Part shown: positions 1 through 64,000 of the stretch, piece after piece | Layout of the letters: each line of letters begins with the position of its first letter | Position numbering within the stretch: position 1 is the first letter of the stretch | Assembly (NCBI GenBank): GCA_965226555.1 | Contig: CBDDDG010000010.1 | Location: 352,001-416,000, forward strand | Length of the DNA stretch: 64,000 nt | Direction of reading: 5' to 3' | From: Salinispira sp. | Lineage (GTDB): Bacteria > Spirochaetota > Spirochaetia > DSM-27196 > Salinispiraceae | Notes under the pieces: generated by a model | What the model was told of the DNA's origin: nothing | Database searches by the model: none | Seen by the model: only the letters and a program-made list of their open reading frames with translations | Made by a program: the position numbers and the translations under genes

Positions 1-171
<171 letters not shown>

Positions 172-172
172 C

Positions 173-1414
173 ATGCGAGTTGTCATTACGGGTATGGGCG
201 CGGTAAGCGCATTGGGTCATAGCGCGGATGAGTTTTGGGCTGCAATTCGTTCGGGAAAGAGCGGAGTCGGTCCCATCACGTCTTTCGATACAAGCGACTA
301 TACAACAAAGATTGCAGCTGAAGTAAAGAACATGGATCCGAGCGCATATCTTAATGGAAGCATTGCGAAAATTACCAGAAAATATGACCCCTTCACAATT
401 TTTACTCTTATAAGCGCAAAAGAGGCATGGAATCAGGCAGGTTTGGAAAACAGGGTTGATCCCACCCGCGTCGGATGCATACTCGGCGTAGGAATAGGCG
501 GACTCAGAACGGTTCATGAAAACGAATATACAATATATAACAGGGGGCCGCGGCGGGTTCATCCCTTGGCTGTTCCGAAGGCGATGGCAAACACCGCACC
601 CGCCAGTGTTGCCATTGAGCTGAACGCTCAGGGACCCTCATACACAATATCTACCGCCTGCGCCTCCAGCACCGATGCCTTGGGGCATTCCATGTGGGCA
701 ATTAGGAACGGTCTCTGCGATGTTGTTATTAGCGGCGGCGGTGAATCTCTCATATGCCCCCTGCCGATAGCCGCCTTTAATAGTCTCCATGCCCTCAGCA
801 GCAGGTGGAATGATCAGCCCGAGAAAGCAAGCAGACCCTTCGACCGCGATCGGGACGGCTTTGTTATGGGAGAGGGTTCGGGAGTTCTCATTCTCGAAAG
901 TCTGGAACATGCCCTGAAACGCGATGCCCGAATATACGGAGAAATTGTTGCCTACGGTTCCTCAACAGATGCCAACCACATTACCGCCCCTCATCCGGAA
1001 GGACGCGGCGCCATACAGGCAATACAGCATGCCCTCCAACAGGCAGATCTATCGCCTGAGTGTATTGATTATATTAATGCCCATGGAACATCCACGCCAA
1101 TTAATGATCCTATTGAAACATCTGCGGTAAAAAAAGTGTTTGGTGATCACGCGTATAATGTGAAAATTTCATCGAGCAAATCGATGACCGGACATTGCAT
1201 TGGGGCAGCGGGGGCGCTTGAAGCAATTGTTTGTACAATGGCAATACAGGATCAATTTTTTCCGCCAACAATAAATCAGGAAAACCCCGATCCTGCATGT
1301 GATCTTGATTATGTGCCGAATACGGGATATTCTGGTGAAATAAACTACGCGATGTCAAACAGTTTCGGCTTCGGCGGACACAATGCAATTGTTATTATAA
1401 AAAAATTCGTATAA
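173..1414 (+). CDS. fabF: Beta-ketoacyl-ACP synthase II
   Basis: RVVITGMG start, TACASS catalytic Cys, NAHGTST and KSMTGH His motifs, NSFGFGGHN end. Confidence 0.95.
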   Translation: MRVVITGMGAVSALGHSADEFWAAIRSGKSGVGPITSFDTSDYTTKIAAEVKNMDPSAYLNGSIAKITRKYDPFTIFTLISAKEAWNQAGLENRVDPTRVGCILGVGIGGLRTVHENEYTIYNRGPRRVHPLAVPKAMANTAPASVAIELNAQGPSYTISTACASSTDALGHSMWAIRNGLCDVVISGGGESLICPLPIAAFNSLHALSSRWNDQPEKASRPFDRDRDGFVMGEGSGVLILESLEHALKRDARIYGEIVAYGSSTDANHITAPHPEGRGAIQAIQHALQQADLSPECIDYINAHGTSTPINDPIETSAVKKVFGDHAYNVKISSSKSMTGHCIGAAGALEAIVCTMAIQDQFFPPTINQENPDPACDLDYVPNTGYSGEINYAMSNSFGFGGHNAIVIIKKFV

Positions 1415-1492
1415 TGCGTATAAAAAGAGAAACGTGTGCATTTTTGCGGAATGCGCAACTTTCGAATACAAAGTTTTGCATCGGAGGCTTCC

Positions 1493-2137
1493 ATGAACGT
1501 ATACAGACCCACTGTTATATGTGTTGTTTTATTATTTTTTGCCTGTATCAATATGTATGCGGGCGGCGGCGGCGAGGATCATTCACAGCATGATCATGAG
1601 GATCATTCACAGCATGATCATGGGGATCATTCACAGCATGATCATGCTGAATCCGTCTCCGAAACCAGTGACAGTAATACCATAAAGATTCTGGATGATG
1701 GATTTAAAGAAATAACTGTCAATACCTTTGTATTTCGCTGGAGAATTGTCGGGCAAAATATTGAATTTACCATGTCGGCGCCGACAACGGGATGGGTGGC
1801 AGTTGGTTTCAAACCAAGCTTTATGATGAAAGATGCCGATTTCATCCTTGCCTATGTCCGAAACGGTGAGGTTTTTGCCTCCGATGAGTTCGGCACGGCA
1901 GGCACAAATCATCAGGCAGATACCCGCCTCGGCGGTGAAGATAGTATTACCGTTCTCGGTGGAAGAGAAGTTGATGAAGTAACGACCATTCAGATCCGCC
2001 GTCCTCTCGAGAGTTCCGATCCCTATGATCAGACACTCATACCGGGAGAAACTCTCAAAATAATTTTTGCATGGAGCGCCGCCGATAATTTCACAAGCAT
2101 ACACCGGAATCGCGGCAGCTTTGTGATAGAATTGTAA
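1493..2137 (+). CDS. Exported DOMON-domain protein with His/Asp-rich N-terminal repeat
   Basis: GGAGG RBS before ATG 1493; signal peptide; (E/G)DHSQHDH x3; TTGWVAVGF...MKDAD and IIFAW...H motifs typical of DOMON. Confidence 0.75.
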   Translation: MNVYRPTVICVVLLFFACINMYAGGGGEDHSQHDHEDHSQHDHGDHSQHDHAESVSETSDSNTIKILDDGFKEITVNTFVFRWRIVGQNIEFTMSAPTTGWVAVGFKPSFMMKDADFILAYVRNGEVFASDEFGTAGTNHQADTRLGGEDSITVLGGREVDEVTTIQIRRPLESSDPYDQTLIPGETLKIIFAWSAADNFTSIHRNRGSFVIEL

Positions 2138-2139
2138 GT

Positions 2140-2595
2140 ATGAAAAGTAAGGACATATTAAAAAACGAACCGCTCCGTGCTTTCCTGCAAACATTCAAGG
2201 GAACGGCAGCCCTTCTCTTCCTGATCAGTATTGTTACCGCAATCATATCCCTTGTGACCCCTTCCCGGGTTATTATCGGGACGGTAGTCGATTTCGAAAC
2301 AATTCAAAATTCTATTCCCTTTGTTTCTGAAGACAGCGGATTAATGTATTATCCGATTATTCAATACGAAGAGAACTCGGTGTTTGAGGCGCACATTTCA
2401 CGGGTGCCATCGCGGGAGCGCTATGCTATTGGCGATCCGGTGGAACTTCGCATAACCGAAGGTGGGAGTGTGTATATTAATAGCGTATGGGGACGATGGG
2501 GACTTCCGATTGTCTTTGCCGGTATTTCGTTGATCTTTGCTGCCTGCGCGTTTGCGCTGGCTAACATCGGGAAGGGACGCACCGCCCGGACCTGA
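2140..2595 (+). CDS. Membrane protein, DUF3592-like
   Basis: Two TM segments flanking GTVVD...YYPIIQY...YAIGDPVEL. Confidence 0.55.
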   Translation: MKSKDILKNEPLRAFLQTFKGTAALLFLISIVTAIISLVTPSRVIIGTVVDFETIQNSIPFVSEDSGLMYYPIIQYEENSVFEAHISRVPSRERYAIGDPVELRITEGGSVYINSVWGRWGLPIVFAGISLIFAACAFALANIGKGRTART

Positions 2596-2639
2596 GATGA
2601 TCCGGTAAATTGAATCTGTTGAATCAGCTGATATATTGA

Positions 2640-3035
2640 TCAGCGTTTTGAGAACTGAAAGCGTCTTCGGGCGCCGCGTCGGCCGTACTTCTTCCGTTCG
2701 ACCATTCTATCATCGCGGGTTGTAAATTTATTTGCATGGAGCACCTTATAGTTTGACTCATCGCAGGCAGCAAGCGCGCGGGCAATTCCAAGTCGTATTG
2801 CGCCGGCCTGACCGCTTTTTCCACCGCCTTTTACCCGTACCACAATATTATAGTTACTGTCGGTTACATCAAGCGGCTGATTAATAATAAATCGGAGCTC
2901 TTCACTGACAAAATAGTCGTCAATTGCTTTGCCATTGACATGAATGGCATTATTTTTTCCTTCCCGAAGATATACACGGGCGACTGATGTTTTTCTTCTT
3001 CCTGTTCCAATTGCAAGATTAGTTTTATCTACCAC
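2640..3035 (-). CDS. rpsI: 30S ribosomal protein S9
   Basis: GTGRRKTSVARV, GGGKSGQAGAIRLGIARAL, ERKKYG...QFSKR. Confidence 0.98.
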   Translation of the reverse strand: MVDKTNLAIGTGRRKTSVARVYLREGKNNAIHVNGKAIDDYFVSEELRFIINQPLDVTDSNYNIVVRVKGGGKSGQAGAIRLGIARALAACDESNYKVLHANKFTTRDDRMVERKKYGRRGARRRFQFSKR

Positions 3036-3066
3036 TGCTATTTCCTTAATATCCTCGTTTCACCTG

Positions 3067-3495
3067 TCAGAATTCAAGCATGGTCGGGTTTTGCGACACA
3101 TGGGGATGTTCCGAACCGGCATACACCTTCAAATTCGTAAAAAGCTTTCTTCCAAGACGGTTCCGCGGAAGCATTCCTCGAACGGCCTTTTCCAATGGAT
3201 CGCAGGGTTTTTTTGCTAAAAGCTCGGAAAGCGTCCGTTCTTTGAGGCTCCCCAGATATCCACTGTGCCGGTAATATTTCTTATTTTCAAGCTTGTTTCC
3301 GGTTACAACAATTTTATCGGCATTGATCACAACAATGTAATCGCCGCATTCCTGATGCGGAGTATACCATGCTTTGTTTTTCCCGCGAAGCATATATGCA
3401 ACCTTTGAAGCAAGCCTTCCAAGAGTTTTGCCTTCGGCATCAATTACATACCAACTTCTCTCAAAATCAAGCGGTTTTACGAATATCGTCTTCAT
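3067..3495 (-). CDS. rplM: 50S ribosomal protein L13
   Basis: WYVIDAEGKTLGRLAS, YTPHQECGD, AVRGMLP; upstream of rpsI. Confidence 0.98.
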   Translation of the reverse strand: MKTIFVKPLDFERSWYVIDAEGKTLGRLASKVAYMLRGKNKAWYTPHQECGDYIVVINADKIVVTGNKLENKKYYRHSGYLGSLKERTLSELLAKKPCDPLEKAVRGMLPRNRLGRKLFTNLKVYAGSEHPHVSQNPTMLEF

Positions 3496-3734
3496 TTTTC
3501 GGCCTTATCCGCCGATTCTTTTTGCTCTTCCGCTTCTTCCCGTTTTGCTTCAATACGGTCTTTGATATCCGCAATACCAATAAACACGGAAATTAAACCG
3601 ATAAAAAGCGCACCTACCGGAATACCGCCCTGAAGAACAACAATAACCTGATCGAGCCAACTGAGCCACAAACCGGGCCAAACCGATACAACGGAAAATG
3701 TAATAAACACAATTCCTATAAGCAATGCTATCAT
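3492..3734 (-). CDS. Small two-TM hypothetical protein, translationally coupled to rplM
   Basis: GGAGG RBS, two hydrophobic helices, charged tail, ATGA overlap with rplM. Confidence 0.75.
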   Translation of the reverse strand: MIALLIGIVFITFSVVSVWPGLWLSWLDQVIVVLQGGIPVGALFIGLISVFIGIADIKDRIEAKREEAEEQKESADKAEK

Positions 3735-3833
3735 AAAACCTCCAATATGATTCTTATCATCTACATTACATCATTAACAGCATTAGTAAACGCCGCTACA
3801 AGGCATTACCATATCATATACTGTTTCAGAAAG

Positions 3834-4124
3834 TCAAGTTTTTCGCGCAATCATAATACATAATGCCAAAGTAAGAAAGACACTTGCTATGTTTTCCCCG
3901 ATCGCCCGAAGAATGATTCCTATTTCGGAAATATTGACATCGGTACGTATGATGCCGAATAACTCTAAGGATTCCAGCAGCACACGGACATAGTTCAGAA
4001 TAACAGCAATGATAATAAGAAACCAGACGGTATCTCGTGTTTTTGGCCAGAGAATAATGGCAGCCAAGGTGGAAATAACGCCGGTAATGAGCTGTATCAG
4101 CATGAGGATGACTGGATCGTTCAT
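3834..4124 (-). CDS. Hypothetical membrane protein (about 3 TM)
   Basis: GGAGGAG RBS, hydrophobic profile, overlaps stop of upstream gene. Confidence 0.7.
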   Translation of the reverse strand: MNDPVILMLIQLITGVISTLAAIILWPKTRDTVWFLIIIAVILNYVRVLLESLELFGIIRTDVNISEIGIILRAIGENIASVFLTLALCIMIARKT

Positions 4125-5056
4125 ATTTTTTCTCCTCCCAGTTTTTCGGGTGCCAGTTTTTCTGCCTGTTTTTCTGCCCGAGCAAAAAAGGACAGTAGTT
4201 GCCGCTCTTCACCATAGGAAGCGAGAGACGGTAAAATAATGAGCTGATCGGCAGTTTCCGGCAGCTTGAGTTCCCGATATTCTGCTCTCAGAGTTCCCCA
4301 GAACGTACCGGAAATATGATCTGCCGTATTTCTCATAATGTCCTTCACATACACATAGGGACCTGTTCTCTCCCAGATTGCGGATTTTTCGGGGAAAAAT
4401 CGTCTCCATTGTTCCTCGCGGAAATGATGACGGGTAATTCCAAGCGATTCACGATGTTTTTTCGGCTGATGTTCCATTTTCGCGACACTCCCAAATCTCC
4501 CATACTGCTGCGCCCGTTGCAGAAGATCTATTACATGATACATGCCATGGAGGAATATTGGAGAGCATAACGGAAAATTGCGCGGCTGAAAAGAGGCATC
4601 ATGCTTATAAAGTATCGCTTGGGGGGTAGTATAACCGGGTTGGGGTATAATGGGAATGATGATATCTGCTTCATCCGCATTTTGCCCGGAAAAGGGACGC
4701 CAGAGGGACATCTTTTTTCTTCCATTGCAATACATGGCAGTATAGTCAAACTGTGAGAAGGCTCGCTCATTGAATGAAAGGCCTATTTCCGCTTTCAGAA
4801 CCCTGAGCGCCTGTTCCCGATTGGGGAGAACCACGGCATGGAAACCCGGGAAATAGTCCCTAAGAAGCCGGACAACTCGGGCATGAATAGCTCCAGGGAG
4901 GGCAGTATGGAGTCCGCGGGATATTGTATTTTTATAGTTTGTGCTCAGTCCCCGAGGATTGTGTCCGAGAAGGCAGCGCCCGCCGTCCAGTTCCACATCA
5001 AGAACCCTGCCGCCGCCATGATACAAACGATAATTTCGAGCCCGTGTATAGTTCAT
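4121..5056 (-). CDS. Hypothetical protein; N-terminus resembles PLP-dependent aminotransferase fold
   Basis: RARNYRLY...VLDVELDGGRCLLGHNP resembles the class III aminotransferase N-terminal motif; catalytic Lys motif not recognised. Confidence 0.5.
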   Translation of the reverse strand: MNYTRARNYRLYHGGGRVLDVELDGGRCLLGHNPRGLSTNYKNTISRGLHTALPGAIHARVVRLLRDYFPGFHAVVLPNREQALRVLKAEIGLSFNERAFSQFDYTAMYCNGRKKMSLWRPFSGQNADEADIIIPIIPQPGYTTPQAILYKHDASFQPRNFPLCSPIFLHGMYHVIDLLQRAQQYGRFGSVAKMEHQPKKHRESLGITRHHFREEQWRRFFPEKSAIWERTGPYVYVKDIMRNTADHISGTFWGTLRAEYRELKLPETADQLIILPSLASYGEERQLLSFFARAEKQAEKLAPEKLGGEKI

Positions 5057-5086
5057 ATTGTGGTGAGTGTATCAGAAATTTTTGTA

Positions 5087-7237
5087 TCAGTCGCTGCTTA
5101 TTTTTTCAATTGGACTGTAGCGGGGAAGAAATTGACCCGTTCTTCCCGATTCAAAACGCACATGAATAATTTCATCGGTACCATTATAACTGCTCTTTAT
5201 AACCTCTCCCGATCCATAATCATCATGATACACGAGCTGCCCGGGAGAATATTCGCAGCCCGCATTCTTCTCGCCGACACTCATACCGCCCGTATTCTCA
5301 CTGACGGAAGCAGTTGTCCACTGTGACCAGGGATCATCCAAGCTCTGCTGAATATCGGGGGTATTGCCGAAGTATTCAATGAGTTCATCATCAATCTCAT
5401 TAATGAATATCGATGGCTCCAAAAATTTCATCCGCCCGTGAACCCGCCGGGAAGCGCAGCAGGTAATATGTAATTCGTTGCGGGCGCGGGTAATTGCCAC
5501 ATAAAACAAACGCCGCTCATCCTCAAGCTCCTCCGTATTTTTGTCGCGGGGAAAAATGCCGTCTTCAAGTCCGGTAATGATAACCCGGTCAAATTCCAGC
5601 CCCTTTGTATTATGCATTGTTATGAGGGTAACCTGAGCATCAATATCGTTCTGCTCGCGGGCGCCCTCAAGCTCCCACGATTCCAGAAATGCGCTCAAAC
5701 CGCTGCCGGTGGACATGTATATACTGGCGGCATTTATGAGTTCCTCCAGATTCTGAAGTCTGGCAGTTCCGGCAATTTCATCTCTCTCCATATAAAATTC
5801 CGGCAGACCGCTCTGTTCGAGCAATTTTTCAATAAAATTGCCGAGGTGCCCCTGTGTTTCCTCACATAAGGATTCAGCCCGCAGCATGAGTCTGGCAAAG
5901 GCGCTGAGTCCCAATGCCGATTTTCCAGATAGTATGGAGGCGGCGCGCTCCGATGCCTGAATGAAATTTCCGGATAGCGATGGGGCGTACGCGAGCACCT
6001 TTTCTATTGTTGCAGGGCCCACGCCTCGCGCGGGCTTGTTCACAATGCGGGTGAAGGAGACCTCGTCCTTGGGGTTTACCATGAGCTTCAGCAATGCAAT
6101 AGCATCCTTTACTTCTTCACGTTCATGGAAACGAAGGGTTCCGATAATTTTATAGGGAATTTCCTCCCGCAGAAAATGGGCTTCAAAGGGCCGACTCTGG
6201 GCATTGGTACGGAAAAGAATTGCAATTTCTCCGGGGGTAGTGTCGCGGATTATACGGGTTATGTAATCAATTTCGGCATTCTGGTTACTGAGACGGGCAA
6301 CAACGGGGAGGTTCCCCCCCTCCCGCCGTGTCCAGAGGTTCTTACCCAGCCGTTCGCGGTTCCTGCGGACAACATTGCCCGCAAGGCGGAGTATGGGGTT
6401 TGTGCTTCGGTAGTTCTCTTCCAGTTTTATAATGTCGGCATTTCCAAACTGCCGGGGAAAATCGAGAATGTTGCGTACTTCGGCTCCCCGGAAACGGTAA
6501 ATGGACTGATCATCATCGCCTACCACACATATGGAAGAATTTTTACCATAGAGTTCCCTGAGCAAATTGTACTGGGCCACATTTGAGTCCTGATACTCAT
6601 CAACAAAGATAACCGAGAAGCGTTCGCGAATACGTTCCGCAATAATCGGTTCATTTTGTAACAATTCAATGGGACGGAGGATGAGGTCGCCGAAATCAAC
6701 ATTACCAATGTCTCTGAGGCGTTTTTCATAGGTGTCGTATACTTCGGGAAGTTCGGGATCGCTGCTGATGAGGCTGAGTTCGCCGTTCGGCGCAATGCAG
6801 TTATCCTTTGCCCGGCTAATGAGCTGAGCCCACTTTCGTATATGATTGCGGGGCTGATCGGGATAGAGATGCGCAAGAAGCGCGATGCTGTCATCGTCAT
6901 CGTAGATGGTAAAGGTATCGCTCAGATCAAGGAGCCGACTATTCCGCCTGAGAAGCCATGCGCCAAAACTGTGAAATGTGCGGATAACAACTTTTTCAGC
7001 CGATGCGCTGAGTGATTCGGCGCGTTCCCGCATTTCCCGCGCCGCTTTATTGGTAAAGGTTACTGCCAATATGGAACGGGGATCCATATTCTGTTTTTCA
7101 ATAGACCATGCAATTTTGACCGTTATAACCCGGGTTTTACCGGAACCAGCACCAGCGAGAATGAGTAATGATCCATAGTTGTGAAGAACTGCTCTGCGCT
7201 GTTCTTCATTAAGTAGTTCAAGAACATCATCAATCAT
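5087..7237 (-). CDS. uvrD: ATP-dependent DNA helicase UvrD/PcrA family
   Basis: LAGAGSGKT, TFTNKAA, VDEYQD, GDDDQSIYRFRGA, LEENYRS, KGLEF, ERRLFYVAITRAR. Confidence 0.95.
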   Translation of the reverse strand: MIDDVLELLNEEQRRAVLHNYGSLLILAGAGSGKTRVITVKIAWSIEKQNMDPRSILAVTFTNKAAREMRERAESLSASAEKVVIRTFHSFGAWLLRRNSRLLDLSDTFTIYDDDDSIALLAHLYPDQPRNHIRKWAQLISRAKDNCIAPNGELSLISSDPELPEVYDTYEKRLRDIGNVDFGDLILRPIELLQNEPIIAERIRERFSVIFVDEYQDSNVAQYNLLRELYGKNSSICVVGDDDQSIYRFRGAEVRNILDFPRQFGNADIIKLEENYRSTNPILRLAGNVVRRNRERLGKNLWTRREGGNLPVVARLSNQNAEIDYITRIIRDTTPGEIAILFRTNAQSRPFEAHFLREEIPYKIIGTLRFHEREEVKDAIALLKLMVNPKDEVSFTRIVNKPARGVGPATIEKVLAYAPSLSGNFIQASERAASILSGKSALGLSAFARLMLRAESLCEETQGHLGNFIEKLLEQSGLPEFYMERDEIAGTARLQNLEELINAASIYMSTGSGLSAFLESWELEGAREQNDIDAQVTLITMHNTKGLEFDRVIITGLEDGIFPRDKNTEELEDERRLFYVAITRARNELHITCCASRRVHGRMKFLEPSIFINEIDDELIEYFGNTPDIQQSLDDPWSQWTTASVSENTGGMSVGEKNAGCEYSPGQLVYHDDYGSGEVIKSSYNGTDEIIHVRFESGRTGQFLPRYSPIEKISSD

Positions 7238-7293
7238 GAATATCGTCTGTGAGAAACCTTATAGAAACCTTATCTATGCAAAATTGTGTTATA

Positions 7294-7641
7294 TTATCCC
7301 GGCGGCCATTTCATTGAACGACCTCCGAGAATATGCGCATGAATATAATCAACGGTCTGACCGCCGTCGTTGCCGGTATTAAAAACCACCCGGTACCCAT
7401 GCTCAGCCAGTCCAAGATGTTCGGCAGTGTCTCGTATGCCCCTCATAAACGCAGACAACTGTTTTTCACTCCATGAATGAATGTTGTGTATATTTCGAAT
7501 TTTCTTACGCGGAATAACCAGCACATGCACCGGCGCCTTCGGATTAACATCGTGAAATGCCAGAAAATCCTCACCCTCCAGCACAATGTCGGCGGGAACT
7601 TCACCATCAAGAATTTTCTCAAATATTGTTCGATCTGACAT
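7294..7641 (-). CDS. Histidine triad (HIT) nucleotide-binding protein
   Basis: TIFEKI...P+APVHVLVIP...GGQTVDYIHAHILGG...WPPG; GGAGG RBS before ATG 7641. Confidence 0.92.
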   Translation of the reverse strand: MSDRTIFEKILDGEVPADIVLEGEDFLAFHDVNPKAPVHVLVIPRKKIRNIHNIHSWSEKQLSAFMRGIRDTAEHLGLAEHGYRVVFNTGNDGGQTVDYIHAHILGGRSMKWPPG

Positions 7642-7671
7642 ATGTCCTCCCAAAAATTTTTCGTTCAGAGA

Positions 7672-7708
7672 TTTTTGCTACTGAAAATTGTGCTCTGTAC
7701 AATTTCCC
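7672..7708 (+). repeat. Palindromic element P1 (degenerate)
   Basis: TTTTTGCTACTGAAAATTGTGCTCTGTACAATTTCC between rodZ and HIT. Confidence 0.6.
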
Positions 7709-7713
7709 ACTTA

Positions 7714-8760
7714 TCAATACAATGGCATAAGCTCAAGCACATTCCCGCTTTTCGCAATCTGATATGCTCCTACTGCTCCATCCCGTCCGAGCCGAAGATC
7801 CTGCCCGCTCACAGTGAAGGCAAGTTTACCGGCATTTGATACCCAGATATACAGATAATTTTCCACTTCAAGTTCGAGACGATCGCCGTTATTATAAAAC
7901 TGTTCTACCCGTTCACCATCTTCATTGAGATAACGGAAAAATACCGCTCCCCGAAAAATTGCCTCAATAAAAAATGTTCCCGGCTCGGAGAGGGTTATAA
8001 TTTCCTGCGCCGACTTTTTCCGGCTCAATTCACGGGTAATTCCCGGACGTATCGGACCTTCAGTCTCCACTGAATCCTGGGCAAAAATGCCGGCAATAAT
8101 TCTGTCCATTCTGAGCACCGGATTACCGTTATCCGACAGGGTTTTGTACACAACACGAAGATCTGATCTTAAATCATCATCAAGATCAACAAATTCCACA
8201 TCGTTCGGTTCAAGCTGAACGGAGCCCTCGTTAACATAGAGATTGAGGGGATCAGTAATTTCACGCAATTCTATTTCGTAGATCTGTTCATCCTGACTTA
8301 CCTGAATGCGGCTCCATGCAGTAAATTCCCGCTCAAGTATATCCGATGTAAATGTAATGGTTTGAAATGAAGGAAGTTCGGCAAGCGGAGCAGGTTTCGG
8401 CAGATTCAGGATAATTACTACCGTAATGGCAGTTACTATACACATCACTCCCATTATGCTAATCGCCATTACCCGGCGCCGCTGTGAACTCCGGTCCAAC
8501 AATTCAACAACCGGACTCTGCTGCTCCTGAATGGTAGTATTCTTGAACAGTTCCGCCATTTCATCTGCATTAATATCAAGATACTTGCTGTATTTCCGCA
8601 GAAAACCAAGAAGATAACTCTCTCCGGGGAATATATCAAAATATTCATTCTCCAGCGCTTCAATAAATCGCTGTGAAATATATGTTTCTCTGGCAGCCTG
8701 CTCGCGGCTCAGGTTTCTTTCCTGCCGGGCATGTATCAGTCTTTCTCCAATTGATTCCAC
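7714..8760 (-). CDS. rodZ: RodZ-like HTH membrane protein with DUF4115 C-terminus
   Basis: IGERLIHARQERNLS...FIEALENE...YLLGFLRKYSKYL HTH, one TM, SNAGKLAFTVSG; probable GTG start 8760. Confidence 0.8.
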   Translation of the reverse strand: MESIGERLIHARQERNLSREQAARETYISQRFIEALENEYFDIFPGESYLLGFLRKYSKYLDINADEMAELFKNTTIQEQQSPVVELLDRSSQRRRVMAISIMGVMCIVTAITVVIILNLPKPAPLAELPSFQTITFTSDILEREFTAWSRIQVSQDEQIYEIELREITDPLNLYVNEGSVQLEPNDVEFVDLDDDLRSDLRVVYKTLSDNGNPVLRMDRIIAGIFAQDSVETEGPIRPGITRELSRKKSAQEIITLSEPGTFFIEAIFRGAVFFRYLNEDGERVEQFYNNGDRLELEVENYLYIWVSNAGKLAFTVSGQDLRLGRDGAVGAYQIAKSGNVLELMPLY

Positions 8761-8761
8761 T

Positions 8762-9454
8762 TTACTCGCTCCCGTACAGAAAATTGTCAAAATTATTTGA
8801 TGATGGAGGTGAATCGTATTCGAATCGGGTATCGGGAATACCCTGATTAATCTGAAAACTGTTGAAGCTCACGACAATTCTCCGATAATCACTCGTAATA
8901 GCTGTCATCCGTCTGATAAATAAATCCTGACTTATATCCATTTCAATTTCCCGAAAACCCTGGGCGGTATTGCGCCAAGCGAGAAAAAGCTTGTACACAC
9001 GTATTGAGCTGTTTTCATCCGACATTGGCTGAAGTTCAGGAGTATCTTTGAATGCGATCTGATAATTGCGCCGCAAAAGCTGCAAGCCCCTTCCCGTTGC
9101 AAATCCGCCGGGGTTTTCCTGATCCTGGAGGCGCTGGATGAGGGTGACATTGTAATCGGGAATGTAGACCTGTATGATTTCCCCATCTGAAACTATTACC
9201 TGCTCCTCTGGAACGGTGAAATTAATTCTGAGGAGATTCGGATTTTTGTAATACACAACACCCGACATACTGTCATCGCCTATCTGAATAGTGATATCGG
9301 CAATGTAGTCCTGAATTCTGTTATAGTTTGATGCGACAGTGTCAAAAAAATCGATGCCGGTAACAATTTCCTGAGCATACAGGGGGGTAATGAGGAAAAG
9401 AAACAATGGAAGCACTGTTTTATATAGATGTCCGGTAAAATTACAATGGCGCAT
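8762..9454 (-). CDS. lolA: Outer-membrane lipoprotein carrier LolA family
   Basis: Signal peptide; GVVYYKNPNLLRINF..PEEQVIVSDG..YIP; NQGIPDTRFEY. Confidence 0.85.
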   Translation of the reverse strand: MRHCNFTGHLYKTVLPLFLFLITPLYAQEIVTGIDFFDTVASNYNRIQDYIADITIQIGDDSMSGVVYYKNPNLLRINFTVPEEQVIVSDGEIIQVYIPDYNVTLIQRLQDQENPGGFATGRGLQLLRRNYQIAFKDTPELQPMSDENSSIRVYKLFLAWRNTAQGFREIEMDISQDLFIRRMTAITSDYRRIVVSFNSFQINQGIPDTRFEYDSPPSSNNFDNFLYGSE

Positions 9455-9503
9455 ATCAGATCATACTATCTACTGAATGGGGGAATTGTCAACGTCCCAT
9501 TCG

Positions 9504-9806
9504 TTAAATATTGATAACCCCATCGCCTTTGTCGCGGGAAATACCATAAAGACGGCGAAGGTTGTCCTCATCCAGTTTCTCATTAAAATCTTCATGAAAC
9601 CGCATGGTCAATTCCTCAAAATCGACATGTTCCCCATTTTCGAGAGCATAGATGGCGGAAGCTGCCGCTGCTTTCAGCAGGCCCTGTTCGTAGAGTTGAA
9701 TGGTATTGAGTCTGCCGTATTTTGCCCGAAGCTTTTTATCGACAATGGCATTACTTCCCTTGTACCCTATAGTAAACACAAAATTTTCTCTCTGCATTAT
9801 GTACAC
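9504..9806 (-). CDS. Hypothetical protein
   Basis: 100-aa ORF co-oriented with the lolA operon, protein-like composition. Confidence 0.55.
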   Translation of the reverse strand: MYIMQRENFVFTIGYKGSNAIVDKKLRAKYGRLNTIQLYEQGLLKAAAASAIYALENGEHVDFEELTMRFHEDFNEKLDEDNLRRLYGISRDKGDGVINI

Positions 9807-9810
9807 CTTG

Positions 9811-9861
9811 AAAGTTTTGCATTGGAAAATTGTGCTTGCACAATTTCCAGTAGCAAAACTT
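9811..9861 (-). repeat. Palindromic element P2
   Basis: Reverse complement of AAGTTTTGCTACTGGAAATTGTGCAAGCACAATTTTCCAATGCAAAACTTT. Confidence 0.9.
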
Positions 9862-9890
9862 CTATAAAATAGTTACTGGGGGCTATGAAA

Positions 9891-12467
9891 CTACTCCGCA
9901 TACCATGAGGGAAACGCTGTCTGCCCCATTCCAGTGCCCACGCCGGAATTCCTAAACATATTGGTGTCGCTTCCTTCATATTTGGGAGTATCCGCGGTAT
10001 TAAGCGTTAAATGATCGCCCCATGCATCAAGATTTTGACTGAATGCGCGTGCTCCATCGAACATTTCAGTCATATTCGGTGTCGCAGCAATTGTCCAGCC
10101 GGAAATATCCTGATTGAACGAGCGTGCATTCTTGAACATCTTAGACATATCCGTTACCTTACTGACATCACCCCATCCCGAGATATCCCGATTGAAACTG
10201 TATGCTCCACCGAATATCAGGGACATATTTGTTACCTTGCTAACATCCCAGTTTGAGATATCGCCATTGAATGCGGTTGCATCAGAGAACATAACGGACA
10301 TATTTGTTACCTTGCTAACATCCCAGTCTGAGATATCGCCATTGAATGTTCTTGCGACAATGAACATACCGGACATATTCGTTACCGCCGCAGTATTCCA
10401 GAGCGAGATGTCGCCATTGAATGCGCCTTTGTACCCGAAAATTCCAGACATATCCGTTACTGCCGTGGTAATAATGTAGTTAAAATCGGCAGTATTACCC
10501 CAATTACTTATTCCCGTATTTACTGCTGCTTTCAGTGCAGCGTTATCAGCAGGATTCATGGTAACAGAGAAATTCTCGAAAAGGAGTTTGTCTCCATTTT
10601 CTGTTTCACCATATATCACATATATCACATATATTCCTGCCGTTGTACTCGCGCTAACGGTAATAACTCCGGTACTTGAGTCAACTGTCGGCAGGGTAAC
10701 CGATGTCCCGGAAGTAATTCCAGCCACAGTAACGCTTGGATTCTCCGCATTGGCAATTGCGTCATCAATGGCAGCCGAAAGAATGACGGATGTTGGCGTA
10801 CCACCTGAAGGAACCTTCGGAATCTGCGTCGCAAGCGGCAGCAGTGTTCTCGTTGCGGATGCAGACCAGTCGCCAATGCCCGCGCCATTCCCCGCATCCT
10901 CAAGCACTGCATTTTTGGCGCGTACCTGCACATCGTAGGAGGTACCGTCGTTCGTCAGTCCGGTAATGGTGTAGCTCGCGGCAGTACCGGCGATAGGGTC
11001 GGTGACCAGCGTCCAGTTAGAACCGTTGTCTGAACTATACTGCACATCGTAGGAGGTAATGGGGCTGCCGCCGTCATTGGGAGCTGTCCATGTCGCGGTG
11101 AGCTGGGTGTCTCCAACTGCGAGCCTAGGAGCATTCAGCATGGCAGGAGGCCCAATAGGGGTGGTTGCGGTGTCAGTCGCTGGGTTACCATTGCCCTGAC
11201 CATTGACAGCGTAGACCCGCACCTCGTACTCGGTGCCGTTTGTCAGTCCCGTGATGATGAGGGTCAGGGTGTCGGCATCGGCGGTGGCAATGGCAGGTTC
11301 CCACGCGCTTGCTCCGGCTACGCGATGCTGTAGTTCATAGCGAGTAATGGCGCTGTCGCCAGTATTGGTCGGCGCTTCCCATGTTGCGGTAATTGTTTGC
11401 AGACTCACTGCAAGCATGAACTCATTCGGAGCGGTGGGAAGGGTACCATCAGGCGTTTCGGTGGCGGGCGGCGACCAGTCGCCCGCGCCCTGCGCGTTGA
11501 CGGCGCTCACCTGTACATCGTAGGTGGTGCTATTCATCAGGCCGGTGATGGTGTGGTGGCTTGTGCCGATGCCGGAGCTTATTTCCGTCCATGCTCCGCC
11601 GCCTGTGCGGTAGCGGAGGTGGTACGCGGTAACGGCGCTGCCGCCAGTGTCGGTCGGCGCGCTCCATGAGGCACTCAGCTGGGTGTTTCCGGGGCTGAGC
11701 GTGAGGGCTGTCGGCGCGCTGGGTGTGGTAGCGGGAGTTGCGGTGTCAATCGCTGAGTTACCGTTGCGCTCTTCCGGGTAATGAGCGGTTATTTCGCTGA
11801 CAGCATATACCTGCACCTCGTACTCGGTACCGTTTGTCAGTCCGGTGATGCGGTAGGTGTAGGGTGGGTCGGCATTCAGATCGATGAGAATGGGATTTGA
11901 CCACTCGCCTGCTCCAGTTTTGCGATATTGCACCTCATACCTGTCAATGTTTCCACTGGCGCCAAGGTTGGTCGGCGCTTCCCATGTTGCGGTAAGCATC
12001 TCATCCCCCACTTCAAGCATGAAAGTAGTCGGAGCGGTGGGAAGGGTACCATCAGGCGTTTCGGTGGCGGGCGGCGACCAGTCGCCCGCGCCCGCCTTGT
12101 TAACGGCACGCACCCGCACATCGTAGCTTTGAGCGTTTGCCAGCCCGGTAATGACGTGGTTTGTGGCAGTATGAGCGATGGTGTCGGTGTCTGTTGAGTC
12201 GTCCGTTGGCCAGTCTGCGGTGCTTAGTTTGTGCTGCACATGGTACGCGGTAATTTCACCACCATTATCTGCCGGAGAAATCCAGTTAGCCGTTAGTTGA
12301 CCATTCCCCACTTCAAGGGTTGGGGCAACCATTTGGGTCGGCGGGCTTACCGTATCTCCCTGAACTGGATCAGGACATCCGGTAAGTAAGGCTACGAGAA
12401 CCACGCTTATGACAACAAAAATAGGGAACTTCCCCTGTACTTTTCGTAGTGGATTGAAATTACACAT
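9891..12467 (-). CDS. Surface lipoprotein L1: 5 fibronectin type III domains + 6 DUF285/BspA-type 25-aa repeats
   Basis: AAGGAG RBS before ATG 12467; lipobox LLTGC; FN3 motifs (LTATW.AP...GG..IT.Y.V...ITGLTNG..Y.VQVRA.N..G.G.WS); MS.MF..A..FN.DIS.WDVS.VT repeats; PSWY terminus. Confidence 0.9.
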   Translation of the reverse strand: MCNFNPLRKVQGKFPIFVVISVVLVALLTGCPDPVQGDTVSPPTQMVAPTLEVGNGQLTANWISPADNGGEITAYHVQHKLSTADWPTDDSTDTDTIAHTATNHVITGLANAQSYDVRVRAVNKAGAGDWSPPATETPDGTLPTAPTTFMLEVGDEMLTATWEAPTNLGASGNIDRYEVQYRKTGAGEWSNPILIDLNADPPYTYRITGLTNGTEYEVQVYAVSEITAHYPEERNGNSAIDTATPATTPSAPTALTLSPGNTQLSASWSAPTDTGGSAVTAYHLRYRTGGGAWTEISSGIGTSHHTITGLMNSTTYDVQVSAVNAQGAGDWSPPATETPDGTLPTAPNEFMLAVSLQTITATWEAPTNTGDSAITRYELQHRVAGASAWEPAIATADADTLTLIITGLTNGTEYEVRVYAVNGQGNGNPATDTATTPIGPPAMLNAPRLAVGDTQLTATWTAPNDGGSPITSYDVQYSSDNGSNWTLVTDPIAGTAASYTITGLTNDGTSYDVQVRAKNAVLEDAGNGAGIGDWSASATRTLLPLATQIPKVPSGGTPTSVILSAAIDDAIANAENPSVTVAGITSGTSVTLPTVDSSTGVITVSASTTAGIYVIYVIYGETENGDKLLFENFSVTMNPADNAALKAAVNTGISNWGNTADFNYIITTAVTDMSGIFGYKGAFNGDISLWNTAAVTNMSGMFIVARTFNGDISDWDVSKVTNMSVMFSDATAFNGDISNWDVSKVTNMSLIFGGAYSFNRDISGWGDVSKVTDMSKMFKNARSFNQDISGWTIAATPNMTEMFDGARAFSQNLDAWGDHLTLNTADTPKYEGSDTNMFRNSGVGTGMGQTAFPSWYAE

Positions 12468-12523
12468 TATTTTAATGCTCCTTTTTGAGATCATTGCATG
12501 GCAACAGTCTCATCGGTGATATT

Positions 12524-12553
12524 ATAGTACCGTTTATTTATCCAGTGTGTCAA
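12524..12553 (-). promoter_or_regulatory. Putative sigma70 promoter of L1
   Basis: TTGACA-18 nt-TACTAT on minus strand upstream of the L1 start. Confidence 0.5.
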
Positions 12554-12757
12554 CATCCCATATGAACTTTTTTGAATTTTTCTTTCGATTTTTTGCTTTC
12601 TGGCTGTAATCATCCTTATATATATGCCATGATCCTCACCATGATCAAATCTCATTGAAACGCGGGGGATTATGATTAAGAAAGCGGTTAAAGTTGATGC
12701 GAGTATAACCAGAAGTTCGAGAAAACCCCGCGGGATTGTTGAATCCAGCTTTTTCTA

Positions 12758-13096
12758 TTATCCATTAATATCAATTGTGTTTCCAAGATCGGGGTCTTTG
12801 AAGGGATCATTCTGTTTCTCCTGCCCTTCTTCTGGCTCGGCTTTTGGGTCTTTCCCATGCTGTTCGGCTTCCCAATGATTCCGGGATTCTTCCTCATCGT
12901 CATGAACCTTCTCGGGACCCGGACCTGGTTCTGCCGCAGCATTCACCTTTTCTCCGCTTTGGCGTGTTTTCTGAGCTATTTCTTCCGCGGCCACCTGCTG
13001 GGCATGGAGGGGGGCTTCTTCACGAGCTGCCTGCTCACGGCCTACCTGATTCAGGCGGACAAAAAGATTCTGAAGATCAATGGGTTTTAATGACAT
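12758..13096 (-). CDS. Hypothetical protein at the end of the flagellar operon
   Basis: MSLKPIDLQ...DPDLGNTIDI, a pattern seen in small proteins at the end of flagellar operons; GGAAGG RBS. Confidence 0.7.
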   Translation of the reverse strand: MSLKPIDLQNLFVRLNQVGREQAAREEAPLHAQQVAAEEIAQKTRQSGEKVNAAAEPGPGPEKVHDDEEESRNHWEAEQHGKDPKAEPEEGQEKQNDPFKDPDLGNTIDING

Positions 13097-13130
13097 GATG
13101 ACCTTCCCGCTTTCTCATAACCTTATCCAA

Positions 13131-15077
13131 TTACCGCTGTTTTACTATCCGAACCATACTGATATCTTCTTCAATCTCTTCATATTTCGTTACCTTAATT
13201 ACATTATCCTCATTAACAAATGTTACCTGCTTAAATTCGCGCCGAACCTCAAGGGTAGCATCTTTTATTGCTACCTTTACACCCGGATGTACAACACTGG
13301 AAGCCGAAATTTTTCCAGCGGTCTTCAAATCATTGAGGTGGATATGAATTCTCTCCCGCTCTTCGGCAATGTCATCAAGACGGTTTAAAATTGAATTCTT
13401 CTGTTCTTTGAGTTCGGTATAGCGGTCTCTATGTTCGGGTGAAAGTTTCTTCTGAGATCTGAGCATTCTCTCAAGCAGAAGGATATTTTTGGTAATACCA
13501 TCGAGCACTCCATTGATCTCTTTTTCTTCCACAACGAAGGCATCTAATTTTTCCTTGCTCTGAGGATCAAAACCAACCTCAAGAACTGTTTCAATATTGG
13601 CAATGGAACCAAGGGTTTTCGCATTAATTTCTTCAGATGCCCGCAAATTCCCGCCGACAATGCTTGCCCGCTTACCCTTACAGAGAATTTTCCTGTCGGA
13701 TGAGACCTTGCTATTTATAATGCCATCGGAAACAATAACCATTCCCGATGTAACGACATTCGTATTCTGAATAAATTTGGCATAGATATTTCCGTTGGCA
13801 GTAATTTTTCCTTCTTCCCTGCCGTTCATCCCTTGGCGGATAACGATGTCCCCCTCCGCATCGAGGGTACACTTACCAACCGAGCCGGTAATTTCAATGT
13901 TCCCGGCTGCCTTCACGGAAAAGCCATCTTCCACTGTTCCTGCAATAATGACGGTTCCCAGAAACATAATGTTACCTGTTTTGAGGTTAACGCTATTATT
14001 CACGATATACACCGATTCAACTGAAATCTTCCCGTTTATACAAAGTACCTGCCCGTTTATTTCAGCAATGGCTGAAAGACCATCATCGGATAAGCGCACA
14101 TGCTTACCCACGTTCAACTGTACGGGGTTTCCATGATTCGCAGGAAATAATCTTCCGGTTACTGTTTCCCCATCTTTGCCAATATCAGGCTCAATGAGAT
14201 TGGCAAGCACCTGACCGGAAACAACATTATTAATCTTCCCAAGATTTTTAAAATCAACCTTTCCGTTAATTTCCCTGAGGCGAACAGCATCACTCTGAAC
14301 CTGAAATTTAAGGTCGATTCTTCCATCCTTGCCGTGCTGGACTTTTTTACCCCGCGCAATACATATTGGACAGTCATATACAGGATTTTCCGCCAGATCA
14401 TGGATGACATTATCGAGAAAACCGGAAGTAACATTCTGAAAGCGGAGAATGGACATGATGGCATCGTAACTCGGATCGGCTCCCTTCGGACCGGGGTGGG
14501 AAATAAGGATAGTGGCTTTCATTTCCATATCTTGAATGTCGACAATCATGCTGGCATCCTGCGCAGAATCATGATCAAAGTCGGCAATTTTTACCGGCAT
14601 GTCATCTGCTTTTTTGACAAGTTTGCCCACAAGCGATAAATCGGCATTGTGTATGTTCTTCTTCTTCAGGAGATTCAGGGCATCCTTCTCGGTGGCTGAT
14701 TTTCCCCCTTCGCGGGGTTTTGTAACCTTCATTATGATGCCGCGGGAATCGCGGCGGATAGATATTTTGCCGTTAATGGAGGACACGAGTTCTTCGATCT
14801 GGGCAGCATGCTGTTCATCGTCTTCAGCGACGGCTTCGCTCATAACAAATGCCGGGTAGGCGAGAATACGGCAGGGGTTTTTGTGCATGCCTAAAGCCCC
14901 CTTATGTCCGGCATCGAGCACCTCATATTCAATTTTCCTGAGAGGAAGGGCAAGTTCAATTGATGCCTGCTTGAGGGCATCCTGAAGATTCTCCCCGGAC
15001 ACACTCACATTTCTGCGCTTCATATCGCCTTCCAGACTTCTGCGCATGTAATCCTGAATATGAAGTAGATCGACCAT
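13131..15077 (-). CDS. FapA/DUF342 family flagellar assembly protein with N-terminal Jag-like domain
   Basis: GxDG.TVTG, V...TGNI.F.G.V.I.G.V.DGF.VKA.G.I beta-helix repeats; follows fliA. Confidence 0.85.
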   Translation of the reverse strand: MVDLLHIQDYMRRSLEGDMKRRNVSVSGENLQDALKQASIELALPLRKIEYEVLDAGHKGALGMHKNPCRILAYPAFVMSEAVAEDDEQHAAQIEELVSSINGKISIRRDSRGIIMKVTKPREGGKSATEKDALNLLKKKNIHNADLSLVGKLVKKADDMPVKIADFDHDSAQDASMIVDIQDMEMKATILISHPGPKGADPSYDAIMSILRFQNVTSGFLDNVIHDLAENPVYDCPICIARGKKVQHGKDGRIDLKFQVQSDAVRLREINGKVDFKNLGKINNVVSGQVLANLIEPDIGKDGETVTGRLFPANHGNPVQLNVGKHVRLSDDGLSAIAEINGQVLCINGKISVESVYIVNNSVNLKTGNIMFLGTVIIAGTVEDGFSVKAAGNIEITGSVGKCTLDAEGDIVIRQGMNGREEGKITANGNIYAKFIQNTNVVTSGMVIVSDGIINSKVSSDRKILCKGKRASIVGGNLRASEEINAKTLGSIANIETVLEVGFDPQSKEKLDAFVVEEKEINGVLDGITKNILLLERMLRSQKKLSPEHRDRYTELKEQKNSILNRLDDIAEERERIHIHLNDLKTAGKISASSVVHPGVKVAIKDATLEVRREFKQVTFVNEDNVIKVTKYEEIEEDISMVRIVKQR

Positions 15078-15078
15078 A

Positions 15079-15867
15079 TCAGAAAATTCCTTTTTTTATG
15101 TTTGTGAGCTTGGTCCGCAAGCGGATTATCGCCTTGGTATGCAGTTGGCTCACCCGCGATTCGGTAACCTCTAAAATCTTTCCAATTTCCTTGAGTGTGA
15201 GATCTTCATAGTAATACAAAACGAGAACTGTTTTTTCTTTCTCCGGCAACTCCTGAATAGATTTAACAATGACCTTCTTTACTTCTTCCTTTTCGACAAT
15301 ATTATCCGGATTAAAGCCATCGGGACTCTCAATGCTGTCGACAATGGATACGCTCTCGTTCTCATCGCCGGTGTACCACACATCATTCAGGCTGAGAACG
15401 CTGGTTCCGCTTACGCGAAGCATGACCTTTTCAAACTCTTTGGTGCTTAGTCCCATTTCTTTTGCAATTTCATCATCGCTCGCAGAGCGGCCGAGACCCG
15501 CTTCCACGTTGCGGATAGCATCTTCAACCTCTCTGGATTTCTGCCGTACCGAGCGCGGAACCCAGTCGATAGAGCGGAGTTCATCAAAAATTGCGCCGCG
15601 TATGCGGGTAACAGCATAGGTTTTAAATTTTATGTGCTTATCGGGGTCATATTTCTCAATTGCATCGAAGAGACCAAATACGCCGTAACCGATGAGATCA
15701 TCGAATTCAACGTTTTGCGGCATTCCAACAGCAACCTTTCCGGCAACATATTTAACAAGAGGGGCATACTGTTTGATCATTCTGTCTCGTATTTCGGGAT
15801 TTTTTGTTTGTTTATAATCCTTCCAGAGTTCGAGCTCTTCCTGTTCGGTGTAGGCCGGTTCTGCCAT
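15079..15867 (-). CDS. fliA: RNA polymerase sigma-28 factor FliA/WhiG
   Basis: [67 protein letters not shown]. Confidence 0.95.
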
Positions 15868-15870
15868 TTT

Positions 15871-16323
15871 TTATTCCTTATTAAGCATGGTCTGGATTGC
15901 CAGCGCAAATTTACGCGAATCTACTTCATTGCCCTTGTCGCTCATGGAATTCGCAGCAGGGGGGGAATTGGCGGGCACGCTTTTCACTGTATTCTCCTCT
16001 TCGACGCTGTCATCTTCGACGCTGTCATCTCCCGTGGGTTCGGCAGCCTGATCATCATCCACAACAATATCAATTTTTCCACCGGATACCGACTGATCTT
16101 CGGAATGTGATATGGTTTCAGCGGAATTCAAGGAGCATAACTCAGGAAGAAATTTTCGAACGATACGGGCTCCAGACACAGCCAAAACAAGAGCAATTGC
16201 CGAAGAAACAATCATGCGAAAAATAATTGAGGCAAAATCGACCCCTCCAAAAATTCCTCCAATTAATGCCAGTATGGCTCCAGAAGCCGCGGAGTATAGC
16301 GCAATAGAGACATATTCCTTCAT
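15871..16323 (-). CDS. Hypothetical membrane protein in flagellar operon
   Basis: Two N-terminal TMs, acidic linker, ...ALAIQTMLNKE end; abuts fliA. Confidence 0.7.
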   Translation of the reverse strand: MKEYVSIALYSAASGAILALIGGIFGGVDFASIIFRMIVSSAIALVLAVSGARIVRKFLPELCSLNSAETISHSEDQSVSGGKIDIVVDDDQAAEPTGDDSVEDDSVEEENTVKSVPANSPPAANSMSDKGNEVDSRKFALAIQTMLNKE

Positions 16324-16452
16324 AGTACAATCCTACAATTCAGACGGGACAGGGACATAATTCTTACCAGTATGTATATTACCGCACAAGCTTGATTTAC
16401 GTCAACAGCGAGAAACCGCGAGAAATTTTTGCATGCGCAAAAGATTCCGCGA

Positions 16453-17310
16453 TCATTTTTTGAACAGTTTCTTGATAAAATTTCCTAAGCCGGCACCTTC
16501 CCGGTATTCAATTTTTTCGAGACGGCTGGCAATCTGAGTTATACAGGCGCTTGCCTTCGCCCGCGGATCAACGGCAAGAAAGGGTTTTTGCTTTCGAACC
16601 GCATCGGATATCACTGGATCTTCAAAAACATATCCGAGATAATCAACTTTCAGATTCAAAAATTGCGAAGCAATGTTAATGACACGCTCGGCAATCTTCT
16701 TTCCTTCGCTCACCTTACTTACCCTGTTTACCACAAGTTTGAGATTCAGATTGAGACCGTCAACCTCCGTTGCGATGATCTTGATAATGCCGTAGGCATC
16801 GGTAATTGCCGTTGGCTCGGGCGTTGTAACAATGACAACATCGTCTGCGGCCGCAACAAAGGACATGACATTGCTGTTTACTCCCGCGCTCGCATCGATG
16901 ACAATGATATCGACCGCGCTCAATTCGCTCAGCTCACGGATAAAGGCATTCCGCTCCTCATCCGACAAATTTGCCAGCTTGCTGAATCCGCTCGCGCCGG
17001 CGACAAGCTGAATGCCGTATTGCGTGTCCATAATGATATCTTTCATGGTCTTTTGCTTTCGAATGAGATGATACAGGTTGTATTTTGGTATAATACCCAG
17101 TATTATATTGACGTTGGCGAGCCCCAAATCGGCATCCATGAGCACCGTCTTTTTTCCGAGCCTCGCATAGGCTATCGCTAAATTTGTGGACAGGTTGGTC
17201 TTGCCAACCCCGCCCTTTCCACTTGCAACAGTGATGATCCGGGTTTTCGAATTCAGAATTTGAGGATTACTGTTCATCATTTCTCTCAATGTTTCTGCCT
17301 GATCTGCCAT
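16453..17310 (-). CDS. flhG: MinD-like flagellar number regulator
   Basis: DQAETLR N-terminus, SGKGGVGKT, DADLGLAN, TPEPTAITDAY. Confidence 0.93.
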   Translation of the reverse strand: MADQAETLREMMNSNPQILNSKTRIITVASGKGGVGKTNLSTNLAIAYARLGKKTVLMDADLGLANVNIILGIIPKYNLYHLIRKQKTMKDIIMDTQYGIQLVAGASGFSKLANLSDEERNAFIRELSELSAVDIIVIDASAGVNSNVMSFVAAADDVVIVTTPEPTAITDAYGIIKIIATEVDGLNLNLKLVVNRVSKVSEGKKIAERVINIASQFLNLKVDYLGYVFEDPVISDAVRKQKPFLAVDPRAKASACITQIASRLEKIEYREGAGLGNFIKKLFKK

Positions 17311-17336
17311 ACTGCCTCCTAAGTAGGTAATTTCTT

Positions 17337-18554
17337 TTAAGATTGTTCTTCTTTATTCCATCGAACCGAGAATCCTGACAAACTGTTGAGAAAATGCTGC
17401 TGCGATGCAAACTGAAGGTCATTGGGAACTTTCTGACCGCAGGTGATAAAGCTCGCTTTTTTTTGCTTTTCCCATAAAATGCTCATAATTGTACCAAGGC
17501 TGCCGGCCTCATCTGTTTTTGTGATAATGAGCGATGAAAAATTAAATTGCTCGAACTGTTGTACTATCCGCTTGGTATCGGAAAATTTCACATTCGCGCT
17601 CATGGTGAGAAAAACTTCCAGCTTTGAACCGCCAACATGGAGAAGGGAATTCAATTTTGCAATGTTTTCAAAGTCACCGGGGCTTCGTCCGGGGGTGTCG
17701 ATGAAGATCATATCGGCATCCTGACAAATGGCAAGAGATTTTTCCAACTCCTCGGGGGTAGCTGCGCTTTCAAGCGGAATTCTCATGATCTCCGCATATA
17801 GTTCTATTTGCTTCAGGGCTCCAATGCGAAAATGATCGGTTGAGATAATGCGTATCGAACGTTTTTTTCCATCGAACTTGCCGGTGCAATACAAACCTGC
17901 CAGCTTTGCGATGCTTGTTGTTTTACCAACACCCGTTGGACCCACAAGCGCGATAACACGCGGGTGCGCTCGGGGAATATCTTCCTGAATGCACACGGTA
18001 TCCGCAATCCAGTGGAGCACCTTCTGCTGCACGGCATCCCTATCATCCAGCTCATCCATGGAAAGACCCCTGCATTTTTTCAGAATGTGCTGGGTATAGG
18101 CAGAACTGAAATCGTTCTCTTCCATAATTGCCGTAATTTCCTGTATGGATGGAGGCTGATCGGTCTGCCGGGTATCTTCATCTCTCGCCTTCTGAACATC
18201 TCCCTTGAGGTCTCTCAATTCCACGAGTATTTTATTCATGGTAGACGATTCATTCTGTCCGGCAATTTTCAATATTTCCTGTTTCGCGCGATCAAAATCG
18301 GGCGCTCCGTTTCCAAGCGCGGATGACGGCGCATGGCTCTGCCTGCTGACCATTGGCTGAATGGGTCGCCGGATTGGTTCGCGGGAGATGTAACCGCTCA
18401 CTTCCACGAATTCCTTTCTGCCGAAGCCTAAAATTCCGCCTTTCTGAATTTGGCGACGTGTTGTTATCGTTGCCCTCTCTCCATATTTTTGCAGCACAAG
18501 TTCTTCCGCATCTCTATGAGAAATAGCTGTTTCTATAAAATAATCGTAACTCAT
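17337..18554 (-). CDS. flhF: SRP-family GTPase FlhF
   Basis: GPTGVGKTT, DHFRIGA, DTPGRS, TKTDE, GQKVPND. Confidence 0.93.
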   Translation of the reverse strand: MSYDYFIETAISHRDAEELVLQKYGERATITTRRQIQKGGILGFGRKEFVEVSGYISREPIRRPIQPMVSRQSHAPSSALGNGAPDFDRAKQEILKIAGQNESSTMNKILVELRDLKGDVQKARDEDTRQTDQPPSIQEITAIMEENDFSSAYTQHILKKCRGLSMDELDDRDAVQQKVLHWIADTVCIQEDIPRAHPRVIALVGPTGVGKTTSIAKLAGLYCTGKFDGKKRSIRIISTDHFRIGALKQIELYAEIMRIPLESAATPEELEKSLAICQDADMIFIDTPGRSPGDFENIAKLNSLLHVGGSKLEVFLTMSANVKFSDTKRIVQQFEQFNFSSLIITKTDEAGSLGTIMSILWEKQKKASFITCGQKVPNDLQFASQQHFLNSLSGFSVRWNKEEQS

Positions 18555-20758
18555 CTATCATCCTTTTTATTTTCTTCTGATTTTTCTGCTGGGGGTTTTT
18601 GCGCTGCACCTTCTGCTGGGGGTTTTTGCGCTGCGCCTTCTGCTGGGGGTTTTTGCGCTGCGCCTTCTGCTGCCGCGCTTTCCAGAGTAATGGTCCCCAG
18701 CGATTCAACATTCACTTCGGAAATAATTTCCGGAACCGACAATACAACGAGTTCGGGGATGTCGCGGCGAAGCCCGGTTTTGACCAATACCCGGCTGATT
18801 TCCTGCGTGAGGACAATGGGGAGGTATCCCATTTCCTGAACCCTGCGTACCGTATTGAGACTTGCCTTAACCCAAAGCCTTTGAACCTCAGGAGAAAGGG
18901 CGGGAATGGGACCTGCCGCTGTCGGCTGTCGGCTCTCAATAATTTCCTGTTCAAGTTCGGGTTGAAGGGTAATAACATGAATAATTTTCTCATCGTCAGC
19001 ATATTGCAGGCATATCTGACGCGCCAGCCCCTGACGAACTTTCTCAATGAGATAAGGAATATCATCTTTGGCTATTTTGGCAAAATCGGCAAGAGTTTCC
19101 AGAATACTGACCATATTCCGAATAGAAACCTGTTCTTTCAGGAGACCCTGCAAAACTTTCTGAATATCGCCAAGTCCCAATGTTTCCCGTACTTCTTCAA
19201 CAACGGCGCTGTAATCTTCGCGGAGTCCATCGAGGAGGCTCTTGACCTCCTGACGGCCGAGAATGCTTGCGGAATTGCGCTTTATGAGTTCGGTGAGATG
19301 GGTTGCAATAATTGAGGAGGGATCAACAACGGTGTAGCCTGCCCGTTCCGCTCTGTCTCTGTCACGTTCCGACACCCAAATAGCAGGGAGACCGAAGGCA
19401 GGGTCGGTGGTTTTCTCGCCTTCTATCTCTGTTTTTACTCCCCCAGGATTTATACACAGAAAGTGATCCATCCTGAGAAGCCCTCTGCCGACCTCAACAC
19501 CGCGGATTTTAAGACAGTATTCGGATGGTTCAAGCCGCATGTTATCAATAATACGGATTCTCGGGACAATAAGACCGAGGTCGAGGACAATTTCCCGTCT
19601 GATTTTTGTGATGCGCTCAAGAAGTTCAGCCCCCTGCTCCTTATCGACAAGCGGCACAAGGCCGTAACCCAATTCCAGACTAACAGGATCAAGCGGAGCA
19701 ACTTTGGGAAAATCCCGGGAAGTATCCGCTGGTTCCGATCGAACCGCCGCAGTTTTTTCTTCACTCTGTTTCCTGCTCCGGCCAAGGCGAAGAGCCATAA
19801 CCATGCTGAGCGCTGCAAGCGGTATGAGCACATACCACGGGAAACCCGGGAGTACGGCAAGTAAAAGGAGAAATACGGCAGCAATCCAGTAAATTTTGTC
19901 CTGCCTTGCAAATTGTCTGGTAAGATCCTGACCAAAGCTGCCATCGCTCACGGCACGGGTTACGATGAGGCCGGTTGCCGTTGAAACAAGCAGGCTCGGA
20001 AACTGACTTACCAGCCCATCTCCAATGGTCAGACCGACATAGGTATTCACCGCTTCTGTGAGAGTTTCTCCATGAATGGTCAGGCCGACAAGAAGCCCCC
20101 CCACAATGTTTACAATGGTTATAAGAATGCCGACAGTAACATTTCCCTGAACGAATTTACTGGCACCGTCCATGGCGCCGTAAAAATCAACCTCCTTCTG
20201 AAGGTCCCGCTTACGGTGCTGAGCTTCCTGCTCGGAAATGGAACCGTTACTGTATTCCGCATCAATGGCCATCTGCTTGCCGGGCAGGGAATCGAGAGTG
20301 AAGCGCGCTGCAACTTCAGCAACCCGCGTGGCGCCCTTGGTAATGACCAGAAACTGAACCGCAATAATGATAATGTATATGATAATGCCAATAACAAGTC
20401 CCTCGGTCCCCGAACTTCCGGTAACAAAGCTGCCGAAGGCTCGGACAATTCTTCCGTCGAAGTTGCCCCCCTTACTGAGGATGAGCCGGGTTGAACTGAT
20501 ATTCAGAGCAAGTGAAAGCACCGTACTCACAAGCAGGATAGTTGGAAATATCGAGAAATCCAAGGCTCGAACTGTATACAGAACAATAAGAAGAATGAGC
20601 AACGAAAGGACGAGGTTACTCGATTGGAGAGTATCTAAAATGATGGCAGGCAGGGGTATAATAAGCATCATCACAACCATGATGACACCAATGGCTACCA
20701 GAGCGTCGCTGCCCTCTCTGAGAAAGGCCCGTGAAATTTGCGAACGTATATCGGCCAT
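18551..20758 (-). CDS. flhA: Flagellar export gate FlhA
   Basis: RVAEVAARFTLDSLPGKQMAIDA, FYGAMDGASKFV, TIGDGLVSQ. Confidence 0.97.
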   Translation of the reverse strand: MADIRSQISRAFLREGSDALVAIGVIMVVMMLIIPLPAIILDTLQSSNLVLSLLILLIVLYTVRALDFSIFPTILLVSTVLSLALNISSTRLILSKGGNFDGRIVRAFGSFVTGSSGTEGLVIGIIIYIIIIAVQFLVITKGATRVAEVAARFTLDSLPGKQMAIDAEYSNGSISEQEAQHRKRDLQKEVDFYGAMDGASKFVQGNVTVGILITIVNIVGGLLVGLTIHGETLTEAVNTYVGLTIGDGLVSQFPSLLVSTATGLIVTRAVSDGSFGQDLTRQFARQDKIYWIAAVFLLLLAVLPGFPWYVLIPLAALSMVMALRLGRSRKQSEEKTAAVRSEPADTSRDFPKVAPLDPVSLELGYGLVPLVDKEQGAELLERITKIRREIVLDLGLIVPRIRIIDNMRLEPSEYCLKIRGVEVGRGLLRMDHFLCINPGGVKTEIEGEKTTDPAFGLPAIWVSERDRDRAERAGYTVVDPSSIIATHLTELIKRNSASILGRQEVKSLLDGLREDYSAVVEEVRETLGLGDIQKVLQGLLKEQVSIRNMVSILETLADFAKIAKDDIPYLIEKVRQGLARQICLQYADDEKIIHVITLQPELEQEIIESRQPTAAGPIPALSPEVQRLWVKASLNTVRRVQEMGYLPIVLTQEISRVLVKTGLRRDIPELVVLSVPEIISEVNVESLGTITLESAAAEGAAQKPPAEGAAQKPPAEGAAQKPPAEKSEENKKDDR
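18582..18672. repeat. 27-bp coding tandem repeat x3 at the 3' end of flhA
   Basis: AEGAAQKPP x3. Confidence 0.9.
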
Positions 20759-21936
20759 TATCCTGCCTCCTTCGCGTCATTCATGCGATACACAAGCTTC
20801 AGTATTTCGGCCACTGCCTGATAATGCCGTACGGGAACCTGATCGCCCACCTCAACATCCGCATACAGGGCGCGGGCAAGCGGCTTGTTCTCCATAACCG
20901 GCACATCAAATTCAGCAGCAAGCGCCTTTATACGCTCAGCAAGATTATCCTGTCCCTTGGCAACCACCATGGGGGCTTCCATACTCTCCTGGCGATATTC
21001 TAATGCCACAGCATAGTGTGTCGGGTTGGCAACAACGACATCGGCTTGGGGCACATTCCGCATCATGTTCGATTGAAGAATTTCCCGCATTCGCTGACGC
21101 AGACGAGCCTTTACCTGCGGGTCGCCCTCATAGTTTTTCCGTTCTTCCTTCACTTCCTGCTTTGTCATTTTCAATGAATCCCGATGTTTCCGGCGCTGAA
21201 ACCAATAGTCGAGAAAGCTGAAGGCCAGCATAACAATTGCAGCCTCAAGCAGAACAAAAAACGTAATATCGGCTATGAGAAAAAACCCTTCCATAAAGGG
21301 TCGGTATACGAGAGCGACAATTTCACTTAGGCGCGCCCAAATATTGAGCAGGGAAATAGTAATAACAATAACTATTTTGAAAATACTCTTAAAAAGATTA
21401 AACAATGCCTCGCTGGAAAATAATACCCGCTGAAAATATTTGGGGAAATTCGGGCTTATCCGTTTGAAATCCGGCACAATGGGTTTTGTGGTAAAGAGAA
21501 AACCTACTTGAATCACATTACCGAGAAATCCGGCAAGAAGGGTTGCTACAGCTATGGGAAAGAGCATGCGGGTGAAGAATGAAATGAAGGCCTGCGAAAG
21601 AATCATGGTGATATTGGGTTCGGAAATAAAACCGAAATAGTATTTCACCATATCCTGCATGGTTGAAAACATTCCGCGTCCAAGAAGCGCAAGAACAATA
21701 ACACTGCTCAGGAGAACGATGGTTGAGCTCATGTCTGCGCTTTTGGCAACCTTTCCATCTTCCCGGGCCTTGCGGATCTTCTGTTCGGTCGGTTCCTCTG
21801 TCCGCCCCTCATCTTCCGCAGCAAACCACTGGAGTGTCATGGCAGAAAAGGAAATAGTCGCCGGTTTCGGCAGCCTTGTCTGAACTGTTTCCACTGTTTC
21901 CACAGGGGGCATCAGTGCATCAAATATCCTGATCAT
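20758..21936 (-). CDS. flhB: Flagellar export protein FlhB
   Basis: TEEPTEQKIRKARE.G, EGDPQVK, NPTH autocleavage motif. Confidence 0.97.
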   Translation of the reverse strand: MIRIFDALMPPVETVETVQTRLPKPATISFSAMTLQWFAAEDEGRTEEPTEQKIRKAREDGKVAKSADMSSTIVLLSSVIVLALLGRGMFSTMQDMVKYYFGFISEPNITMILSQAFISFFTRMLFPIAVATLLAGFLGNVIQVGFLFTTKPIVPDFKRISPNFPKYFQRVLFSSEALFNLFKSIFKIVIVITISLLNIWARLSEIVALVYRPFMEGFFLIADITFFVLLEAAIVMLAFSFLDYWFQRRKHRDSLKMTKQEVKEERKNYEGDPQVKARLRQRMREILQSNMMRNVPQADVVVANPTHYAVALEYRQESMEAPMVVAKGQDNLAERIKALAAEFDVPVMENKPLARALYADVEVGDQVPVRHYQAVAEILKLVYRMNDAKEAG

Positions 21937-22772
21937 GCCTGTTCTCCCCGTAATTCCAGAAAAATTTGCTCAAGTGTGGAAAAAATATTCTCAAAAATGG
22001 CAGAAAAGGTATTAACTAAGGCGGGCAGAACTAAGAAGAGAATAGAGAAGGTAACCAGAATTGCAAGAGGGAAGCCCAGAATAAGAAGGTTCATCTGCGG
22101 CGCTGCCTTTGCCAGAAGCCCCATTGTAATAGACACGAGAAAGAGAACGCCAAAAATGGGAAAGGACATGGAAAGCGCCTGACGAAAGAGAAGTGAGAGC
22201 CCGCCCGCAAAAACACTTACGAATGAGTCTCGCGCGCGCGCAAGATCAGCCGCGCGAACTGTCTGAAAACTCACCATAACCCCTGTGAAAAAGATTTTCT
22301 GAAATCCATCAATAAGAAGAAAAACGAGCATGGCAGCCAGATTAAAGAACTGCCCCATGAGCGGAACTTCTTCCTGAGCCAGAGGATCAAAAACCGCGCT
22401 TGCTCCGAAACCCATCTGAATGGAAAAAAATTGTCCCGCTGTCTGAAAAGCGGCGGCAACCATCTGAATAAAGAAACCCTGTATGATTCCGATAAAGACT
22501 TCTCCAACAAGAAGAAAAACATAGCGCAAACCAAAATCGACAAGAGCGGCTCCGGCGCTCGGAAGGGCCGTGGAATTCGCCGTTAAGGAAGTAATTTCCG
22601 CAGGGTCAATTACCGGAAGAACCAGCGCCGAAACAAGGAGGCAGAGTCCGACCCGTACCATACCCGGCAAACTACCGGAGGAAAAAAGAGGCGCCGTACT
22701 CAGCATGGCAAATGTACGCGCAAAAATGAGAAAAAATACTGCTGCGCCTGCGCTTACTTCTGTCCAGAACAT
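21933..22772 (-). CDS. fliR: Flagellar export protein FliR
   Basis: Hydrophobic; GQFFSIQMGF, KAAPQMNLLILGFP. Confidence 0.93.
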   Translation of the reverse strand: MFWTEVSAGAAVFFLIFARTFAMLSTAPLFSSGSLPGMVRVGLCLLVSALVLPVIDPAEITSLTANSTALPSAGAALVDFGLRYVFLLVGEVFIGIIQGFFIQMVAAAFQTAGQFFSIQMGFGASAVFDPLAQEEVPLMGQFFNLAAMLVFLLIDGFQKIFFTGVMVSFQTVRAADLARARDSFVSVFAGGLSLLFRQALSMSFPIFGVLFLVSITMGLLAKAAPQMNLLILGFPLAILVTFSILFLVLPALVNTFSAIFENIFSTLEQIFLELRGEQA

Positions 22773-22775
22773 TCC

Positions 22776-23045
22776 CTAGCCTCCAATTACTGAAATTTGG
22801 GTAAAAATTGACTGAGTAAAATTAATAATGGATGCCATCATCCAGGGTCCCAGAAACATAACGGTTACAAATATGGCAACAATTTTTGGAACAAAGGTAA
22901 GTGTCTGCTCCTGAATTGATGTAGTCGCCTGAAAAATGGAAATAATGAGCCCAACAACCACCCCAACAATGAGCAGCGGACCGCTGAGAAGGAGTATCTG
23001 CAGTATACTCGTACGCATTAAATTAATTGCTGTTCCTGTATCCAT
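22776..23045 (-). CDS. fliQ: Flagellar export protein FliQ
   Basis: GLIISIFQATTSIQEQTLTFVPK; likely start MDTG at 23045. Confidence 0.95.
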   Translation of the reverse strand: MDTGTAINLMRTSILQILLLSGPLLIVGVVVGLIISIFQATTSIQEQTLTFVPKIVAIFVTVMFLGPWMMASIINFTQSIFTQISVIGG

Positions 23046-23055
23046 TCTCTCCCTC

Positions 23056-23946
23056 TCAGCTGAATCCTGCGACAAGTTGCTGGGTGATAAGACCCCAACC
23101 GTCAACCAAAACAAAAAGTACCAGCTTAAACGGCAGGGAGATAATAACAGGAGGAAGCATGATCATCCCCATGGACATGAGAGTTGATGCAATAACCATA
23201 TCAATAATTATGAAAGGAATGAATAAAAGAATCCCTATTTGAAATGCAATAGACAACTCGTTGAGAACGAAGGCGGGAATGAGCACATATGTGGGAACAT
23301 CGGCAAGAGTTTCCGGCCGGGGCAGGGAACTCATGCGCATAAACAGGCGGATGTTATCGGAATTGTCCTGCATCTGCCGGTACATAAAAAGACGCATTTC
23401 CCCTTCAAAAACCCCGTAGGCCTGCTGAAAATCGATATCACCTTCAGAAAGGGGAAGAAATCCATCGGTATAAACAGTCTGAATAGTCGGCCACATGATA
23501 AAGAGCGTAAGAAAAAGAGCGATTCCCATGAGTATCTGTGTTGGCGGAACCTGCTGAAGACTGAGCGCCCGTTTTACAAAGTCGAGCACAATGGCAATGC
23601 GGAGGAAGGAGGTCATCATAATAATAATGGAGGGGGCGAGAGAGAGAACGGTAAGCAGCAAAAGCAGCTGCAGAGAAAGAGCGACCTCAGAACCCGATTC
23701 CGGCTGCCGCAGGGAAAGATCAATGAAGGGAATTTGCCCTCCCTGCAGATCGTTAATAAGATTATCCGATGCGGCCGGAAACAGGGCATCGGGAGCAGTT
23801 GTCTGCGCATTCAGTACAAAACCGGAAAGGAGAATTACGGCAGGCACCAAAAACAGAACCTTCATCCTGCCGCCGCATCCGGCAGAAGGCTTGCATCCGG
23901 CAGAAGTCCCGCATCCGGCAGAACGTATAACAGCACCGATATTCAT
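23056..23946 (-). CDS. fliP: Flagellar export protein FliP
   Basis: MTSFLRIAIV, QQVPPTQIL, PAFVLNEL, MGMIMLPPVIISLPFK...DGW. Confidence 0.96.
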   Translation of the reverse strand: MNIGAVIRSAGCGTSAGCKPSAGCGGRMKVLFLVPAVILLSGFVLNAQTTAPDALFPAASDNLINDLQGGQIPFIDLSLRQPESGSEVALSLQLLLLLTVLSLAPSIIIMMTSFLRIAIVLDFVKRALSLQQVPPTQILMGIALFLTLFIMWPTIQTVYTDGFLPLSEGDIDFQQAYGVFEGEMRLFMYRQMQDNSDNIRLFMRMSSLPRPETLADVPTYVLIPAFVLNELSIAFQIGILLFIPFIIIDMVIASTLMSMGMIMLPPVIISLPFKLVLFVLVDGWGLITQQLVAGFS

Positions 23947-24560
23947 AACTTTTTCAACCTCTTGCGCTGCTGATGAAGAAAACTAAAGCCGTTACCCGAC
24001 AGTTGATCCGGTGTGGATTGCGCGGAATTTCCGGTACTGTTCCTGAGAAAAAAGGTGTTCATTAGCTGTGAAAAACTTCGGGGACGCAGAGCCTGACGAC
24101 TGGATTCCAGACGAAGGGCATCTATGGTCGGCTTATCGTCAATTTCGGTAATGAGAGACAGACTGCCGTCACCGGCTCCAAGGAGATATACATGCCCGGC
24201 AACATCAATAATATAAAGCTGGCGCCCGCCCGGAAGTGTCTGCGTGCTGAGAACTGAAATAAAACTGCTCTCATCTTCCAGAACTTTTTTACTTCGCCGG
24301 AGGAAGAAATAGAGGACGTAGATCATTCCAACGACGAGGGCAAGGACAAGCACCATGCGTATGAGGTCGCCAAAACCAAAGACCTGCACGGGTTGATCGC
24401 CTTCTTCCGCGGCTTGGGAATCGTCGGAGAATGTAAGGGTAATTTCAGATTCGTTGTTAGCGGATGCTGCCGATTCATTTTCCGGAACCTCCTGTGAAAA
24501 AACTGACACAGAAACCGACACAGAAATGAAAAGCAGCACAATAAAAATTGCTCGTTTCAG
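23943..24560 (-). CDS. fliO: FliO/FliZ family protein
   Basis: Position upstream of fliP; TM then TQTLPGGRQLYIIDVAGHVYLLGAG...ITEI; start ambiguous (CTG 24560 after GGGAGG, or GTG 24539). Confidence 0.85.
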   Translation of the reverse strand: MKRAIFIVLLFISVSVSVSVFSQEVPENESAASANNESEITLTFSDDSQAAEEGDQPVQVFGFGDLIRMVLVLALVVGMIYVLYFFLRRSKKVLEDESSFISVLSTQTLPGGRQLYIIDVAGHVYLLGAGDGSLSLITEIDDKPTIDALRLESSRQALRPRSFSQLMNTFFLRNSTGNSAQSTPDQLSGNGFSFLHQQRKRLKKL

Positions 24561-24622
24561 TTTTCCCCTCCCAAAGAAACTGAATGGAAGCAGTCTGTTT
24601 CATGCTTCCGATTGCTTCAGTT

Positions 24623-24739
24623 GAAACTTTTGCATTGGAAAATTGTGCTTGCGCAATTTCCAGTAGCAAAAATTTCTGATTCGGAATGCTTCTTAGCATT
24701 CTCTCATTTTATATAAAGCTTTACATTTTACAAAACTTC
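24623..24739 (-). repeat. Composite palindromic element P3
   Basis: Degenerate short hairpin + GAATGCT/AGCATTC spacer + long hairpin. Confidence 0.85.
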
Positions 24740-24767
24740 AGGGAATTATATACAATGTTGCCATGGC

Positions 24768-25055
24768 TTAAACATTTTTTCGCTGAAATTCTTCAAAGGT
24801 AATTTCCCAACCACCGCGACCGCTTTCCTGATTACATGGCTGTACTTTACCATCAGCATGCAATTTATTGAGCAACCCCGTGACAATAGCATCATTCATG
24901 GCATTTTTAAGCCCGCGACCCCTGTAAATGCCCGCACGCCTACTTATTTCAGCAGCTCCAATACAATCGCCTTTCAACCTTGCGGTTGTTAAGACGCCAA
25001 TGATAGCCTATTCCAAAAGAAACTGACCTCCCGCTGATAAACCTTTGTTGTTCAT
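24768..25055 (-). pseudogene. Small putative DNA-binding (wHTH-like) protein with one in-frame TAG
   Basis: ATG 25055 overlaps the MTase stop (ATGA); 96-codon frame MNNKGLSAGGQFLLE*AIIGVL...GAAEISRRAG...GWEI with TAG at 25008-25010. Confidence 0.55.
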
Positions 25056-25975
25056 ACACACTCTCCTAAAATTCGTTTTTGGATGACTGCTATCATATCC
25101 TTATCAAGTTCATATCCTTTACACTTTCTTCCTTCGGACAATGCAGAAATGGCAGTTGTACCAGTTCCCATAAACGGGTCAAGTACCGTATCAGTTTCAT
25201 TACTGAATATCCGTATTAAATGTCGGCATAAATCAACTGGTTTAACAGTCATGTGTCCGTGTTTTTCCCGCGGTTTCTTGCATGGAATAACATTTGCTGG
25301 AAAATATTCAGGTTCAATCAATGGATTATCTGTATTTATCAGCCCCGTTTTGTGCGTCATCCAATTTTTAATAAACGTACCTTCCCGCGGTTTTTGAGCA
25401 ACAATAATTAGCTCCATACGCGGTTTTAATTGTGGAGTTTTCCGCCCGCCCAATTCCGCTATCATTTCTTTTTTTCTTTGTTCTGGAATGTTCATTTTTC
25501 TTACAAAGTGATCTTGCTTAAATGCCTTTGCCTGTCCTTCATATCTCCACGCGATCATATCCCGTATTTCAAATCCAATATCCTCTAATGCTATCGCCGC
25601 TCGATGCACCAACCGCGGTTGACTGAAACACAACATAAACCCGCCCGGCTTTAAAACACGATAACATTCTTTTCCAACTTTACTCAAAAATTTTTGGAGC
25701 CGTTTACCCTGTTCAGGGTCAAATTTTTGTCCAGCCGGTATACCACCGACTACTCCTGGCTTAACCCGCTTATGGAGTTTGCTATTATTCCAATCATCGC
25801 CCATTCCGTCTATGAAATATGGAGGGTCTGTGAATATTAAAGATATTTCATTGTCATCAATCTGAGGCATTTTTTCGCATGATCTATTGTAAATTCGGTA
25901 CTTATCACCATCCTCAATTCCTTTCCTTTTCTTTGTTTTTACGATTGCCTTTCCCAATTCTTCAACATCTATCAT
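25052..25975 (-). CDS. Site-specific amino (N6-A/N4-C) DNA methyltransferase, beta class
   Basis: TDPPY motif IV precedes DPFMGTGTT motif I; RVLKPGG, H.TVKPVDL. Confidence 0.93.
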   Translation of the reverse strand: MIDVEELGKAIVKTKKRKGIEDGDKYRIYNRSCEKMPQIDDNEISLIFTDPPYFIDGMGDDWNNSKLHKRVKPGVVGGIPAGQKFDPEQGKRLQKFLSKVGKECYRVLKPGGFMLCFSQPRLVHRAAIALEDIGFEIRDMIAWRYEGQAKAFKQDHFVRKMNIPEQRKKEMIAELGGRKTPQLKPRMELIIVAQKPREGTFIKNWMTHKTGLINTDNPLIEPEYFPANVIPCKKPREKHGHMTVKPVDLCRHLIRIFSNETDTVLDPFMGTGTTAISALSEGRKCKGYELDKDMIAVIQKRILGECV

Positions 25976-25993
25976 GCTATTAGTTCCTTATAG

Positions 25994-26045
25994 AAAGTTT
26001 TGCTCCTGGAAATTGCGCAAGCGCAATTTTCCAATGCAAAACTTT
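25994..26045 (+). repeat. Palindromic element P4 (52 bp)
   Basis: AAAGTTTTGCTCCTGGAAATTGCGCAAGCGCAATTTTCCAATGCAAAACTTT. Confidence 0.9.
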
Positions 26046-26092
26046 GTTATATTTGGTAACATTGTATATAATTCCCAAACTATTGTAATAGT

Positions 26093-27196
26093 CTACGATA
26101 TTGTATTCATTCTTTCCATAGGTGATACAATTTCCGTAACACGAACCCCGAAATTCTCATCAATAACGACAACTTCGCCCTTTGCGATGAGTTTATGGTT
26201 CACAAGAATATCAACAGGCTCTCCCGCAAGCTTGTCCAATTCAATAATTGTTCCCTCACCCATTCCTAAAATATCTTTAATGAGCTTTTTTGTTCTTCCC
26301 AGTTCAACAGTCATTTCCATGCTCACATCCATGAGCAGGCCGATGTTGGTCTGTTCTCCTGTGTTTATTCCACCGCTCAAACTGGGGAACTGTACACCCT
26401 GAATGACGGCGGATGGAGCGGCGGAGCCCATTGCCGCGCCTGTTCCGGCGGCACCCGCAGGTTGTTGCTTCATGGCGCCGTTATTCATGGTTCCGTTCCC
26501 TTGCATGGGAATGGTATGCGCAGGGTTCGCGGATGCGGGGTTCATTGCCGACTGCGCATGCGCTAAAGTATTAACAACCATGGCAGCAATGGCCCCAGCG
26601 CTGAAGTATTCAATGATAGTGCCAATATCGCTCCCATCGATCCCGAGCGAATAAATTAATCGCACAAATTTCCCGTGGAAATTGAGATCATTTTTCGATC
26701 TGATCCCTCCTGAAGGAAGGTTGGTCATAAATGATTCACCGCTTTTTTCCGAGATAGCCGTGAGCAGCGGGGTAAACATACTCTGAATACCTTCCTGAAG
26801 GGCATTTATAGATGCCTCATCCAGCTCAACTCCTTCCATTCCCTGAATGGAAGAGGCAATGCTCATTGCCAGCTTGGGTTCCATGAGAAAACCATGTTCA
26901 TCGCCACTATTAAAATCCAACACGACATTCAGAATCTCATCGCCAAGATTAGCGGCGATCATCTCACCATTCACCTGATCAATCTGCGGTTGACCCAGAG
27001 TAACCGATTTACCGAGAAGCAGCGCAAGACTCGCGCTCATTTCTTCAGTTACACCTCTGACAATGGAGGAAAATTCCTGAAATTGAGAATCGCTTAGGTC
27101 AGAAGGAGGGGGAGGCACCGGTTCAGCAACCTCCACACCGCCCGCGCCCTGCAACAGGGCATCAATCTCTTCCTGTGAGAGTGAACCATCACTCAT
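26093..27196 (-). CDS. fliY: Flagellar switch protein FliY/FliN
   Basis: LSQEEIDALL N-terminus, CheC-like middle, C-terminal SpoA domain (LDKLAGEPVDILVN...GEVVVIDENFGVRV). Confidence 0.9.
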   Translation of the reverse strand: MSDGSLSQEEIDALLQGAGGVEVAEPVPPPPSDLSDSQFQEFSSIVRGVTEEMSASLALLLGKSVTLGQPQIDQVNGEMIAANLGDEILNVVLDFNSGDEHGFLMEPKLAMSIASSIQGMEGVELDEASINALQEGIQSMFTPLLTAISEKSGESFMTNLPSGGIRSKNDLNFHGKFVRLIYSLGIDGSDIGTIIEYFSAGAIAAMVVNTLAHAQSAMNPASANPAHTIPMQGNGTMNNGAMKQQPAGAAGTGAAMGSAAPSAVIQGVQFPSLSGGINTGEQTNIGLLMDVSMEMTVELGRTKKLIKDILGMGEGTIIELDKLAGEPVDILVNHKLIAKGEVVVIDENFGVRVTEIVSPMERMNTIS

Positions 27197-27239
27197 AAAT
27201 TACTCCTCATCGGCACTATGATTTTGCAAGATATTCCCT

Positions 27240-28277
27240 TCATTCCAATTCTTCAACTTCGGGCGCGAGTTCTTCAAATTCGCTCTGCTCAATATCCTCA
27301 AGCTGCTTAACAATTTGAACAACAATTTGCTTACCCTGACGCCCCGGTTTGCAAAGAAATTTTGTTCGGTTTCCAACATTCAGATTCATTTCATCACTTA
27401 TTCTAACATTCGGCAAACGAACAACATCTCCTGAGTGTAAAGATAATACTTCACGAACGCTAAGATTGGTTCGACCAATTTCTGCCACAATATCGACATT
27501 AATGGTTGCAAGACGTTCCCGCAGAATGCGCATATTCTCCGTGGTTGTGCCTCGGCGGACAGCCGAGTACCAGTACTGGGCGGAAAGTTTGGAGATAATG
27601 GGTTCAATGGTCAGATAGGGAATGCAGAAATTCATCATACCATCAACTTCGCCCACCTTGGTTTCAAGAGTAACCAGAATAACCATTTCAGTTGGCGGAA
27701 CGATCTGCGCAAACTGCGGATTTGTTTCAATTTGACTGAGACGGGGGCGTAAATCGACAACCTGATTCCATGCCTCCCGCATATTTCCGAGAATCCTGAC
27801 AATAATACCTTCCATTACCGTTGTTTCAATATCGGTGAGGTCCCGCGCCACTTTGATTTCTTCTCCCTGCCCGCCAAACAGGCGATCAATAATAGCAAAG
27901 GTAATGGACGGGTCAATCTCCAGAATTCCCGAACCCTTCAGAGGATCCATATTGATAACTGCCATAGTGGCAGGGTTTGGAATGGATCGGACAAATTCCT
28001 CATAGGTTAACTGATCAACACTCGCAACATGAACCTGAACAAGGCTCCGCAGATTCGCGGACAGCGAAGTTGTGGTGAGCCGGGCAAAGGTTTCGTGCAT
28101 TATGGAAACAGTGCGCATCTGCTCTTTGGAGAATTTATCGGGACGCTTGAAGTCATATATTTTGATCTTGCGAGTGTCCTGCTGGGTGGTAATTTGATCT
28201 TCAGTTACTCCAACATCGCCAGAGGAGATTGCTGTTAATAATTGATCAATCTCATCCTGAGACAAAACTTCAGTCAT
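27240..28277 (-). CDS. fliM: Flagellar switch protein FliM
   Basis: VLSQDEIDQLL, YDFKRPDKFSK, ETNPQF. Confidence 0.96.
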   Translation of the reverse strand: MTEVLSQDEIDQLLTAISSGDVGVTEDQITTQQDTRKIKIYDFKRPDKFSKEQMRTVSIMHETFARLTTTSLSANLRSLVQVHVASVDQLTYEEFVRSIPNPATMAVINMDPLKGSGILEIDPSITFAIIDRLFGGQGEEIKVARDLTDIETTVMEGIIVRILGNMREAWNQVVDLRPRLSQIETNPQFAQIVPPTEMVILVTLETKVGEVDGMMNFCIPYLTIEPIISKLSAQYWYSAVRRGTTTENMRILRERLATINVDIVAEIGRTNLSVREVLSLHSGDVVRLPNVRISDEMNLNVGNRTKFLCKPGRQGKQIVVQIVKQLEDIEQSEFEELAPEVEELE

Positions 28278-28357
28278 GGAAGTCTCCCCGCGCATAATGC
28301 AACGCGTATGGAAATAAGTATCTCATAATTTTTGATTATAGGCAACTGGCAATATAA

Positions 28358-28918
28358 TCAGAAATCGAGGATTTGATACTGAGTAAAGGCGACGGTCTCA
28401 ATTTCCGGCACAATCTTTTTGAGATCGGCCAGAAGCCGCCTGCGAATTTCTTCCCGGTTAGTAATGTTCTGCAGATACTCCGCGCTCCTGGAGGCAAACC
28501 ACACGTTTAACATGTCGGTAACGGGTATTGTCTGATCGCCAATTTTGACAGATGTTCCGGTGTTGTCTTTTTCATAGCCAAGACGAACCTCAATAACAAA
28601 GGTGCGCGAAACCTGATCGTTTGTAACACCCCTGAGCTCGGGTATTTCCTCATACCAAGAATATACCGGAGGAGGACCCTCATACGATTCAGAACGCGGT
28701 ATGCGGTTCTGGCTCCGCTGTCCCGCGCCCATAATGTTGATCGTGATAACCACCACTGTTACAATAAAAATAATGGTGCCAACAATAATCGCAATCCATT
28801 TCAATATCTGAATAACAACAGTAGGCATGAGTCCACCTTTTATCGGAACATCTACCTCCTCGGGAGCTTCTTCATTCAGTAAATCAGTACCATCACCATC
28901 TAAAAAATCATCACCCAT
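28358..28918 (-). CDS. fliL: Flagellar basal body-associated FliL
   Basis: Single TM; located between motB and fliM. Confidence 0.8.
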   Translation of the reverse strand: MGDDFLDGDGTDLLNEEAPEEVDVPIKGGLMPTVVIQILKWIAIIVGTIIFIVTVVVITINIMGAGQRSQNRIPRSESYEGPPPVYSWYEEIPELRGVTNDQVSRTFVIEVRLGYEKDNTGTSVKIGDQTIPVTDMLNVWFASRSAEYLQNITNREEIRRRLLADLKKIVPEIETVAFTQYQILDF

Positions 28919-28932
28919 GCTTTTTCTCCTTT

Positions 28933-29673
28933 TTACAGATTACCTTCTGAAACAATAACAACATCAACTCTTCTATTATATGCCCTGCCCTCGGGAGTAT
29001 CATTCGCAACAATCGGACGGTACTCACCATAGCTCAGGATCTGAAATTGGCTTTCGGGCGCTCCAAACTGCGTAAGAAGGAGCATTGTGTTGAGCGCCCG
29101 TTCTGCTCCGAGATGCCAGTTTGATGCCCAAATATCGTTGGGGCCGCCGGTGGGGAAACTATCGGTATTTCCCTCAATTCTGAAATATCGATCCGAAAGA
29201 TAGGGCTCGGAAAGCAGAATGGCAAGTTTCTGCAAAACATCTCGTGTGTCTTCCAAACGAATGTCCGCGCTGCTAACATCGAAAAAGGCATCGGAGGCGA
29301 GCGAAATGACAAGCCCTCGTTCATCTTCAGTTATCCGCACCTGCTGGCTACGGATTTCAGGCTCAAAAAGGCTGACGGCTACCCGCCTTGCCTTCGCCAG
29401 TGACCTGCCGATTTGTTGCGATGGCAGCCGCTCAATGGTATGACCCAATTCGGCAAGACGTCCGGATTCAAGGGTATTTCCGCCGTCAAGGTTTCCGAGC
29501 CCCTGAAAGGCTGCAAGTATTAGTTGGAATTCATAGCCGTCGATAGTGGCGGTTGTGTACAAAAGCACAAAGAATGCGAGGAGCAGAGTTACCATATCGC
29601 CATAAGTAACCATGAACTCCGGAGCGCTTTTTGGACAGGTTGGACATTTTTTATTCATTTTTCTGTTATTCAT
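28933..29673 (-). CDS. motB: Flagellar stator MotB
   Basis: TYGDMVTLLLAFFVLL TM, OmpA-like domain (SNWHLGAERA, GRAYNRRVD). Confidence 0.95.
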   Translation of the reverse strand: MNNRKMNKKCPTCPKSAPEFMVTYGDMVTLLLAFFVLLYTTATIDGYEFQLILAAFQGLGNLDGGNTLESGRLAELGHTIERLPSQQIGRSLAKARRVAVSLFEPEIRSQQVRITEDERGLVISLASDAFFDVSSADIRLEDTRDVLQKLAILLSEPYLSDRYFRIEGNTDSFPTGGPNDIWASNWHLGAERALNTMLLLTQFGAPESQFQILSYGEYRPIVANDTPEGRAYNRRVDVVIVSEGNL

Positions 29674-30449
29674 TGATAGGCCTCCGCCCGGGCAGGTTCG
29701 CGTTCGGAAGGCGACAGGAAGCTCAAAAGTTTTTCCATGAGAATGCGGGGATTATCGCCAGCCTGAATGGACAAAACACCTTCAATGATTATTTCCTTCG
29801 ACCGGGTTTCATACTTATCGCGATCGGTAAGCTTTTGTTTGATGGGATTCATAAAGATATTTGCGATGATTGTACCATACATTGTTGTTATGAGGGCAGT
29901 TGCCATTCCCTGGGCAATGCCTGCGGTGTTATCAAGATTCGCCAACATGGCAATGAGCCCGATAAGCGTACCGATCATACCATATGCGGGCGCAATTGAT
30001 CCCCAGAAAGAGAACAGTTCAATGCCATCTCGGTGTCGTTCCTGAATTTGATTAAGCTCGGTATAGAGAATGTTTTTGATGATATCCGGATCAGTTCCAT
30101 CAACAACAAGCTGAATACCCTTCCGGAGAAAATCATTATCCATATCATCCAGAGTATCTTCCAGAGAGAGCAGCCCCTCCCTCCGCGCATGCTCGGCATA
30201 GGAAACGAGATCGGTGATAAGCCTGTTCTCGCCAAAGTCGGGCGTAATCAGAAAAATACCGAGATATCTTCCAAGTTTCAGCATTCTGTTCAGGGGAACG
30301 GAAACAAGAACGCTCCCGATAGACCCTCCAACCACAATGAGAAAGGAGGGCACATGCACATAATAGGAAAATCCTACCCCGCCAACAACGATCCCGAAGA
30401 TAACCATAGCCAATCCGAGAATAGCGCCAATTATACTCGCAAAATCCAT
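29670..30449 (-). CDS. motA: Flagellar stator MotA
   Basis: ARREGLLSLE, APAYGMIGTLIGLI, ALITTMYG. Confidence 0.95.
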   Translation of the reverse strand: MDFASIIGAILGLAMVIFGIVVGGVGFSYYVHVPSFLIVVGGSIGSVLVSVPLNRMLKLGRYLGIFLITPDFGENRLITDLVSYAEHARREGLLSLEDTLDDMDNDFLRKGIQLVVDGTDPDIIKNILYTELNQIQERHRDGIELFSFWGSIAPAYGMIGTLIGLIAMLANLDNTAGIAQGMATALITTMYGTIIANIFMNPIKQKLTDRDKYETRSKEIIIEGVLSIQAGDNPRILMEKLLSFLSPSEREPARAEAYQ

Positions 30450-30455
30450 AGGGCT

Positions 30456-30653
30456 TTACTCCTCATTTTTGAATCCGCCTATTCGTGATCGGTACTCGAC
30501 AATGCGGTCAAGCATTGCCTCCTGAGTTTCCTTCACTATCAGGCGCTTACCGGAAAGCATAATGAGTGTTGTATCCGGATTGTGCTCAATACACTCAATT
30601 TGATGGGGGTTAACAAAATACACTGTACCATCCAAACGGGTTACTTCTATCAT
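30456..30653 (-). CDS. flbD: Flagellar protein FlbD
   Basis: MIEVTRLDG...VNPHQIECIEHNPDTTLIMLSGK. Confidence 0.9.
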   Translation of the reverse strand: MIEVTRLDGTVYFVNPHQIECIEHNPDTTLIMLSGKRLIVKETQEAMLDRIVEYRSRIGGFKNEE

Positions 30654-30733
30654 ATCACAAAACACGCGGATATACTTCAAATCTTGTCAACCGCGCTCTC
30701 CTTCACCTACTTTCTAACTCGCCTTTTTTCCGA

Positions 30734-32170
30734 TTACCGCTTGAGTGTGAGCAATTCCTGAAGCATCTGATCAGAGGTCATAATGGTTTTACTGTTGGCC
30801 TGGAAACCCCGCTGGGTAACGATCATATCGGTAAATTCCTGTGCCAGATCAACATTGCTCATTTCGAGCACTCCGGCAACAACCCGTCCTTTTCCGGCTG
30901 TTCCAACCGGACCAACATCGGGATCGCCTGAATTGATACTTACCCGGTAATTATTATCTCCGGCCTTATCCAGACCGCCGGGGTTTACGAAACTGGCAAG
31001 CGCAATTTGCCCGATCGCGCGGTTTGTTCCGTTGTCGTATATTCCGGTTATTGTACCGCTTTGGTCAACACGGAAATCCTGAAGATAGCCCATTCCGTAG
31101 CCGTCCTGCCGAAAAATTTTGTTGGAGCTGACACTTGCGTATTGGGTTGAGGAATTCTCTGCGCTTCCCACCGATCCCAGATCAATGGTAAAGGTCTGGG
31201 TAATGGGGTCTCCCGGACCTCCGGTTCCCACAAAGGCTGGATCAATATCCGCGGGGTCTACGGGAATGGCGGTGTCGGGCACGGAAAAGCTTACTTCAAC
31301 ATTCAGGGTATCTGCATCGGTGAATCCGCCGGCAAGGCCGCCAACACTTTCAAGCAGACCGAAGTTATCGAACTGAACCTGATAGTTATTATCGCCGATG
31401 GCATTCGGCACGCCATTAACACTAATATTCGGAACAATGGCATTGCCTGCTTCATCCAGTATTTCTATTTCGGCATTCCATTGATTTACGGCGCCGACAA
31501 CCTTGGTATAGCTTACTTCAAGTGTGAGATTACGTCCGTAGGGATCGAATATCTCTTTGCTTGTGCGCCATGTTCCCGCGAGAATATCGTCCTGACCAGC
31601 GCCGGGAGGTATTTCGGGCGTATCGCGGTCCAAATTTGACGCGAGTTCAACGAGGATTGTCGCGCGCGCAGGGTCCTTTCCTCCAATCGGAATGAGCAGG
31701 TCTCCGGTGGCCGCCGAACTGTCAATGAAACTTGTTCCATCTATAAGCTGCGCGTTCCAGCCCTGCACTCTCATACCGTTGGCAGGGTTGACGAGTATTC
31801 CATCCGCATCAAGAGAAAATGCGCCAGCCCGAGTATAGTAATTCTGATCACCTTCACGAAGAACGAAGAATCCCTCTCCCTGAATGGCAACATCGGTCTT
31901 GACTCCCGTTGTCTGGAGAGAGCCCTGAGTAAAAATGGTATCGATGGACGCAACATTCACGCCAAGACCCACCTGCTGCGGATTCACTCCGCCAACCTGC
32001 TCATTGGGTCGGGCAGCGCCGCGCTGAATCTGGGAAAGAAGATCCTGAAAATTCAATCTTCCCCGCTTGAATCCGGTGGTATTAACATTGGAAATGTTAT
32101 TACCAATGACATCCATCCTCGTTTGATGATTCTGAAGCCCCGAGACTCCCGAATACAGTGACCTCATCAT
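30734..32170 (-). CDS. flgE: Flagellar hook protein
   Basis: MMRSLYSGVSGL...IGNNISNVNTTGFK; LEMSNVDLAQEFTDMIVTQRGFQAN. Confidence 0.97.
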   Translation of the reverse strand: MMRSLYSGVSGLQNHQTRMDVIGNNISNVNTTGFKRGRLNFQDLLSQIQRGAARPNEQVGGVNPQQVGLGVNVASIDTIFTQGSLQTTGVKTDVAIQGEGFFVLREGDQNYYTRAGAFSLDADGILVNPANGMRVQGWNAQLIDGTSFIDSSAATGDLLIPIGGKDPARATILVELASNLDRDTPEIPPGAGQDDILAGTWRTSKEIFDPYGRNLTLEVSYTKVVGAVNQWNAEIEILDEAGNAIVPNISVNGVPNAIGDNNYQVQFDNFGLLESVGGLAGGFTDADTLNVEVSFSVPDTAIPVDPADIDPAFVGTGGPGDPITQTFTIDLGSVGSAENSSTQYASVSSNKIFRQDGYGMGYLQDFRVDQSGTITGIYDNGTNRAIGQIALASFVNPGGLDKAGDNNYRVSINSGDPDVGPVGTAGKGRVVAGVLEMSNVDLAQEFTDMIVTQRGFQANSKTIMTSDQMLQELLTLKR

Positions 32171-32739
32171 ACATCGGCCTCCTCATTTTCTGTTGCATCC
32201 TGCGACTGACTACTCTCACGGATTCGTGAGACATCGCTCAGATCAAAATATGATCCATTTACCCGCACCTGGGGATATTCTCCGCGGGTAATCTCCTGAA
32301 CCCTGCCTGTTATGACATTTCCATTCATAATGACCTCAACGTCTTTGCCGAGCATGGAAGTTGCCTGACCTGCCGAGAGAATTGCCGCAAGGTTCTGAAA
32401 ACCGGCGCTCAAATTGGTCATTTGCTCAAGGCTTGAAAATTGCGCCATTTGGGCAATGAACTCACGGTCTTCCATAGGATTGGTCGGGTCCTGGTTCTGA
32501 AGTTGGGTAATGAGAAGCCTGAGATAGTCATCCTTACCCAAATTCTGGCTGATCTCCCGACCCTCCACCTGAATTTCCCGGTTAATACTGCGAACTTCAT
32601 CCGCAATTCCGGCCTGCTCGGCTTCGCTCAGGAGGTTCTCAAAATTCTGCGCATTTTGCGAATCGCCCAGTTGAACAGATGAGCGGTCAATGCCATTCAG
32701 AGTTCTGAATGATGCATCCGCTGATGTAATACCTTCCAT
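32167..32739 (-). CDS. flgD: Flagellar hook capping protein
   Basis: LLITQLQNQDPTNPMEDREFIAQMAQFSSLEQ. Confidence 0.95.
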   Translation of the reverse strand: MEGITSADASFRTLNGIDRSSVQLGDSQNAQNFENLLSEAEQAGIADEVRSINREIQVEGREISQNLGKDDYLRLLITQLQNQDPTNPMEDREFIAQMAQFSSLEQMTNLSAGFQNLAAILSAGQATSMLGKDVEVIMNGNVITGRVQEITRGEYPQVRVNGSYFDLSDVSRIRESSQSQDATENEEADV

Positions 32740-32784
32740 AATTTTCTCCCGGAAAATTTCTCTCCGGCAAACACAGGAGCTCTT

Positions 32785-34389
32785 TCAAGCAAGAATGTTC
32801 ACCGAATCAAATTCCCTTATGTATGCCTGCGCCGCTTCAAGTTCCCTCTCATGAGACTCATGGGAGGCCTGAAATTGGCTGTTCGGACTGCTCGTATTTT
32901 CGGCAAGCAGATTTTCTCCAAACGATTCATCCTCAAGGTTGATATCCACATTCAGATCGTCAAAGCCCTGCTCGGCAAAGGCCTGTTTCAAATCGTCAAG
33001 AACTTCAACAAAGGCTTCTTTCACATATTTATTTTCGACAAAAATTTTCCCGCCTATACTCTTATCTTCAAGCTGCATACGAATTCGCACCCGCCCAAAC
33101 TTTTCAGGCTTAAGAACAAGGCTGATTTCTCCCGCATTCTGCCCCCGCAATATGTAACGGGCATGACGAACAATGTCGGAACCCAATTGCTGCCGAAACT
33201 GAGCTCTGAACTGATCCATAAATTCCGCAGGGCTCATGGTTCGCGCAGGAGCCTCTCCTCCGATTCCATCCGGCGAAGCGCCCGCTGCGCCCTGCGCGCC
33301 CTGCGCATCGGGAACAAGAAATACCTGAATTTCAGCCGTATTGTTCCGCGGGTTTGCATTGTTCTCCGTATTTTGAAACATGATATTGGAGAAGGTGCCG
33401 TATTCCTTGTTTCCCTGTTGATTTTCATTGCCGGAGAATGCGAGCGCAGGGAGCGGGGAATCTTCTGCGTTCCCGGAGGAATGCTCAATGTCGCTGGCGC
33501 CCTCTGAATTATGTTCCAAACGATTAGCCTGATGGGCAGAAACCTGACCTGAAACGGGGCGGCGGGTAGAAGACTGACGCGTAGCTGCATGGCGGGACTT
33601 TGCCTGACCTGAAGCAGGCTCTTTCTGCTGTTTCAGAAACGAAATTTTCCGATCTTCGGTTTTGTGATCGAAAAAGTGCTTTTCGCCTTCTCCATTTTCT
33701 TTCGAAAAAGATTCATTGCCCATGGTATTCTGCGGATCGGATTGATTTTTTTCCAAAACGGAATTTTTATCGGCACTGGCGGTTGCATCAACAATTTTTT
33801 CAGAATTGGCGGTTCCGACGGTTCCTGCCGCGCTGGCGGTTGCATCAACAATTTTTTCAGAATTGGCGGTTCCGACGGTTCCTGCCGCGCTGGCGGTTGC
33901 ATTGGCTGCTGCCGCGCTGAGCGGCGCTGCGGTTTCGTTGGCTGCTGCGGCGCTGAGCGGCGCTGGGGGTTCGTTGGCTGCTGCCGCGCTGAGCGGCGCT
34001 GGGTTTTCGTTGGCTGCTGCGGCGCTGAGCGGCGCTGGGTTTTCGTTGGCGGTTTCATTGGCGGAATTGCTTTTCGCGGTAAAGGTTTTTACTGCTGCGG
34101 CCGACCCAGGTTCTTCGCCATCCGCTTTGATCGGGATATCGGTTTTGTCATGCGGTGTTGTTTTTTCAGCGCCATACTGCTGCGCTTCCTTAAATTCCCT
34201 ATCATCCTCGGGTGCGGGAATCGCTGGTTCAGAAAGCGGGGGCTGGGGAAGATTTTGCAGCGTGTTCAGATAATCGGCGAAGCTGTACGCGGACTCGGGC
34301 GCCAGATCGGGATAGGTATGCGGAGTGAAATAGGAACGATCTGCGGCAAAATAATTGAGACTATTATTGAGATTGGCGAGGTACTGCAT
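32785..34389 (-). CDS. fliK: Flagellar hook-length control protein
   Basis: Low-complexity N-part, C-terminal LKPEKFGRVRI domain, upstream of flgD. Confidence 0.85.
   Translation of the reverse strand: MQYLANLNNSLNYFAADRSYFTPHTYPDLAPESAYSFADYLNTLQNLPQPPLSEPAIPAPEDDREFKEAQQYGAEKTTPHDKTDIPIKADGEEPGSAAAVKTFTAKSNSANETANENPAPLSAAAANENPAPLSAAAANEPPAPLSAAAANETAAPLSAAAANATASAAGTVGTANSEKIVDATASAAGTVGTANSEKIVDATASADKNSVLEKNQSDPQNTMGNESFSKENGEGEKHFFDHKTEDRKISFLKQQKEPASGQAKSRHAATRQSSTRRPVSGQVSAHQANRLEHNSEGASDIEHSSGNAEDSPLPALAFSGNENQQGNKEYGTFSNIMFQNTENNANPRNNTAEIQVFLVPDAQGAQGAAGASPDGIGGEAPARTMSPAEFMDQFRAQFRQQLGSDIVRHARYILRGQNAGEISLVLKPEKFGRVRIRMQLEDKSIGGKIFVENKYVKEAFVEVLDDLKQAFAEQGFDDLNVDINLEDESFGENLLAENTSSPNSQFQASHESHERELEAAQAYIREFDSVNILA
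33776..34050. repeat. Coding tandem repeats in fliK: 57 bp x2 and 36 bp x4
   Basis: TASAAGTVGTANSEKIVDA x2; NE.(P/A)APLSAAAA x4. Confidence 0.9.
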
Positions 34390-34430
34390 TAATCCTCCTG
34401 CAGACCTGCGTCCTGTTTTATGGCCCTGTT

Positions 34431-35078
34431 TTATGAATCGCTCTGTAACGGCGGTTTTTCGGTCATCTTACGTTGAACCGCAGCCGCGCGGTCTTCAGGA
34501 AGCAGCGACAGATAGGTCGCAACCAGCGAGAACATTCCCGCCTCCTCGGCAAGTTCCTGAATCGTGCGAAGAGTATCGATCAATAATTGATCATCATACT
34601 CATTCAAAATTGCCACAGCGTCATTCGGACGCATATTGGTCAGATCTATTGCATTCTGAACCAAGCCTGCCTTTCTATCATCGTACCGATTGCGGGTTTG
34701 ATTAAATGATTTTTCACTTTCGGAGAGAATTTCTTCCCGTTCTTCGAGTTGCGACAGGCGTTCCCCGTAGGTCTGAATATCACGGGCAAGGAATTCCCGC
34801 GCAAGCCCAAGCTCCTGCAGCCGCAATTCTATGGCTAATTCACGTTTCTGCAGTTCCATGGAATCAAGCAGTTCAAAATCGGAATAGTCCACCCTCACCG
34901 ATTCCTCGGGAATAATTCCCACCGACTGCATAAAAGATCGAAATAGCGAACCTGCGTTAACAATGCCCAGAACGTCAAACCATATCAGCCCGCCGATAAC
35001 AAGCACAACAATCAACATGACCAGCATAAGTATAATGGGAACATTCTGCCAAGGAACCCATATTCTGCCCCTATTCAC
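34431..35078 (-). CDS. flbB: Periplasmic flagellar collar protein FlbB
   Basis: TM ending WFDVLG, coiled coil, M.P.DAV.IL...D...LR...S.V..YLSLLP..RAA..QRKM; spirochete gene position. Confidence 0.85.
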   Translation of the reverse strand: MNRGRIWVPWQNVPIILMLVMLIVVLVIGGLIWFDVLGIVNAGSLFRSFMQSVGIIPEESVRVDYSDFELLDSMELQKRELAIELRLQELGLAREFLARDIQTYGERLSQLEEREEILSESEKSFNQTRNRYDDRKAGLVQNAIDLTNMRPNDAVAILNEYDDQLLIDTLRTIQELAEEAGMFSLVATYLSLLPEDRAAAVQRKMTEKPPLQSDS

Positions 35079-35520
35079 TCATTCCTCCCGATCCCGCTGC
35101 CTGAGATGTAACAATATCATCAATTTCTCTATCGTCCGCCTTCATGCGGAGCTTCTGATATTCCTTCCACTGTCTGTCCCGAATTGTCTCCACAGCGCGA
35201 CATTCCTGCAAAGCCTTTCGGTACCCGGCGCGGATGCGCTCTCGTTCATCATCCGCTAAGCTGTATTCTTCTTCACATGCCTGAATGGTGCTTCTGATTC
35301 TCTGTGCATAGCGCTCACGGGCATGATAATAATTCATATCCAGCGATTCCATCGTGGTCGCCGCAACGGTATGCAGTTGTAGTTCTTCATGAAAATTCTG
35401 TATGCGCGTTCTAATGCGATTACAGCGTCTGCTTACTTCACCAAGCTTCATACGCCACTGCTCCTCTTTATGCTTATTCAGGCTGAGCAGCGATTCAAGA
35501 CGAAATGAAAATTTTTTCAT
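35071..35520 (-). CDS. fliJ: Flagellar export protein FliJ
   Basis: MKKFSFRLESLL, coiled coil, downstream of fliI. Confidence 0.9.
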   Translation of the reverse strand: MKKFSFRLESLLSLNKHKEEQWRMKLGEVSRRCNRIRTRIQNFHEELQLHTVAATTMESLDMNYYHARERYAQRIRSTIQACEEEYSLADDERERIRAGYRKALQECRAVETIRDRQWKEYQKLRMKADDREIDDIVTSQAAGSGGMSE

Positions 35521-35542
35521 CGTTCCTATTCATCTCCTTTCA

Positions 35543-36955
35543 TCAATTATAGGTCAGCGGAACATTGTGCGGAGCTGATTTTCGCAGAGATTCCTGTGCC
35601 AAGGCCGAAGTTCGCAGGGCATCATGTGTCGGCGCAGGCTCTCCAACCATCATTTCAGAAAGAGCCCGATATGTTTCTTCCAGAGTAGAACATTCGGCAA
35701 TTTCCTGTTTGAGAAAATCGTTAAACTCCCCGTTTCGCCGTATCGCCTCATCAAGAGTGGGATTCGTTCCTGCCGTATAGGCGCCGATATTGATGAGGTC
35801 CTCATTGTCCCGATAGAGCGATATCAATCCTCTCACATACCGAGCCGCGCGCTGAATTTCAGGAGTAGTTATCTTCGTTGCGAGACGGGAAACCGATTGC
35901 AAAATATCAACAGCCGGATAGTGATTGGACTGAGCAAGATGTCGGCTCAATACCACGTGTCCATCGAGAATTCCCCGAATGGTGTCGGATATCGGCTCAT
36001 CCAGATCATCTCCTTCAACGAGCACCGAATAAAAGCCGGTAATTGTCCCCTTCTCCGAGGTACCGCAGCGCTCCAGTAGCGCAGGGAGCACGCTAAAGGT
36101 GGATGGGGGAAACCCGCGGGTCGCGGGAGCCTCGCCGGTAGCCAGACCAATTTCCCGCTGGGCTCGCGCAAAGCGCGTAATCGAATCGAAAAGCAGCATG
36201 ACATCTTTACCCTGATCCCGAAAATACTCGGCAATGGCGGTTGCGGCATAGGCTCCTTTCAGGCGGGCAGCCGGGGGAGTATCGCCCGATGAAACAACAA
36301 TAACCGAACGCCTGAGTCCTTCCTCGCCCAAATCCTGCTCAATAAATTCCCGAACCTCACGCCCCCGCTCTCCTATGAGCGCGATAACATTAACATCGGC
36401 CGATGTATTCCGCGCAATCATACCCAAAATAGTCGACTTACCTACTCCCGAACCGGAAAAAATACCCATACGCTGACCCTTGCCCGTCGGTATAAATCCA
36501 TCTATTGCGCGAATACCCGTCGCAACCTGCTCACTGATGTTCTTCCTGTTAAGAATGTCGGGCGAATGAGCCATTAGCGGATAAAAATCATCCGCATACA
36601 GTGGTCCCTTATCATCCATGGGCTCTCCAAGCGCATTAAGAATCCTGCCGAGCATGCGCCCGGACACGCCGACATGCAACGATTCATTCGTTGCCCTCAC
36701 CAGCGCCCCCACCTCCACGCCTTCACAGGCAGAAAACGGCATGAGCTGAACTGTTTTGCCGCAGAGTCCAACAGCCTCCGCAAAAATTCTGCCATGCGGG
36801 AGTTCTATTTCGCACATTTCTCCAATAACAACCGGAGGCCCCACACTCTCAATGAGGAGGGCCTGTACCTTTTCCACCCGCCCGATGAACTGAATTGTTT
36901 CAAGATTTTTCACTTTTTCAATGTATCTGGCAAAGTGCTCCATTGCTTCTCCCAT
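35543..36955 (-). CDS. fliI: Flagellar export ATPase
   Basis: GIFSGSGVGKS, ALIGERGREVREF, DSITRFARAQRE, LDGHVVLSR. Confidence 0.97.
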   Translation of the reverse strand: MGEAMEHFARYIEKVKNLETIQFIGRVEKVQALLIESVGPPVVIGEMCEIELPHGRIFAEAVGLCGKTVQLMPFSACEGVEVGALVRATNESLHVGVSGRMLGRILNALGEPMDDKGPLYADDFYPLMAHSPDILNRKNISEQVATGIRAIDGFIPTGKGQRMGIFSGSGVGKSTILGMIARNTSADVNVIALIGERGREVREFIEQDLGEEGLRRSVIVVSSGDTPPAARLKGAYAATAIAEYFRDQGKDVMLLFDSITRFARAQREIGLATGEAPATRGFPPSTFSVLPALLERCGTSEKGTITGFYSVLVEGDDLDEPISDTIRGILDGHVVLSRHLAQSNHYPAVDILQSVSRLATKITTPEIQRAARYVRGLISLYRDNEDLINIGAYTAGTNPTLDEAIRRNGEFNDFLKQEIAECSTLEETYRALSEMMVGEPAPTHDALRTSALAQESLRKSAPHNVPLTYN

Positions 36956-37040
36956 ACGGCTACGCTGATCGAAGGCGGCGCATCCTAGGCTGGTCGCGCT
37001 TCAGCGCTGCTCGCCCAAGCATCCTGCCCGCCATGCGTTG

Positions 37041-37967
37041 TCATCTTTTTTTCAATTTTGATGACTGAGTAATCGGCGCAATTTTTTTTATTGAATCTTC
37101 AATCTTCTTAAGCTGCGAATGAATTCGGGCATCGATGTTGCCGAAATCCGTTTCAATAATTGCCCCCCCGGGGTCCACAGTGGAATCTTCCATAACAGTA
37201 ACATTGTTCACCCGCTCAATGCGTTCAATGAACTTTTCGGCATACGCGCTTGTTATCTTCAAATCTTTAAAATTTACCCGAATGACCACATCGGCTCGCG
37301 CTTTTAACTTTTTGAGCGCCTGTTGTATGGTATTAATAACAACATTCCGCTGACTATCGCTGGTTGTTTTTATTATCTTGCGCGCAATCTGAAAAACGAG
37401 GTCGATGAGCTGGGACTCGCTTTCTTCAAGAATTTCCTTTCTGCGTTCAATGGTTTTGTTGATAATGGTATGCAGATGATTTGTGAGCCGTTCGACTTCC
37501 TCTTTTCCCGATTCATACCCGGCCGCGCGTCCAGCTTCATCGCCCCTCTGCCGAGCCGCTTCCTCCAACTTATCCACTTCCTTACGGGCATCGGCGAGAA
37601 TTTTTTCGGCTTCCGCTCGGGCATTTTCCCGCATTTCTCTCCATTCACTTTCCGCTTTTTCCCGTTCCATCTGCATGGACTCTGTCTGACGACGCGCTTT
37701 CTCCACGGCGGTGATCTCGGCTTCCTGAATAATGCGCTCAGCCTGAGCGCGGGAACTCCTTTCCATTCGCGCCCGTTCTTCTTCCCACTGAGCCTTGAAC
37801 AGTTCGGCCTCTCTGCGGAGATCATCGGCAGTGGGACCTGTGTACTGCTCGGCAGCATCCTCATTTTTTTCAATTTCCTCAACCGGCGCAAGTTCACGAG
37901 TGGAGGCAATGTTCACTACATCTTCTGAAACCCGGAATTCACCATGATGCAGAATGTTTTTTGTCAT
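37041..37967 (-). CDS. fliH: Flagellar assembly protein FliH
   Basis: Coiled coil, GxxxG repeats, DPGGAIIETDFGNIDARI; GAGGAG RBS. Confidence 0.93.
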   Translation of the reverse strand: MTKNILHHGEFRVSEDVVNIASTRELAPVEEIEKNEDAAEQYTGPTADDLRREAELFKAQWEEERARMERSSRAQAERIIQEAEITAVEKARRQTESMQMEREKAESEWREMRENARAEAEKILADARKEVDKLEEAARQRGDEAGRAAGYESGKEEVERLTNHLHTIINKTIERRKEILEESESQLIDLVFQIARKIIKTTSDSQRNVVINTIQQALKKLKARADVVIRVNFKDLKITSAYAEKFIERIERVNNVTVMEDSTVDPGGAIIETDFGNIDARIHSQLKKIEDSIKKIAPITQSSKLKKR

Positions 37968-38009
37968 TGATACTCCTCTGCCGTATGCATGCCGCATACG
38001 TGCGCATGC

Positions 38010-39095
38010 CTACACAACCAATTCATCATCACCCGCGCGGGCAACAACAATTTCTCCCTGATCTTCCAACTTGCGGATAATCGCAACAATTTTTTGCTGC
38101 GATTCTTCAACATCCTTCATGCGCACAGGACCCATATATTCCATATCCTCACGCAGAAGCTGGCTGGCGCGCTTCGACATATTACGGAAAATCTTATCCT
38201 GCACCTCGGTATCAACAGCCTTCAGCGCTCGGGCAAGTTCCGCTGTATCTACTTCCCGCATAACCTTTTGAATTGCGCGGTCATCAAGCATGACAATATC
38301 TTCAAACACAAACATGCGCTTTTTAATTTCTTCGGCAAGCTCGGGGTCTTCTTCTTCAAGATTCTCAATAATAACCTTTTCTGTTGATCGATCCACAAGG
38401 TTGAGAATCTCAACAATACTTTCCACACCGCCCGCCGACGTATAATCTTCGGAACTGAGGGTAGACAGTTTCTTTTCGAGCACCCGCTCAACTTCCCGCA
38501 AAACCTCCGGCAATGTCCTGTCCATGGTCGCGATGCGCCGCGCCACATCCGACTGAATTTCATTTGGAAGGCTGCCTATAATAATAGATGCCTTGTTTGG
38601 TTCAAGATAGGCAAGGATGAGGGCAATGGTCTGCGGGTGCTCCTGTTGAATAAAATTTAGCAGGTGGGTCGGATCGGTACGGCGGATAAAGTCGAAGGGA
38701 CGCACCTTTAAGCTGGAGGTGAGCCGATTGATGATCTCCACCGCCTTCTGCGACCCAAGGCTTCGTTCAATCAATTCCCGAGCATAATTGATACCGCCGC
38801 TCGTTATAAAATCCTGCGCCATCATGAGTTCATGGAATTCCGCAAGCACCATATCTTTTTCTTCCGATGTAATGGCTTCCAAACGGGCAACTTCAAATGT
38901 TATTTTTTCAATTTCGTCTTCTCTGAGATGCTTGAAAATTTCCGCAGAAAGTTCACTTCCGAGGGATACGAGAAATACCGCAGCCTTCTTCCGTCCGTTC
39001 AGTTCGCGTTTAACACTGCTCCGCCTGACGCCGATGCTCGCGGGAGCTGCGCTCTGATGCGGACGCGATTGTTGATGAGATTGCTGTTTGGCCAT
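38010..39095 (-). CDS. fliG: Flagellar switch protein FliG
   Basis: KAAVFLVSLG, EHPQTIALIL, MFVFEDI, NMSKRA. Confidence 0.97.
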   Translation of the reverse strand: MAKQQSHQQSRPHQSAAPASIGVRRSSVKRELNGRKKAAVFLVSLGSELSAEIFKHLREDEIEKITFEVARLEAITSEEKDMVLAEFHELMMAQDFITSGGINYARELIERSLGSQKAVEIINRLTSSLKVRPFDFIRRTDPTHLLNFIQQEHPQTIALILAYLEPNKASIIIGSLPNEIQSDVARRIATMDRTLPEVLREVERVLEKKLSTLSSEDYTSAGGVESIVEILNLVDRSTEKVIIENLEEEDPELAEEIKKRMFVFEDIVMLDDRAIQKVMREVDTAELARALKAVDTEVQDKIFRNMSKRASQLLREDMEYMGPVRMKDVEESQQKIVAIIRKLEDQGEIVVARAGDDELVV

Positions 39096-39098
39096 AGA

Positions 39099-40805
39099 TC
39101 ACTCCTCTGAAAGCCAGGTGCGGATAAGGTGGGCGACTTCTTCCGGCTGTTCTCTTACCATATTGATGATGGCTTCCTGCAACTCAATACGGGATCGCTC
39201 ATCGACCGACATTTCTACTTCCATGCCGGTTTCATCGGCTCTTCTGAGAGCCTCCTCACGCATGGACTGATGCTGCCGCGCGAGCTCTTCCTCTCTCAGC
39301 CGTCTTCGGCGTTCAAGTTCTTTGACCACAATACGGAATAGTATGAACAGTACTATTACTACGATGATGATAATGATAACAACTGGTATTATCTGCTGTG
39401 TTTGAAACTGACGGAGGACTATCTGATCTTCGTTTTGATGTTCGGAGGTCCTGTCGAAGGCAATGGTTCTCACAGTAACCACATCGCCTCTGCTCTGACT
39501 ATAACCAACCGCGCCCTGAATGAGCTCAGTCGCCCGTGAAAGTTCTTCATTACTCACTGAAATATATTCCCGATCAATACGATTATCCGGCAGGAAGATA
39601 ACTTCCCCTTGTTCATTGTACTTCCAGCGCCAAATTCCATCGATGGCAACACCGACCGAAATCCGCTTAATTTCCGGGGTTCCCGTTTCACGGGTAACCT
39701 GACGATTCAGTTCATAGTTTGTTGAATTTTCATTTCTATTATAGGTTCCTACCAGTCCTTCAAGGTCCTGATAACTGGGGGGCGTTTGCCCCTCTACTCC
39801 CGGGGGACCCTGGGGATTAAAACCGCTGCCGGTATATGCCTCATCGAACTCACTCGCGGAGCGGAGGGCATTCAATACCACTTCCCGTTCGCTGAAGGGC
39901 GTTGCCGGATCATCCGGTGTTACAACAATGGGAAAAAACTCTTCGGTTTCAATCTCCTTGTTGCCGTAATCGAGATCAACCTCAATGTTGAGAATTTCAA
40001 TTCTCTCTGTCGTGAAAATTCCGGCAAGCGCCGATGTAATGGCCTTAATATATTGATTTTCGAGGTCCCGCTTGAGATCAAGTTCTCTCCGACTCTGTTC
40101 CAGACGATCCAGACCGGAGAGGTCTTCAAAGTCGTTAAGCGTACGGCCGCTGGCGTCGGCAATGGTGGTATATTCGGCAGTGAGCCCGGGCACGGCAAAC
40201 TGCACGAGTTCCTGAATGCCTTCAAGCTTTGCCCTGTTCCCGGTTATGTCGCTCCCGGGTTTCGGGATAAGTATGATGGATGCGGTAACCGGATCCTGAT
40301 CTTCGGAGAAGAGGGTTTTTTCCGGTATGACAATGGTTACACTCGCATCATCAATATCATCGAGGGCCTCAATGTGCTGAATAAGCTGATTGGTTATGGA
40401 ACGCAGTAAGTTAACATCACGCTCGTAGTCGGTTATCATCCACCGATCCATGTCGAACAGCTCCCAGGCATCGGTATCGCCGGGCAGAAGGCCTTCTGTT
40501 GCAAGAATCGCCCGCGCTCTGAGAGCGGTGGGCCTGTCGTCAACCATAAAAACAAAATTGGAGGTTAATGTATAGGTAATTCCCTCGGCATCCAGACGCG
40601 CTCCGATCTGCTGACGAAGGGTTTCATTCGTAATGCCCTGAGTGAGAACAGGCTCCATGCTGGGGGCAGCGCTGAAACCAATAATTGCTGTAAGTGCTAT
40701 AACGGCGGCAAGTAATACACTGACAAAAATAACACGTTGTATGCTCGACCAGTCTGACCAAACATTCCTGATCGAATCAAACAACTTCTTAAAAAAGTCG
40801 CCCAT
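39099..40805 (-). CDS. fliF: Flagellar MS-ring protein
   Basis: Two TMs, TASIIL.P, C-terminal PEEVAHLIRTWL; upstream of fliG. Confidence 0.93.
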   Translation of the reverse strand: MGDFFKKLFDSIRNVWSDWSSIQRVIFVSVLLAAVIALTAIIGFSAAPSMEPVLTQGITNETLRQQIGARLDAEGITYTLTSNFVFMVDDRPTALRARAILATEGLLPGDTDAWELFDMDRWMITDYERDVNLLRSITNQLIQHIEALDDIDDASVTIVIPEKTLFSEDQDPVTASIILIPKPGSDITGNRAKLEGIQELVQFAVPGLTAEYTTIADASGRTLNDFEDLSGLDRLEQSRRELDLKRDLENQYIKAITSALAGIFTTERIEILNIEVDLDYGNKEIETEEFFPIVVTPDDPATPFSEREVVLNALRSASEFDEAYTGSGFNPQGPPGVEGQTPPSYQDLEGLVGTYNRNENSTNYELNRQVTRETGTPEIKRISVGVAIDGIWRWKYNEQGEVIFLPDNRIDREYISVSNEELSRATELIQGAVGYSQSRGDVVTVRTIAFDRTSEHQNEDQIVLRQFQTQQIIPVVIIIIIVVIVLFILFRIVVKELERRRRLREEELARQHQSMREEALRRADETGMEVEMSVDERSRIELQEAIINMVREQPEEVAHLIRTWLSEE

Positions 40806-40876
40806 ATCCCCTCCCAAGAATTGAACACGAAGTCGTATCTCACTATATTACACGGAAAAACAAAAAATGCAAAGGA

Positions 40877-40962
40877 AAAGTTTTGCATTTTGCAAAATTT
40901 TTTATACCTTGAGAGAATCAAGAATAGAAACTTTTGCATTGGAATATAAAGATGAGAGAATT
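40877..40962 (+). repeat. Palindromic element P5 (second spacer type, degenerate)
   Basis: AAAGTTTTGCATTTTGCAAAATTT + TATACCTTGAGAGAATCAAGA...GATGAGAGAAT, shared with 54111-54209. Confidence 0.75.
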
Positions 40963-40975
40963 TTCATGGAGAAAC

Positions 40976-41785
40976 TTAACTTCCGCAGCTTCTATTGGTC
41001 TGCGCTCTCTCCAGCGCCCGTTCAATGCTCTGTTCAAAAACGGCATATGGTTGAGCGCCGACAATAAGTTCTCCATTTATAACAAAGCTTGGGGTGCCGT
41101 CAATACCGGCTCTGCTTCCTTCGCTCCGGTCGGCAAGAATTTCATCTTCCATGGATGGATCGGCAATACAGGCGTTTATCTGCTCATCGGAAAGGCCTGC
41201 TTCCCGCGCCCAGTTGATAATGCTGCTTTCGGAAAGCTCAGATTGTTGGAAGAATAGACGGTCATGGTATGCAAAGAAGGCAGCATCGCCCAATTCCTGC
41301 GCCACACAGTTCGCCGCTACCGCAGCCGGTATTGCAAGAGGATGATAATTATCGAGCGGAAAATCCTTGAAAACAATGCGGGCTATGCCGGAATCGATGT
41401 ATGTACTCTTTATTTGAGAATAGGCGCCGATCACAAACTGCGCGCAAAAGGAACATTCAAAATCGGAGTATTCAACAATTACCACCGGCGCATCGGGATC
41501 GCCAATGGATGGATCGGACATTGTATCGATGTCGGTGTTCACACAATTGAGCGTATCCGAAGGCGCATTGCCGGGTAATGGGGCTGCAATTGGGGAAGTT
41601 GGGACATTCGGCTCCGCATTGCCGAGCGTACGGTATTCAGCCGAAAAGGTATTATAAAAACGATGCAGCCTGTTAACTCTGGCATTGGTTACCACGGCAA
41701 ATGCAAGATTTGCAATGAGCGCAGCAGCAAAGAGCCAAAGAATAACAGTATTTCTGCTTGATGATGTTTTTTTTGATGTACTCAT
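40976..41785 (-). CDS. DsbA-family thiol:disulfide oxidoreductase
   Basis: GDPDAPVVIVEYSDFECSFC, FKDFPL, GIDGTPSFVING...GAQPY. Confidence 0.92.
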   Translation of the reverse strand: MSTSKKTSSSRNTVILWLFAAALIANLAFAVVTNARVNRLHRFYNTFSAEYRTLGNAEPNVPTSPIAAPLPGNAPSDTLNCVNTDIDTMSDPSIGDPDAPVVIVEYSDFECSFCAQFVIGAYSQIKSTYIDSGIARIVFKDFPLDNYHPLAIPAAVAANCVAQELGDAAFFAYHDRLFFQQSELSESSIINWAREAGLSDEQINACIADPSMEDEILADRSEGSRAGIDGTPSFVINGELIVGAQPYAVFEQSIERALERAQTNRSCGS

Positions 41786-41956
41786 GTCTCTACTATAGCA
41801 TATGATTTTTTATGTTACAACAAAGTTTTGCAAAAAGCATGGGATATAAACCCCGAAATTTTTTTCTTGCACATGTTTTCTAAAACTGATAGTATGCCGC
41901 AACCGCAAAAATAATGGCGGGAGACCTCAGAATTTTTCTGAGGATGGATTTTGTGG

Positions 41957-41985
41957 TTGACAGATTTTGTGAGCGCAAGTATACT
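41957..41985 (+). promoter_or_regulatory. Putative sigma70 promoter of L2
   Basis: TTGACA-17 nt-TATACT. Confidence 0.7.
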
Positions 41986-42045
41986 GCACTATATTCACGA
42001 GACCGTTGCCGCGCAACTATCTCTATTACTGTGAGGAGTGAAAGT

Positions 42046-44272
42046 ATGAGAATCAAATTTATGGGGGGGGGGGGGGGTAACTCTCCTCGCATTCTGCTCA
42101 ATGTTTATTGCATTGATGGCGGGATGTCCAATGCCGGAACCGGTGGTGGAACCACCCCCGCCGGGCACAATGGATGCCCCAAATCTTGAAGCGGGAGATG
42201 AGCAACTCATTGCAACATGGACTGCGCCAACAAACACCGGCGGCAGCGAAATTACCGGCTATGAGCTGCAATATAGCTCAGACGGCGGAACCACATGGTC
42301 GGATCCTCCTATTGAAGTCGCCGTGCCCGCCACAAAGACCATCATCACCGGCCTAATCAACGGCAGCAGTTATGAAGTACAGGTACGCGCACGGAACAGC
42401 GCGGGCGCAGGCGGCTGGTCGGACAGCGCATTAGCAAGCCCTGTTGCCGTTCCCCATGCTCCCGACTTGCCAACTCTTGAACCGGGAGATGGGCAACTCA
42501 TTGCGACATGGACTGCGCCGAGCAACGGCGGAAGCGCCATTACCGGCTATGAGCTGCAATATAGACAATATAGCGCAGACGGCGGAACCACATGGTCGGA
42601 TCCTCCTATTGAAGTCGCCGCGCCAGCCGCAAAGACCATCATCACCGGCCTAATCAACGGCAGCAGTTATGAAGTACAGGTACGCGCCGTCAACGCGCAG
42701 GGCGCAGGCGGCTGGTCGGACAGCGCATTAGCAAGCCCTGTTGCCGTTCCCCATGCTCCCGACTTGCCAAGCCTTACCGTGGAAAATGAGCAACTTCGCA
42801 TTTCATGGGCAGCGCCGACCAACACCGGCGGCAGCGACATTACCGGCTATGACCTGCGCTACGCACTAAACAATTCACCCCTGCCGGACGATCCGCAAAT
42901 TAGCAACACAAGCAATACCTCTCATACCATTATGCAACTGGAAATTGGCAGCCGCTACACCGTACAGGTGCGCGGCATCAACGCGCAGGGCAGGGGTTCG
43001 TGGTCAGAATCCGCAGCGAAAACATTCCCGCTCATTGCGACACAGGTGCCGGAGGGTACGGAGGTCTTTGTCATTCTTTCGACTGTTGACAACGCAATTG
43101 CCAATGCCGCAAACCCAAACATTACTGTGGTTCCGGTTACTTCCCCGGCATTAACGGTCGTCTTGCCGACAATTGATGCGGCTACCGGAATTATTATGGT
43201 TACCGCAAGCACAAGTCCCGGAACATATACGGTATCGGGCGCAGACGGAGGAAGCGAACTGTTCACCCCCGAAAAGTTCTCTGTTACCCTGAGTCCTCCT
43301 ACTAACGTTGCACTGAAAACAGCGGTAACTAATGGAATATCAAACTGGGGACAAACTGCCGACCTCAACTACATTCTTACTACGGCAATAACGGACATGT
43401 CCGAAGTGTTCAAAGATAAAACCGCATTCAATGGAAATATCTCGGGTTGGAATGTCAGCGCTGTAACAGATATGTCGGGGATGTTCCGTGGCGCAGGCGT
43501 ATTCAATGGAAATATCTCGGGCTGGACTGTCAGCGCGGTAACAGATATGTCGAGAATGTTCTACAACGCAGACGCATTTAATGGCGATATCTCGGGCTGG
43601 ACTGTCAGCGCGGTAACGGATATGTCCTATATGTTCAGTGGCGCAGTCGCATTCAATCGTGATCTTAATAATTGGACTGTCAGCGCTGTAACGGACATGT
43701 CGGGGATGTTCTACAACGCAGACGCATTCAATGGAAATATCTCGGGATGGACTGTCAGCGCGGTAACGGATATGTCGGGGATGTTTACTAACACATATGT
43801 ATTCAGTGGTAACATTTCCGGATGGGATGTCAGTTCGGTAACGGATATGTCGGGGATGTTCACTGCCGCAGGCGCATTCAATGGCGACATCTCCGGTTGG
43901 GATGTCAGTAAGGTAACGAATATGAGCAATATGTTCAATAACGCAGCATTCAATGGCAACATTTCCGGTTGGGATGTTAGTTCGGTAACGACTATGTATT
44001 CTATGTTCTTTTTTGCAAGCGCATTCAATGGCAACATCTCTAGCTGGGATGTCAGCTCGGTAACGAATATGTCCAGTATGTTCTTGTTTGCAAGCGCATT
44101 CAATCAGAATCTTACTGCATGGGGCGGGACAGATGCAGGGAGCTTACGGCGTGATCCTAATGATAATAGCAAATATGGAGTAACGGTAACGAATATGTTT
44201 ACGAGTTCCGGCGTTGTGGATACCGGGGGCGTGGGTGTTCCCAATTGGTATACTGAGATTATTGCCTATTAA
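42046..44272 (+). CDS. Surface lipoprotein L2: 3 FN3 + 10 DUF285/BspA repeats; frameshifted at a G15 tract in the signal peptide
   Basis: GAGGAG RBS + ATG 42046 (MRIKFM), G15 at 42063-42077 puts it 1 nt out of frame with ...VTLLAFCSMFIALMAGC lipobox; ORF 42101-44272. Confidence 0.88.
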
Positions 44273-44348
44273 CGAGTTGCACCTACTGCCCGCCCAGCTC
44301 CCGCGATTGTGTTCTGCAAAATTTTCCAAACTTCAGCTCATTTAATTG

Positions 44349-44377
44349 TTGACACAACAGACTCAGCCTGATATGAT
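44349..44377 (+). promoter_or_regulatory. Putative sigma70 promoter of rpsD
   Basis: TTGACA-17 nt-TATGAT. Confidence 0.7.
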
Positions 44378-44392
44378 GACGGAGATACTACC

Positions 44393-44444
44393 AAAGTTTT
44401 GCTACTGGAAATTGTGCAAGCACAATTTTCCAATGCAAAACTTT
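44393..44444 (+). repeat. Palindromic element P6 (52 bp) in the rpsD leader
   Basis: AAAGTTTTGCTACTGGAAATTGTGCAAGCACAATTTTCCAATGCAAAACTTT. Confidence 0.92.
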
Positions 44445-44471
44445 CTACGCAATAGGTTGAGGAGCATTACA

Positions 44472-45086
44472 GTGGCAAGAAATAATACGGCAAGAGGTAA
44501 AATTGTTCGCCGTTTTGGGTTAAATATATTCGGAAATGTAAAATATGACAGACTCCTTCAAAGAAAGCCTGCTCCTCCCGGGGAACCGAAAAAAGGCCGC
44601 ATCCGACAATCGGAATATGGAAGGCAACTTGCCGAAAAGCAGAAAATGAAATTTTCCTATGGTCTTTCAGAACGCCAATTCCGCAATATTTTTAAAAAGG
44701 CAAAGCGTATGAAGGGCGTTACCGGACATAACATGCTCATCCTTCTTGAACGGCGCCTCGATAATGTTATTTTCCGGCTTACTATGGCTGGGAGCAGGGC
44801 GCAGGCGCGGCAGCTTGTCGGACATGGGCATGTATATGTAAATGATCGGAGACTCAACATTCCATCTGCCCTCCTGAGATCGGGAGATGTTATTTCCATT
44901 AAAGACCGCAACAGCTCAAGAGAAATGCTCCGTAAAAACCTTTCCGACAACAACGGCACCTCAATACCTCCATGGCTTGAACTGGAAGCGGATAACCTGA
45001 AGGCGCATATTAAAATGCTCCCAACACGGGATATGATCCCGACAATAGCGGAAGAACAGCTTATTGTTGAGTTTTACTCAAAATAA
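44472..45086 (+). CDS. rpsD: 30S ribosomal protein S4 (stand-alone, no Zn-ribbon cysteines)
   Basis: GAGGAG RBS + GTG 44472; SEYGRQLAEKQK, LERRLDNVIFR, ARQLVGHGH, IVEFYSK. Confidence 0.96.
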   Translation: MARNNTARGKIVRRFGLNIFGNVKYDRLLQRKPAPPGEPKKGRIRQSEYGRQLAEKQKMKFSYGLSERQFRNIFKKAKRMKGVTGHNMLILLERRLDNVIFRLTMAGSRAQARQLVGHGHVYVNDRRLNIPSALLRSGDVISIKDRNSSREMLRKNLSDNNGTSIPPWLELEADNLKAHIKMLPTRDMIPTIAEEQLIVEFYSK

Positions 45087-45139
45087 TCGGTATTCAGCGC
45101 CCTTTCAGGGGCGCCGGAGCACTGTCGGCGTGTTGGGTT

Positions 45140-45412
45140 TTACTCAAAAGTTTCTGTATCAATAACTGCTGAATAGCCAATCTTATCTACCAACTGAATA
45201 ATACTGTCAATTGTCTCCCGCCGTCCATCATACTCAAGCTGAATTTGCGATGTATTTCTATCTACATAGCATTCTCGAACGCCCGAAAACTTTCGTCCGA
45301 CATGTTCAATGGTATATACACAACTTGTGCAGTTTGCTCCGGTGATATTAATGAGCGCCTTTTTTATTTCTCCACTGAGTACAGCCCTTTCTGTCTTTTT
45401 CTTCCATAGCAT
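45140..45412 (-). CDS. Heavy-metal-associated (HMA) domain protein
   Basis: ITGANCTSCV CxxC motif, ..KIGY end. Confidence 0.8.
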   Translation of the reverse strand: MLWKKKTERAVLSGEIKKALINITGANCTSCVYTIEHVGRKFSGVRECYVDRNTSQIQLEYDGRRETIDSIIQLVDKIGYSAVIDTETFE

Positions 45413-45527
45413 ACCTATGCCTCCCCACAAGAAAATTTCTATCCGAAAAATAGCATGAAACCGCCCGTTTCGGCAATAGACCCTTCATTTATCTGAAAAT
45501 ATGCCGACATTTGAACCGGAGGGTTAC

Positions 45528-46044
45528 AATGAAAATGCCTGTTACTCTCGGTATATGTTTTATGGTTCTCGTTCAACTATCGGCACATACCGTAATGGTT
45601 ACCTACGATGTAACAATTAATGATGAATCGGCAGAAGTACTATATGCAGTACGCGCCAGCGCCGAACTGGAGAGCAGTATCATGGGAGAATTGTTTGACC
45701 TTGGGCATATTGTTTTCAATCATCCGGGAACCATATACCTCGGGGCAGCCGCAGAAACAGGGGCAGCCGCAGAAAAACAAAACTTCAGAAATACGGTTTT
45801 ACAGCGGAGCATTGTTGCTGCCAGAGGCGGCGCAGACCTTTTTATGTATCTTAATCTTCATTTTGAAGGAAAGCAGGAAGATGATATGTATTTGAGCCGT
45901 CTCGAATATGAAATTTCCCGAATTGGAATTGGACAGCCGGTACTTGATAATGCCCACATTCAGTATGCATCTTCACCACGGATAGATCCCGCAGATGCTT
46001 CACGGATGTTTTTTAATTTTATTGAGGAAAAAAGTATTTTCTAA
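45528..46044 (+). CDS. Hypothetical exported protein
   Basis: GGAGG RBS, signal-peptide-like N-terminus, co-oriented with SPOR gene. Confidence 0.65.
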
Positions 46045-46056
46045 CAATTAAGGATT

Positions 46057-47799
46057 ATGGATATGAACAAAAAAATTTTGACGGTTCTTATAACAATTTT
46101 TATGGGCGCAGCTCTCAGCGCGCAATACATTCATATGGTAATAGCTGCCACAGGAGATGAAGACGAATTTCCAACTGAAGGATATTATGCGGCGAGTAAC
46201 ACATTTTCCCGAAACAGCCTCGTTGAATTGAAGGATCCGGAAGATGGAAAAAGCATACATGTTATTATCGCAAAACGTCTTAACAGCTCGGGGAATGTCA
46301 TTGTGCTGTCTCAGCAGGCTGCCGATTTTTTCGGAATAAACCGGCAAAACCCCGTTTCTCTGCTCGCATCGCTCATTAGTATACCCGATGTAACAAATAT
46401 CAGCCCCGGCAGCGATCGCCCATACAGCATTGATCCAGAAATAAATCCCGGCGCTGCATTCGATGATCCACATGTGTTCACTTTTTCTTCTGATATTTCT
46501 GATGTTCCTGATATCACCCTGACTCCGACTGATCCCCCAACTGCCGATCCGCTCTCCGCAGAACTTCCAGCCCCGATACCCCCCGCCCCTGTCTCTGCTC
46601 CGGCGCCAGCAGAAGCCTCAACCCCAATCTCCGCAACCATTGTCGATGCCGGCGTTGAACCCCCCAATGCTCCCTCTGCACAGGAACCGCTCGGAAACAG
46701 GGCATTCCCCCTTCCGGAAACTGCCGGTCAGGAAGAAATTGTCGATGTCGGTGTTGAGCCCCCCAATGCCCCCCCGACACCGGAACCACTCGGAAACAGG
46801 GCATTCCCCCTTCCAGAAACTGCCGGTCAGGAAAAAATTGATGCCGGCATTGAGCCCCCCGATGCTCCCCCGACACCGGAACCATTCAGAAATAGGGCAT
46901 TTCCCATTCCGGAAACTGCCGCTCAGGAAAAAATTGATGCCGGCATTGAGCCCCCCAATGCTCCTCCCCTACGGGAAATTGATCGCAGCTCCTTTGCTAT
47001 TGCGCACATTGAAGAACCCATCCCCGAACGTGAAAAGCCAACGGAACGTGAAAAGCCAATGGAAGATGAAATAATTGTTTCTCCTGAGGCAACAGATACT
47101 GACCCAATTGATGAAACTGATCCGGTGGAACAGGAAAAAATTGAAGCGAGCATTCCTCTTCCTGATGCTCCTCCAGCGCAGGAAGTTGACCCCAGTTCCT
47201 TTACCATTGCGCAAAGCACTTCGCTCATTGATACTGAGGACATTGAAGAACCGCTCCCTGAATTTGAAAGACCCATGGAAGATGAAATAATTGTTTCTCT
47301 CGAAGCGGCAGAATTCCGAAGCCCTCCCGCCGATCCGGTGGAGGATCTTACTATTGATAGTTCACATCTCCTCACATCTCTTGAAGAAACTCCCGAAAAA
47401 ATAGCTGCCGTCCCCGAAAATCTCCCTAAAAATCTCCCTAAAACTGATGGAGAACCTGAACCTATTGATCCTCTTCCCGTAGAAGAACCTCCGCAAACAG
47501 CAGCAGCCGACTCCATGCCCGATATGGAATGGGCAGAAAACAATCTTCCCCTAGTTTACACTCTCCAGTCCAACAAGTATTATCTCCAAGTAGGCGCTTT
47601 TACGAACCCGCGGGGGGCGAAAGATTTCCTCGAAACGGTTTCTCCCGGGTATCCGCTCATTGTTCTCCCTATTACGCAGGGCGAAAACAAGCTGTACGGC
47701 GTGCTCGTGGGGCCGCTCAGTAACGATGAAAAGGGAATTGCGCTATATTGGTTTAAAACCCGAGGGTATCAGGATGCCTTTCTGCGCGAAGGAGCCTGA
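46057..47799 (+). CDS. SPOR domain protein with Pro/Glu-rich repeat linker
   Basis: Signal peptide; RlpA-like N-part (AASNTF..NSLVEL); C-terminal YYLQVGAF...Y.VLVGPL...GYQDAF. Confidence 0.8.
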   Translation: MDMNKKILTVLITIFMGAALSAQYIHMVIAATGDEDEFPTEGYYAASNTFSRNSLVELKDPEDGKSIHVIIAKRLNSSGNVIVLSQQAADFFGINRQNPVSLLASLISIPDVTNISPGSDRPYSIDPEINPGAAFDDPHVFTFSSDISDVPDITLTPTDPPTADPLSAELPAPIPPAPVSAPAPAEASTPISATIVDAGVEPPNAPSAQEPLGNRAFPLPETAGQEEIVDVGVEPPNAPPTPEPLGNRAFPLPETAGQEKIDAGIEPPDAPPTPEPFRNRAFPIPETAAQEKIDAGIEPPNAPPLREIDRSSFAIAHIEEPIPEREKPTEREKPMEDEIIVSPEATDTDPIDETDPVEQEKIEASIPLPDAPPAQEVDPSSFTIAQSTSLIDTEDIEEPLPEFERPMEDEIIVSLEAAEFRSPPADPVEDLTIDSSHLLTSLEETPEKIAAVPENLPKNLPKTDGEPEPIDPLPVEEPPQTAAADSMPDMEWAENNLPLVYTLQSNKYYLQVGAFTNPRGAKDFLETVSPGYPLIVLPITQGENKLYGVLVGPLSNDEKGIALYWFKTRGYQDAFLREGA

Positions 47800-47829
47800 T
47801 ATCGGCATGGGAATGGGAGCAGCACATCA

Positions 47830-49938
47830 ATGTCCGTCAATCAAAATCAGAATCAGACTCACATCCGAATGTCTGACCGAATATCCGAACTGGCAGAAAA
47901 AATCCGGCAGTACGATTATGAATACTATGTGCGTTCGGCTCCCTCAATAGGCGACAGAGAATATGATCATCTTTTTGATGAACTGCAACGTCTTGAAGAA
48001 CAATTTCCTGAGCTGATCCGCACCGATAGCCCCAGTCAACGGATCGGTTCCGATCTCACAAATACCTTCCCTGAGATCGCTCATACCATTCCTGTTCTCA
48101 GTCTCGATAAGGCATATTCAATGGAAGAAATACAGGTGTGGATTACCCGATGCAGCCGGGGAATGACCGAAGTCTTTCACCTGACAATTGAGGAAAAAAT
48201 GGACGGCTCAAGTCTGGTGCTCTACTATGAAAAGGGCATCCTCGTTCGGGCGCTCACCCGGGGAAACGGAGAGCAGGGAAACGACATTACCCAAAATGTC
48301 AGAACCATTCATTCAATACCGCTCAGGCTGAATACTTCCGAAAATGTCGCCATACGCGGCGAGGTGTACATCGGCATAAGCGATTTCGAAAAGATTCGTT
48401 CCACACGCGCAGGCGATTATGCGAACCCGAGAAATTTTGCAAGCGGCAGCCTCCGACGCATAAAGAGCTCCGAACTCGGCCGCATTCCCCTTCGCTTTTT
48501 TGCCTATGACCTGCACGGACAGAATTTCACCCGCTCTCATACCGAAAACATGCGCATTCTCGCCTCACTGGGAATGCCGGTAAACCCTCATCAGAAAACC
48601 ATAGCTATTCAGCCCGGCGATACCGCGAAACTATCGGAGAGCCTTAAACACATAGAAAATTTTATTACCGGCAGAGCCGAAGTCCGCGCGAAGCTCAATT
48701 ACGAAATTGACGGAATGGTTATAAAAATTGATGAAATGCCCCTCCGCGACCGCCTTGGGAGCACCGGACACCACCCCCGCTGGGCAATTGCGTACAAGTT
48801 TGAAAGCCCTCAGGGAATTACCATTGTTCAGGGTATTGATATTCAGGTTGGACGTACCGGACGGGTAACACCGGTTGCGCGGGTTAAGCCTGTGTTTGTC
48901 GGCGGCACTACTATCCGCAATGTTACCCTGCATAATCAGGACTATATACATGCCCTTGGTCTTGCGGTTGGCGATACCGTGAGTGTCTCCCGCCGCGGGG
49001 ATGTTATTCCTGCTGTCGAATGCGTGCTGGAGAAGGGAAATGAGATATCTTGGGACATGCCGCCCGCCTGCCCCTTCTGTTCAGGCATTCTCCGCAAAGA
49101 TGGTGCTCATCATTTTTGCCCGAATTTTGACTGCCCTGCCCGTAAGAAGGGGCGGATTATCTTTTTTACCGGCAGGAATCAGATGGACATTGAGAATCTT
49201 GGCTCTGAAACCGTTGCCGCGCTCATTGATGAAGGAATTATACAGGATATTCCCGATATTTTTTGTCTCGATTATGATCGGATACGCGCCCTCCCCGGCT
49301 TCGGAGAAAAAAAGGTACAGCTCATTCGGGAAGGTGTTGAAAAGGCGCTCACGCAGCCCTATCGGCGTATTATGATCAGCCTCGGCATTTCAGACTTTGG
49401 CCCGAAACTTGCCGAACTGCTGGAAGAGCATTCGTATAGGAGCATAGCTTCCCTGTTCACCCTTCTCGATGCACATGATGAGCGCAGCCTCACCGACATA
49501 AAGGGAATTGGCGAAAAAACCGTTCAGACCATATCACAGGAAATGCGGGAACCGCGATTCAGGGATATGATAGATAGGCTTACGGAGCTCGGGTTGGTGT
49601 TCACGGCAGATGATGGGCGCGCGGGCGCGGAAGATACGCAGATTGGGGGCGGCGCAGATCGAGGCGCGCAGATCGGGGCGGCGCAGATTGGGGCGGCGCA
49701 GATTTTTTCTTCTCAGCGATGGTGCGTGACCGGCAGCTTTGAAGCATTCAAACCTCGTTCGCTGGCAATTGAAGAAATAAAAAAGAGGGGCGGAGACGTA
49801 ACCTCGGACGTAACGGGAAAAACCACCCACCTCCTTGCCGGAAATTCGGCGGGCAGTAAGCTTGCGAAGGCGCAAAAACTCGGGATCGCAATTGTGCATG
49901 AGAATGAATTTATTACTGCGCTGAAGGAAGAAAAGTAA
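47830..49938 (+). CDS. ligA: NAD-dependent DNA ligase
   Basis: EEKMDG adenylation motif, TRGNG, RGEV, PRWAIAYKF, VGRTG, C4 zinc finger, BRCT. Confidence 0.97.
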   Translation: MSVNQNQNQTHIRMSDRISELAEKIRQYDYEYYVRSAPSIGDREYDHLFDELQRLEEQFPELIRTDSPSQRIGSDLTNTFPEIAHTIPVLSLDKAYSMEEIQVWITRCSRGMTEVFHLTIEEKMDGSSLVLYYEKGILVRALTRGNGEQGNDITQNVRTIHSIPLRLNTSENVAIRGEVYIGISDFEKIRSTRAGDYANPRNFASGSLRRIKSSELGRIPLRFFAYDLHGQNFTRSHTENMRILASLGMPVNPHQKTIAIQPGDTAKLSESLKHIENFITGRAEVRAKLNYEIDGMVIKIDEMPLRDRLGSTGHHPRWAIAYKFESPQGITIVQGIDIQVGRTGRVTPVARVKPVFVGGTTIRNVTLHNQDYIHALGLAVGDTVSVSRRGDVIPAVECVLEKGNEISWDMPPACPFCSGILRKDGAHHFCPNFDCPARKKGRIIFFTGRNQMDIENLGSETVAALIDEGIIQDIPDIFCLDYDRIRALPGFGEKKVQLIREGVEKALTQPYRRIMISLGISDFGPKLAELLEEHSYRSIASLFTLLDAHDERSLTDIKGIGEKTVQTISQEMREPRFRDMIDRLTELGLVFTADDGRAGAEDTQIGGGADRGAQIGAAQIGAAQIFSSQRWCVTGSFEAFKPRSLAIEEIKKRGGDVTSDVTGKTTHLLAGNSAGSKLAKAQKLGIAIVHENEFITALKEEK

Positions 49939-49940
49939 TA

Positions 49941-50230
49941 GAAACTTTTGCATAAAGCAAAAGTTTCCGATCTGGAATGCTTTCTTTGTGCTTAGCATTC
50001 TCCAATTTTATAGAAAGTTTTGCATTTTGCAAAACTTTGTAATAGGAACAAAGTTTTGCTACTGGAAATTGTGCAAGCACAATTTTCCAATGGTCTGAAA
50101 AAATTTGTTGGGGAAATTCTGGGGGATTCACATGGGATTGACTGCCGTAAAAATATTGAGTATGCTAAGTGCATAACAAACTTTGGCTACTGGAAATTGC
50201 GCAAGCGCAATTTTCCAATGCAAAAGTTTC
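49941..50230. repeat. Cluster of three palindromic elements P7 (49941-50039, minus), P8 (50050-50092), P9 (50178-50230)
   Basis: Same hairpin and spacer sequences as the other copies. Confidence 0.9.
50138..50166 (+). promoter_or_regulatory. Putative sigma70 promoter of L3
   Basis: TTGACT-17 nt-TATGCT. Confidence 0.55.
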
Positions 50231-50257
50231 TGTCATGAACTTTCAGGAGGAATTATC

Positions 50258-52031
50258 ATGAAAATTAATTTTGATTTTATCCGTTTACCAAAAATTGTTT
50301 TTGCGTTTACGGTTTGTTCTGTGTTTATTGCGCTGCTTGCCGGATGTCCGATGCCGGATTCGCCCCCTGCCATGTTCGCGCCGACCCTCGAAGCGGGGGA
50401 ATGGACAACTGACTGCCACATGGGTCGAGCTGGCAGCTATATGGAATGCGGTAGACGACAAGGATGGCAAAAACGTCATTACCTCGTATAATCTGCGTTA
50501 CAGTGAAGTTGGTAGTGGAAGCTGGACGGAGATCACCTCCGGTATTACCGGCGCAAGCCATACCATTAGCGAGCTGATAAACGGCGTCAGTTACTCCGTG
50601 CAGGTGCGCGCCGTCAACGCGGGAGGTGCGGGCACGTGGTCAGCATCGTCCACGGCAACACCTATTGCTTCCCTTCCTGCCGCGTTGGCTGCTCCCACCC
50701 TTGTTGCGGGAGACGGTCAACTGACCGTTACATGGACAGCGCCGACTGATACCGGCGGCAGCGACATTAGCGCATACCACCTGCGTTATAGGGAAGACGG
50801 CAGCGGAAGCTGGGAAATTATTACCGAAGGCATTGACGGTACAAGCCACGTCATTAGCGACCTGACAAACGGCACTGTCTATGAGGTACAGGCGCGAGCG
50901 ATCAACGCGGACGGAGGAATTGGCGCATGGTCGGAATCTGCCGTTTCAACTCTCCCTGCCCTTGCCACTGTTCCTGACGCGCCGGTTGCCCCAACCCTTT
51001 ATGCGGGCACTGGGCGGATCGTTGCGAGATGGTCTGCGCCGGAAGACAACGGCAGCGCCATTACCGGGTATGAATTGCAGTATCGCATAGGCGGCGGAGC
51101 ATGGACGGAAATTACCGAAGGCATCACCGACACAGACCACACCATGACAAACCTGACAAACGGCATTGTTTACGGAGTACAGGTGCGTGCTGTCAATGCA
51201 GTCGGCACTGGCCCATGGTCTGCGCCCGTAGCGGGAACGCCACTATTTTCTCCGACACAGACTCCCTCGGGTGAGGGAAAATCTATAAGCCTTTCGGTTG
51301 CCCAGAATGCCCTTACTAATGCCATTATTGCCAATGAGAACCTCAGCGTTTCTTTGACGACGGGCACTTACACGGTCAATGGAGGAGACCTTATGGTAAC
51401 CACCGTAACTCCGCCCGGAACGGTCACCATTCCGACAGTTAATGCGAGTACCGGAATTGTTACGGTTACCGCGAGTACAACGGCAGGAACATATGTAGTA
51501 TATGGTGAAACCGAAAGCGGAGACATACTCTTTGCCGAATATCTCTATGTTACCGTGAGTCCTACTACTAACGCTCAACTGAAAACAGCGGTAACTACCT
51601 GGGGCGATACTGCCGATTTCAACTACATTATTACCACTGCGGTAACGGATATGTCCACTGTTTTCAAGGGTAAGACCGCATTCAATGGCGATATCTCGCT
51701 CTGGGATACTACAGCGGTAACGACTATGTACGAAATGTTCCGTGCTACAAACGCATTCAATGGCGATGTCTCAAGATGGGATGTCAGTTCGGTAACGAAT
51801 ATGGGCTATATGTTCTATGGAACAGGTGTGTTCAATGGCGATATCTCCGGCTGGGATGTCAGTTCGGTAACAGATATGCCCTCTATGTTCCATTTCGCAA
51901 TCACATTCAATCAGAATCTTGAGGCGTGGAAGGAACATTTGACGCTTGATGGCAATGGCAAATATACTGGAGATAAAACGATTATGTTTTGGGGTTCCGG
52001 CTTGGACGGTAATGAGCCGTCATGGTATTAG
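50258..52031 (+). pseudogene. Surface lipoprotein L3: 3 FN3 + 4 DUF285 repeats, +1 frameshift at G5
   Basis: AGGAGG RBS, ATG 50258, lipobox LLAGC; GGGGG at 50395-50399 versus GGGG at 54795-54798 in the near-identical paralog L4. Confidence 0.85.
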
Positions 52032-52475
52032 TTTCATAACCCATAGCCCGTAGCGGCTATTGAAACGCGGCAATTCAACTCAGGCAGGCGCGGGGCTGGT
52101 CGCGCCTGCCTTTTTTCGATCAAGTGACGGCGTTGCGCGCCTGCACGCCCAAGCATCCGGCTCGCCATGCGGCGGGATCAGGTTAATATCCCAAAATAAT
52201 AAAACTTTTTACAAAAATTTCCCATTTTGTCATACACTATTCATATTTTACCCGTCTATATGGTATGGGGAAAAAATATATCGGTATGGTACATGACAAA
52301 AGCTGGAAATATGTTTTCGGGAATGCTCAGATATTCAGGGATTTCATATATTCATACTTCAACAAAGACCTCGCGCTGAGCATTGTTCCCGGGAGTATGC
52401 TGAGCATCAACCCTGAATTTATCCACAAAGGCGAACTCAGGCATTCCATCTCCGATGTCATTTACAAAACTACGT

Positions 52476-53815
52476 GAAACCTTTGAATAACTCCATTATA
52501 TCTGCCGGTAGTCTTTTTTCCACGCAGAAAAAATTATTCATCGTTTTTCACGTTATTCTCTTCAGCATCCTCCGTCTTTTTTCGGCGCGATACGCGCTAT
52601 ATTCGTTCTTTTTTTCATCTTTTTTCAGTATTTCCCTCATTTCCGGCAGCAGTACCGCCATAAGGGCACAGCTATCCTGTTGTTATGCCGCAACCGCAGA
52701 GTTTTCCGGCGCCATGTTCCCCATTCGCCGTTTCATGCCGATCATCTGTTTCAGATTATACATAATCGCCATACACATAAACCGACTCTGATTCCTCTGA
52801 ACTCCCATATACCGCGCCTTTCTTGCGCCGCAATGGAGTTTGCTCAGACCAAAAAACCGCTCCACCGTATTCCTTACGCGCGACCGCCCGTAATTCGCCT
52901 GCTTCTGTTCATCGGTTAACGGTGTGTTCCGATACGCCCGCTCATGTATTTGATTCTCTATGCCCATCTCCTCAAGCATCGCAGCAATCGCTTTACTCCG
53001 GTACGCGGCATCCGCGTACACCACCGTCTCATTTCCCATAATCAATTCGCCAAATAGTTTGCTGTCATGAATATTGGCCGCAGTCACCAGCAGTTTCTTC
53101 GCCCGTCCCTTCTCATTTACCGTCACGTGTATCTTGAAACCGTAGGTTGTTCGTACCGTTCCATCGCCTCCCTTCTTACTCGCGTAGGCCGCTTCAGGAT
53201 CCTGTGTCGATTCTCCTGCGTCATTTTTTTTCTTCCGATGCCGCGAAGCCTGTATCACACTCGCATCAATTATGCTGACTGTGCCCCGGTGCACTTCACA
53301 ATCCTGCGTGTCCAACTGCGCATTCACCGTGTCCAAGAGCGCGCTGAGAATATTCTTACGGGTCAGTTGTTCCCGAAACCGCCATATCGTGGAATGATCG
53401 GGAGTTTCGTCGAGAACATTGAGCCCCACAAAACGCTTGTATGCCAAGTCGCAGGCAAGCGCATTTTCCATGCCTTCATCGCTGAGATTCTGCCACGATT
53501 GCAGCAACAGCACTTTGAACATCATAACCGGATGATATCCTTTCGCGCCCATCGATTTGTTGTTGATAGCACAGAGCATCTCCCCAATTTCCTTCCAATT
53601 GATCAGTTCATACAGGCTATCGAAGCGTTTCAGCGCTTTACTTTCCTGAATACCCTGATTGATCAGCGATCCATGATGTTCTTTCCAATTATTTCCCATT
53701 GTGTTCTCCTGTTTCAGCGCCGGACAGCGCGCAATACAACCCGATTGCTCATTCCCAGCTCTCTGTGTGAATTTTCTTCAAAATACCATTATTCCCGATG
53801 ATGTGCAAAGGTTTC
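52476..53815 (-). mobile_element. IS5-family insertion sequence, 1340 bp
   Basis: Terminal IRs GAAACCTTTG / CAAAGGTTTC; TACGT duplicated at 52471-52475 and 53816-53820. Confidence 0.9.
52683..53699 (-). CDS. IS5-family DDE transposase
   Basis: MFKVLLLQSW.NLSD, PDHSTIWRFR, IIDAS, YGFKIH, YADAAY, R..VER.FG..K. Confidence 0.93.
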   Translation of the reverse strand: MGNNWKEHHGSLINQGIQESKALKRFDSLYELINWKEIGEMLCAINNKSMGAKGYHPVMMFKVLLLQSWQNLSDEGMENALACDLAYKRFVGLNVLDETPDHSTIWRFREQLTRKNILSALLDTVNAQLDTQDCEVHRGTVSIIDASVIQASRHRKKKNDAGESTQDPEAAYASKKGGDGTVRTTYGFKIHVTVNEKGRAKKLLVTAANIHDSKLFGELIMGNETVVYADAAYRSKAIAAMLEEMGIENQIHERAYRNTPLTDEQKQANYGRSRVRNTVERFFGLSKLHCGARKARYMGVQRNQSRFMCMAIMYNLKQMIGMKRRMGNMAPENSAVAA

Positions 53816-53875
53816 TACGTGCCGTTTCAAAGATAGCGCGCGGAAACCGAAACCGCTCGATGTCTACTTTATCAC

Positions 53876-54000
53876 CAAAGTTTTGCCACAGGCAAAACTT
53901 TCTAAAAATAGGAGAATGCTAAGCACAAAGAAAGCATTTCGAATCTGAAACTTTTGCTACTGGAAATTGCGCACGCGCAATTTTCCAATGCAAAAGTTTT
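53876..54000 (+). repeat. Composite palindromic element P10 inside rpn type B
   Basis: Short hairpin + spacer 1 + long hairpin; separates YFI from IEFQS codons. Confidence 0.9.
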
Positions 54001-54110
54001 GTATTGAATTTCAGTCGACAGTGGATAACACCATGCCAGGGAGAATATACACATACGCCCAGCGCTTATCCGAACGCATTTCCTCATCGGGAAAGAAGAA
54101 AACCGATAAT

Positions 54111-54209
54111 AAAGTTTTGCCTCAGGCAAAACTTTCTATACCTTGAGAGAATCAAGAGTATAGATGAGAGAATCCTTATTTGAAAATTTTGCAGAGCAAA
54201 ATTTTCAGT
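54111..54209 (+). repeat. Composite palindromic element P11 (spacer type 2) inside rpn type B
   Basis: AAAGTTTTGCCTCAGGCAAAACTTT...TGAAAATTTTGCAGAGCAAAATTTTCA. Confidence 0.85.
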
Positions 54210-54505
54210 TACCGGATAATCACCCTTGTGATATACACCTGCTCGGGAGCGCCAATGATCAATTCTGACCCGCGCACGATCGATTTTCTGTCATTACCAT
54301 ACACAAGCAGTCTGATATCAGAATATTTTCAGATCAATGTTGAGAATTTCAGCAACGAGGAACTAATTTCCGTCGGCGGAGTCATTTCAGCGATAATGTA
54401 TATTGAGAATCTTGGAACAATAGAAGAATACACAGAAGAAACAATCGTCATCCTCAACAATATGATACAGAATAAGATGTCCGAAGATAAAGATGTATTA
54501 TATGA

Positions 54506-54630
54506 CAAAGTTTTGCCTCAGGCAAAACTTTCTATAAAGTGCGAGAATGCTCCGCACATAAAAGTATTCCAAATGAGAAACTTTTGCTACTGGAAATTGT
54601 GCAAGCACAATTTTCCAATGCAAAAGTTTC
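54506..54630 (+). repeat. Composite palindromic element P12 joining rpn type B to the L4 leader
   Basis: Short hairpin + spacer 1 variant + long hairpin. Confidence 0.9.
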
Positions 54631-54657
54631 TGTCATGAACTTTCAGGAGGAATTATC

Positions 54658-56409
54658 ATGAAAATTAATTTTGATTTTATCCGTTTACCAAAAATTGTTT
54701 TTGCGTTTACGGTTTGTTCTGTGTTTATTGCGCTGCTTGCCGGATGTCCGATGCCGGATTCGCCCCCTGCCATGTTCGCGCCGACCCTCGAAGCGGGGAA
54801 TGGACAACTGACTGCCACATGGGTCGAGCTGGCAGCTATATGGAATGCGGTAGACGACAAGGATGGCAAAAACGTCATTACCTCGTATAATCTGCGTTAC
54901 AGTGAAGTTGGTAGTGGAAGCTGGACGGAGATCACCTCCGGTATTACCGGCGCAAGCCATACCATTACCGAGCTGATAAACGGCGTCAGTTACTCCGTGC
55001 AGGTGCGCGCCGTCAACGCTGGGGGCAGGGGTGCGTGGTCAGCATCGTCCAAGGAAACGCCTCTTGCTTCCCTTCCTGCCGCGCTGGCTGCTCCCACCCT
55101 TGTTGCGGGAGACGGTCAACTGACCGTTACATGGACAGCGCCGACTGATACCGGCGGCAGCGACATTAGCGCATACCACCTGCGCTATAGGGAATATGGC
55201 AGCGGAAGCTGGGAAATTATTACCGAAGGCATTGACGGTACAAGCCATGTCATTAGCGACCTGACAAACGGCACTGTCTATGAGGTACAGGCGCGAGCGA
55301 TCAACGCGGACGGAGGAATTGGCGCATGGTCGGAATCTGCCGTTTCAACTCTCCCTGCCCTTGCCACTGTTCCTGACGCGCCGGCTGCCCCAACCCTTTA
55401 TGCGGGCACTGGGCGGATCGTTGCGAGATGGTCTGCACCGGAAAATAACGGCAGCACCATTACCGGGTATGAGCTGCGATATCGCATAGGCGGCGGAGCA
55501 TGGACGGAAATTACCGAAGGCATCACCGGTACATACCACAGCATTACCGGGCTCACAAACGGCTCCCCCTACGGAGTACAGGCGCGTGCCGTCAATGCAG
55601 TCGGCGCTGGACCATGGTCTCCATTTACAATAGGAAGGCCGCTACTACTAAGGACACAGACTCCTGCGGGTACGGCAAGGGTTGTAAGCCTTTCGGATGC
55701 CGTTAATGTTATTATTGCCAGTGAGAACCTCAGCGTTTCTTTGACGACGGGCACTCACGCGGTCAATGGAGGAGACCTTATGGTAACCACCGTAACTCCG
55801 CCCGGAACAGTCACCCCGCCGATAGTTGATGCGAGTACCGGACTTGTTACGGTTACCGCAAGTACAACGGCAGGAACATATCTGGTATATGGCACTACTG
55901 GAACCGGAGATACACTCCTGTTTGCCGAATATTTCTACGTTACTGTGACTCCTCACGATGGCGATGGTAGTGCTGGTGTTGCTAATACTGATGGCGGTAA
56001 CGATGAACTGGACGCCGCGGTAGCTACGGGGATATCAACATGGGGCAATACTGGCGATTTCAACTACATTATTACCACGGCAGTAACGGATATGACCGAG
56101 GTTTTCTCAGGTAAATCCACATTCAATGGCGATATTTCCGGCTGGGATGTCAGCTCGGTAACGACTATGAACAGTATGTTCCAGTTTGCATCCGTTTTCA
56201 ATATCGATATCTCCGACTGGGATGTCAGTTCGGTAACGAATATGACCGGTATGTTCAATTTAGCAACTGCATTCAATCAAGATCTTGAGGAGTGGAAGGA
56301 TCATTGGACACTTGATGTCAATGGCAAATATACCGGAGTCAAAACCAATATGTTTAAGGATTCCCGCGTAATAGCTACCGGGGGTGTTGGTATGCCGTCA
56401 TGGTATTAG
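54658..56409 (+). CDS. Surface lipoprotein L4: 3 FN3 + 3 DUF285 repeats (intact)
   Basis: AGGAGG RBS, lipobox LLAGC, FN3 motifs, PSWY end; 5' half nearly identical to L3. Confidence 0.92.
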   Translation: MKINFDFIRLPKIVFAFTVCSVFIALLAGCPMPDSPPAMFAPTLEAGNGQLTATWVELAAIWNAVDDKDGKNVITSYNLRYSEVGSGSWTEITSGITGASHTITELINGVSYSVQVRAVNAGGRGAWSASSKETPLASLPAALAAPTLVAGDGQLTVTWTAPTDTGGSDISAYHLRYREYGSGSWEIITEGIDGTSHVISDLTNGTVYEVQARAINADGGIGAWSESAVSTLPALATVPDAPAAPTLYAGTGRIVARWSAPENNGSTITGYELRYRIGGGAWTEITEGITGTYHSITGLTNGSPYGVQARAVNAVGAGPWSPFTIGRPLLLRTQTPAGTARVVSLSDAVNVIIASENLSVSLTTGTHAVNGGDLMVTTVTPPGTVTPPIVDASTGLVTVTASTTAGTYLVYGTTGTGDTLLFAEYFYVTVTPHDGDGSAGVANTDGGNDELDAAVATGISTWGNTGDFNYIITTAVTDMTEVFSGKSTFNGDISGWDVSSVTTMNSMFQFASVFNIDISDWDVSSVTNMTGMFNLATAFNQDLEEWKDHWTLDVNGKYTGVKTNMFKDSRVIATGGVGMPSWY

Positions 56410-56665
56410 TTTCATAGCCCCCAGCGGCTATTGAAAAATGGCAATTCAACTCAGGCAGGCAGCGGATTGTTCCGCCACCTGCCTTTTTTCGATAAGACGG
56501 CTGGTCGGCGTTCCGCGCCTTCTGCTCGCCCAAGCATGAGGCTCGCCATGCGTCCGGGCTGATCGGAGGCTTACGCCTCCTGGGCTGGTCGGCGTTGCAC
56601 GCCTGCTCGCCCAAGCGTCCGGCTCGCCATGCGTCTGGATCAGGTTAATATCTCAAAATAATAAA
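56408..56665 (+). repeat. GC-rich repeat R downstream of lipoprotein genes (other copies about 52030-52205, 58305-58437 rc, 61545-61678 rc, partial 36988-37038)
   Basis: ATAGCC-N6-GGCTAT hairpin, CAATTCAACTCAGGCAGGC, GGCTGGTCG...CTGCTCGCCCAAGCAT...CGCCATGCG. Confidence 0.8.
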
Positions 56666-56720
56666 AATAATTACAAAAATTTCTCATATTCACCGTTCAT
56701 ATTTTACCCGTCTATATAGT

Positions 56721-56845
56721 ATGAGCAAAAAGTATATCGGCATGGTACACGCTGGAAATATGCTTTTGAAAATCCCCTGATATTCAGGGACTTCATATAC
56801 TCATATTTCAACAAGGACCTCGCGCGGAGCATTGTTCCCGGGAGC
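56721..56845 (+). pseudogene. 5' fragment of type B rpn gene
   Basis: Degenerate copy of 52265-52395 (MSKKYIGMVH...FRDFIYSYFNKDLARSIVPGS) with a small deletion. Confidence 0.7.
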
Positions 56846-57070
56846 GTGCGTCAATACACCCTATAATACAGGGCGAATTCAACCATACGCTCACCCCGCA
56901 TTCCCGAGCCCTCTCCCTCCGAAAAAAATTCACACATTTTGCAAATTTTTTCCAAAAACACAATAAAAAATGACAGTTTACCCGTCACAGATATAGAGGA
57001 GAGAATTCACCATGGGACCATGTCGCCATGGGAGCTCCCCTATTCAGAAAGAAACGTTCAGGAGGATTGT

Positions 57071-58170
57071 ATGATCGATTTCAAAGAAAAACCCACCCCC
57101 GTTCCCTACGACCAAGGATACCGCTCCCTGCTGTTCCAACCCGCAATAATGCTCCAATTTCTTCAACGCTTTGTCGGAGGCGCATGGACGAAAAAACTGC
57201 GAACCGAGGACATAACCATTGAAAACGGTACCTTTTTCATCGACCATGCGAAAACACGGATGGCCGACATCGTCTGCAAAATCAGAACTCGGGATCACAC
57301 GGGAGATGTTGTCATTTATGTGCTCCTTGAGCATCAGTCTGGAGTGGACAAAGACATGCCCCTCCGCATGTCGGAGTACACGAATCTGCTCTATCGGAAC
57401 ATTCATCGCTCCGGAGCAATTCCCGATGACTGCGAGTTGATATTTCTGCCCATTGTGTTCTATAATGGTACACGAAAATGGAAGGTGCCCGGGAATGTCA
57501 GAGAGCAACGGAAGCGGGAATTCCCGCAGTATCTTGCCCCCTTTCCCTACGATCTGATAAGTGAGAACGATTATTCTGCGGAGCAGTTGCAGCAGCGGGG
57601 AAGAATGTTTGCGGCTGTTATGTACCTTGATCTGTACTCGAAAAATCTGCTGAATACGGATTGGGACATTCAGAAGACGGAGAAAGCGATAGCAGAAATG
57701 CTGAATGAGGAATCGCTGGAGCTGATAGAGGAATTTGTCGGCGTGGTAGATTCTATGTTCGGAATTGTTATAGATTTAGATACGTTAATGAACCGATTAG
57801 AAGCAAAGTTTTGCCAGAGGCAAAACTTTCTATAAAATTGGAGAATGCTAAGCACAAAGAAAGCATTCCGAATTTGAAACTTTTGCTACTGGAAATTGTG
57901 CTTGCACAATTTTCCAATGCAAAAGTTTCAGAAAGAACAAAAGAACCGAGAGGTAAGGAGGTAGCAAAAATGTTCAGAATGAATGCGGAAACATTCAGAG
58001 CGCGCATTGCGGAGATGGGTCGGCAGGAAGGCCGCGCTGAGGGGCATATTGAGGAGCGGAGAAAAAACGCCCGCAGTATGTTTTTGGAAGGGTTGTCGAC
58101 CGAGGCTGTTCAGAGAATTACCGGGCTGAGCGATGAGGAAATGCGGACATTGCGGAACGGATCGCATTAA
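57071..58170 (+). pseudogene. Rpn/YhgA-like nuclease (type A, copy 1) disrupted by a palindromic element; C-terminal small ORF 57970-58170 intact
   Basis: AGGAGG RBS + ATG 57071; YDQGYRSL, ADIVCKI, YVLLEHQS.VD.DMPLRM..Y, PIVFYNG..KW; insertion about 57803-57929 relative to copy 2. Confidence 0.88.
57803..57929 (+). mobile_element. Composite palindromic element P13, MITE-like insertion in rpn type A copy 1
   Basis: Absent from paralog near 61100-61125; AGAA on both sides (57799-57802, 57930-57933). Confidence 0.88.
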
Positions 58171-58502
58171 TTGACGTTGCTCGGCCTGCGCGCTAAAACT
58201 TTTGAGGAAGCGGAATACCGATGTGGATAGTGGTATTCTCCGTCGCGGATGCTTCAGGGACTGTACGTTTATTCTGTCAAAACCCCGTCAAAAAGTTTCT
58301 ATTGTTTTGGGATATTACTATTTGATCAGCCCGGACGCATGGGCGAGCAATCGAAAAAAGGCAGGCACGGGGGCTGGTCGGCGCCCCGCGCCTGCCTGAA
58401 TTGCCATTTTCCAATAGCCGCTGGGGGCTATGAAACTACTACTCATACCATGATGGATACGCTGTCGTCTTGCCAGGTCCCACATCGGAAAAACTAAACA
58501 TA

Positions 58503-59497
58503 AGCCCGTGTGAGGGTTTTTTGTGTAGTGGCTTGAAAAAAGAGCACCTATTCCCGTAAAGTATTAAAAAAACCTTACACCAAACGGGAGGGAAAGGTGC
58601 TCAGAGAGGATTTTATCATAGAAATGTTCTGTATGATAAGTGATTGGATGAAAATGAATAAAAATAGTATGGAACGGTTGCGATCACGCGGGCCGAAACC
58701 AAAACTTGGCGATGATGAGGTGTTAACCATGGGAATTGTTGGTGAGTTTTTCGGTATTGATACCGACAAAGGTATTCATCGGTATTTTGTCGAGCATTGG
58801 AGAACTCTCTTTCCACATATTGGACATCGGACGGCCTATGTCCGTCAATCAGCGCATCTCTGGCGGATTAAACAGGAACTTCACAAATACATCACGCAAA
58901 CATTGATCTCACAGAGTGCTCCGGTCTATTGCGTTGACGGATTTCCTCTGCCCCTGTGTAATTTCCGCAGAGCGAATCGTTGCAGACTATTCAAAAGTCA
59001 GGCATCGTATGGATTTTGCGCGGCAAAAAACATGCATTATTATGGGTTTAAGGGACATATTCTGATAACCGCCGATGGGCTGATTATCGACTATACTCTT
59101 ACCCCCGCGAATGTCGATGAGAGAGAAGCGGCGGAAGATTTCTGTAACAGTATGCAGGGAATGCTTTTAGGCGATAAGGGATACATTGGCAAAGCGCCGT
59201 TCTTTGCGGAACACAATATCGCACTTGAAACACCCGTGAGAAAAAATATGAAACAGATACACAGCCCTGAGCAGATGAGCTGGATGATGAATACCCGAAG
59301 AATAATTGAAACGGTTATCAGCCAGTTATCAGAACGATTTCATATTCAAAAAATACGGGCGCGGGATATATGGCATTTCACATCCCGATTATGGAGAAAA
59401 CTCCTCGCTCACACTATGGCAGTGTATTTGTGTAAAAAGCATTGCAATTCATGGTTAGAATTTAGACATTTATGCGGTTAAAACCCTCACACGGGCT
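58503..59497 (+). mobile_element. IS982-family insertion sequence, 995 bp
   Basis: 18-bp IRs AGCCCGTGTGAGGGTTTT / AAAACCCTCACACGGGCT; AAACATA duplicated at 58496-58502 and 59498-59504. Confidence 0.92.
58597..59481 (+). CDS. IS982-family DDE transposase
   Basis: PKLGDDEVLTM, VDGFPLPLC, YYGFKGH, LGDKGYIG, RRIIETVISQL. Confidence 0.92.
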   Translation: MLREDFIIEMFCMISDWMKMNKNSMERLRSRGPKPKLGDDEVLTMGIVGEFFGIDTDKGIHRYFVEHWRTLFPHIGHRTAYVRQSAHLWRIKQELHKYITQTLISQSAPVYCVDGFPLPLCNFRRANRCRLFKSQASYGFCAAKNMHYYGFKGHILITADGLIIDYTLTPANVDEREAAEDFCNSMQGMLLGDKGYIGKAPFFAEHNIALETPVRKNMKQIHSPEQMSWMMNTRRIIETVISQLSERFHIQKIRARDIWHFTSRLWRKLLAHTMAVYLCKKHCNSWLEFRHLCG

Positions 59498-59532
59498 AAA
59501 CATATCTGCTTTGCTTCCGGTATATGGCACTA

Positions 59533-59853
59533 TTATCCTTGTCCGTTTTTCTGAAATGCCTGAATCTCATCTTCACTGAGATCGGTGTACTTATGAATAC
59601 GGTCTATCGACAGACCATCCTTAAGCATTTTAAGTACCTGCTCACGTTGGGTTCGATCATGTTCACGCTGGAGCTCAGCACGCCCCTGCTCAAGACCCTC
59701 AATCCGGCCCTTCGCAATGCCTTCCCTGACAAAGGCGTTGGTAATATTATATGTCCGCATACTGTTTTCTCCTTCAGGATATAATTCCCTGTCAATTTTC
59801 TCAAACTGTTCATACAGTCTGTTCATACAGTTTTGGATCTAGATCTTTGATAC
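59533..59853 (-). pseudogene. 3' part of a type B rpn gene; contains intact small ORF 59760-59533 (75 aa, RpnS-like)
   Basis: GAAGGAG RBS before MRTYNITNAFVREGIAKGRIEGLEQG...KMLKDGLSIDRIHKYTDLSEDEI, a typical Rpn C-terminus. Confidence 0.8.
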
Positions 59854-59854
59854 C

Positions 59855-59978
59855 GAAAATTGTGCTCCGCACAATTTTCTAATCTGGATTCTCTCATCTC
59901 TATTCGTGATTCTCTCAAGATATAGAAAGTTTTGCTACTGAAAAATTGTGCAGAGCAAAATTTTCAGTAGCAAAACTC
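59855..59978 (-). repeat. Composite palindromic element P14 (spacer type 2)
   Basis: Reverse-complement similarity to P11, with a long hairpin at 59926-59977. Confidence 0.85.
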
Positions 59979-60030
59979 TGTAATAAAACTTTCTCATATT
60001 CACCATTCATATTTTACCCGTCTATATAGT

Positions 60031-60155
60031 ATGAGCGGAAAATATATCGGAATGGTACACGCTGGAAATATGCTTTCGAAAATCCCCGGATATTCCGGAA
60101 CTTCATATACTCCTACTTCAACAAGGACCTCGCGCGGAGCATTGTTCCCGGGAGC
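60031..60155 (+). pseudogene. Second 5' fragment of type B rpn gene
   Basis: Near-identical to 56721-56845. Confidence 0.7.
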
Positions 60156-60383
60156 GTGCGTCAATACACCCTATAATACAGGGCGAATTCAACCATACGC
60201 TCACCCCGCATTCCCGAGCCCTCTCCCTCCGAAAAAAATTCACACATTTTGCAAATTATTTCCAAAAACACAATAAAAAATGACAGTTTACCCGTCACAG
60301 ATATAGAGGAGAGAATTCACCATGGGACCATGTCGCCATGGGAGCTCCTCCCCTATTCAGAAAGAAACGTTCAGGAGGATTGT

Positions 60384-61412
60384 ATGATCGATTTCAAAGA
60401 AAAACCCGCCCCCATTCCCTACGACCAGGGATACCGCTCCCTGCTGTTCCAACCCGCAATAATGCTTCAATTTCTTCAACGCTTTGTCGGAGGCGCATGG
60501 ACGAAAAAATTGCGAATCGAGGACATAACCATCGAAAACGGTACCTTTTTCATCGATCATGCGAAAACACGGATGGCCGACATTGTCTGCAAAATCAGAA
60601 GTCGGGATCACACGGGAGATGTTGCTATCTATGTGCTCCTTGAGCATCAGTCCGGCGTGGACAAAGACATGCCCCTCCGCATGTCGGAGTATACGAATCT
60701 GCTCTATCGGAACATTCACCGCTCTGGAGCAATTCCCGATGACTGTGAATTGGTATTTCTTCCCATTGTGTTCTATAATGGAACTCGAAAATGGAAGGTG
60801 CCGGGGAATGTCAGAGAGCAACGGAAGCGGGAATTCCCGCAGTATCTTGCCCCCTTTCCCTACGATCTGATAAGTGAGAACGATTATTCTGCGGAGCAGT
60901 TGCAGCAGCGGGGAAGAATGTTTGCGGCTGTTATGTACCTTGATCTGTACTCGAAAAATCTGCTGAATACGGATTGGGACATTCAGAAGACGGAGAAAGC
61001 GATAGCAGAAATGCTGAATGAGGAATCGCTGGAGCTGATAGAGGAATTTATCGGCGTGGTAGATTCGATGTTCGGAATTGTTATAGATTTAGATACGTTA
61101 ATGAACCAGTTACAAAGAACAAAAGAACCGAGAGGTAAGGAGGTAGCGAAAATGTTCAGAATGAATGCGGAAACATTCAAAGCGCGCATTGCGGAAATGG
61201 GTCGGCAGGAAGGATTGCAGACAGGACTGCGAACAGGTCGTGAAGAAGGACTTCAAAAGGGGCTACAGGCAGGCCGCGCTGAGGGGCATATTGAGGAGCG
61301 GAGAAAAAACGCCCGCAGTATGTTTTTGGAAGGGTTGTCGACCGAGGCTGTTCAGAGAATTACCGGGCTGAGCGATGAGGAAATGCGGACAGTGCGGAAC
61401 GGATCGCATTAA
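60384..61412 (+). CDS. Rpn/YhgA-like PD-(D/E)XK nuclease (type A, copy 2), intact, with nested small ORF 61152-61412
   Basis: AGGAGG RBS + ATG 60384; Rpn motifs as copy 1; (x-x-x-G)n repeats and ITGLSDEE C-terminus. Confidence 0.9.
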   Translation: MIDFKEKPAPIPYDQGYRSLLFQPAIMLQFLQRFVGGAWTKKLRIEDITIENGTFFIDHAKTRMADIVCKIRSRDHTGDVAIYVLLEHQSGVDKDMPLRMSEYTNLLYRNIHRSGAIPDDCELVFLPIVFYNGTRKWKVPGNVREQRKREFPQYLAPFPYDLISENDYSAEQLQQRGRMFAAVMYLDLYSKNLLNTDWDIQKTEKAIAEMLNEESLELIEEFIGVVDSMFGIVIDLDTLMNQLQRTKEPRGKEVAKMFRMNAETFKARIAEMGRQEGLQTGLRTGREEGLQKGLQAGRAEGHIEERRKNARSMFLEGLSTEAVQRITGLSDEEMRTVRNGSH

Positions 61413-61675
61413 TTGACGTTGCTCGGCCTGCGCGCTAAAACTTTTGAGGAAGCGGAATACCGATGTGGATAGTGGTATTCTCCGTCGCGGATGCTTCAGG
61501 GACTGTACGTTTATTCTGTCAAAACCCCGTCAAAAAGTTTCTATTATTTTGAGATATTACTATTTGATCAGCCCGGACGCATGGGCGAGCAATCGAAAAA
61601 AAGGCAGGCACGGGGGCTGGTCGGCGCCCCGCGCCTGCCTGAGTTGAATTGCAATGTTTCAATAGCCGCTGGGGG

Positions 61676-63986
61676 CTATGGAGCTTCCCACCAGCTCGGC
61701 TCACTACCCGACAAGCCGGAATTGATGAACATACCTGCCCTCGATCCTTTATATTTGCCATCATTACCCCAGTTAGCATTACCCCATGGCATCGTCGTAT
61801 CCGGATTTGTTGCCCATGCGTCAATATTTTTATTGAATGCGGCTGCGTAACTGAACATATATGCCATATTCGCTACCGAACTGACATTCCAGCCAGAGAT
61901 ATCTTGATTGAATACGGCTGCGTAACTGAACATAGTGGACATATTCATTACCGAACTAACATCCCAGCTTGAGATATCGTGATTGAATATGATTGCATTA
62001 CGAAACATATGGCTCATATCCTCTACCGCGTCAGTACTCCAACCGGAGATATTGGCATTGAATACGTCTGCGCTATTGAACATAGCGGACATATTCATTA
62101 CCGAACTGACATCCCAGCCGGAGATATCGCTACTGAATGTGTCTGCGTTACTGAACATAGTGGACATATTCATTACCGAACTGACATCCCAGCCGGAGAT
62201 ATCCCCATTGAATGAACTTTTATTCTTGAACACCTCGGACATATCCGTTACTGCCGTGGTAACAATGTAGTTGAGATCGGCAGTTTGTCCCCAATTACTT
62301 ATTCCCGCAGCTACCGCGGCATCCAGTTCATCATTACCGCCATCATCATTAGCATTACCGCCAGCAGCAGTAGCATCGTTAGGACTCACGGTAACATAAA
62401 AATACTCGGCAAACAGTAGCGCATCTCCGGTTCCAATGCCATATACCACATATGTTCCTGCCGTTGTATCCGCAGCAACGGTAATAACTCCGGTACTCGC
62501 ATCAACTGTCGGCAAGGTGGCTCCTGCGGGCGCAGTTGCGGGGGGAGTGACCGCCGTAATGTCTCCTGATCCATCGACCGTGAGCGTGTTCGATTCTATT
62601 GTGGTCAATGAAACGGTTGGATTCTGATTGGCAATAATGGTATCAATATCAGCTGAAAGAATTGCGGAGGCTGCCGTACCCGCGGGAACCTGCGTTGCAA
62701 TAATCGGCACCATTGCTGTTGCGGGTTCAGACCACGGCCCATCGCCCTGCATGTTGACAGCGCGCACCTGTACTTCGTACGAAGTGCCGTTTGTCAGGCC
62801 TGTGATGGTGTGGCTTGTGCCAGTGACGCCGGAGCTTTCCGTCCATGTGGTTCCGCCGTCTGAGCGATATTGCACCTTATACCCGGTAATGGCACTGTCT
62901 CCAACATCGACTGGCGCTGTCCATGAGGCGTTAAGCTGGGTGTTTCCGGCTGTGAGTATGAGACCTGTCGGCGCATCGGGAACGGCAATTGGGGTTGCTG
63001 TGGTACTGTCCGACCAGTCGCCTGCGCCCGCGCTGTTCACGGCGCGCACCTGTACGACGTACGCGGTGCTGTTTGTGAGGGCTGTGATGGTGTGGTTTGT
63101 GCCGGTGATTTCGGATGCTTCAATTAATGTCCATGAGGTTCCGCCGTCCGAGCTATATTGCAGCTCATACCCGGTAATGGCCGTGCCTCCGTTATCAGTC
63201 GGTGGCGCAGCCCAGTTAACGACAAGCTGCGCATTTCCTACGTCAATAGTGGGAGCAGCGGGCGCGGCGGGAGCAACATCGGGAGTTGCTGTTCCCACTA
63301 TTGGGTTTCCATTTCCCTGCTCATTGACAGCGTATACCTGTACTTCGTACGAAGTGCCGTTTGTTAGTCCGGTAATTTCGAGAGTCAGAGTAGCGCCATT
63401 GGGGGTTGCAATGGGGTTTGGCGTCCACGCGTCGTGTGTTCCTGCTATGCGATGCTGTGCTTCATAACGAAGGATAGAGCTGCCGCCAATGTCGGTCGGC
63501 GCAGTCCATGCTGCGGTAAGTTGGTCATCTCCCACTGTGAGAACGAGATTAGTCGGCGCCATGGGAACAGTAACAGGGGTTGCGGAGGTAGATGATGGCG
63601 ACCATGCGCCCGCTCCCACATCGTTGACAGCGCGCGCCTGTACTGTGTACGGGGTACCGTTGTCCAGCCCCATAATGTCGTGGCTTGCGGCTGAAGCGGC
63701 GATTACATCGGTAACCTCCGTCCAGTTGGTACCGCCGTCCGTGCTATGACGCAGGTTGTACGCGGTAATGGCGCTGCCGCCATTGCTGGTCGGCGCAACC
63801 CATGTAACAGTTACTTGCCCGTTCCCTGCTGTGAGGGTTGGAGCAAGCATTTCACCCGGGGATGTTGCAGTATCACCCGGTACTGGTGTTGGTTCCGGCA
63901 TTGGACATCCAGAAATCAACATAATAAACATTGAGCAGAGAATGAAAAGGGTTACCCCCCCCCCAACTGTATGTCGTAATTTTCAT
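61676..63986 (-). CDS. Surface lipoprotein L5: 4 FN3 + 6 DUF285 repeats; frameshifted at a G10 tract in the signal peptide
   Basis: AGGAGGT RBS + ATG 63986 (MKITTYSW), G10 (C10 at 63955-63964) is 1 nt out of frame with VTLFILCSMFIMLISGC; ORF 63931-61676. Confidence 0.88.
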
Positions 63987-64000
63987 ATATGTTACCTCCT

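Follow-up and report, generated by a model that had tools for sequence, protein, structure and literature searches.

What unites surface-lipoprotein genes, nuclease genes and hairpin elements in one locus of a spirochaete genome? Within the window, by which we mean the whole 64,000-nucleotide stretch of Salinispira sp. DNA under analysis, positions 49941-64000 carry FN3/DUF285 lipoprotein genes alternating with rpn genes, a repeat (R) and palindromic elements, here called P. An earlier note had proposed that Rpn nucleases, hairpins and R form a module that shuffles adhesin genes, by analogy with REP/RAYT pairs. Here, we describe the locus, follow its parts across the genome and weigh the explanations for their association.

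Organization of the locus

The features of the region are as follows.

49941-50107: composite P element (hairpin MITE), directly after ligA
50177-50230: short form of P; L3/L4 identity begins inside the hairpins at 50178 and 54578
50258-52031, plus strand: L3, lipoprotein gene with three FN3 domains and DUF285 (PARCEL) repeats; signal peptide out of frame
52030-52264, plus: trailer R, made of R1 with a terminator-like hairpin (52082-52111), Q and R3
52265-54504, plus: fragmented clade-C rpn pseudogene (52265-52476, 54003-54106, 54210-54504), 3' end lost
52476-53815, minus: IS5-family element, 1340 bp, with 5-bp target duplication and transposase at 52683-53699; likely mobilizer of P
53876-54206: two P elements inside the clade-C rpn, separated by 104 bp of rpn
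54506-54630: chimeric P (a P x P junction), left flank clade-C rpn, right flank the L3/L4 upstream region
54658-56409, plus: L4, intact lipoprotein gene with three FN3 domains and DUF285
56408-56845, plus: trailer R containing several copies of Q and followed by a clade-C rpn 5' stub from 56723
57071-57803, plus: nuclease part of a clade-A rpn severed by P (broken gene 57071-58170)
57804-57929: P, 126 bp, directly before the ribosome-binding site of RpnS; paralogs have empty sites
57970-58170, plus: predicted RpnS antitoxin, 66 aa, intact, Shine-Dalgarno (SD) sequence at 57956
58200-58295: remains of an IS481-like element and of another IS end, with a second copy at 61442-61537
58290-58438, minus: trailer R (R1 and Q, truncated R3), tail-to-tail with rpnA
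58439-59530, minus: displaced lipoprotein C-terminal remnant joined to a clade-B rpn stop, split by IS982
58503-59497, plus: IS982-family element; transposase 58597-59481
59533-59826, minus: clade-B rpn 3' piece with an intact predicted RpnS (59533-59760, 75 aa)
59855-59980: chimeric P between clade-B rpn (minus) and R3 (plus); start of the 59985-61680 duplication
60384-61412, plus: intact clade-A rpn, 342 aa, with a nested predicted RpnS (61152-61412, 86 aa, SD at 61138)
61531-61682, minus: trailer R of L5, tail-to-tail with rpnA
61676-63931, minus: L5, lipoprotein gene with four FN3 domains and DUF285, 751 aa

Much of the earlier inventory stands, namely three lipoprotein genes (L3, L4 and L5) plus one remnant, two IS elements and R behind each lipoprotein stop in the region. 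Its eight palindromic elements are recovered once the two composites (49941-50107 and 53876-54206) are divided, and its two rpn types become three clades (C, A and B). R itself has three parts: R1 is the lipoprotein trailer with its terminator, Q is a GC-rich short repeat, and R3 comprises the upstream region and 5' end of a clade-C rpn. The clade-C gene behind L3 is broken by IS5 and three hairpin elements, and a second clade-C stub lies at 60033. L4 matches L3 at 86-100% over the first 1 kb, after which the two diverge within the coding sequence; a run of five G in L3 (50395-50399), where L4 has four, takes the signal peptide out of frame and is either a sequence error or real. No contig from four contig-only sequencing runs spans the locus, and the gene order given is the assembly order.

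The domain assignments rest on profile matches. PF03382 repeats in the lipoproteins score 95-404 bits, and the PF04754 domain of the rpn proteins in the window scores 65-68 bits against a cut-off of 21; TIGR01784 scores 43.8, below its cut-off of 52.1. A lipobox-like motif is found in 78 of 98 lipoprotein genes by a strict pattern and is visible by eye in several more.

Coupling of lipoprotein genes to rpn across the genome

The coupling of lipoprotein, R and rpn is genome-wide and goes far beyond chance. A co-oriented rpn lies within 1 kb downstream of 54 of the 108 DUF285 ORFs but of only 31/1352 other ORFs (p ~1e-45, overstated since the rpn and lipoprotein copies are not independent). With only the last gene of each unit counted, an rpn lies behind 53/85 DUF285 genes vs 31/782 others, and IS copies have no comparable bias (6/109 behind DUF285 genes, 22/1373 behind others). 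R1 marks the coupled genes, with rpn behind 45/59 lipoprotein genes that have it and 9/39 that do not. Five clades are encountered as the first rpn behind lipoproteins. A second lipoprotein family with its own trailer has rpn behind 6 of its 33 genes, five of these six being clade E. In turn, 54/108 DUF285 ORFs are without rpn, and 78 of 132 rpn clusters do not follow a DUF285 gene.

The four lipoprotein-R-rpn links claimed for the region fare unequally. Those at 52030 and 56408 are co-oriented, whereas those at 58305 and 61545 (both reverse complement) run tail-to-tail across IS debris, an orientation found downstream of only 1 of 108 DUF285 ORFs within the same 1 kb, and represent one event duplicated (97% over 415 bp). 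Lipoprotein 3' pieces joined to an rpn stop, as in the remnant above, occur at only ~9 of 174 rpn stops (five by BLAST, the remainder by eye).

This coupling is known from a single assembly, with a completeness of 93.5% and a contamination of 6.67%. In the two relatives richest in DUF285, rpn is not adjacent to DUF285 among the matches listed, and the searches for loci related to rpn or L4 found none. A literature search over titles and abstract openings found no paper tying rpn to DUF285 lipoproteins, and excerpts of PMC12478362 make no mention of Rpn, transposase or fibronectin.

The rpn genes are themselves exceptional in number. This 2.98-Mb genome holds 79 intact copies in at least five clades, while matches in 30 relatives number 0-6 each. 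Of 257 ORFs with the rpn N-domain, 107 are near-full and more than half are fragments. One 39-copy clade is coherent at 80%, with 37 or 39 copies at 90%. The earlier note regarded Rpn as a recombination-promoting DNase, a view superseded by gene-in-gene toxin-antitoxin work (PMC10400941, in excerpt), and the rpn genes here are likely to be such modules, as predicted from sequence. With the catalytic residues of RpnA as reference (PMC5350276, in excerpt), the 60384-61412 protein has D14, D66 and E87-H-Q as the catalytic D, D and E-x-Q; among clade-A copies, YDQGY and LEHQS are kept in 30/30 and MADIV in 27/30. An SD sequence and ATG for a small C-terminal protein are predicted inside 74/79 intact genes vs 48/1373 controls. 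Predicted RpnS lengths vary in 4-residue steps in 27/28 clade-A and 30/31 clade-B copies, and clades A, B, D and E together have 75 intact copies and 74 distinct predicted RpnS. The nuclease part has a pN/pS of 0.19-0.39. Among 28 near-full nuclease ORFs examined, six are without a downstream RpnS and two are broken within RpnS, one of them by P-like sequence. A PDB sequence search returned no meaningful match.

In the excerpts of Zhong et al. (2023; PMC10400941), the RpnL-RpnS systems likewise combine a Transposase_31 nuclease bearing D...D...E-x-Q with an internal SD and ATG and 4-residue repeat variation, and include stand-alone rpnS copies as well as tandem arrays that lack terminal repeats and whose ends vary. 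They differ in scale, 79 intact genes and 132 clusters in one 3-Mb genome here against 26 in that paper's high example, and in setting, which is defence islands there and surface-lipoprotein 3' ends here, where the system is predicted from sequence. The genome would offer a natural library of ~75 predicted Rpn toxins and nearly as many distinct antitoxins, which makes the purpose of the 4-residue repeat code (phage escape, self/non-self among paralogs or selfish spread) directly testable.

Three ways of spreading rpn were considered and rejected. Upstream of 48 clade-A starts, the left junctions vary and stubs are nested, which does not fit an autonomous transposon or cassette, since such an element would have constant ends, a target duplication or direct repeats on either side. 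A Q-bounded pop-in cassette fails since Q lies on both sides of only 10/132 clusters, which means that there are no clean cassette ends. Retroposition or amplification by a retroelement was set aside, as the genome has no match to PF00078 (reverse transcriptase).

The hairpin element and its candidate mobilizer

P occurs at ~400 loci genome-wide, and its hairpins fold with a z of ~ -8. Perfect 5-bp repeats flank 44/158 de-duplicated simple elements, against 1.7 in shuffled controls. An empty paralogous site exists for 107/400 loci, and among 59 filled/empty pairs, 39 gain 5 bp and 13 imply 4 bp. Two or more mismatches in the 5-bp flanks are seen in 102/158 simple elements; such imperfect flanks may stem from copy-to-copy recombination and composite ends. 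At 10 or more of 12 bases, 277/748 P ends match an end of the resident IS5, the type present in this region, while none match six other IS families and two match a second IS5 type. Target duplications of 5 bp also flank five of six full IS5 copies and share the T...A bias of P. A tyrosine recombinase was considered as the mover, as the flank mismatches hug P and the genome has three PF00589 matches; it was dropped on the match to IS5 ends. From these sequence features, P is likely an ordinary mini-transposon (MITE) mobilized by IS5 that only occasionally supplies a junction. A frequent hairpin repeat would thereby be linked to an identified transposase from the same genome.

Excerpts of a review of IS-moved bacterial MITEs (PMC11602168) describe elements of 50-150 bp with terminal inverted repeats, target duplication and hundreds of copies, many in Spirochaetes. 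P resembles them, except that each of its ends is a hairpin and its modules recombine into composites of up to 590 bp. The P pattern has 184 matches in its own genome and none in seven family genomes; in wider contig sets, it gave four unrelated single matches among genome contigs and none among metagenome contigs.

REP/RAYT and REPIN/BIME systems are genome-wide inverted hairpin pairs around a spacer, and P shares that arrangement. The idea that Rpn recognizes hairpins in the same manner, forming with R a dedicated adhesin-shuffling system, draws on two junctions in the region being chimeric P elements, on 39/67 repeated P flanks having more than one partner flank (a count inflated by nested and composite elements) and on 185/400 P loci lying within 500 bp of rpn clusters, where 45 are expected from total length. 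However, when only dispensable DNA is counted, rpn zones hold P at no higher density (0.59 per kb) than non-coding DNA elsewhere (up to 1.03 per kb), and REP/RAYT elements have no target duplication, whereas P has the 5-bp duplications and IS5 ends described above. PF01797, the Y1 HUH transposase of RAYT, has no match in this 93.5% complete genome (the control rings in 6/14). Rpn is instead a PD-(D/E)XK protein, and its gene is disrupted by the hairpin: where hairpins had been described as flanking rpn, P is inserted into it (57804-57929). Such sites fall upstream of the RpnS start in 18/20 position bins, several of them 12-36 bp upstream, in four rpn clades. E. coli RpnA, moreover, has no preference for extruded cruciform DNA in the excerpts of PMC5350276. 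We consider a hairpin-recognizing Rpn very improbable.

The claim that duplication boundaries coincide with palindromes is true of the locus, where L3/L4 identity begins within hairpins and the 56675/59985 repeat starts right after the hairpin at 59855-59980, but not of the genome: among 78 lipoprotein duplication ends, 65 lie within lipoprotein coding sequence and one in P. The genome-wide co-localization suggested in the earlier note was borne out for rpn behind lipoproteins but not for P, which is not enriched upstream of lipoprotein genes (19/98 vs 111/805, p 0.17). The ORFs enclosed by pairs of P belong for the most part to housekeeping functions or to an IS481-like element whose ends differ from P.

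Mosaic lipoproteins and a proposed origin of the coupling

The lipoprotein family is mosaic. All 98 genes have an identical 40-mer in common with a paralog, no pair reaches 90% identity, and the median nearest-neighbour identity is 66%. Pairs matched at one end do not match at the other (0/17 for 5'-matched and 0/13 for 3'-matched pairs). In the excerpts of Roske et al. (2010; PMC2996958), PARCEL/DUF285 families are likewise large paralog families of lipoproteins with 25-residue tandem repeats, intragenomic shuffling and association with mobile elements; here, they are fused to three or four FN3 domains and followed by a conserved trailer and rpn.

We favor, as probable, the explanation that half of the FN3/DUF285 genes lead through a trailer into rpn toxin-antitoxin modules spread by ectopic recombination, with the hairpin an IS5-mobilized mini-transposon. 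An ancestral lipoprotein-trailer-rpnC unit would have left a conserved landing pad behind every trailer-bearing lipoprotein. Later clades (A, B, D and E) may have been inserted at the rpnC stub, their ends varying between copies, and tandem addition may have brought in units that consist of a lipoprotein 3' end, the trailer and rpn. The lipoprotein genes would exchange segments through homologous recombination within the FN3 and PARCEL repeats that they carry, the trailer and rpn serving as extra homology. A new antitoxin variant could make a module hard to lose, so that the rpn copy and the neighbouring lipoprotein locus are kept; in this way, toxin-antitoxin genes may help to preserve a repertoire of about a hundred surface proteins.

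Rpn could also be an active engine of diversification: freed RpnL would nick or cut DNA in the vicinity of its gene, and repair templated by paralogous lipoprotein-trailer-rpn loci would convert the adjacent lipoprotein and copy rpn to new sites, a homing-like drive. Rpn-linked lipoproteins are indeed more mosaic, with a median of 0.46 vs 0.32 of their length in shared 40-mers (p 0.004), and pair sharing is 0.177 for linked-linked vs 0.095 for unlinked-unlinked genes; the second lipoprotein family with its mostly clade-E rpn points the same way, as does the report, in the excerpts of PMC5350276, that RecA-independent recombination is promoted by Rpn, which leaves ends able to prime a polymerase. 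Yet the excess is found in each of the four quarters of the gene and weakens when 100-mers are used (p 0.20), the 25 lipoproteins that have an intact rpn within 2.5 kb do not differ from the other 73 (p 0.38), unlinked genes are mosaic too, and shared downstream homology alone predicts an excess. We regard such an engine as rather unlikely.

Neutral hitchhiking, in which a genome full of repeats and IS elements amplified one ancestral lipoprotein-rpn pair and rpn is an antiphage or selfish passenger linked without function, also seems unlikely to us. Repeats of at least 400 bp at 90% identity or more do occupy 517 kb of the 2.98 Mb, alongside 80 IS copies and the many rpn fragments, and tandem rpn arrays with variable ends are already known (PMC10400941, in excerpt). 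But the lipoproteins are much older than the rpn copies behind them, the site is occupied by five different clades, a second lipoprotein family acquired the coupling anew, and having the trailer correlates only weakly with relatedness among lipoproteins (nearest-neighbour concordance 0.61-0.66 vs 0.51-0.52).

A bolder extension, which we hold to be doubtful, is that a symbiont-type spirochaete uses Rpn toxin-antitoxin nucleases as a surface-proteome drive, with a private 4-residue antitoxin code, homing into the trailers of two unrelated lipoprotein families, locking loci and stimulating segmental exchange.

Rhs/CdiA orphans arise by displacement of polymorphic C-terminal cassettes, and superintegrons carry toxin-antitoxin cassettes. 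Although no site-specific recombinase or attC-like fixed ends were found here, the locus resembles both, in its displaced lipoprotein 3' ends and rpn stubs trailing intact genes and in its predicted toxin-antitoxin pairs beside a variable gene repertoire.

rpn genes are coupled to lipoprotein 3' ends

The earlier note located the genes, the repeats and both IS elements of the window correctly. The rpn genes (Transposase_31 nucleases) fall into three clades rather than the two types it described. Two of the four lipoprotein-R-rpn links that it listed are co-oriented; the other two represent one duplicated tail-to-tail event. Three further sets of features were found in the window:

42101-44272: fourth FN3/DUF285 lipoprotein gene, upstream of the studied region, with no rpn behind it
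44392-44445: short copy of the palindromic element P, just before rpsD
50088-50122, 58200-58295, 61442-61537: short remnants from two additional IS families, one IS481-like with 20 copies, the other with 9 copies

Using iterated HMMs, we identified in the source genome (G000) 257 ORFs carrying the nuclease part of rpn, 174 carrying its C-terminal part and 79 intact genes, together with 98 FN3+DUF285 ORFs. Across 30 relatives, there are 0-6 Transposase_31 and 0-14 DUF285 matches. The trailer repeat R occurs at 160 loci and P at 400, the latter amounting to 48 kb.

The genome-wide co-localisation raised in the earlier note holds for rpn. A co-oriented rpn lies within 1 kb downstream of 54/108 DUF285 ORFs vs 31/1352 other ORFs, and an opposite-strand rpn behind 1/108 vs 41/1352. 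Counting only genes that are last in their unit, the figures are 53/85 and 31/782. DUF285 genes head 54 of the 132 rpn clusters, leaving 78 without one. Since IS copies lie behind just 6/109 lipoproteins, their 3' ends are no general junk traps.

The presence of rpn behind a lipoprotein tracks R1, the terminator part of R (45/59 with R1, 9/39 without). R has three parts: this trailer with its terminator, the GC-rich repeat Q, and a stretch covering the 5' end of a clade-C rpn together with the sequence upstream of it. Younger rpn clades come after clade-C stubs that are cut short, and their left junctions are ragged. Multi-motif Q loci number 105, chiefly after lipoprotein and rpn stops. Q also sits within some P elements and copies of a second IS5-type transposase (G000:C11:63371, C10:539527 and others), and so may itself be a small, independent mobile repeat. 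Related arrangements occur elsewhere in the genome:

G000:C14:144406-147345, C10:308494-310411: arrays of a unit comprising a DUF285 3' fragment, trailer and rpn; the displaced C-termini differ from the local upstream gene
G000:C25:25457-27106, C23:7074-8501, C10:164233-165705: loci of a second lipoprotein family that has a trailer of its own; some members are followed by a clade-E rpn

This second family (Y-D-x-x-G repeats, 33 genes) has rpn behind 6 members, five of them clade E. Separately, a coiled-coil repeat family (start MAELTVQEIKDM; G000:C14:256985-257992 and paralogs) has rpn behind 4/6.

Lipoprotein mosaicism and toxin-antitoxin hallmarks of rpn

The 98 lipoproteins are mosaics: no pair is 90% identical (nearest-neighbour median 66%), all have paralogs with identical 40-mers (median 12 paralogs), and where two are alike at one end they never are at the other. 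PARCEL families are known to shuffle (PMC2996958). Conversion stimulated by Rpn could contribute, and the shared 40-mer fraction is higher for rpn-linked than unlinked lipoproteins (0.46 vs 0.32, p 0.004). This excess weakens at 60-mers and is non-significant at 100-mers, and an intact rpn nearby has no effect on lipoprotein sharing; we consider such stimulation unlikely.

As Zhong et al. (PMC10400941) showed, rpn genes encode a toxic nuclease (RpnL) and a nested antitoxin (RpnS), variation in a 4-residue repeat sets specificity, arrays have variable ends, and the genes are able to block phage. The G000 genes carry sequence hallmarks of such pairs. An in-frame SD+ATG lies within the last 135 codons of 74/79 intact rpn vs 48/1373 controls, RpnS lengths vary in steps of four residues, and the 75 RpnS comprise 74 distinct sequences; the nuclease part shows purifying selection. 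In 18/20 position bins, P insertions in rpn precede the RpnS start; at window 57804, P severs a clade-A nuclease and leaves whole a predicted RpnS of 66 aa, 20 residues short of the 86-aa RpnS at 61152. Counting against the toxin-antitoxin reading, of 28 near-full nuclease ORFs lacking a C-terminus, 6 are not followed by an RpnS and 2 are interrupted inside it. Neutral hitchhiking of rpn behind the lipoproteins seems rather unlikely. Clades A, B, D and E carry independent P insertions 12-36 bp ahead of the RpnS start, and a sigma-70-like match within P (window 57811-57838) could drive the orphaned antitoxin.

The explanation we favour, and think probable, is that trailer, rpn, FN3 and PARCEL repeats would provide homology for ectopic recombination, that rpn clades would take one another's place behind the trailer, and that private antitoxins would make each rpn module and adjoining lipoprotein costly to lose, so retaining both. 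Every component is of a known kind. In the titles and abstract openings examined, we found neither rpn on this scale (79 intact) nor its directional tie to surface lipoproteins, a tie seen in the sequence of one genome.

P carries IS5-type footprints

An empty paralogous site was found for 107/400 P loci; of 59 filled/empty pairs, 39 gain 5 bp and 13 gain 4 bp. Perfect 5-bp flanking repeats border 64/374 elements vs 2.6 in shuffles (44/158 vs 1.7 after de-duplication). The window IS5 ends in GAAACCTTTG, 5/6 full IS5 copies have 5-bp T...A duplications, and 277/748 P ends agree with the IS5 end at 10 or more of 12 bases, compared with 0-2 for other IS families. Neither a Y1 transposase nor an RT was found in G000. 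Most P copies have imperfect flanks, which suggests copy-to-copy recombination; 39/67 repeated flanks have more than one partner, a figure inflated by composites. The mismatches lie at the flank bases nearest to P (positions 4-5 on the left, 1-2 on the right) and often equal its internal sequence, possibly through conversion among P modules.

The earlier note envisaged Rpn and hairpins as a module shuffling adhesin genes. Its window junctions at palindromes are borne out, the elements at 54506 and 59855 being chimeric P. Genome-wide, however, duplication boundaries rarely lie there: of 78 ends of lipoprotein-containing duplications, 1 lies in P and 65 inside coding sequence. Nor is P enriched upstream of lipoproteins (19/98 vs 111/805); it is almost absent within their ORFs (6/400), and its density in rpn zones does not exceed that in the remaining non-coding DNA. 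Kingston et al. (PMC5350276) describe RpnA as non-specific and without cruciform preference. We regard a hairpin-targeting module as very improbable.

Assembly and setting

No run contig bridges the locus, so its gene order is unconfirmed. The window repeats are genuine multi-copy DNA: in run X1, depth is ~4.8 for single-copy genes, 290-850 in rpnA bins, and 52 for IS5 and 39 for IS982, in agreement with 11 and 6 assembled copies. In L3 (50258-52031, + strand), a frameshift at a G run (50395-50399; G5 vs G4) separates the signal peptide from the rest of the reading frame. About six further full lipoprotein loci have an out-of-frame lipobox, whether through sequencing error, pseudogenes or phase variation.

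The window occupies G000:C10:352001-416000. The genome comprises 2.98 Mb in 26 contigs (completeness 93.5%, contamination 6.7%); dnaA and gyrB each occur twice (C1:1-4583 and C12:172383-177034), in agreement with the contamination figure. The nearest RpsD, best of 21 loci, is from a Spirochaetaceae MAG (55%), and a clade-D rpn is matched by a protein named from a Salinispira sp. MAG. A related strain in cave metagenome X4 and short pieces in sponge metagenome X6 suggest host association.
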